NCBI RefSeq assembly: GCF_035594765.1
Contig: NC_085846.1
Location: 13,751,190-13,815,189, forward strand
DNA length: 64,000 nucleotides
Origin: Anolis carolinensis
Lineage: Eukaryota
Direction of reading: 5' to 3'
Position numbers and translations under genes: made by a program
Notes under the pieces: generated by a model
The model's input: the letters and a program-made list of their open reading frames with translations, nothing else
What the model was told of the DNA's origin: nothing
The model's database searches: none
Shown: positions 1 through 64,000 of the stretch, one piece after another
Layout: every line of letters begins with the position of its first letter
How positions within the stretch are numbered: position 1 is the stretch's first letter

Positions 1-15646: not shown

Positions 15647-18600
15647 ATGTATGTATATCACATAAAATCCATCTGCTGATATGAGAACAAAATTATTATA
15701 ATTAGTGTGCTGTCAAAGGCTGAAATCACTGGGTTGCTGTGAGTTTTCCTGACTGTATGGCCATGTTCCAGAAGCATTATCTCCTGACGTTTCGCCCACA
15801 TCTATGGCAGGCATCCTTAGAGATTGTGAGGCATATTGGAAACTTGATCAGTGAAGTTTATATATCTATGGAAGGTCCAGGGTGGGAAGAAAGAACTCTT
15901 GTCTGCTTGAGGCAGGTGTGAATGTTGCAATTAATCACCATGATTAGCATTGAAAAGCCTTGCAGCTTCAAAGCCTGGCCAATTCCTGCCTGGGAGAATC
16001 TTTTGTTTAAAAACTCTAAAAACCGGACAGTAAATAAAGAACAATGCTCTGAAAACAAGGGTGTTCCAGACAGGAAACAATTAGGGCCAGCTAACACCAC
16101 CCAACAAAGGATTCCCTCAGGCAGGAGTCAGCCAAGCTTTGAAGCTGCCAGGCTGTTCAGGTGAATAATTGTAACATTTAAACTTGCCTCTAACAGACAG
16201 GAGTTCTTTTCCCACCCTGGACCTTCCACAGATATATAAACCCCACTTGCATAGTTTCCAACAAGACCTCACAACCTCTGAAGATGCCTGCCATAGATGT
16301 AGGCAAAACATCAGGAGAGAATGCTTCTTTCTGGAACATGACCATACAGCCCAGAAAACTCACAGCAACCCAGTAATTCTGGCCATGGAAGCTTAAGTGG
16401 CTGAGGGGGGAAAGGAAGGGGCCTGAGGCTGTCAGGAATGGTGGGAGTTGAAGTCCAAAACACCCGGAGGGCCCGAGTTTGCTTATGCCTAGACTAAACA
16501 CTGCTGTCATGTTCTTTTCATGACCATGTTTCCCCATCAGGCACTTTGAGATCCCTGCTGCGGCTGAGGCATCCCGCCTGTTTTGTGTCCCAGATTTTGT
16601 GGGTGACGCCTGCAAGACATTGGCTTCGCGCATCAGGGGAGCGGTGGCTGCCGTCACATTTGATGACTTCCATAAGGTGAGCTGTGGGTTTCTCACTCAT
16701 TCCCTTGCCTTTTCCCCCCTTTAAATCTCTGTCACTCAGAGAACTAGACACAAGTTCCTCTCTCTGTCTCTCTCTCATTGATCTTTTTCTTCCTTGGGTT
16801 TATGTTTCTTTGTGACCATGTTGAAGATTGTTGGTGAGTGGACATGGGCAGTCCTATCCACCCCACTGGTTTGGTCAGCTTCCCTGAAACCTACACATTG
16901 TAGCCTATAGTCCACTATGTGTTGCTTTTATCCAAAATATTAAAAATTAACTAGGTGTTTTTAATTACAAAAATGTGAGTCAAGCACTGAAAGGGTTAAA
17001 TGGATGCAATGACTCAGAAAAAGCTGCAGTTCAATATAAGCAGGTGTGCCTGTAGCTTGTTAGGCCTCAGTGTGAGAAGCTTTGGTGGGAGAAGCCCCTG
17101 GTTGAAGGCCTCGTGTGTAGAGCTACTGTGTGAAGCTTGGTGTGAGAGGAGGCTCTGTGAGAGCGAAGCTAGAAACTATTTATGTGCATGAGAAAGAAGC
17201 CTAGCATGGAAGGAAAGCAGGAAGTATAAAGAACTTTGTGCTACGGAAATCTTATTTTTGTAAATAGGGCAACAACCATATTATTTTGCTATAAAGAAAA
17301 GCCTCTGAAGGAAGATATAACATTGGTCTGTGTGTTTTTGTTCCTTTTTTCACTTTTGGCTACTGGTGCTGGGTCATGCTGCTGCTAATAATTTACTCTG
17401 CTATACTTTTAGGGGGAAGGTCTTTTGTTAACAAGCCCACTCGCCCAACAATTTTGGACCACATGAATTGAGCAAACAACTTATCTTTCAGAAGTTGTGA
17501 GGTTTGTTAGAAACTAGGAAAGTGGGGTTTATATATCTGTGAAATGTCCAGGGTGGGAGAAAGAACTGTTTGAAGCAATTCTGAATTGTGCAGTTGATCA
17601 ACTTGATTAGCATTGAATAGCCTTGCAGCTTCAAAGCTTGGCTGATTCCTACCTAGGGAAATCCTTTGTTGGGAGATGTTAGCTGGCCTTGATTGTTTCT
17701 TGTCTGGAATTCTCCTGTTTTCTGAGTCTTGTTCTTTATTTACAGTCTTGATTTTAGAGTTTTTTAATACTGGTAGCTAGATTTTGTTCATTTTCATGGT
17801 TTCCTCCTTTCTGTTGAAATTGTCCACCAGAAGCCTCTTCCTTTTTGCCTGTAGATAGGATTATAAGATAACCAACCTTTTGAATGTAGCAATATTTTAT
17901 GTATTACATTTAAAACATATATAGGTTCCATTTTCGGCATTTTATCTGACAATCACCCTGTGAGGTAGGTTAGGCAGAAATGGTTGGCATGAGATCCGCT
18001 AGCGAGTTTAACAGCTGAGTGGAGATTTGAACTTGGTTCTCTCCAGTCCTGATCTAACCTCTGCATTGCACTGGCTTCCTCAACACTGTTTAATGCTTGA
18101 AGAGGAAATTGGTTGGCAGTGCTCTCTCCTGGCGTCGGCGACTAATGCACTAGCTGGCATTAAAACTGTTTTTGGCTTCAGGGTGTATTTGACCGTGTGA
18201 TTGTGCTTGCTTAGGGGAAACAGAATCTGTGCTATTCTTTTACTGCAATTAATGTCCCTAGAACTCAAACCGCCTGATCTGTGCCGCCGTGTTTGGCTTC
18301 GATGGGGAAGGGACCCTGCGCACTTCCTTGCGCTTTGCCCCCAACGGCCTTGTCATCAGCAGCATCGATATCCAGAGCGTGGAGCCCGTGGACCAGAGGA
18401 CCCGAGATTCCCTCCAGCGTAGTGTGCAGCTTGCCATTGAAATCACCACCAATTCCCAGGAGGCAGCGGCCCGGTATGGAATAGTTTGGGAGGGACGTGG
18501 TGGACAGGTTCATGACATGGACCAGCCAAACTCTCAGCTGGATTTCATATATTTGTTTCCCAGATTGCGCCCCCTTCTTCTCTCTCTTCCTCTCCTATCC

Positions 18601-20068
18601 TCTCTCAGAAACACACATACAAAATATCTGGTTTGTCCTATTACCAAAGAAATACAATGAAAATTAAGACAGTTTTCAAAAAAGGAGTCAATACACCACC
18701 CATGTTAGAGTCTGAAGCGAGTCACAATATAAAACCGGTTAACACCAATGGCAAAAAGGAGTATTGGTGCAAAACCTACTGTCCAGAAACTGCAAAGATA
18801 CAAAATGGGGGACACCTGGCTTGACAGCAGTACTTGTGAAAAAGACCTTGGAGTCCTCGTGAACAACAAGTTAAACATTAGCCTACAATGTGATGCGGCT
18901 GCTAAAAAAGCCAACGGGATTCTGGCCTGCATCAATAGGAGTATAGCAACTAGATCCAGGGAAGTCATGCTACCCCTCTATTCTGCCTTGGTCAGGCCAC
19001 ACCTGGAATACTGTGTCCAATTCTGGGCACCGCAGTTTAAGCGAGATGTTGACAAGCTAGAAAGCGCCCAGAGGAGGGCAACTAAAATGATCAAGGGTCT
19101 GGAGAACAAGCCCTATGAGGAGTGGCTTAAGAACTGGGCATGTTTAGCCTGCAGAAGAGAAGGCTGAGAGGAGACATGATAGCCATGTACAAATATGTGA
19201 GGGGAAGTCATAGGGAGGAGGGAGCAAGCTTGTTTTCTGCTGCCCTGCAGACTAGGACGCGGAACAACAGCTTCAAACTACAGGAAAGGAGATTCCACCT
19301 GAACATTAGGAAGAACTTCCTCACTGTGAGAGCTGTTCGGCAATGGAACTCTCTGCCCCAAACTGTGGTGGAGGCTCCTTCTTTGGAGGCTTTTAAGCAG
19401 AGGCTGGATGGCCATCTGTTGGGGGTGCTTTGAACGCGATTTCCTGCTACTTGGCAGGGGGTTGGACTGGATGGCCCTTGATGTCTCTTCCAACTCTACT
19501 ATTCTATGATTCTTTGCTCTTGTTCATGCAAAAGTCCTAAGAAAATCAGTTTCTTTGTAAAGGTTTACTTGTGTGTGGGAAAGTTAGGGACTGTTTGGAT
19601 GGTAGTTCTTTCAGTCATTATTCTGGCCAGGAGATTCTGGGAGCCAGAGTCGAAAAAAGTAACTTTCCTAATACCTAGACTTGGCTTCATCTTGGAGGAG
19701 CCTTGTGAAATGCTGAGTCCTTGACATGATGAATCCCTAGTGCTGAGTTGGCACTTGCTGAAAGAGCCAAAAGCAGTGCCAAAGACAAGCAGACCTTCCA
19801 GCCTACAGAAATGGAGCTGCATATTATCTACTATTGCTACACCACTTTCTCAGCCAACCGTGGTTCCAAAGCATCGTATGATTAAAATTCATCCTGAAAG
19901 AATTTCCTAAAGTGATGCACCAGGTTATCCAATTTGGACCAGTTGCTGGACTCTCAATCAATTTATGCAAAACAAAAATATTATCCACTAAATAACAAAG
20001 AAAAATAATAACTAAGATAAAAAACAGGAATTGAAACAACCCCCCAAACTAAATATTTAGGAATAAAC

Positions 20069-20102
<34 letters not shown>

Positions 20103-23100
20103 GTATAAAAATAACTATGAAAAAACTGGAATGAAATTTAAAAAGACTAAAAAATGGATGAATTTGGAGTTCTCTATTCTGGGACATATTAGCTCCAATA
20201 AAAATGAATATCCTACCCAAACTCTGCTTCTTTTTCCAAAATATCCCAATTGATATTAAGGGAAAAGGATATAAGAAAAGGAATACCAAACTTACAAAAT
20301 TTATTTGGAGAAGGGGAAAAAAAACTAGAATAAAGATGAAAATTTTACAGGATGTTAAACAAAGAGGAAGACTTACCCTCTCAAATGTAAAAACTATACT
20401 GTGAGAAGCAGTTAAACTGAATTGGTTAAAAGAATGGTTCCATCTTGATAACCAAAGCCTCATAGTTTTTGAAGGAGCAGAGTTAAAATTTGACTTGCAT
20501 GCATACCTTATTTATGGAAAAAGTGGAACTGATATTAATTTCAATTTTAAAAATTCACCCTGAAGGACAATAAGATAAAGGAATAGGATAAAGCAAAGAA
20601 GAGTTACTTCTTTGGACTACGAGTCTCAGAATCCCTGAGCCAGTATAGTCAATTGCATTATTGTAGCCATTCTGGTTGAGGGATTTTGGAACCTAGAGTA
20701 CAAAAAAAGCAACTTTTCCAAATTCTGCTGCAGTTTAGATTCCAGGCTTTTCCCTCTCAAAGCAGAAGGAGCTGCGGATGGACTCAGGCGCTGTGATGAC
20801 AAATGTGCTGGCTCCTCATTTGATCTGCAGGATCTGCTGGCAGCTGGCAGCATAGTCCAGGTTACCTCCTTCGGGGAGAGGGAGCAGAAGGAGCTGTAGA
20901 TGGACTTGAGAGGGTACACGGCATAGGAAATGCTGACTGGTGATAAAGATATTGGGAGTGTCTTTTTCTATCAATCACGAAATAGTACAAAAAGTCCCAT
21001 GCTCTTTGATCTCCTTTTTGCTAACCATGGGATGAAATAAGGCAGAGCTTTGCAAACATTTCCTGTTGGTGACACATTTTTAGGCATGCATCATTTTGCA
21101 ACACAGTAATTTAATTTTACTAACTAAGCAAACGAGGTTAAACCAACTATTAAGAGATACACACATATAATTTGTAATAATGAAATACGTGGAGACACAA
21201 CGTATCTCACAAAAAGCTGTCATATATATATATATACACACGCACACATACATACACACACAAATATGATTTGTAAGATAGAAACATATATTTCCAAGAT
21301 TGATGTCATTTCTGAGTGTGCTCATGTGACACACCTGCACACTGCAGCTGACATACAGTTTGGAAAGTTGTGAAATGAGTTATAGAGGGCTATGCAAAAA
21401 TCTTGGAAATCTGACTTGCCCATCTCTGCAGCTTCTACGCTGTCATATAAAATCCAGATTATCTGCTATGAGCTGGATTATATGGCAGTGTAGACTCATA
21501 TAAACAAGTTCAAAGCAGATAATGTGGATTATTTGCTTTGATAATCTGGATTATATGCCAGTGTAGAAGGAGCCAGAGACTTTCCCAAATGCATTTCCTC
21601 CACAGCTCTTAAGGCCAATTAAAGACCTCCTGCATACTCCTGTCTTAAAGGGTGCTTTCAAAACATCCAAAGCACCTTGGAGTCATTCTCCTCATTTGTC
21701 CTTCTCAAGCAGGAATTGCTTGCCATCTCCACTACCACACATATACGTTTGTCTCCTTGGTTTTGCAGTTCTTCCTGGGGAATGCTTTTTAACAAACCCC
21801 TGGAAAGGATCCACTTTGCTTGACTTTCTTGTTCTGACCTTTGTTTCTCCCTTCTCTGGTTCCACTGCCTCCCTGCTCCCCCTGCCCTCCTCAACTTAGG
21901 CATGAGGCAGAGAGGTTGGAACAAGAGGCCCGAGGACGCCTTGAGCGGCAGAAAATCCTGGACCAGGCTGAGGCCGAGCGGGCCAGGAAGGAGCTGCTGG
22001 AACTGGAAGCTCTCAGGTGAGGTGGTGGTGCATGGCTGTGCATCGTCTACTCAATGGCAAACAATTTCCCAATGGTTCAATTGTCCTATGCTCCTCTTCT
22101 TCCTCAGCACGGCAGTGGAGAGCACCGGATCCGCTAAAGCCGAGGCCCAATCACGAGCAGAAGCAGCGCGGATTGAAGGGGAAGGGGCCGTCCTGCAGGC
22201 CAAGCTGAAGGCAGAGGCAACGGCCATAGAGACTGTGAGTCCCTCCATTCCTTCCATGAACGTCTTCTAGTCTGGCTTCCTCTTGGCACCAAAACTCCTA
22301 GTTGCCATTTCTGCTCAGAGGGAGCACTTCTGCACTATATTGTCGAAGGCTTTCACTTCTGCACTGGCAAAACATAAACTCCCATCTCAGGAATGTGCCA
22401 CTCCTCTCCTTCCATTCCCTATCTATGAACCGGCCTTGTTTCCTCTCCTTGATTCTCAAGAGCTTGGGAACATAACTTTCTTGGACTCTAGCTTCCAGAA
22501 TTACCTTGTGAGCATGGTCACTTTGGGATTCTGGGAGTTTGAGTATAAAAAAGGTAATTGCTCTCAGCTTTAACTGTTAATAGCTGTCGTTTTTTTAAAT
22601 ATATATATATAAATATCAATCTCTGCAGCAGGGTTTTGTAGCCCCAGGGCATTTGTAGTAATGGAGAAGCATTGCAGTTTGAATGTAATTTTGTATTAAT
22701 TAAGATCATAATGTATCCTATGCAAGACCTGCTGTCAGAAGGAGCTTGACAGCTTTAAAGTCCAGTGGTTGGAGAAATCCAGCCATGCTAAGAGACTGAG
22801 AATGGGAAACATGCCTGATCTTGTGGGAGGAGAGATCCCAGAATCCTAATAGTCTTGTTGGCTGCGGGATTTGGGGAGCTGCCATCTAAAATTGTAAACT
22901 TTCTGAACTCTGCTAAGATAGTTTCAATCTTAGAGATGGCAGGCCAGATCCAGATGTCTTTCCTTACATGGGAAGTATCTTGTGGGTTGTGAAGTGGAAA
23001 AGGTAGAGGATGGATAGGTTCTTCCAGAGCTGAAAGTGTGCAAATCATAGCAGAATGTTCACATGACTCATGGCAGTGTTGTTTGGAGGAACATCAGGAG

Positions 23101-25406
23101 AGAGTGTTTTCCTTTCATTCACATATCTTTAGATCGAAGTACAGTGTTGCCCCAAAATGGGGGCTTTCCCCTCCAGCAGTCCCTTTACTCCCATAATTAT
23201 GCAAACACAATCCTTTGCAGGAATCTGAGCTGCAGCGCCTGGCACAGGCACGGGAACAGGAGTTGCGCTTCTCCAAGGCTCAGGCTGACCTGGATGTTGC
23301 CCGGGCTGAGGCTTTGGCTACTGTCGAAGTGAAGAAATTTGAAGCTGTGATTAAGTCACTGGGAGCCAACACGATCCGGGACATTGCAGTGGCCGGGCCT
23401 GAGATGCAGGTGAGAAACACAATCAGGGTGACCTAGAAAATAGGGCTGTCGTTTTATCCGGCAAAGTGTATGTTTTGCACCCAGAACCTCCCAAATACAG
23501 TTTCTATCTGACATCTCTTTTAGGAAAGGATCAGGTAGCAGGAGCTGAATATGATTGTCGCTTGAGACCCTAGAGAGCCCTTTCTACCCAAAATAGATAA
23601 TGCTGAGCCAGATGGACAAATTGTTTGAGCCTCCAGAAGGCAACTTATTGCCTTCCTAAGGACCTGAGGGATGTTTGGGGGAAAACAGACCTTGAGAGTC
23701 CAGTCAGCCTTCCACATTTGCTGGGGTTAGTGACACAAAACCCCCATGAACATGAAAAACAGTGAATAAAGACGTTGCTATTGTTTTTACCGGAGAGAAC
23801 CCCTCTCTAGGAATGCCTGGGTGGAAACTGACCAGAGAATCACATGGGAGAACCTGGAGCAAAGCTTTTCAAACTATGTGTCACAATGTATTTGTATGTC
23901 TGCTGCAGTTTGTAGGTGTGTCATGCAAAATGTAAAAAGAAACCTCTTATACATTAAAAAGTAAAGGTAAAGGTTTTCCCCTGATATTGTCTAGTTGTGT
24001 TCAATTCTGCGGGTTGGTGCTCATCTCCATTTCTAAGCCGAAGAGCCAGCATTATCCGTAGACACCGCCAAGGTCATGTGGCCGGCATGACTGCATGGAG
24101 TGCCATTATCTTCCCGCCAGAGTGGTACTTGTTGATCTACTCACATTCGCATGTTTTTGAACTGCTAGGTTGGCAGAAGCTGGCGCTAATAGCGGGAGCT
24201 CACTCTGCTCCCCGGATTCGAACTGCAGATCAGCAAATTCAGCAGCTCAGTGGTTTAACCCACTGCATCACCAGGGGCTCCCTCTTATGTTAAATAAGCA
24301 ATAAATCATTTATTTTTTAAAATAGAAAGGGAAGATTTTCATGAGATGTCTCTCCAATCCCCATACACTTCATTAATACAATTTATGTATGTGTCCATAT
24401 TTCTTGTAAGTGGTTAGTTAAATCTCCGGTTTGCTAGTAAAACTGAATTAATGTGTCGTGAAATGATGCATGTCTAAAAAGTATGTCACCAAAATGAAAT
24501 GTTTGGAAAGCTCCGACTTAGAGATTCCTAGGGAGGTGTTCTTTCTAGAAACCTCTAGGTTCTCCAGCATGACCAGAGGAAGTTGACCGTAGAATCTTCA
24601 TCAAATCCACAAATGTGGAGGGACAATTGTATTTACAGCATTTACAGAATTTCTATTCCGTCCTTCTCCCCCTGAAGGGGACTCAGGGCGGCTCACAGAG
24701 CATACATATGCGGCAAATGTTCAATGCCATTTATAGACAGACAATTGTACATAGATAGAGGCATATAGGCTTTTCCCATCGTCGGCATCTTAGAGGCTTG
24801 TGCTTCGTTCCAGCTACTGGGGGTGGGGAGGGGGTGCTGTTGCTCTATCTCCCTACTGAAGAGCTTTGTTTGTAAACTTCCTCCTTTGATTGAATTTTCC
24901 TGGCATTTCCTTATGGATGCCTTTAAAATACCTCCCTGCTTTTAAGCGGTACCTATTTATCTACTTACATTTTACTTTCAAACCGCTAGGTAGGCAGAAG
25001 CTGGGCTAAAGGATAGGAGCTCACCCTGACCCAGGCTTCAACTGTCAAACCTCTTGATAGACAAGATTTTACTGCAGCTGGTGGTTTAATCTGCTGTGCT
25101 AAAGTATTGGCAACCAAACTGGGGTATGTTCCTGTTTTGGACTAAAATTACGAGAAACCCGTAGCCCAAAGCAAGAACGATCTCAAACTTAGATTTAGCA
25201 ATGGAGAATTAGAAGTCTTATAATCTGGCTTTATTAACAAAGGAGCCCTGGAGATGAAATGTCCGCTTCTTCTTTTCCCACAGGCGAAACTGCTCCAGGG
25301 TCTGGGCATCAAGTCCACGCTGATCACAGATGGATCCTCCCCTATCAACCTCTTCACAGCCGCAGGGGGGCTGCTGGGCATCCTCCCCAAACCTTCAGAG
25401 TCCTGA
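711..25406 (+). CDS. MVP: Major vault protein, 16 coding exons, 843 aa
   Basis: GT-AG exons joined in phase: 711-832, 2893-3088, 4799-4922, 5608-5739, 5824-5918, 6797-7033, 8193-8318, 9593-9751, 11415-11653, 14122-14319, 16541-16676, 18262-18473, 21900-22016, 22108-22234, 23221-23409, 25284-25406 (2532 nt). Translation has vault repeats ([41 protein letters not shown]), shoulder domain ([30 protein letters not shown]), cap helix and [12 protein letters not shown]. The 5' UTR exon and promoter lie upstream of the window. Confidence 0.97.
1181..1503. mobile_element. Tc1/mariner-type MITE
   Basis: TIR CAGTAGAGTCTCACTTATCCA ... TGGATAAGTGAGACTCTACTG flanked by TA on both sides. Confidence 0.85.
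2273..2490 (-). mobile_element. Anolis-type tRNA-derived SINE (degenerate)
   Basis: CAGGAGCGACTTGAGAAACTGCAAGTCACTTCTGGTGTGAGAGAATTGG.. recognised as a common anole SINE, preceded by a poly-T tail. Confidence 0.6.
9788..9841. repeat. (AAT)n microsatellite at the tail of a LINE 3' end
   Basis: About 18 AAT units followed by CCCGCCCCATCTCCCC..GGGGCGGCTTACA. Confidence 0.9.
12510..13070 (-). mobile_element. Penelope-like element 3' fragment
   Basis: Pseudo-LTR sequence (TGTTGTTGAAGGCTTTCATGGCTGGAATCAC..) plus the degenerate GIY-YIG C-terminus shared with 45900-46910. Confidence 0.8.
14505..15347. mobile_element. Tc1/pogo-type non-autonomous DNA transposon with internal AT-rich minisatellite and nested short retroelement
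   Basis: TIR CCGTATATACTTGAGTATAAGCC ... GGCTTATACTCCAGTATATACAG with TA flanks. Internal (AATAATAGAGTAAAATAATAAATGT)n. Nested insertion at about 14795-15020. Confidence 0.75.
15710..16393. mobile_element. Penelope-like element, inverted pseudo-LTR pair
   Basis: Minus copy about 15710-16005 joined to plus copy about 16010-16393. Confidence 0.8.
17490..17830 (-). mobile_element. Penelope-like fragment
   Basis: Similar to 12640-12970. Confidence 0.7.
18736..19510 (+). mobile_element. CR1 LINE 3' fragment
   Basis: [49 protein letters not shown]; [13 protein letters not shown]; 3' end (ATTCTATG) repeat; one frameshift. Confidence 0.92.
19880..20545 (+). mobile_element. L1-clade LINE ORF2 fragment
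   Basis: [44 protein letters not shown] motifs; interrupted by (GAT)n. Confidence 0.75.
23960..24282 (-). mobile_element. Sauria SINE nested in a hAT-like element (about 23858-24515)
   Basis: AAAGGTAAAGGTTTTCCCCTGA tail, conserved body GGTCATGTGGCCGGCATGACTGCATGGAG, tRNA-like head. Confidence 0.85.
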
Positions 25407-25552
25407 TAGAGACCAAAGATGGGGGAACGCTTTTCGGCCAGACCTTCTTCCAAGTGCCTTAGGGATGAGAAGGGGCCAAGCCAAGCCTTTCCTTCTTGTC
25501 TGGACCCCGCTCGACAATGTGTGCCTTTCTGACATAGGGAGAGAAAGTCTAC

Positions 25553-25558
25553 AATAAA
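25553..25558 (+). terminator. MVP polyadenylation signal AATAAA
   Basis: AATAAA about 150 nt after the MVP stop, followed by a T/GT-rich tract. Confidence 0.7.
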
Positions 25559-25721
25559 CCTGATTCACTGCAGTTCCAGATTCTTCTTTTGGGTCCTGAG
25601 TGGTTTGGAGTGGTCTCCCTTAGATTTCTAGCAAGGTTTGGGGGAATAATCTTGACGATCAAGGAGAAAAGGTCAGAAGGGATGGGCTAAGATGGTGATG
25701 TCATAAAGGAGGTGGGTGTGA

Positions 25722-28624
25722 ATGATGTTATGAGTATTTCTGCTTACTCCAGCTTCTTCATCCTTAAGTCTTGCTAAGATTAGGCTGGCTTTATCCTATT
25801 TTGTGATAGGTGAGCACAGGGACAAACCGCTAGATCTATGAATAAGGCACTTAAAACAGCAAAGCTATGGAACCAGCAAAGAAAATATTAGAAATAATAA
25901 TTCTACATTGAAACTAGCTGACATACTATACAAGGCATAGGCAAACTTGGGCCCTCCAGGAGTTTTGGACTTCAACTCCACCATTCCTAACAGCCTCAGG
26001 CCCTTTCCTTTTCCCCCTCAGCCGCTTAAGCGGCTGAGGGGGAAAAGGAAGGGGCCTGAGGCTGTTAGGAATGGTGGGAGTTGAAGTCCAAAACACCTGG
26101 ATGGCCCAAATTTACCCATGCCTGTACTACACTATAGAACAATCTTCTCTTATTCCACCCCACTCAGGATGTATTGGACTTCAAGATTAGAAATATTAAG
26201 GCTACATTGAAACTAGCTGACAAATTATGCTATATAATAATCTTATGCTGTTATTCCACCCCATTCAGGATGTCTTGGACTTCAATTCCACTACATTTAG
26301 CTACTATGAGCCCACTGGCTTGGGTTGATGGAAATTTTAGTCCAACACATCTGGAGTAAAGTGGCAGATTGAGGAAAGGCTATTATGCAAGCAGCTGCAG
26401 CGAGGTCATGGAATTAACTTCTTTCACAGCAGCAGCAGCTGTACGTTGGTTTGACGAATGTTAAGATTGCCCATCATTCCTTCATAGGAATCAAGAAAGA
26501 CTTTTCAGTTTTATCAATAGAAAGAAAGGTGGGACAAGTGTTTGGGACCATGACTTGATGGAGTATGGAGGAAATAATGCCTCAATATGGCTGATGGGAA
26601 GGTCAATCCAACAACAGTTGAAGGGGGAAGAGCAGGGATTACCCTGCTTCTGGTGTATAATTTTAAAATGGGCTCTGGGAATTCAGAAACACTCACTTTT
26701 AGCACATTTTTGACTTCTTGGACCCACAGCTCCTGTGGAAAATCTGGGAGACAATGGACTCTACACCCTCTGGACGACTCTGGTTTGATTATCCTGATTC
26801 AAACAAAAAGAAGATCCTGGCCATTTATAAGTACATTGGAGAAGAGCCGGAATTTGTTGCCCCGAGTGAGATTCTCTTCCTGCCTCATAAAAGCCCATTG
26901 ATTTCCCTCAACTTGGGGAGGGAAAAAAGTCTTATGGGAGGGACTGGAGTTTAAAGGTAGAGTGCATGGTTTGTCTGTCGTCCCTCCTGAGTTCAAACTC
27001 TGCCATCTTCAGGTAAGGAAAATACCCTCCTTGAAACTCTTGCTGTTGAGCATGGCAGATGAGAGAGACTAAAGGCACAGGGTTATTGCAGTTTGATACC
27101 ACTTTAACTGCCATGGCTCAGTACTGTGGAATCAAGGGATCTGTAGTTTGGTGATGCAACAGCACTGTGTTGTCGCCGGAATCGCAGAGTTGTGTGTTTT
27201 CTGGACTGTATGGCCATGTTCCAGAAACATTGTCTCTTGACGTTTCACCCACATCTATGGCAGGCATCCTCAGAGATTGCCTGCCATAGATGTGGGCAAA
27301 ACGTCAGGAGACAATGCTTCTGGAACATGGCCATACAGCCTGGAAAACTCACAACAATCCTACAACTATTTGTCAGTGAAAGCTAAAGGCCTTGTAAAAC
27401 TACAGCTCAGTGGTACCAAACTACATTAAATCTACAGTGTAGATCACTGGTTCTCAACCTTTGGGTCCCCAGATGTTTGGGCCTTCATCTCCCAGAAATT
27501 CTAACAGCTGGTAAACTGGCTGGGATTTCTGGGAGTTGTAGGCCAAAACACCTGGGGACCCACAGGTTGAGAACCACTGGTGTAACTGCACTTTAAACTA
27601 AATGGACCCGTGGCCTGACTATAGGAGGCAACTTTTTTGCAGAGCTTTTAAGAACATTCCCCTTTCAGATAATATTTCAAGAGCTGTTTCAGTTCTTCTG
27701 AGCTTTTTTGCTCCAGTCTTTTTGGTGTCCTGTGTTTACAAGGGTCATGCTGTGGCAGGAAAGGAATCTATGAGATGGCTTTTCTTCTGCTCTTACAGGT
27801 AACTTCCCCAACCTGCTGCGTACTATCCTAGTAGGATCTGTCATCATTATCCTGGCCTTCTTCGTCTATCAGATCATCTCAAAAGTGTATGTGTCTTCTT
27901 GCCCCTTGCCCAATGCATTCCAATTCCCCCCCCCCCCTTCCTGTTCACTTTGGAAGGTAGTCAGTGACACAGTTTGTGTCTTATACCAGATTGAGAGGTC
28001 TGAAGGGAATTGGGGCCCTCTTTTAGAAGAAAGCAATGTATGCTCCTTCAAAAACAGTAAGCCAGACCTATGAGTTTGGCAGTCCTGTTTGTTCTGCTGT
28101 GTGAGGTTCCATCCCTGAATCAAACTCCTATCCTAAAGTCACTATTGTTGCGAGCTTTTATAGAACCATATATTCCCAGCATTGGAAGAGACCCCAAGGG
28201 CCATCCAGTTCAACCCCCTGCAATGCAGGAAAATACAATCACAGCACTCCTAATAGATGGACATCCAGCCTCTGCTTAAAAGTTTCCAGAGAAGGAGATT
28301 CAATTGGAGTCACAGGCAGCATATTCCAGAGGGATAAATTTCAAATTGTTTCTGACTCACGGTGATCTTACACAAAACTATGACTGGGTTTTATGGGGCT
28401 GGGAGTAAGGTGACTTGCCCAGGGTTACCAGGTGGCTTTTCATGGCCAAGTGGGGATTTAAACTCTGGTCTCCAGAGTTGTAGTCCAACGTTCAAATTAC
28501 TACACCACATGGCTCTTGGTGACATGGTAAGAGGTAATGATATATTCTCACCCTTGGAGTTTTTTTAAAAAAATCTTCTTCCTGGCTTTCTTTCAGGCTC
28601 TTTAAGAAGTCAAACACAGGTTAA
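25722..28624 (+). CDS. FIMP1: FIMP1/C16orf92 (fertilization influencing membrane protein) homologue; 5' part possibly disrupted
   Basis: Exon 26730-26865 (..WFDYPDSNKKKILAIYKYIGEEPEFVAP), exon 27799-27886 (SNFPNLLRTILVGSVIIILAFFVYQIISKV, TM) and exon 28597-28624 (LFKKSNTG*) splice in phase. They resemble human FFDYPDSDQARLLAVAQFIGEKP / LFHHILVGLLVVAFFFLLFQ / FQKGA as recalled. The gene is tail-to-tail with TLCD3B, as in mammals. Candidate signal-peptide exon 25722-25809 contains an in-frame TGA, so the start is uncertain. Confidence 0.75.
25932..26124. mobile_element. Palindromic hAT-type MITE
   Basis: Near-perfect ~190-bp inverted repeat centred on CAGCCGCTTAAGCGGCTG; 8-bp TSD TACTATAC/TACTACAC. 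Confidence 0.8.
27189..27356. mobile_element. Penelope-derived palindromic mini-element with hammerhead-like motif
   Basis: Inverted arms about 27189-27266 and 27278-27355 of Penelope pseudo-LTR sequence. Confidence 0.75.
27425..27579. mobile_element. hAT-type MITE
   Basis: TIR CA(C/G)TGGTTCTCAACCT ... AGGTTGAGAACCACTG; 8-bp TSD-like GTGTAGAT/GTGTAACT. Confidence 0.75.
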
Positions 28625-30086
28625 ACAGTGGGGAAGTCCAATGCTGCTCCAACCAACCACCTACCAATATTGTTCTGTTTCCATAAAAGGCTCTACAGAT
28701 GCAAGTATTTGTGTACAAGTATGAGCGACTGTGACAAACAAAGAAAACCTGAAAAGGAGGTAGATCTGAGGGGTGTAGTTACGGGACGCTCAAGGATTTT
28801 AACAACAAGCAAATCTAGTTGAGGCATCTTGCAGAGAATTGGAAAGTTTAGCTGACAGAGCAATAAAGACGCACAGTGGCCCTTGTCTGGCATTGGATAA
28901 CGGCTCCTTTAATACTTTGCAGAGTTTGGGTTATTATAAATGCACCCTACCCAGCCCCTATTTACAGCTGGATCCCTGCCCCTACGGAGTGGGGATTTCT
29001 AGGGGGAGAGGAGCAAGGGGATTATGTGCTGAACGGGGGAAGGGGTGGCAAGAGCAGAGGGAGGGACGTTTCCCTGCTTGGTTATTGCTAAGTGGGGGGA
29101 GCCATACATATGTCAGAAAAGCATTCTTCTGGTCAAACTTCTCAATGCAAAGGAATAATATTTTAATACACTTTGCGGATGTGCTGAGAGGGTAACATTT
29201 CAGTAATACTGATGATCCCTTTGTATTGAGCGGCATCCAAAAGTTCTGGGGGTATTTCCCTTATTGGGCAAGCCTATGAGAATGAATGATACTACCAATA
29301 AAAAAACCTAAGAATTCCAATAATAAGAGCATGGGGGGGTATTCAAACCCCTCTCTATTTCCCCTATACTGCAGCTTGATAGATAATACTGTAGGGAGAG
29401 GGGAGGAAACAAGCCAGCCTTTATCTGATTTCCCCCGCCACCCTATCATTTGCAGTTCCTTCTTTCTCCAGGTAATGGAATCACCTTTTACCATATTGGC
29501 AGGCTTTTCCCCTTGCTCGGTATATATTTGGATTATTCTGGGTCATTACTGTAACTGCGTGGCAAGAAATAGCAGTTTGGCAAAGCCCATGACACTCTTG
29601 GGACACCCTTGTTTAATCTTATAACTCTTCTCATAGCCCTGGCCAAAAATAATAACTTCAACCATATTCTGTTCTAGGTGTTTAGGTCTCCTGTACCTGA
29701 CTGGCCAGTGTGTGTCTCCAAAAAACCAAAAAGATATTCCCTATATTTTCTTTTGGCTTGAGACTTTACTCTCCCCCCCCCCCCCCCCCCCAACCAACCC
29801 TGCAACCTTAACAAAAAATACTGACAAGTGATGCAAAATCAGAGGGTTGCCTTTGGCAGACGGATCCCACACTAAACCCTAGAGATTGATTTTGGTTTTC
29901 TGTGCCCTCCAAATACTGTTGTGGGAGACCCCCCCCTTCCCTTTCCAGCCCCTCCCAAATCTCCCTTTGGCCTTAGGAGCCTACTCCTCCCCATCCCCAA
30001 TCAATCCAGTCCCTCCCGTACCCCAATAAATAAATAAGTTAAGGGGAAATGTGGTCTGTCCATTTGCGGCGGAGGGAAAGAAGTCA

Positions 30087-36362
<6,276 letters not shown>

Positions 36363-36364
36363 TG

Positions 36365-36960
36365 CGGGCAGGGAAGGAAGGGATGGAAGGAAGGGATGGA
36401 GGGGAGGGATGGATGGAGGGGAGGGAGGGAGGAAGGGAGGGAGGGAGGGAGGGAAGAGGGGGCAGCAGGAGAGGGGCAGCGAGGAGGAGGGGGGTCAGCG
36501 GGGCTGGGGGGGACCCTCCGGTCGGTCCCCAGGAGGCAGGCTCATGGTGGTCCCCAAGGGTTGGGCCAGGATGGGGAGGATGGAGAGAGAGAGGAGGGAC
36601 CCGGGTTGGTCCCAAGCAGAGCTGCTGTGACAGACAGACAGACAGAGAGGGAGGGAGGGAGGGAGGGAGAGGGAGCCCAGGGAAACAGGGAGGGAGGGTG
36701 AGCAGCTGTCAGACAGGAGCCCTTAAAGAGACAGCAGCAGGGGAAGGGAAGAGAGCCTCTGCTTGTGCTGCTGCTGTTGCTGCTGCCGGGCAGAGAAGAT
36801 CTCTGCAGGTGCCACGGAAGCAGAGGAGCCAGGCTGCAAGCTGGGAGGGGAAAGGGGGGTCAGGTTGGCATCCGATGGATGGGGGTGCTTAAGGGGGGAG
36901 GAGCCAGGGAGAGGGAGGGAGGCTCAGAGCGAAGAAGCAGCTCAGTCAAGCCAGTGGGCT
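36365..36960 (-). promoter_or_regulatory. Proximal TLCD3B promoter/5' UTR with purine-pyrimidine (GGGA)n tracts
   Basis: GC-rich, strand-asymmetric GGAG/GGGA repeats directly upstream of the ATG at 36362. Confidence 0.5.
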
Positions 36961-37739
36961 CAGGGGTTGTGAGCCAGATTTTTATGGCCCTTTGTTTTAT
37001 CTGTACCTTTTAACTTGTAACTATAAGGAGAGGCAGGTAACAAATACAAAGTATCCATGTTATATTATTATTGTTATTATTGTTATCCCTGTCTTTAACT
37101 CCCTGCCCTCTCACTCCTTGGCTTGGCAGGGAAGTCAGGCTCCCAGGACAGTCCGGCTAATCCCATAATCCTGGCCTGGTTTGCGGGATCAGGTCTGCAG
37201 CTGCGGGGGAGGGAGGGAGGGAAGAGGGAGGGAGGGAGGAGAGGAGGTAAAATAGTCCAGGGTGAGAGGGCAGGAAGGAAGGAGTTAGAGGCTCTCTTTA
37301 ACCCCTTTTCTCCTCCCAAGGTATTAAAGGCTGATCCTCCACCTGCTGAGCAGGTGACCCTGGTGTGACCTTTGAGAGGTGGGTGGAAAGGAGCCTAGAT
37401 GTGGGGAAGGGAGAGGTGGCTGGAGGTAACTGGCACCACACTGACACCTCACGGCAGACACACACATTGCATTTCATAGCATGCATCTACACTGTAGAAT
37501 GAACACGGTTTGACACCACTTTAACTGCCATGGCTCAGTGCGACTGTGGGAATTGGAGTTTGGTGAGGCACCTGCACTCTTTGAAGGTTAAAGACCTAAA
37601 AAACTACAGTTCCCAGCACTGGCAGTTAAAAGTGGTGTCAAACTGCATTTATTCTACATTGTAGATGCACCCCCAGAATCTGGTTTTAAGAACTCTCTCA
37701 CACATTCACACAATATTTTGGAGAACCCAAGCCTCTCAC

Positions 37740-40037
37740 CTGGATGACAAATAGACTGCATTCAGGTCCTCCATTTTCCCGACGTGAAGAAAGAACCACC
37801 GAAGCAGGCAGAAGAATGCAGGATAGGTGACTAGACCCAAAAAAAAGTTGTAGGGGAACTGCAAAAGCTAGAGGAGGAAGGTTCTAAATATTAGACTGGT
37901 GTTATTGATGATGACAGTAACAGCCTTGTCACACTCCTAGGCAAAGGAGAACTTCTTCATCTCTTAGGGTGAATCTACACTGTAGAATTAATGCAGATTC
38001 ACACCACTTCAACTGTCGTGGCTCAATGCAATGGAGTCAGTGTGATGGAATCATGTGAGCTGTAGTGTTACGAAGTCTTTGGTCTTCTCTGACAAAGAAT
38101 AGTGGCTCCTCACCAAACTACAACTCTTGGAATTCTCTAGCATTGAGTCATGGTAGTTAAAGTGGTTTCAAACTGCATTAATGCTACAGTGTGGAGCCAC
38201 CTTTCATCAATGTGGGTTTATGAGGACTATAACAACCCCTAGCTACTGAGGTCAATGACAAGGCGTGCTATGCTCTGTCCTTCAACAATATCTGGAGGGC
38301 CATGTTTCCAGTCCTTATTTTATTTCTTCAACATACCACCTTTGTAAGCATACTTCGGCAATTTGGTTGTGCTTCCTTAAGTGTCTGTCAATGGAGAACA
38401 GACCCATCTACTAGTGGCTTAGCCATGATAGTTAATAAAAGGAAACTTCCACTGACAAAGGCAATAGACTTCTGTAAGTACAACTGGGGGAAAACAATGA
38501 ACGGGTAACCATGATTGTGCTCTGAGTCCACAATATGGAAACATTACTATTTGGTAACATGTTGGCTGGGTGGCTCTAGCAGTTGTAGTCCAAGAAAATC
38601 CAAAATACACATTGGTGATACTCCTATTAGGCTACCCGAAAGGCACAAAAACATTAAACTTTAGAGTCATAAAAACTTGCATCTTGTGATTTTGGATGTT
38701 TCCAGGAGAGTGTTTTCATACAAGCAAAAAGGTTAGGACTTAGCACTTCGGCCCAGATAGGCTGAAGAGCAACAGGAAGCAAGTTGTAAAGAAAGTCATA
38801 TATTTTCAGTATTTCATTGTACCATAAAGTCTCTTCTCTTTAGATCTATTCTCATCATGTCCACTGAAACCAAAAAGCCCTTATTTTGCAAATGGTTGTT
38901 CAGATCTCTTCTACACCACACAATTATAACACTTTGATATTACTTTAATATCAAAGAATCTGAGTGTTGGGATTATTTTAAGAACTAGAGCTTTCTTGCA
39001 GAGAAAACTAAATCATCAAAGAAAGCCATGTACTCCAGAATTTCATAGGATGGAGACTGTTAAAATGCAATAAAAGTGGTATAGCTGTGTTGTGTGAAAG
39101 TAAAGTTCAGAGGTATCATAGCAAAACAAAGGCTGCTAATCTATTTAGGTGCCGTGTGGGGTTGATCTGACACGGCAGTTTGCTTATTAGGCCTTTAACT
39201 AGTCCACTGTAAGCAATGTTTGCTCTTGATTAAATGGATTCAAATGCTTCCCTTGCAAAGTCTATTAATAGTACATGAATTGCTCTGCTGAATCAGGCCA
39301 AACGGTGCATCTAGAGCTCTTTAAAGGCTAGAACTTTTGAGGCAGCTCTCTTCTGGGAACTGTTTTGAGGGAAATGACAAAACACGGTGGTGAAGCCCTA
39401 CTCCCAGGAGGAATAGTTGAAGGAGCATGGTATGTTTACCCTGGAGAGTAGACAATTAAAGGGCAATCCCTACTGTATTCATCGATAGGGTAGAAATACT
39501 AAACTCATCACAATCATTTTTGCTATAGGATAACCTAAATATGCTGAAGGCACCAGGTATCATCTCATATGGGAAGTTAAGCAGGTTCTTCTCTGTTGAC
39601 CAGGCATGAGCCAACGTCAGCCCTCCAGGTGTTTTGGACTTCCACAATTCCTGGCCTCAGGCTCCTTCCTTTCCCCCCTCAGCCGCTTAAGTGGCTGAGG
39701 GGGAAAAGGAAGGGGCCTGAGGCCAGGAATTGTGGGAGTTGAAGTCCAAAACACTTGGAGGGCTGATGTTTGCCCATGAAGCCGGATATTAGAAATGCTG
39801 TCACAGTAGATGTTAAACTTAATGACCTTTGAGGTTACTCCCAACACTTATATGTCTCTTTCTTGGACTTTGTTTCCCTCCCAACACCATACTGAAGTCT
39901 CCTTTCCTTCAATTGATAAAGCTTCTCTTCTCTGCCGTATTATAAATGGATTTCCATATATGAGAAACCCACTGACTCACCTGTTTTTCTGCCATCCTAA
40001 CTAACAGGGCAATTGTGATCAATGATAGTACTGACAT
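37740..40037 (-). CDS. TLCD3B: Alternative N-terminal coding exons of TLCD3B (distal-promoter isoform)
   Basis: Exon 40087-39981 (ATG at 40037 or 39995, ..MAEKQ, phase-0 donor GTGAGT) and exon 37858-37740 (FPYNFFLGLVTYPAFFCLLRWFFLHVGKMEDLNAVYLSSR, phase-2 donor GTGAG) fit the acceptor of exon 35130-35047. The second exon aligns with canonical exon 1. Confidence 0.6.
39601..39785. mobile_element. Palindromic hAT-type MITE
   Basis: Same family as 25932-26124. Confidence 0.75.
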
Positions 40038-41214
40038 CGTGCGTCTTCCTCTATGGAGGGTTCCTCATAGTCGCAAGAGATCCTTCCCTAAAGAGACAAT
40101 TCAAATGTCATTTAAATCTCATCATGTACAAGAATTCGACTTCCGTAGTACTGAAGCAACCAAATTCCCAGTGCGGACGTAATTAAGCCAACAAAAGAAA
40201 TTAATGAGGCAACATCATGATGGACTACTTAACAACTGAAAGTGTATTTAATGCAGTTTGATACCACTTTAACTGTCATGAATCCTAGGAGTTGTAGTTT
40301 GGGGGGAAACTGACATTTTTGGGCAGAGAAGGCTAAGGACTTTGTAAAATTACAACCTCTATGATTCAGTAGCTTTGAATCATGGCAATGTCAAACTGCA
40401 TTTATTCTACGATGTAGATGAATCCTGAAGATTAGTGTTGGAGCAGAAAGTTCAAATGTCTCCTTATGGGCAAGGATGACTTGGGAATGGCAATTTCTAC
40501 CTAATCTACGTTATGATGATGACTGAGTGACCCAGGTAAAGATGAATGGAATAATTTGATGGTTTAAATATCAGACTAGGATGGAATTTCCGCTCAGATA
40601 TAAAAATCCATTGTCTAATCTGGGACAAGTCTCTCTCTTTCTCATTCATAAAGGCAATGGCAATTGCACTCTGAATACATGGTGAGCAAAACAATCCGGA
40701 ACAAAACTAGTACAAGCAGTCCCCAAGCTTTGGTTAGCATAGGGAAGGCTTAACACCCCTGTGGTGTTTGTTTTGCTGTCTGTGCCCACTCAGAAGATTT
40801 CCCCTCACTTTCTGTCCCTGTGATAATTGGAAATTTACAAATTTGGCTTGTTGTGGAAACAAGGATTGGTGAGAAAGCTCCAGTAGAGACATGTTTTCCC
40901 CATAATAATAAGTCTTCCAGGAGTAAATTTCTCTTCCTGTTGTCTCACCTCTGTTCTAATTTATGAGTTGTTTGTAAGTTGGATGTTTGTAACTCAGTGA
41001 CTGCCTGCATTTTTAAAAAAATCTATTACACGACTAACATAAACTGGAATCTGCTTTGTCACTGATGATAAGATATATCTGCCACCTTGAACTCCTTAGT
41101 ACAAGGATAGGGAATCTCTCTCAGCTCAGGTATCAAATACATTTTAAAATAAATAAAGGGGGACATTTTAGTGGTGGAAAGGGTCCAAAGCAATAGTGAG
41201 GAATTATGTTAGAA

Positions 41215-41348
41215 TAGGGATGGACAAATTTTGGCCCTCCAGGTGTTCTGGACTTCAACGCCCACAATTCCTAACAGCCTACCGGCTGTTAGGAATTGTG
41301 GGAGTTGAAGTCCAAAACACTTGGAGGGCACAAGTTTGCTCATGCCTG
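41215..41348. mobile_element. Palindromic hAT-type MITE
   Basis: Inverted arms; perfect 8-bp TSD TGTTAGAA (41207-41214 / 41349-41356). Confidence 0.85.
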
Positions 41349-41789
41349 TGTTAGAAGCTGCAGCTCAACACTTTCAAGCTTTAGTCCCAAGTAGAGTGGA
41401 CAGACCAAATCAATGGCTGAACGGGAAGTCAGCACTTATATAAACACCATTGATTCAAACTAGTTTCAGCTCAGGCCTTTCAGGCTACCTTTCAGTGTCC
41501 GGTTGCCAAGCGGTAATCGGGAGGACATCGCACCTTTACCATTAACAATGCATAAGCACTGAGATCAGGGTTTCTAGCATGGAACTAAAAGCCACTATTG
41601 ACCCAGAGTGGCATCCAATTCTCCCCTGGGATTAGTAGTTTCACAAGGCCTTCTCTGCCAAAGAGTGCCAGGAGCCATGGCAATTAAAAGTGGACTGAAA
41701 CTGCATAAATTCTACAATGTAAATCAAGCATGGGCAAACTTTGGCCCTCCAGGTGTTTTGGACTCCAACCTCCATAATTCCTAACAGCC

Positions 41790-43272
41790 GACTGGTTAGA
41801 CTACCACCTCACCTGCTTCAAAGGACTATCACCGCACCCGCTTCATAGAAAATCTGCTACAAAACAGGAGCTTTTTTGTTTAGTTCCAGGACCAGAGAAG
41901 CTGATGACAAAAACAGAACAGCTTGCCCCAGGGGAATGTGCATGCTCTATCAGTGTTCAACATTTACACAAATTTATTTATTTATTTATTTATTATATCA
42001 TTTCTACCCCGCCCTTCTCACCCCTCAGGGGACTCAGGGCGGCTTACAACATGAACATATATATCAAAACAATTTATATCATGTTTAAAAATCCATTTAA
42101 ATTAAAAACTTACATTAAAATTGAGAGCTTACATTTAAAAACCTACATAGTTATACATATAAATATACAAATGATCAGCTACTGCCAGAAGGGACAGAGA
42201 GTTTCATCTATGCTGATGATGGCGCCATCACCACTCAAGCAGGGAGCTTTGAAATGGTTAAACAGAAGCTCTCTGAAGCTTTAGGTGCTCTTACTACCTA
42301 TTACAGGGAAAACCAGCTGATTCCTAATCCATCAAAAAACACAGATGTGTGCTTTTCACTTTAAGAACAGACAAGCATCCCATTGGAGCATTGCAAAACA
42401 GCAAAATACTTGGGAGTTATCCTGGACCGTGCTCTGACTTATAAGAAGCATTGCTTAAATATTAAGCAAAACGTGGTTGCTATAAATAACATCCCACGAA
42501 AGCTGACTGACACAACCTGGGGATCGCAACCAGATACACTGAAGACATCTGCCATTGTGCTTTGCTACTCTGCTGCTGAATATGCATGCCCAGTATGGAA
42601 TACATCTCATCATGTTAAAACAGTGGATGTGGCTCTAAATGAGACATGCCACATTATCACAGGTTGTCTATGCCCTACACCATTGTCTATGCCCTACACC
42701 ATATACTGTTTAGCCCAGGCATAGGCAAACTCCGGCTGTTAGGAATTGTGAGAGTTGTAGTCCAAAACACCTGGAGGGCTGGAGTTTGCCCATTCCTGGT
42801 CTAGCCGGTATTGCACCACTTGATATCCGTCAGGAAGCAGCAGCCTGTAATGAAAGGACCAAGACCCATCTTCTGTCTGGATATCAACCAGCACGCCAAT
42901 TTCTTAAATCAAGAAACAGCTTCCTAAGATCTACAGAGAAACCCACAGAAATGCCTAAGCAAGCAAGAGTCCAAAAGTGGCAGGCTAATACCCAAAACCT
43001 CAATCAGTGGCTGATGCCGGACCGTAAGAAATGGGGCCACAAAGTGGAGTCCACGACATGCGAGTGTGGAGAAGAGCAAACCACAGACCACTTACTACAA
43101 TGCACCCTGAGCCCTGCAACCTGCACAATGGAGGATCTTCTTAAAGCAACACTACAGGCACTTCAAGTGGCCAGCTTCTGGTCAAACAAAACTTAGTATA
43201 ATGCCAAGTTTTAAACTTTGTGTTTTTAAATACATGACAACTATACCCTCAATTCACTTCTGATACAATAAA
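41790..43272 (+). mobile_element. Vingi/Ingi-like LINE 3' fragment with nested insertions
   Basis: FIYADD RT motif near 42203; KYLGVILDRALTYKKH; WGSQPDTLKTSA..CYSAAEYACPVW; C-terminal CECGEEQTTDHLLQC. Interrupted by a LINE tail (about 41970-42160) and a MITE (42716-42798, TSD GTTTAGCC/GTCTAGCC). Confidence 0.8.
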
Positions 43273-43639
43273 CCAGCTGTTAGGAATTGTGGGAGTTAAA
43301 GTCCAAAACAGCTGGAGGGCCAAAGTTTGCCCATATAATGTAACAGGACAAGGTATTTCAGCTCATGGTATCTGCTAGAATTTGGTTGGAGGTCACAAAA
43401 TTGCAAGTCCCATTATATAGAATGGAGTAGTAAAATGATGTCCCTTACACACACATTTATGTGGATTTTTAGAAAATATTTGCAGCCAAATGAATTATAT
43501 TTCCCTTCAGCGTCTATATCTGACTCTCCTTCGGGTAATTTGAATAAATTTGCCTGTCCCCGCCCCTCCAACGGGCCAATTAGGCAGCTGTGAAAGAAAC
43601 CTCTTCCCTTTGTTTCGAAACCATTAACACAAGGTAAAC

Positions 43640-43830
43640 AATGAAACGCTCGCCTTGCCCTCCTGGTTTTTATCTGCGACCACAGCGCCCTCTAATGGTC
43701 ACGCTAGCCTGTCGCCATCCGGGCCGGAGTTTGGGGCTACCATAGCAACGGCGAATTACCCGCAGTGGCGCGGGAGACCGGCGGGCGCCTTTTGCGCATG
43801 CGCGGCAACCACTACAGCCTGCTTAGAACC
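43640..43830 (-). promoter_or_regulatory. CpG-rich distal promoter (likely TLCD3B alternative) with CTCF, RFX and NRF1 motifs
   Basis: CTCF-like CAGCGCCCTCTAATGGTCA 43683-43701; X-box GCTACCATAGCAAC 43736-43749; NRF1 TGCGCATGCGC 43793-43803; minus-strand donor GTAATT at 43759. Confidence 0.55.
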
Positions 43831-44259
43831 TTAGAGATAGGAAAGGGTAAGAGAAGGATTGTGGGAGATTTTCCTACTCAGAAATGGTTTTGCCATTTAC
43901 TCTCCTCGGAAATAATGTTGTGGTTGTGGGCCTTCAAGTCCTTGCTAACATAAGTGACCCTATCATGGGGTTTGCTTCGCAAGACTTCCTCCTCTGAGGC
44001 TGAGTGAGTGTGACTAGGCCCAAATCACCCACTGGGTTTCCAAATCTAGCCTAGTCTTTTCCCCACAACAATTCAATTGAATTGGATTGCAAGGCGCATC
44101 AACCTCAAGACAGCCAGCAAAGTCATTGTCCCTTAAGGTCTGGTGGTCATTATTATTGCTGCAGGTCAACAGACTGGAGCGAAAGCAACAGAGAGTTTGG
44201 GCCACCTTAAAAGACTACAGTTTTCCAAAATCAGTAGCTAAACTCATCAAATGCAAACT

Positions 44260-44620
44260 ACGTTGCTGTGAGTTTTCCGAGCTGTATGGCCATGTCCCAG
44301 AAGCATTATCTCCTGACGTTTTGCCCACGTCCATGGCAGGCATCCCCGGAGGTTGTGAGGTCTGCTGGAAACTAGACAAGTGGTGTTTATACATCTGTGG
44401 AATGTCCAGGGAATGACCAGGTTTATATATCTGTGGAATGTCTGAACAAAAAAAAACCCCGGGAATTCCAGACAGGAAACAAGCAGGGCCAGCTAACATC
44501 TCCCAACAAAGGATTCCCCCAGGCAGGAAGCAGCTAGGCTTTGAAGCTGCAAGGCCACTCAATGCTAATCAAGATGGCCAATTGCAACATTTACACTTGC
44601 CTCCAATAGACAAGAGTTCA
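44260..44620. mobile_element. Penelope-like inverted fragments
   Basis: Minus-orientation pseudo-LTR followed by a plus-orientation segment. Confidence 0.7.
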
Positions 44621-44759
44621 TTCTTGATGACTTTACTGATTCGCGTGACAAATTATTAACATAATATTTTAACGATTAATACAGTTCAGTTCCAAAACGC
44701 AACCCAAAAGTCATAGTCTACGTGTCAGTCTTCAAAGTTTTCTGCTCCATGGTCTCCTT

Positions 44760-45640
44760 TCCAAACGATGGGACGCATGCGCTGACTTGCAGACTTGTGA
44801 CCGCAATGGGTAAAGTACGCATGCGTGGATCAGGCGGACTTGACTCGTGTCACCCTTCACAACTCGGACTATGACTGGTTGGCGCAGTCTAGTTGCCAGG
44901 CAGATTTGTTACATTAATTGATTCCGATTTATTTCCGATTCAGGGGAGAAAGAAGGGGGAAAACTTATTCAGATCTACGGCCTAAAGAAAGGAGGCTTTC
45001 GCACTCAAGTAGAGTTAAGAGTGCCTTAATTCCTGTAGTCTATATTGGCTCATTCCTCCTCCCCCCCCCCCATATTATACAGATGGACCAGTCCAATCTC
45101 GTCTAGTGACGTTGTTTCCGATGTAAGCGCCGCATTTCCGGCGGAAATGGAGTGGAAGATTTGGGAATCCGAACGCATTGCGACGTCGAGGTAGTATAAG
45201 CGAGCGCTTCCGGTTGTACACCACCCGCCCTTTTTCTGTGCCCTAGCGTCATTTCCGTGAAGTGGCCTGAAGAATGTTGACTCCAACGTGAGCCCGTAGA
45301 AGCGAAGTAGTTTGCCTTCCTCCCCTCCCTCGCGATGTAATGGGCTGGTTTCCGAGGCAACCGCTGGCTTTGTTTACCTCAAGTTGAAAGCGGTGTCTAT
45401 ATGTTTCCTTCCCCTTGTTTTATTCTCCCAACACAGAAAGACCGAGAAAGAAAGGGAGCGGGCCGAGGAGACGGTAATCCGAGGCCTCTCCATGATATGA
45501 CGAGACATTCTGGAATATGATTAGATGCTTTTAATATTCAGAACGGAAGAGGAAAGCGGCCAGAAAGAGAGAGCGCAGATTCGCGCCTCTCATGAATATT
45601 CATAGCGACGTGCTGAATATTCATGAGAGGATCAATAGCA
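44760..45640 (+). promoter_or_regulatory. CpG-rich promoter of the Cys-rich microprotein gene
   Basis: CpG-dense. NRF1-like CGCATGCG near 44775 and 44818, ETS GCTTCCGG 45206-45213, candidate donor GTAATC at 45474. Confidence 0.6.
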
Positions 45641-45899
45641 GGCAATGGGAAACGGGCCCTCCAGGTGTTTTGGATTCCTACTCCCACCATTCCTAACAGC
45701 CTCAGCCCCCTTCCTTTTCTCCCTCAGCGGCTTAAGCTGGTCAATAGTGACACAAAAGGACTGGATACTTATTAAAGGATTCTGAGGGAAAACCCTCTTT
45801 TTAAAAGAGGGAATTTCGCGGATGGATGGAAGATTAAGAATCTTGTTAATATTCATAATGGAGAGCAGAATTATTATTAAATACAATTATATCCTACTT

Positions 45900-46910
45900 T
45901 TGGGTTGCTGTGAGTTTTCCAGGCTGTATGGCCATGTACCAGAAGCATTCTCTCCTGACGTTTCGTCCCCATCTATGCAGATATTCTCAGAGATTGTGCT
46001 GTATATTGGAAACTTAGGCCAGTGAGGTTTATATATCTGTGGAAGGTCCAGGGTGGGTGAAAGAACTCTTGCCTGTTTGAGGTAATTGTGAATGTTGCAG
46101 TTAATTAACTTGATTAGCATTTAAAAGCCTTGCAGCTTCAAAGCCTGGTTGCTGCCTGCCTGGCGAAATCCTTTGTTGGGAGGTATTAGCTGGCCCTGAT
46201 TGTTTCTTGTCTTGAATCCGCCTGTTTTCAGAATGTTGTTCTTTATTTACTGTCCTGATTTTAGAGTTTTTTAAAAATACTGGTAACCAGATTTTGTTCA
46301 TTTTCATGGTTTCCTCCTTTCTGTTAAAATTGTCCACATGCTTGTGGATTTCAGTGGCTTCTCTGTGTCGTCTGACATAGTTGTTAGAATGGTCCAGCAT
46401 TTCTGTGTTTTCAAATAATATGCCGTGTCCAGGTTGGTTCATTTAGTGCTTTGATATGGGTGACTTCTCTGGTTGAATTAGTCTTCAGTGCCTTTCATGT
46501 TCTTTGATTCGTGTTTGGGTGATGCAGCATTTGCTGGTCCCTATGTAGACTTGTCCACAGCTACGTGGTATACGGTAGACTTCTACAGAGGTGAGGTGAT
46601 CCCTCTTGTCCTTTGCTGAATGTAGCATTTGTTGGGTTTTCTTAGTGGGTCTGTAGTTTGTAGGTTGTGTTTCTTCATCAGCTTCCCTATGCGGTCTGTG
46701 GTTCTCTTGATGTATGGTAAGAACACTTTTCCTCTGGGTGGATCTTTGTCTTTATGCTCATGATTTGTTCTTGGCCTTGCAGCTCTTTTGATGTCTGTGG
46801 TGGATGTCATTGGCCTGTAGAGTCCAGCTTGGGTGATTCAGTTCACCTTGGAGGAGGCAGGGTTCACAGATTGTTTTTGCAGTCTGCCAGGGCTTTAATT
46901 ATGCTTCTTT
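45900..46910 (-). mobile_element. Penelope-like element 3' part with GIY-YIG endonuclease
   Basis: Minus strand reads KVFLPYIK..DRIGKLMKKHNL, VYRIP.SCGQVYIGT and [22 protein letters not shown]; frameshifted. Confidence 0.88.
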
Positions 46911-47451
46911 TTTTTTAACTTAACTTTTCCCCAACCTAAAAAACGATACAATTACAAGACATACAAACCGTAAATATGGCAATCGAATTAGATTAGTTAG
47001 GCTTAGAGTCTGCGAGGAAGAACTAGCAGAGGGAAATACATTTGCTGTGTTGAAAATGAATACTAAACTTCAATAACAGCTGAAATATTCCCTGTTATTA
47101 AAGATCATAGAAGATTGAGGCACATGTTGACACGTTTAATATCTATGTATTTAAAGCGTTAACCAAAAAGTCTCGGAGCCTTGTTTTTTGGCCAGAGTAT
47201 GGTTGAGGGTGCTTTAACATCTTAGTAGAGTGTCCACACACGAAGAAAGTGTGTTAATAAGTAAATCAGAATTTTGTTTGTTTAATTTATCAGACAATTA
47301 TTATTTGGGACAGGTTGATGTGTTCACAGCAGGAAAAGGTAGAATTGTGGCCAGTGATTGTTTGAAATCATTTCTGTATTCCTCCAGGTTTTTTCTTTCG
47401 ACATCCATGGGTCCTCCGTGGGCTGAAGCCTTGTTCCTCCTTTACTAAGGA

Positions 47452-50400
47452 ATGGCAGTAAGTAGATTCAATTTAAAACAGTGAAGGGAGCATATTGCAA
47501 CAACTCTTCTTGATCTTTAAAAGACTTTGTGGGAGCACTATTGTCTATAGGGATGTGAACATGAGTAAGAAGGAGTGAGGCCTGGCTAAAATAGCCCTGG
47601 GGGGCTGTTATGTGGCCCCTGAGCCACAGCTTCTCTACCAGTAAAGTAGGACACTTTTTATTCCTTCAGAGACTCTCTGGAGACAAACTGACCCCAGTGC
47701 TCTTCTCACCAAGCTATAAGGAGTAAACTGGATTGATTACTTGTGATTCATGATATTTAAATACAGACAGTCCCCAAGTTACAAACATTTGATTTATAAA
47801 TGACTCATAGTAAGTAAGTAAAATTTTATTTATATACCGCTCTATCTCCTCGACGGGACTCAGAGTGGTTTCCAACAATAAATTAAAAACAATATACAGT
47901 ACATAGACAGCATAAAAACACATTATTAAACAGGATAAAACCAATTACAAGTAAAATAACAATAAGCAACAGTCACAACAATCTCATAGTTAAGAACAGT
48001 GGTGAGATGACAGGAAGTGAGAGAAATCTACCCATAGGAAGGAAAATTCACTCATGGAAGCGTTGTGTGGAAAGTGGGTCTCCACTGAAGCTTTATCACT
48101 AATCCTTGTTTCCACAATGACCCAAAATACTGAAAATCCAATTCATAACTTGGGGACTGCCTGTACATTAATATTGATAGTTGTGAACTCTCCTTCTTAT
48201 ATATTTGATTACTGTGAAGCATTGTCGATCAGGCATTTCATTTCATTAATCAGCAAGACTTGGGAAGTGATTAGGATCTGTGAAATTATGGGATCCACAT
48301 CTTTGAGGCACGTCATTTCATCTAGAAAGATTAACAGTATAAAAGAAATACAAAATAATTTAAGACCATATTTATAGTTTGGTAAAGTTGTCTTTTAAAA
48401 ATGGACATCTCCAGTATTTCCCTGCAACTATTATGCAGTAAAAAAAAAATCTGGCTACTGGGTGTCACTTGGCTGCCAGCTGAGTGAAGCCCCATATCTC
48501 TAAGAGAGCAAGTGCAGGTGAGTGAACTAATGATGCAACTATTATGTGAGGAATACTAAAATGCCAATTTGGGCACAAAAAATGGGGGTTTGACTATTGA
48601 GTTATGGCAACTATTATGCAATGACGTATGGTAATTGTTGTTTCCATGTAACATTAGAAACTGGATTTCAAAACTCATTCATGCAGTTCCTCTTATACCC
48701 TTTCCTGATACTCTTCACTCTGAAGTATCCCATTCCTCTTTGGCTTTGTTTGCCTTACAGACGCCATCGTTGAACCCTCCACCAGACCTCCCTTTTGCTG
48801 CCACCTTGTTCCTGCCCCTCCCTGCCATCATTTTCTTGGTTGTTGGCTCCTACCTACTACTCCTTGTCCTGGTTCTGGTCCTTCGTCAGTGTCTGCTGGT
48901 AACTAGGGGATCAAATGGAAAAAGCTGGGGAAGAAAGCATAGTATTTCAGAAACTGAAGATATATTTTTGGGACTGCAGCTCCCAGAACTCCCTAACCAT
49001 CCTTGGTGGCCGGCTGTGGGATTCTAGGAGATGTGCCAGTACTACAAGATAACACATCCAGGCTTAGGGGAATTTAGATGAGGAATGATTAATGAGGTTA
49101 GTTTTGATTCCCTTGGTATATTACAACATAGCAGTATGTTATGGTACTCTAGTGAGCAAGCACAATGGGTTGCTAAATTTAAATTGCCGATATTCAGGAC
49201 AGGGCCCCTTTTTGCAGAACTTGACAATAGTATATGACAGCCCCCAAAATATGTATGTAGAAGAAAACACATTGTCTCCTTCCAATTTTCTATTATCAGA
49301 TTGACTTTTCTTCAAATTGCATTAGCCAACATCCATTGTTGCTGACCTGGTAAATCTGGATTACCTGCAGCATGTAAATCCAAGAGATAAAGCATTGATG
49401 CTCAAATCATTAAGAGAGTGTTAAGATGCAGACGTTTTTCCTTTCAAATACCTGGTGAACCAAACTGGGTGTTCCGTTTCTTGTCTTTTCCCCAGGCTAG
49501 AGGTCTTTGTGCCAATTGCTGTTCCTGTGAAAAGCGGACTTGGCCAAACATGTGTGAATGTTGTATGGCTTGTGCAGAGACATGTAACTGTGTACTCCCC
49601 TCCCCAACCCGCTGTCTGGATCACTGCTGTTCCTGCACTAATGTGAGTCTTCTCCTTCTATGTGTCCCCACCTCGACCCCAAATAACTGACTAATTGTTT
49701 AGGAATATCAGTGGTCACAGCTTTTTCTAGGCCTTGCCATCATCAAAGGTGCAGTTAGTGAGGACACGGGAAAGGGCCTTTTTAGTGATTGCTACTGGAG
49801 TGTGACAAGAGGTTTGATTCACCTCCTTTCTGCTCTCTGCAGATTGAGAACTGTTTATGCAGGCAGGCCTTCAACTGATTTCAGCCATGTGGCAGAGAGG
49901 TGTGCAATTGTTTTTGTGTTGTTTGACCTAATCATGTTTTTAACTGCTTTTAATAGAATCTATGTTTAATGTTTTTAAAAGCTTTTGAAATCATACATTT
50001 TGGCTAAAAATTTTATTTAAATTTTGTAAGCTGACTTGGGTCCCTTGTCAGAAGACAATCAAGATATAAGCTGTAACAAAAGATAATACAACTATGTTAG
50101 ATTTAGCTTTGGAACAAGTTTTATTTTCCTTGTTGCTAAGAGTTACATACTTGATTATAGATCTTCACTATCTGAAAAGCAATTAGGTGGTATAGTAATG
50201 GTTGCTTCCAGGCTTCTTCCTTGGGAATAGATTCCCTACCCAATTTAATTCAGAAAGTGGCCTTGGGAAAAATCAGAGGTTGCAGATTTTCATGGCTATT
50301 TCTAGAGCTGCAGTGTAGCATTGAGTAACCAATTAAAATCTTTTTGCTGCACTTAAATTGTTTCCAATTAATGGTACTGCATATTTTTTAAAAGTTGTCT

Positions 50401-51789
50401 ATTTTATAACACAATGTAACAAAATTTGAAAAGTTCTGTCCTGGTTTGAAAGTGTTATTTCCTGTTCAATTGTGCGGTACCTACTTTGAAAGTAACTTTG
50501 TTTTTGTGTGTGAGGGTAGTACTGTTATTTCCTTCAGTGTAGTTACTTTGTTTGTAATTTTCCTTGATGAAAATATGCCATTTTTAACATTTGTGCAACC
50601 GCAAAAACAAAGTTTTTGCAGTGAAATAATTTCCCCCCCATATTTTATGCTAGAACCAATTAGGAAATGACATTTATAACAACAAAAAACATGTTACATA
50701 GTGTAATATAAGTGCAGGTAAACAATCGCTAGAGACCCAGGGCCCTCTACACAGCCATAAAACCCAGAATATCAAGACAGATAATCCCAAATTATCTATC
50801 TTTGAACTGGATTATCTGAGTCCACACTGCCATATATTCCATATGATTTCAAATGATAATGTGGGGTTTTATTGAGCTGTCTGGAAGGGCCCCAGCTTGG
50901 TTTAGTGGTTTGAGCATTTGGACCACAACTCTGGAGGCCAGAGTTTGATTCCCCTCTCAGCTGTTTTAAGAAGCAATGTCCTTCCTCAAAAGAAAATACA
51001 TTCCCTACAGTAAGTGCTTTTAAAATAAGCAAACGTAATCAACCCATTGATAGAACAATTGTATGGGTCTTAATTGATAAACTGAAGCTGCAATATTATA
51101 TGCAACTTTGCCAGGAAGGAGCTGGGCTGCAAAATGTCTTGAAATGGATGGCAGTCCTGGGACAGTAGAAAGTGACTGACTGAGAAATCAGAGTCAGGTT
51201 CTGGCCAGGAGAGCAGCTGGCCAAGCATGAAGAAAATGCATTAAAAAAACAGAGGAGAGCGAGCTTTCTTCAGAGCAGACAATGGGAACTGATTGCCCCC
51301 CCTCCTGGGAGGCTCAAATTCTTTTTGCATGAGGTAATGAAAGCCAGCATGTTGTGCAATAGCAATTATGAGGTCCAAGTGATCAGATAACAAGCCACCT
51401 GGGTCATTTCAAGCAAAGAGACTAAAAAATAAGCAGCGCTTATTGCTTAACAAAAAGGTTGAATCTAAAATCCTATCTTAATCAAAATAATCTACAGCAG
51501 GAAAAGAGGTGGAAGGAATCAAATTGTATTTAAAAGATTTATTGACCATATTTTAATTTTAATAGTCTTGCATTACTGAAATATCATTCCCAATTTTTCG
51601 AAGGTTGGGATATCGATACAGGTGGTACTGCAGGTTAACCAAGTATGATTTCTCTCTTGCTGCCAGGGCTGGGAGACAGGGACGTGCTCCATTCCCCGTC
51701 TGTGTCCTCTCTGTGATTGTGCCTGCACCTACCAGCCCCCAGACTGTCAGAACATCAACTGCATTTGTTTTGAGATCAAATTGCGTTAA
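47452..51789 (+). CDS. Cysteine-rich single-pass membrane microprotein (LOC112694756-like), 137 aa
   Basis: Exons 47452-47457 (MA), 48761-48898 (TPSLNPPPDLPFAATLFLPLPAIIFLVVGSYLLLLVLVLVLRQCLL), 49496-49642 (ARGLCANCCSC..CLDHCCSCTN) and 51667-51789 (GWETGTC..CPLCDCACTYQPPDCQNINCICFEIKLR*), all phase 0 with GT-AG. The C-terminal CFEIKLR and the position next to TLCD3B match human LOC112694756 as recalled. Confidence 0.88.
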
Positions 51790-52530
51790 GGTAGCCCATG
51801 TCTTTAATGAACAAAAATTTGACTGTGCCTCAGAGGCAGTATTTGTCCTGGGGAGGATCTCTTCATGCAAATGGTGACATTTAAAATGGGCATTTGCTCA
51901 AGTTGGCAAAGTTAACTATCCCAAAGCAAAAGGGAGATTTCTTTCTTCTGTTGATTTTTTACAGCTTTTATTTTTGTAATGTATTTGATATTTTTATAAT
52001 AATTGTTGCATTTTATAATAAAGCAAATTGTTTAGCCCCTGTGTCTGTCATTAATAGAGAAGTAAATGGAGGCCATTTGCAGCAGTGAGGTATTTCGTTG
52101 CTAAATTTTGGCAAAAGTTCAGGCATTCTCAGGCACTTTTCTTGGACAGCAAGATCAAAGTTGGATATTTGATGGGCTGAGGTGGATTGGAATAGTACCA
52201 TTGCTAGTACCTGCAATGTTTTTGAAAAAATATCATTCACCAGTCTTCCAGTGAATAAAGGCTTTCTTCCCTGGTCATGTACTGGAGCATTTTTTCACTG
52301 GCATAGGAGATCATGCTACCTGCTGCCTGAAAGTCTGATGTAAGTGATAACTAAAAGTATATGTGATAAGTGTTTAATACTATAAGTAAACACTATACTC
52401 CCCTGAAGAACTAGAAGCTAAAGCAGAAAATAATTTAGAATGTAATTGCCATGCTTATCTACACATTTTAAAGTTTAAATGAATCCCAGATATAACATTA
52501 CTACTTAGGAGAGGGGGGAAAGACATATCC

Positions 52531-52599
52531 ACTTTTAAAATGACATGTATGTTCCATCTTATAGGAGGGAAGATGGAACATACATGTCATTTTAAAAGT
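52531..52599. repeat. Perfect 30-bp inverted repeat with 9-nt loop
   Basis: ACTTTTAAAATGACATGTATGTTCCATCTT-ataggaggg-AAGATGGAACATACATGTCATTTTAAAAGT. Confidence 0.9.
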
Positions 52600-52789
52600 C
52601 ATGGTAATGAGCCACAGCTTTCAACTTTCATTCATGTAAAAAAAACAAACCTAGAAGAGTATACTTTGCATGTTTCTGATAAGATGTAGTCCTTTATATA
52701 GTTCAAGTGGCCAGATCAAGGAGAGAGCCATGTTTGTCACAATCCTATTATCACAACTAGGACTCCTTGAAAGGTCAAAACTAGGGATA

Positions 52790-53240
52790 TCTATATATAT
52801 ATAAAAGAGTGATGGCATCACGGCGCCCCACAAAACAACAAAACTACAGGCCCCCCAACCTTGAAATTTGACAACACAACCCATCATCCACGCCTCTAGG
52901 TTGATACAACAAAAAGAAAAGAAAAAGTCCTAATTAGAGAGAGAGGAATAATTGCTTTTATCCAATTGCTGCCAGTTAGAAGGCTAAGCTCCTTCAACTT
53001 GGTCTCCTAGCAACCCAATAAAAATAATAAAATACACTAAAAATTAATACAATAAAATACTATAATAACAGAAAATAACTAAAAATAATACAAGAAAATA
53101 ATAAAATATAATAAATAAAAATATAACTTACAATAAAATTAATTAAAAATTGCAAATAACGTCAAATAACAATTACACAACAATTTTTAACCAATACCAC
53201 CACCACTTTGCCACAGCAACGCGTGGCCGGGCACAGCTAG
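52790..53240 (+). mobile_element. Non-autonomous Helitron
   Basis: 5' TC(TATATATA..), subterminal hairpin CCACAGCAACGCGTGG, 3' CTAG, inserted between A and T with no TSD. Confidence 0.75.
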
Positions 53241-55669
53241 TGTATATTAAAATTTATTTTCTCACCTCAATGTTTGGTTCTGTTGAGTGGCTTTGCATAG
53301 TTTTACTGCATGTGATCCATCTTTTTGCTTTTGTACTCAACTGTGAATGCAAAAACTGTACTCTCCTTTCTCAAGATGATTTATAACCTTTGTTTTATCT
53401 GATCATTTTTAACTGCATACTCTTAAAGTAACAACATGCTAAAGTAATAACAAAGGGACAGAGATCCCCTTCTCCTTGACAATGGTTGAAGAAAAAGCTG
53501 CACAATATTGGTGTGAGGATAAGTCACAAATCATTCTGAATTGACCATGGAAAGCAAGGAACAAGTGCAAAGAGGTAATGCAGAGAATGGGGGATAAAGA
53601 CACTATTGAATCTGTGCTGTTAGTTGGATTATAGGATCATCTTCCAAGCAGCTAATCTAACTGAGCCTAGATATTTCTGCTTACAGCATGCATTAACACC
53701 CAGGAAAAGAAACAGGTTAATCGGCTTTCGTACTGGCACCAGCCCAGATAGGTGACACTAATTTATCAAGGTAGGCAAAGTTTGCAGTTTTGCTGGCATT
53801 ATGTTTATATTCCTGTTTAAAAATAACTTCATAGATTTGGTTGTAGGTATATAGAGATGCCCCATTCTACTATTTCTTCCATCCACTCTCCTATTGTATG
53901 CATTGGCCAATTATTGGACACTTATATGGTTTCAGCAAGAGATTCAATCTCATGGTTCAACTTCTGGCTTTACTGGCCTTGAAATTATGAAACAGCAGAT
54001 TTCTAACTTTTTTTCCTATTTATAATTTATTGCTTTAATATCCTCCCTTTTCTCTGAGGAACTCAAAATAGTATGCATTTCAATGTGTTGTCGAAGGCTT
54101 TCATGGCCGGAGTCACTGGGTTGCTGTGAGTTTATGCGTTTCCTATCTTATTCCTACAACAGATAGATAGGCTGAGAGAGCCATTGACAGAAGGTTATTG
54201 AGTTTAATGGCTCAGTGGAGATTCCAGCCTGGATCTTGGTCATCTCAGCCCAAGATAAATGACCACTACACCAACCTGGCTTTGATGAATTTCATGGTGA
54301 TGTTGTTCACCATCAAGTCAAAGTCAACTTTTGGCAATCGTATGAATGAGAGGCCTCCAAGGCAACTCTCATCAACTGACTCACTTAGATTCTTCAAACT
54401 GTGTTCTTGATTGAATTAATCCACATATAGAGCAGTCTCTTTGTTACTCACACCTTCTACTTTTTCAAGCATTCTCTTTTCCAAAGTCATGTAGTCTCGT
54501 AACTTCAGTTGGGTCATCTTTATTTCTAGTGAGAGTTTAGGCTTTAATAGCTCTTAGACACATCAGTTGTCTTTTTCGCGGTCTATGATATATGTAGAAC
54601 TCAGCTGCCTCAAACTCAAGACTTCAAATGAGCTGAGCCTCTATCAGGTTCCTTCACTAAATAGCTTTCACACCATACCTGAAAATCATACTATCACAGA
54701 GTTGGAAGGAGCCTCCTGGTATGTGAGGTGCAACCCTGTGGTCAATAAGGATTTTCAATCCTAGCGTCCTCAATAGGGAGCTGCCCAGCCTCTGCTTTAA
54801 CACATCCAAAGAAGGAGACCTCATCTCTCCAGACAATTGGCTCCATTGCCAACATGCTTTTACTGCCAAGAGGCTCCTTCCAATATGCAATCGAAATTGA
54901 CTCTCCTGCAATCAAGCCAGCTTCTTTTAGTGCTTTTGAGTATTAGACTACGAACAGTTTGAATTACCATTCATCTATGAACGCCCTTCGGTTGACTTTG
55001 GGCAAGTCACACTCTTTCAGCTTCAGAGGACGGCAATGGCAAACCTCTCCTGAACAAATCTTGCCAAGAAAATCATGGGATACGTTTGCCTTAGGTCGGA
55101 AACAACTTGAAGGCACACAACATAGCATTTTAACTTTAGTTTAAACTTAGTTATACATATATATTTGTATATATCTTGTTCTTCTATCTCTTTTTCTTTG
55201 AATTCTTTGTGTTGTGAAGTGTGTATTTGTATATATTTAGGTATATGTAGATATATGGTTTAATTTTCTCTCTGTATATATGTGTTTATATCGTGTGTGT
55301 GTATATATACATATATACACACACACATATATATGAAGTTGACTTTTATGGGGCTTAAAAAGGCGTTAGAGTACAGGGATGTACATTGGTGTAATTCTAT
55401 TTTTTTAGATTTGTGTATATATAGAGAGAGAGAGCTCGTCATTGCTTTATATAGCATTTTAATGGTTTATGTAGTATTTTAATTATGTATTTCACATTGT
55501 ATTTAATCTGGTTTTTATGTATTTGTTTGTCCTGTATGTGAAAGGCCTAAGCATTCAATAAACTAGTCCTATATATATATATAGAGAGAGAGGGCGGGAG
55601 GGAGGGAGAAAGAATACACACACACATATACATACATGTATATATGAATACTTTGGCTTTTGTGGGGGC

Positions 55670-55998
55670 TTAACCCCAATGGCGAAGTATGTTAAAGCGC
55701 TGAGCTGCTGAACTTACAGACCGAAAGGTCCCAGGTTCAAATCCCAGGAGCAGAGTGAGTGCCCGCTATTAGCTCCAGCTTCTGTCAACCAGCAGTTCGA
55801 AAACATGCCAATGTGAGTAGATCAATAGGTACCGCTCTGGCGGGAAAGTAACGGCGCTCCATGCAGTCATGCTGGCCACATGACCTTGGAGGTGTCTATG
55901 GACAGCGCCGGCTCTTTGGCTTAGAAATGGAGATGAGCACCAACCCCCAGAGTCAGACATGACTGGAGTTAACGTCAGGGGAAACCTTTATCTTTACT
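55670..55998 (+). mobile_element. Sauria SINE, full length
   Basis: tRNA-like head with B box GGTTCAAATCC, conserved body, ACCTTT-like tail. Confidence 0.88.
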
Positions 55999-56114
55999 TA
56001 AGAGTACAGCAATGTGTATCCTATCCTATCCAATTTGTTGTAGATCCACTCCTTTGGGCTTCACGCAAATCTATAATTTGCCAAAATATACCACCCTGTG
56101 CTTTTCTTTTCCAT

Positions 56115-56402
56115 TTGGTTCTCAACCTGGGGTTCCCAGATATTTTTGGCCTACAACTCCCAGAAATCCCAACTAGTTTACCAGCTGTTTTTCGGGCTGT
56201 ATGGCCATGTTCTAGAAGTATTCTCTCCTGATGTTTCGCCCACATCTCCACACGTCAGGAGAGAATACTTCTAGAACATGGCCATACAGCCTGAAAAACA
56301 TACAATAACCCTGTGATCCTGGCCATGAAAGCCTTCGACAACACAGTTTACCAGCTGTTAGGATTTCTGGGAGTTGAAGGCCCCAAACATCTGGGAACCA
56401 CT
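56115..56402. mobile_element. hAT MITE interrupted by a Penelope mini-palindrome
   Basis: MITE arms of the 27425-27579 family. Penelope insert 56190-56344 is flanked by a 15-bp duplication AGTTTACCAGCTGTT (56175-56189, 56345-56359). Confidence 0.7.
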
Positions 56403-57149
56403 GGACTGTAATCATTAGTTAAGCTGAGGGGGGAATGGAAGGGTCCTGAGGCTGTTAGGAAGGGTCCTCAGGCTCGCTCCCCAGGGAAATCAGGCAAGCC
56501 CCCACCCTGGTAGCATTCAGAAAGAGCTTGAAAACCTGGCTCTTTACTCAGGCCTTTAGTTAAAGATTGCTCACCCCCATAGCAATCTGTATCTGTGACC
56601 ATTCCTGTACCGGTTTACACTTTTACCTATGTCAGCTTGATAAAGACACAGGGTCTATTCCCATCCCAATTTGCACTTCCAAGAATTTGCAGCACTTTAT
56701 CAGTCACCTCGTGTTTACAATATTTATATGGTGCACCTTACCCAGTCTACTTTTACAGCCTCTCCATTTTAATCCATGTTTTTATTAGCTCTTGTCATTT
56801 GTTTTTACTGGCTAATGTTTAAATTTTTATAATTGTGCATGTTTTCTTGTCTATTGTTATGTTTTATATTGCTATTGTTTTTATTCGGGCTTGGCCCCAT
56901 GTAAGCCGCCCTGAGTCCCCTTTGGGGAGATAGAGGCGGGGTATAAAAATAAAGTTATTATTAAAGTTATTATTAGGAATGGTGGGAACTGGAGTCCAAA
57001 ACACCTGGAGGGCTGACGTTTGCCCATGCCTGGTCTCTATATATACACACACATATCTTTCAACAAATAGTTAGAATGACACCATTATACATCCCTTTAT
57101 TCTAAAGCCCCATTAAGCCCCTACTAATTTCTAGGGTGTGGATGGGGTG

Positions 57150-57580
57150 AAGAACGGGCGGAAAAAAGGAGAGCGGCTCCATCTTGGAAACGGGGAGCCA
57201 AAATGGCCGCCCCGCCTTCCCTCGGGCTTCAGGGCCGCCTTTGCCCGCTCCCAAGATGGCCGCCCTTCCTAGGGTGGGAGGGGGCGCGCCGCTTTCCCAT
57301 CAGCCCCGCCGTCGGGAGCGGGAGCTGCTGCTGCCTCTGCTGCCATCGGGACTGCGGGCAGGGATTGGAGGCGGAGGAGGGGAAGGGAAGGGAAGAGAAG
57401 GGGCTCCGGATGGGGAGGAGGGCGGTCCTTCTGGGCGGCAGGGGGCGGGGAGGGGCCTCCATTGTGGCTCGAAGGGGCTGCAATGCAGGGCGGGGGCCTT
57501 CCTTCCTTCCAGGGAACGCGTGAAGGATTGCGGGCTCACGGGGGCTTCTGAAGGCCTGGGCCTCTTGAGCGGTTAGCAGG
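57150..57580 (+). promoter_or_regulatory. CpG-island promoter and non-coding first exon of the Crk-family gene
   Basis: GC/CpG-rich. Two YY1 motifs: CAAAATGGCCGCC (57199-57211) and CAAGATGGCCGCC (57252-57264), plus GC boxes. An acceptor TTTTCAG at 58900 precedes the ATG exon. Confidence 0.7.
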
Positions 57581-58776
57581 CGGCAAGGCTGTCATTTGAG
57601 GGCGGTCGCTATTTGGGGCATCCGTTATTTGGGGGGCCTACAGCTTGGAGTGATCACAATTTTGTGGCCTCTACAACTTGAGGCTTTCATTCCTCAATCA
57701 GGGCGATTACAATTGGATGCCTTCATGGTTTCAGGGAATCGCAACGAGGTGCCCAAATTTGGGGCATTATTCATTCACCATTTGACGTGCCAACAATTGG
57801 AGTGATTACAATTTGAGGTGCTCTCAATTTAGGGTTACGTGTAGGGTGTGTGCATGTTATTGTATAGCATTGAGGCGCTCTCTCTCAATTTAGGGTTACT
57901 TCTAGGGTGTGTGTGTATTATTGTAAAGCATTGAGGCTGTATTATATATATTTTTTTGTGGGAAGGGTAGTTAATTTCATACCTATACAACAGGTTTTGG
58001 GGATATTCCGATTCAGCTTTGTGGAGGAAACCAGATTGAATTGTGGTGATGTAGATTTTTCCAGACTGAGAGTTTAGCAGATTTGTGTGATTTATTATTT
58101 TATTTTAGATTAAATCTTGAGTTTGGAATTTCCTGTGGGGGTGATTATAGCATCCAGATATCCTGCCCATTTTGTACAGCAACTCCATTTGGGGAGGAAA
58201 TAGTTATTTGTAACTATTATTAGTTATTATTATAATAGTTATTTGTAACTAAACCAACCTTTTAAACTACAGTAGCATCCTACAGTTTTGTAAGGTACTG
58301 CTAACTCTGTCGAGATATTGCAGGAATCTGGAGGTGCAATCATATATTACTTGGGGGGAGACCTTCTGTGGACTGTTTTACTCCCAAAATGCCCTTAAAG
58401 AGCATTGAGAAATGCTCTTTAATTTTGTAGGAACTGCCTGACACCAGAGAACCTAAAGGTCGCATGTGTGTTGCCTTGTGCACAGGGCCCTTATTTACCT
58501 GTATTGTTTATTAATTTTAGTAAAATCTCTTTGAACTTCTAGTAGAGTGCATTATTTTGGAAAGTAAGCTATAATTCCTGAAAACTATCGCCGTTGGGGG
58601 GGAATGTTATATATGGCACTCCATTTATGCGAAGGATTTCAGCGCAGAAGCTTTAATTTGCATTCCTAAGATACTTTTTTAATGGAAAAAGTGTATATAT
58701 ACTGCTGTTATTAGTAGGAGGGGAAGAATATTAGATTTGGATGATTTGAGGTGGAGCTACGTTTTTTTCACTGTGA

Positions 58777-62546
<3,770 letters not shown>

Positions 62547-63745
62547 GTGTGTGGCGTATCCCTTGAACTTTGCCTTTCCCTATAAGGGGTTACGACTCCT
62601 GAACTCTGACATGTGACCACCTGGCCACCTTGAACATTGTACCTCCTGACATGAGCCTTGAAACTTTAAGCTCCCCCCACCATGGGTGTTATTGATCACC
62701 CAGTTCATTGATAGTTCAACTCCTTGGACATGGACCTCTGCTTCCACCTTGAACCCCATTGACTTACGAACTTTGCTCCTTCACTGGCTGTTCTTAAATA
62801 TCAACTTTGACCCCCTTTGGGCTTGCTCCATCTTTGCTCCCCAAGAACGCAGTGATTCTTTTGGCCTTGTGGTTTCCGATTCTGATGATGTGCTACTCCG
62901 CCTCCCATGACCTGTGACCCCAGGGGCTCTTGACCTTTGATGGCTGACCCCTTTAGCTGTGTGTATTTTTCATCGGACCCTGCTGTCATTGACTTGGACC
63001 TGAGTGACCAGAGTCTTGCTGCCCCAATAGGAACCCCATTCCGCTTGTTGTCTGTTCCAAACCGCCTTGTTAATTAAAGTTTCCTGCAGAGTATTCCTCA
63101 TTGATAAGTTCCTCCTTCAGGGGAGGGGCCCCGAGAGCGTGGATGGGCGGGTGGGGGGAAAGTGGCAGTGTTGCTAGGGCAACCAGCATCACAACCTAGG
63201 CCTTGCAGGTTGTCATGGTGATCTGGCTCATAGCCTATTCCTGTAGGAAGGAGGAGAATGTAGCAAATGCCACACTTGTTGGCTGGGGAGCCTTGGTTTC
63301 CATCTGTTGCTGTCTTGCCAAGCCTACCATTTTGTTTTAGGATGAAGACGGACTCCCCATGCATACCAACAGCTCCTGCTTTAATAGGTACAGCGTCATT
63401 CTCCCTTCTAATCTGATATATATATATACACATTTATGAGAGCCTGTAATACAGTTTATATCTCTTTTTGATTTTAAAAAACTGGCTCTTCTGTTCTGGG
63501 ATCTTCACTGACAGCATCATGGTATAGTCAGAGTTCCTGATAGCAAGGCCAGATTTGCATAGCATTTTTAAAAAAGCACAGATAATACATATACACATTG
63601 AAATAAACATCTCTGACAAATGCATTTTAAGACAGAGGCCTCATCAGTACCGAGTGTTCAGTGCCTATCAAACTGCATTACATGCTCAGTATAGATTCTT
63701 ACAATGCAGTTTAACTACAGTGAACTTGATTATATGAGTCTACCC

Positions 63746-64000
63746 CAGTGGTTCCCAACCTTTTTTTGACCTGGGACCACTGGACCAGTAACCACTCTCC
63801 AACATTAATACCAAAAGGGTTACGAACCAGTTTTTGGTCAACTAGATTTGATTTGGTTATCTGGGGTGCTGATTCAGAAACCTGCATTGGCTAAACTACA
63901 TCAGCTCTAGTTTCTGATACAGAACATATTCCATCCACCAGTTTCCGTCTGCTTGCCCAGAGAAAACCATATTAATAATCTAGAGCTGATTTGGTCTATC
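63746..64000. mobile_element. hAT-type DNA transposon end (truncated by window)
   Basis: Terminus CAGTGGTTCCCAACCTTTTTTTGACC; internal sequence shared with about 60020-60200. Confidence 0.6.

Follow-up and report, generated by a model that had tools for sequence, protein, structure and literature searches.

Mammalian FIMP is a testis-specific type I membrane protein with a cleavable signal peptide, needed for fusion, and the passages of PMC7196805 that deal with it describe it as conserved in mammals. The relevant part of PMC8488580 (2021) credits it with no clear non-mammalian homologues. Two preprints of 2026 touch on its history: the SPARK preprint calls its vertebrate distribution limited and scattered, and the TMEM95-FIMP preprint considers TMEM95 to be older than FIMP. 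In the human protein the modelled TMEM95-binding segment comprises residues 62-86, with F69-D70-Y71, and the substitutions F68A, F69A and Y71A each abolish TMEM95 binding. The sections on FIMP of PMC8790511, PMC12615630 and PMC8406655 added nothing on the reptile gene, and a literature search found no paper on anole FIMP or its 5′ damage; the figures or supplements of the two preprints may list reptiles.

In public annotation FIMP is at least tetrapod-wide. Proteins named FIMP or C16orf92 homolog exist for Sceloporus, Pogona, Podarcis, Zootoca, Hemicordylus, Pantherophis, Crotalus, turtles and two caecilians, and unnamed matches for Phrynocephalus, Varanus and Laticauda. The FIMP-like caecilian and Pelobates sequences are P0023, P0011 and P0040; the model of the frog Pelobates has a FIMP-like C-terminus behind a protein called signal-regulatory beta-1-like and probably merges two genes into one. 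In Crotalus adamanteus, one FIMP protein (P0026) bears the name "major vault protein-like", which hints at an MVP neighbour in snakes too. Among the matches listed (120 of 150) there was no Anolis sagrei, gecko, bird or crocodilian protein, which does not imply absence from those animals. A search for longer or fused FIMP forms gave one match, a turtle model, and a PDB sequence search with the squamate alignment gave none at E<=1. Two matches, P0016 and P0022, were unrelated repeats and were left out of the comparisons.

Identity of the anole locus

The window is the whole stretch of Anolis carolinensis DNA that was analysed, 64,000 nucleotides long. The features relevant to FIMP are:

25722..25809, + strand: decayed remnant of the ancestral first coding exon, which encoded the signal peptide; 88 nt, intact GT donor at 25810, TGA 25731 in the frame of the ATG, at least two frameshifts
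25933..26123, no strand assigned: palindromic high-copy element in intron 1, putatively MITE-like; inverted repeats I3/I4, contig depth very high, loose ends at 25933 and 26124
26587..26652, + strand: candidate alternative first exon with ATG; phase-0 GT at 26602 and 26653, both in the FDY frame
26730..26865, + strand: exon 2, 136 nt; probable 11-nt deletion near 26748, internal ATG 26754, WFDYPD motif and the helix following it
27799..27886, + strand: exon 3, 88 nt, transmembrane helix; length equal to that of the mouse transmembrane exon
28597..28624, + strand: coding part of exon 4, short basic cytosolic tail and TAA
28862..28867, + strand: AATAAA, candidate FIMP poly(A) signal
30087..30437, − strand: last coding stretch of the tail-to-tail TLC-domain gene (Pfam PF03798), presumably TLCD3B by synteny

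Two further palindromic, high-copy, MITE-like insertions lie in FIMP introns at 27189-27355 and 27440-27584, making three in all.

On sequence evidence, the anole locus is the orthologue of FIMP (C16orf92). The exons 26730-26865, 27799-27886 and 28597-28624 have AG/GT ends and are joined in phase, and splicing of 26754-26865, 27799-27886 and 28597-28624 gives a 75-codon ORF from ATG 26754 whose product is 100% identical to P0002, the RefSeq protein XP_062814027.1 of A. carolinensis. The original prediction, in which three exons splice in phase to FDYPD, a transmembrane helix and a short tail, is borne out by these ends and this ORF. A query in the exon-2 frame had a single match, at 100% identity, named C16orf92 homolog of A. 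carolinensis; the cluster of the matched protein has three members, one of which (XP_062814027.1, 75 aa) is named fertilization-influencing membrane protein. P0002 scores 46.1 bits against the Pfam FIMP family PF17672 (gathering cut-off 25; E=5.8e-12), and an HMM built from 20 mammalian FIMP proteins recovers FIMP at E=8.8e-18, the best non-FIMP ORF among the 2151 ORFs of the window reaching E=0.79. MVP lies upstream of anole FIMP and the TLC-domain gene downstream, tail to tail on the − strand, with its stop codon 1463 nt away from that of FIMP; in the part of PMC11848116 on this region, human C16orf92 is next to TLCD3B, in an interval that also holds MVP. From synteny we infer that the TLC-domain neighbour is TLCD3B and not a paralogue. 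The anole protein contains WFDYPD, hence the aromatic (F/W)FDY motif of FIMP, with the W at the first motif position that is common to other reptile and caecilian FIMP proteins, and the gene has the four-exon layout with the transmembrane helix on an 88-nt exon 3.

The protein match, the profile scores, the neighbours and an exon 3 of 88 nt as in mouse therefore support the FIMP homology put forward from the sequence, and with it the syntenic position and the view that FIMP is older than mammals. The orthology itself is already known, since FIMP is publicly annotated in Anolis as well as in lizards, snakes, turtles and caecilians. We class the locus by its orthology to FIMP and do not count its product among the canonical type I FIMP proteins. 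The window also contains, beside the TLC-domain gene, a CRK-like SH2-SH3 adaptor gene (about 57200-63000, + strand; Pfam SH2 and SH3), which is absent from the human 16p11.2 gene list and is possibly a CRK paralogue lost in mammals.

Lesions in exons 1 and 2

The first exon of five lizard proteins has 31 codons (94 nt), is hydrophobic and shares an LLQLL motif; that of Pantherophis, also hydrophobic, has 30 codons. The anole exon is 88 nt long as against the 94 nt of the five lizards, has a TGA at 25731 in the frame of ATG 25722 and ends at a phase-1 GT donor at 25810. A frameshift-aware alignment of the squamate exon-1 profile to 25601-25900 ran, unforced, from ATG 25722 to the phase-1 donor. 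The score against six squamate first exons was reached by one of 1000 dinucleotide shuffles of 25571-26729 (ATG and GT required) and ranks second among 1364 ATG-to-GT sites in the window and first on the + strand, the higher-scoring site being 3548 on the − strand. Moreover, the anole sequence read on past the donor (GEHR) is matched by a model of Podarcis raffonei in which the donor is likewise read through; the match was equalled in 0 of 1000 shuffles and ranks second in the window. From the alignment ends, the shuffle tests and the read-through match, 25722-25809 is taken to be the orthologous first exon, and the signal-peptide exon with TGA 25731 and a phase-1 end was correctly located from the sequence.

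The squamate-invariant LLQLL lies in a frame different from those of both ATG 25722 and the donor; exon 1 therefore carries at least two frameshifts, at approximately 25728-25746 and 25759-25770. Since the conserved motif stands in a different frame, the earlier reading of TGA 25731 as a lone Trp-to-stop change, the sole lesion of the exon, is rejected; the TGA may be either a by-product of a shift or a genuine nonsense change. The lizard-invariant residues P27, L29 and T31 are S, F and I in the anole donor frame. With the exon frameshifted there is no cleavable in-frame N-terminal signal peptide of the kind found in canonical type I FIMP, and the best 9-residue hydropathy at the N-terminus of the 75-aa ORF is −0.73. 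Both Sceloporus RefSeq models (P0004, P0033) also do without a signal-peptide exon, their start lying in the homologue of anole intron 1; they were considered too weak a proof of an older loss, as they may reflect annotation gaps.

In exon 2 the distance from the acceptor to the F of FDY is 54 nt in the anole, while the distance deduced from the proteins is 65 nt in six of eight squamates and 62 nt in two; the whole exon has 136 nt against 147 expected from iguanians and snakes. Its first codons agree with those of the relatives when read in phase 1; from 26748 onward the FDY frame applies, and the alignment is free of gaps. The simplest account would be an 11-nt deletion just 5′ of ATG 26754. 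A 1-nt indel at 26760-26785, as originally proposed, is rejected on the ground of that gap-free FDY frame. The suspicion of a young pseudogene was thus right about the reality of the 5′ damage and understated its extent, which amounts to at least three indels and not to one stop plus one 1-nt indel.

Independent evidence for the lesions

Errors of assembly or consensus in an otherwise intact gene would produce a stop and frameshifts as well. The contigs of four sequencing runs from four studies, a small sample, were aligned to the window. Exon 1 has no gaps in all four runs (the X19 contig ends at 25794). The start of exon 2 is covered in three of the four, with no gaps in X17 (to 26848) and X20; the X16 piece over it has four gap letters at unlisted places within 26080-26863, and no piece of X19 over it is among those listed. 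At position 25789 in exon 1 the window has C and all four runs have T, which may be a rare allele or a consensus error. This difference and the gap letters of X16 are what speaks for an artefact; the former, however, alters neither frame nor stops. Between the acceptor and FDY the older RefSeq anole model also has these 18 codons; one residue of its tail is different, so that it likely derives from another assembly. An artefact, which had been entertained as one of several causes, is thereby effectively refuted and we give it almost no credence. The lesions appear to be genuine and, on this small sample, fixed in the species, so that for its 5′ part the gene has the disabling, fixed lesions of a pseudogene (four runs; three of them at the start of exon 2).

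None of the 24 runs listed for the species is on record as RNA. X17 and X20 do hold RNA, each with a spliced MVP contig, and the runs carry no tissue labels. Their listed pieces over the FIMP region are unspliced across the exon borders and of low depth. No FIMP splice joint is found among the 15 joints listed from a table that has 1292 more and is swamped by repeats, a result that, with unlabelled tissue, is uninformative for testis. The spliced MVP contig of both runs (23221-25969) runs past the AATAAA at 25553 to about 25965, although the contigs give neither strand nor ends, and the 3′ region of MVP thus seems to be extended and to take in the decayed exon 1 of FIMP. X17 also has a 2458-nt contig of depth 311 that starts near 28359 (28359-29100 and beyond); it is likely to be 3′ UTR from the TLC-domain gene and to overlap FIMP exon 4 in antisense.

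Constraint or decay of the downstream frame

All the lesions fall within the 129 ancestral coding nucleotides above ATG 26754, none in the 228 nt below it, and the splice dinucleotides are intact. By position alone, the probability of such clustering is 0.047 for three lesions and 0.017 for four. A toy comparison of two models that includes residue conservation came out 32 to 2669 times in favour of 3′ constraint, depending on which of 18 parameter settings was used, values that are indicative only, the model being crude, with assumed indel rates, a flat age prior and a lesion count that depends on the alignment. Anolis keeps 23 of the 26 columns invariant in ten other squamates, the leave-one-out losses elsewhere being 0-4; the three changed residues are a D to N just after FDYPD and two positions in the transmembrane helix. 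Anolis and Sceloporus share 78% identity over the 66-residue core, and the Anolis branch is about three times as long (0.21 versus 0.065 substitutions per site); Phrynocephalus, with an intact gene, has a branch of 0.22. Unique changes number 4-8 in Anolis and 2-5 in Sceloporus, with more in Anolis for five of six outgroups, and relative-rate tests between the two were non-significant for all six (p 0.18-1.0). The branch data are compatible with relaxed selection or with a fairly young pseudogene.

A unitary pseudogene, in which one 5′ lesion inactivated FIMP, more followed and the 3′ ORF stayed intact merely through the short time elapsed, would explain why a type I membrane protein is deprived of its signal peptide by at least three frame-breaking indels, seen in independent studies, and would agree with the longer Anolis branch and the alteration of three of 26 invariant residues; losses are plausible, too, in view of the scattered distribution reported in the SPARK preprint. 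It sits poorly, nevertheless, with the lesion-free 228 nt and the intact dinucleotides at every splice site, the neutral time required for two or three further indels should have altered more invariant residues, and the rate tests were non-significant. We regard the death of the gene as a serious, if on balance doubtful, possibility. Because every lesion is upstream of ATG 26754, the use of this internal ATG or of a phase-0 first exon, both suggested from the sequence, is favoured over decay of the whole gene, even with the appreciable weight that decay retains.

A candidate replacement first exon

Transcripts might begin in the old intron 1, with ATG 26587 and splicing at 26653 to exon 2, and encode a 105-residue precursor; a putative 1-nt loss added to the 11-nt loss of exon 2 makes 12, which would keep the frame and supply a new hydrophobic, signal-like stretch. 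ATG 26587, which is also the start of the older anole model, has A at −3 and G at +4. The 9-residue hydropathy of 2.69 is the highest of 15 in-frame phase-0 candidates (next 1.79), and eight FIMP proteins with the usual N-terminus score 1.79-2.56 in the same comparison. Sceloporus models can be aligned to the region if one −1 shift is allowed, and donor 26653 falls exactly on the junction of Sceloporus model X1. Yet 144 of 1000 shuffled introns yield a candidate as hydrophobic, and the frame would be restored by chance in one case out of three. The Sceloporus similarity was rejected as proof of a coding exon because it extends on through the intron, with a stop and shifts in Anolis, hence with no sign of coding constraint; Sceloporus also has Gly, not Met, at the start, and X1 lacks a hydrophobic stretch in this exon. 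The exon is absent from the current RefSeq model, and the other phase-0 GT, at 26602, agrees with P0001, the older RefSeq model, the short first exon of the older models being 26587-26601. We consider translation from ATG 26587 unlikely, and a shade less likely still the complete scenario in which the signal peptide was replaced by one born from intron sequence (26587-26652; compensating 1-nt and 11-nt deletions) while the ancestral exon decays inside the extended MVP 3′ region.

A proposed FIMP without signal peptide

The explanation that we hold to be the best, with somewhat less than even confidence, is a FIMP that has lost its signal peptide, is translated from ATG 26754, is inserted by its own transmembrane helix and may well be still working. 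In the model, a testis mRNA would be translated from ATG 26754 into a 75-residue protein kept by selection. This ATG, with A at −3 and G at +4, encodes a Met that Pogona and three snakes also have at this position. If the old exon 1 were still spliced on, scanning would have to proceed past three upstream ORFs (3, 2 and 15 codons), ATG 26754 being the fourth ATG; reinitiation can follow short upstream ORFs. The protein would enter the ER through its transmembrane helix, as a predicted N-out signal anchor. The helix is strongly hydrophobic, with a net charge of −1 before and +3 after it. According to the passages on N-out anchors in PMC6269167, short unfolded N-termini, a hydrophobic helix and positive charges favour such insertion, and translocated segments are usually under ~40 residues; with ~45 residues ahead of its helix, the anole protein is therefore a borderline case. 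The TMEM95-binding FDY loop would face outward and could serve in the sperm fusion complex, and the segment that matches human residues 62-86 lies wholly below Met 26754, within the 75-codon ORF. The current RefSeq model is exactly this ORF, itself a prediction. As a counterpoint, the hydrophobic first exon is conserved in six other squamate proteins with a full N-terminus, which means that the signal peptide is as a rule retained in this group. The remaining probability belongs to an intact paralogue elsewhere or to other gene structures.

A model reptile whose FIMP has a destroyed targeting exon and a preserved TMEM95-binding core was not found in the literature search. If a signal-less FIMP does work, the N-terminus is dispensable and a subunit of the fusion complex can switch its route of ER insertion; if the gene is dead, the anole would be a fertile amniote with a natural knockout of FIMP, in which to ask whether TMEM95 works without FIMP. 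The scope is in either case narrow, that of one lineage.

Comparison with known systems

The squamate FIMP proteins of Pogona, Phrynocephalus, Hemicordylus, Podarcis, Pantherophis, Crotalus and Sceloporus resemble that of the anole, with 60-78% identity over the 66-residue core and equal exon phases. The five lizards and Pantherophis differ from it in having an in-frame hydrophobic first exon of 30-31 codons, which Anolis does not have. The models of Sceloporus, P. muralis, Zootoca, Laticauda and Varanus are also without that exon, absences that can be annotation gaps since two congeners of P. muralis possess it. Among the anole records, the protein XP_062814027.1 equals the ORF of the window, and the record names give no hint of an N-terminus lost by fixed lesions; the older models XP_008115346.1 and XP_016851540.1 have a short first exon instead.

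Mouse FIMP (4930451I11Rik) and human C16orf92 (PF17672) share with the anole gene the four exons, the 88-nt transmembrane exon 3, the FDY motif and the TLCD3B neighbour. They differ in the signal peptide, which mammalian FIMP has and which is broken in the anole; and MVP, the immediate upstream neighbour in the anole, is ten genes away in human. With N-out (type III) signal-anchored proteins inserted by the EMC, the anole protein has in common a short N-terminal domain, a single hydrophobic helix and basic residues after it. This likeness is one of proposed mechanism and not of family, and the N-terminal domain of the anole protein, at ~45 aa, stands at the long end of that class.

Follow-up and report, generated by a model that had tools for sequence, protein, structure and literature searches.

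LOC134292578 of Anolis carolinensis is almost certainly a real stand-alone gene, orthologous to human LOC112694756 (ENSG00000285043), and its family extends from vertebrates to sponges, a ctenophore and one choanoflagellate record, past the vertebrate scope given in the accessible text of PMC6886504. This extension is what is new here; that study already described the gene as coding and, in zebrafish, as separate from ALDOA. Judging from sequence, we propose with roughly even confidence that the conserved 137-residue single-pass product is an accessory subunit of some membrane protein, with a cytosolic Cys tail that would be acylated at many cysteines.

Gene structure and neighborhood of LOC134292578

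Within the 64,000-nt stretch of DNA analyzed here (the window), the coding sequence comprises four exons (47452–47457, 48761–48898, 49496–49642 and 51667–51789; 6+138+147+123 = 414 nt), separated by canonical GT-AG introns that are all in phase 0. The translation matched RefSeq XP_062814032.1 at 137/137 residues; the public model therefore includes the 6-nt first coding exon as well, and the first residues match those of RefSeq squamate models. The protein contains a single hydrophobic segment at ~residues 20–45 (best 19-residue Kyte-Doolittle mean, 3.19) and 23 cysteines, 22 of which fall within the last 89 residues and are spaced as CC, CxC and CxxC. The features of the locus, in window positions, are as follows.

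26703–26951, + strand: FIMP/C16orf92-like exon (Pfam FIMP E 8.5e-5, 23 bits, under the 25-bit cut-off)
30090–36360, − strand: TLC-domain gene (Pfam TRAM_LAG1_CLN8 and exon translations), head to head with LOC134292578
43500–45500, strand unassigned: two CpG-rich stretches (~43.5–44.0 and ~45.0–45.5 kb) with NRF1-, ETS- and CCAAT-type motifs
47388–47457, + strand: start-codon exon with the ATG at 47452 and two coding codons; putative 5' end placed by a pyrimidine-rich acceptor that ends at 47387
47407–47448, + strand: upstream ORF of 13 codons in strong start context, its stop 3 nt before the main ATG
48761–48898, + strand: coding exon 2, with the Pro-rich N-terminus, the TM helix (~residues 20–45), then R44 and C46
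49496–49642, + strand: coding exon 3, with Cys clusters and two predicted amphipathic helices (67–77 and 85–92)
51667–51789, + strand: coding exon 4 and stop, the best-conserved block (C110–C131, N-C-x-C-F-E-I end)
52017–52022, + strand: first AATAAA 3' of the stop; a second AATAAA is at 52254
57100–62546 (coding 58981–62546), + strand: third Crk paralogue, SH2-SH3-SH3, with a CpG-rich 5' end of its own

The CpG-rich stretches at 43500–45500 are a candidate promoter with non-coding first exon(s) that would belong to LOC134292578. The main ATG has a weaker start context than the 13-codon upstream ORF, a possible translational brake on the gene. Its own 3' end is likely marked by the AATAAA signals at 52017 and 52254.

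The C16orf92- and TLCD3B-like genes lie on the 5' side of LOC134292578, matching the human order, and by synteny the TLC-domain gene would be TLCD3B/FAM57B. On the other side, the third Crk paralogue occupies the position held by ALDOA in mammals. Its CpG-rich 5' end (~57.1–57.6 kb) carries the only two YY1-type motifs in the window. No aldolase match was found in 353 stop-to-stop ORFs (at least 48–52 aa) over 22.1–64 kb, nor in 99 ORFs downstream of LOC134292578 (51.6–64 kb), where a whole Crk-type gene lies instead. The same scans did detect the SH2, SH3, TLC and FIMP exons. The 1–22 kb part, outside the scanned range, is mostly MVP. ALDOA of the lizard could lie just beyond the window's end. 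The initial annotation was accurate in its description of the protein (137 aa, one TM helix, 22 of 23 Cys in the last 89 residues, CICFEIKLR end) and in stating that ALDOA does not follow within the window; the separate promoter that it gives the Crk paralogue agrees with the CpG-rich 5' end.

Orthology and the link to ALDOA

The lizard protein is ~49–54% identical to mammalian members and resembles them over its full length, including the TM helix, the Cys tail and the C-x-C-F-E-I-K-L-R end. The lizard gene has four coding exons, the first of only two codons, with every intron in phase 0, in line with the four coding exons given for the human gene in the accessible text of PMC6886504. It shares its four coding exons and C-terminus with the orthologues human LOC112694756, mouse ENSMUSG00000114515 and zebrafish ENSDARG00000097765, and C16orf92 and TLCD3B lie upstream of it in the human order. 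In mammals, exon-skipped isoforms are spliced in frame at positions that coincide with the lizard exon borders, and exon 3 is left out in frame in annotated 85–88 aa isoforms from other species. The zebrafish gene appears by name among teleost hits as si:ch211-198p11.6.

ALDOA is directly downstream in human, mouse and zebrafish but not in the lizard window, a trait of the neighborhood rather than a criterion of orthology. The human counterpart adjoins ALDOA, whereas the lizard gene is followed by the Crk paralogue and has its own AATAAA. In the accessible text of Mudge et al. 2019 (PMC6886504), the LOC112694756 family shows a PhyloCSF coding-selection signal, the human gene is co-transcribed with ALDOA, its transcripts always continuing into ALDOA, and the zebrafish orthologue is a distinct polyadenylated locus adjoining aldoaa. 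This agrees with the transcript sharing stated in the initial annotation; in mammals such sharing is a matter of neighborhood, not of gene function. The human transcripts, like a lemur isoform of the family filed under the ALDOA name, would suit an upstream ORF that regulates ALDOA, or in the lizard the Crk gene, and whose peptide is unimportant. That reading is largely refuted and scarcely credible, given residue-level conservation as far as sponges and a choanoflagellate, a lizard gene with its own poly(A) signals and no ALDOA downstream, and the separate zebrafish locus (PMC6886504). The annotation's inference of an independent, selected gene was right, as a Crk-type gene lies beyond the poly(A) signals and the family predates any ALDOA link, but it was already in print (PMC6886504).

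No functional study of the gene was found in the literature searched, which lacked most subscription journals. The accessible part of PMC6886504 lists no peptide support for LOC112694756, and its supplement reports brain expression. In the places seen of PMC13303939, on bicistronic transcripts, the gene is named only in RNA-seq tables; a table of PMC11354020 puts the human gene inside the recurrent 16p11.2 BP4–BP5 interval. Because the human gene shares ALDOA transcripts, expression or knockout studies could credit its effects to aldolase; lizard and zebrafish, where the gene stands apart from ALDOA, permit clean knockouts.

The family extends far beyond vertebrates

A length-limited search found 92 homologues, and a homologue search returned 144 representatives at E ≤ 0.001; such numbers put the conservation well outside what chance would give. 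Names were sought for 20 of the 144, and the 16 named were all animals or a choanoflagellate. Members include molluscs, nematodes (Plectus, Trichinella), an octocoral, two sponges, a ctenophore and one choanoflagellate record. Against a vertebrate-only HMM, each of the 18 non-vertebrate proteins with a name (30.6–102.5 bits) outscored all of the 200 tail shuffles. Additionally, in 33/33 read-through ORFs whose match ends with the TM exon, Val comes next, as from a phase-0 GT donor at the lizard intron-2 position; three of the 33 are nearest to the octocoral protein. Intron positions thus appear common to the lizard and distant members. The choanoflagellate member is a single transcriptome record (E 4.7e-5) for which contamination is possible, and we regard its membership as very probable. 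The family is also kept in the reduced orthonectid Intoshia and is present in flagellated lineages. Family members were therefore found across vertebrates and far beyond them, the latter a point absent from the initial annotation. The family lacks both a Pfam model and a solved relative, and its age exceeds the one previously reported by several hundred million years.

Single exons together with sets of 10 and 38 diverse members gave no Pfam match above the curated cut-off; DUF6490 appeared at E 0.003, below it. HMMER filters discard most weak hits in such profile searches. PDB sequence searches returned only chance Cys-rich hits and a match to sodium-channel beta-2 (E 0.007) that was confined to the TM segment. 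Neighbors in the ESM Atlas were unnamed clusters of the same family, the only named one being NB (0.75), which is a lead only. Two AlphaFold2 runs, with 33 and 123 sequences, gave mean pLDDT of 56.4 and 57.6 and were confident only at the N-terminal TM helix (>90, against ~40–55 in the tail); the homodimer prediction score was 0.00, which speaks neither for nor against a dimer. Foldseek found no match in the PDB, a result of little weight from a low-confidence model. No solved relative or confident fold thus emerged from PDB sequence searches, Foldseek and AlphaFold2. Automated names of homologues include keratin-associated and sperm Cys-rich protein. Some snake orthologues are auto-named MyoD family inhibitor, a link not supported by Pfam, with MDFI matches in 0/10 and 0/38 members.

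Topology and the cysteine tail

An excess of K/R on the C-side of the TM helix was seen in 66/69 sequences, with three ties and none reversed, and no Cys occurs among 1294 N-terminal residues. The K/R bias predicts a cytosolic Cys tail; on charge alone, type III topology, with the short Cys-free N-terminus outside, is very likely. N-terminal glycosylation sequons were not significantly enriched (12 seen, 9.4 expected). In the TM helix, P21, A24, I25, Y33 and L41 are conserved, and every sequence has an aromatic residue at position 33 (Y 85%, F/W 15%); TM conservation did not clearly follow a single helix face, its best periodicity being 140 degrees. The predicted cytosol-facing tail with juxtamembrane C46 and C53 is what S-acylated single-pass accessory proteins display.

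We then compared what replaces cysteine across the family. In the 22 Cys-majority columns, L/I/V/M/F/W/Y made up 68% of replacements, against a BLOSUM62 expectation of 44% and 23% in other tail columns; aromatic replacements reached 29% versus 9%, with His at 1% and Asp/Glu at 0.4%. Among vertebrates alone, 37/63 replacement types were bulky and none was His, Asp or Glu, while Ser/Gly/Arg accounted for 17/63, which counts against acylation. Bulky hydrophobic replacements with almost no His or Asp favor multiple S-acylation of most tail cysteines over metal binding. The test is uncalibrated on families with established acylation or zinc binding, alignment programs tend to place Cys opposite hydrophobic residues, and the pattern is also compatible with cysteines buried in a folded core. 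Both AlphaFold models place helices at 67–77 and 85–92, where column hydrophobicity peaks at 90–110 degrees, Cys being scored as hydrophobic by our choice.

A membrane-tethered metal binder, its Cys clusters holding Zn or Cu like a metallothionein or zinc finger to buffer or sense metal, seems improbable. The number and spacing of the cysteines would suit it, and so would low AlphaFold confidence, expected of a metal-folded tail, and four to seven C-terminal Cys columns conserved at 92–98%; C93, C124, C129 and C131 (93–98%) would suit metal ligands. Against it stand the replacements described above, a threefold variation in Cys number and spacing, no match to metallothionein or zinc-finger Pfam families in 38 diverse members at E ≤ 10, and the lack in the family of their fixed Cys/His ligand pattern. 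Of the palmitoylated or metal-binding protein first suggested, the alignment thus favors the former for most cysteines, whereas a small, near-invariant C-terminal core could bind zinc. High Cys content, and a profile likeness to disulfide-rich PDB chains that is within chance (E 4–8), could also point to the opposite, type II topology, with a disulfide-bonded extracellular domain acting as ligand or receptor. This is very unlikely, considering the positive-inside bias and a tail Cys count (13–43) that is odd in about as many sequences (34) as it is even (35); no clean co-loss Cys pairs were found in the 69-sequence alignment.

Nematodes lack flagellated sperm, and retention of the family in Plectus and Trichinella argues against a structural membrane protein of sperm or cilia that is cross-linked through its cysteines during maturation, as in SMCP or keratin-associated proteins. 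The nearby FIMP-like gene, the automated names and the occurrence in flagellated lineages speak for such a protein, which we nevertheless consider unlikely: a cross-linked matrix would not need specific TM and C-terminal conservation, and brain expression is reported in the accessible supplement of PMC6886504. SMCP and keratin-associated proteins are marked by Cys-Pro pentapeptide repeats, the absence of a TM helix and a Pfam match, a pattern that the family does not show: the lizard protein has a TM helix, and the sets of 10 and 38 members gave no keratin-associated Pfam match.

A putative acylated accessory subunit

The influenza B NB glycoprotein (PF04159) and the palmitoylated adaptors LAT and PAG have a short N-terminus, one TM helix and juxtamembrane cysteines, an architecture shared by the lizard protein. 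The NB sequence match was not significant (best NB Pfam E 0.87, 1/38 members), and unlike LAT/PAG the family has no conserved Tyr signaling motifs in the tail, position 119 being Cys in 41/69 sequences. CYSTM/CYSPD proteins are small, widely conserved in eukaryotes and palmitoylated in their Cys-rich segment (PMC10840359, in the text available), but CYSPD, with its 5–6 C-terminal Cys, lacks a real TM helix, whereas the lizard family has a 25-residue TM helix and 13–43 tail Cys. With the TM helix at pLDDT >90 and no Pfam match, such a module as sole anchor does not fit. MDFIC and MDFI (I-mfa domain) are described in the accessible text of PMC12266723 as lipidated auxiliary subunits of PIEZO1, a Cys-rich amphipathic helix of MDFIC with several lipids docking on the membrane protein. 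This is a works-like model only: no sequence link was seen (no MDFI Pfam match, and no MDFIC chain among PDB sequences at E ≤ 10), and unlike MDFIC the lizard protein has a true N-terminal TM helix.

In our preferred reading of an acylated accessory subunit, S-acylation of C46/C53 and of the Cys faces of the two short amphipathic helices would lay the tail on the inner leaflet, a step that we consider fairly likely. By analogy with lipidated MDFIC on PIEZO1, TM residues P21, A24, I25, mid-membrane Y33 and L41, together with the C-terminal N-C-x-C-F-E-I strand, may bind a partner, for example a channel, a transporter or a lipid enzyme, and adjust its trafficking or gating; this docking step is tentative. 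A few near-invariant cysteines may hold a zinc ion. The further idea of a pre-animal, unnamed family, retained from choanoflagellates to humans, whose members are multiply acylated subunits auxiliary to a core membrane protein (channel, transporter or lipid enzyme), and whose human gene would also be an overlooked dosage-sensitive gene of the 16p11.2 deletion/duplication syndrome, masked in mammals by the ALDOA 5' region, is a long shot. The family carries testable signs of how the protein sits in the membrane.

Structure and annotation of LOC134292578

LOC134292578 is a real, known, uncharacterised gene, and its four coding exons lay where the initial annotation had placed them:

43500-45500, two CpG-rich stretches that carry motifs, 2-4 kb 5' of the ATG exon
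47452-47457, +, coding exon 1 (6 nt; GT-AG introns, phase 0)
48761-48898, +, coding exon 2 (GT-AG introns, phase 0)
49496-49642, +, coding exon 3 (GT-AG introns, phase 0)
51667-51789, +, coding exon 4 (GT-AG intron, phase 0)
52017 and 52254, +, AATAAA signals 3' of the stop

The 137-residue product likewise had the composition described for it, with 23 Cys (22 within the final 89 residues) and a single transmembrane (TM) segment. Since the translation is identical to RefSeq XP_062814032.1 (Anolis carolinensis LOC134292578; 137/137 positions), the gene was already annotated. The RefSeq model contains the identical 6-nt first coding exon; the junctions are based on this model and on full-length orthologues. 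The CpG-rich stretches are possibly alternative promoters, one perhaps oriented toward the TLC-domain gene. A 13-codon upstream ORF (47407-47448, +) with a strong start context stops 3 nt before the main ATG, whose context is weaker; this ORF may restrain translation and partly account for the missing peptide evidence.

Database models from a lizard, a turtle, alligator and at least five mammals skip exon 3 in frame, leaving 85-88 residues (TM and C-terminal block); a similar unnamed form is fish-like. Models from mouse, hamster and Equus lack the TM exon (91 residues). These isoforms are possibly artefacts but fit a modular tail.

Family age

Homology searches found the family across vertebrates and beyond. 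A ten-sequence profile retrieved 92 proteins from mammals, reptiles, amphibians, lungfish, coelacanth, ray-finned and cartilaginous fishes, a nemertean and an octocoral, and exhaustive HMMER yielded 144 representatives (E<=0.001). Organism names, sought for 20 of the latter and obtained for 16, were those of a hemichordate, a priapulid, spiders, a horseshoe crab, Argonauta, Pinctada, Intoshia, a copepod, an amphipod, Plectus, Trichinella, Fasciolopsis, the sponges Corticium and Halichondria, the ctenophore Mnemiopsis and the choanoflagellate Salpingoeca kvevrii, the last as a single transcriptome record (E 4.7e-5).

Since shared composition can produce matches between proteins with a TM helix and many Cys, we retained the TM helix and shuffled each tail 200 times. 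Against a vertebrate-only HMM, 18/18 non-vertebrate named proteins scored above every shuffle; as they were pre-chosen as matches, composition was controlled and selection was not. Independently, all 33 genomic read-through ORFs without the Cys tail continued with Val exactly at the lizard intron-2 position, three being nearest to the octocoral protein. Ten further ORFs, including spider- and fluke-like ones, were compatible with Val at the intron-3 position, a residue that the search pattern itself demanded. Judged from these matches, the family predates vertebrates and probably animals. Past the TM helix, it matched nothing in Pfam, among named Atlas clusters or among PDB chains.

Topology and cysteine chemistry

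K/R were more numerous on the C-side of the helix than on the N-side in 66 of 69 aligned members and the reverse in none, and the N-termini held no Cys in 1294 residues. Together these features predict type III topology, which puts the tail in the cytosol, a compartment in which structural disulfides would be unlikely. Consistently, Cys counts (13-43 per member) were odd in 34 and even in 35, with no paired loss. A test for enrichment of N-glycosylation sequons lent the topology no extra support.

Lost conserved Cys gave way to bulky hydrophobic residues in 68% (expected 44%), to aromatic ones in 29% (expected 9%), to His in 1% and to Asp/Glu in 0.4%. Of the residues that one base change can reach from a Cys codon, Phe/Trp/Tyr (29%) were commoner as replacements than Ser/Gly/Arg (15%). 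The trend was weaker within vertebrates, where 37 of 63 replacement types were bulky, 17 were Ser/Gly/Arg and none was His or acidic. This pattern would fit acylated, membrane-facing Cys, which would tolerate bulky residues where metal ligands would not, and buried core Cys or alignment bias could give the same picture. Palmitoylation or metal binding had been proposed initially; the replacements favour acylation over metal binding at most Cys. The main rival is that the C-terminal core (C93, C124, C129 and C131; 93-98% conserved) is a putative metal site, which could coexist with acylation.

Both AlphaFold models contained short helices at 67-77 and 85-92 in a fold that was not confident. The mid-membrane position Y33 was always aromatic, P21, A24, I25, L41 and R44 were conserved, and the C-terminal N-C-x-C-F-E-I was near-invariant. 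Such conservation suggests specific contacts by Y33, the other TM residues and the C-terminal motif, and the conserved TM positions formed no single clear face. In several invertebrate members (P0075, P0078, P0081, P0182, P0186 and P0198) the conserved C-terminal strand is followed by long Gln/Gly/Pro/Tyr-rich or Ser-rich extensions, and so does not have to end the protein. We therefore favour, at about even chances, a single-pass accessory subunit with an S-acylated tail that would work as MDFIC does on PIEZO1 (PMC12266723); MDFIC and this protein are unrelated.

Gene neighbourhood and ALDOA

Gene order in the window was MVP (+), a FIMP/C16orf92-like exon (+), the TLC-domain gene (-), LOC134292578 (+) and a Crk-type gene (+):

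26703-26951, +, FIMP/C16orf92-like exon (Pfam E 8.5e-5, slightly below cut-off)
58981-62546, +, third Crk paralogue (251 aa, SH2-SH3-SH3)

Mammalian FIMP/C16orf92 is a sperm fusion factor, which would make a lizard copy of interest. When 125, 99 and 129 stop-to-stop ORFs across 22.1-64 kb were compared with Pfam, the SH2, SH3, TLC and FIMP exons were recovered and no aldolase was; the initial statement that no ALDOA follows thus holds for this interval, and ALDOA may sit immediately past 64 kb. The Crk-type gene occupies the ALDOA position. It has a separate CpG-rich 5' end with two YY1-type motifs, which fits the promoter of its own proposed initially.

The human order is C16orf92, TLCD3B, LOC112694756 and ALDOA (PMC11354020), so the lizard gene shares the 5' neighbours and not the 3' one. 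The same paper places CDIPT to DOC2A between MVP and the FIMP/TLC-domain genes, which here adjoin MVP (6737-36360). No gene of the CDIPT-DOC2A kind had a Pfam match within 22-30 kb, and the 16p11.2 block is thus rearranged at both ends in the lizard. By eye, frames at 18733-19433, 42125-43196 and 46485-46837 resembled decayed reverse-transcriptase or other mobile-element remnants; those scanned had no Pfam match.

According to Mudge et al. 2019 (PMC6886504), a 139-aa human CDS within the ALDOA 5' UTR, found by PhyloCSF, is apparently conserved among vertebrates and always co-transcribed with ALDOA, confirming the shared transcripts noted initially. They report RNA-seq expression in brain, promoter activity mainly in testis and cell lines, and no peptide support. 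In zebrafish they describe the orthologue as a separate, polyadenylated locus next to aldoaa; the initial reading of an independent gene rather than an ALDOA uORF is therefore correct and already in print, and the lizard separation is a stronger form of it. One other mention of LOC112694756 in the literature is within a gene list. Our additions are the family's pre-vertebrate and probably pre-animal age, its predicted topology, a putative signature of acylation, and the presence of a Crk gene where ALDOA stands in the human order.

The third Crk paralogue has a short linker in which a P-Y-A-H-P motif is retained. In an 18-row tree, its skink and tortoise copies, from a search limited to proteins of 83-265 aa, formed their own clade (100/99), separate from CRK and CRKL; it is possibly a genome-duplication copy lost in mammals.
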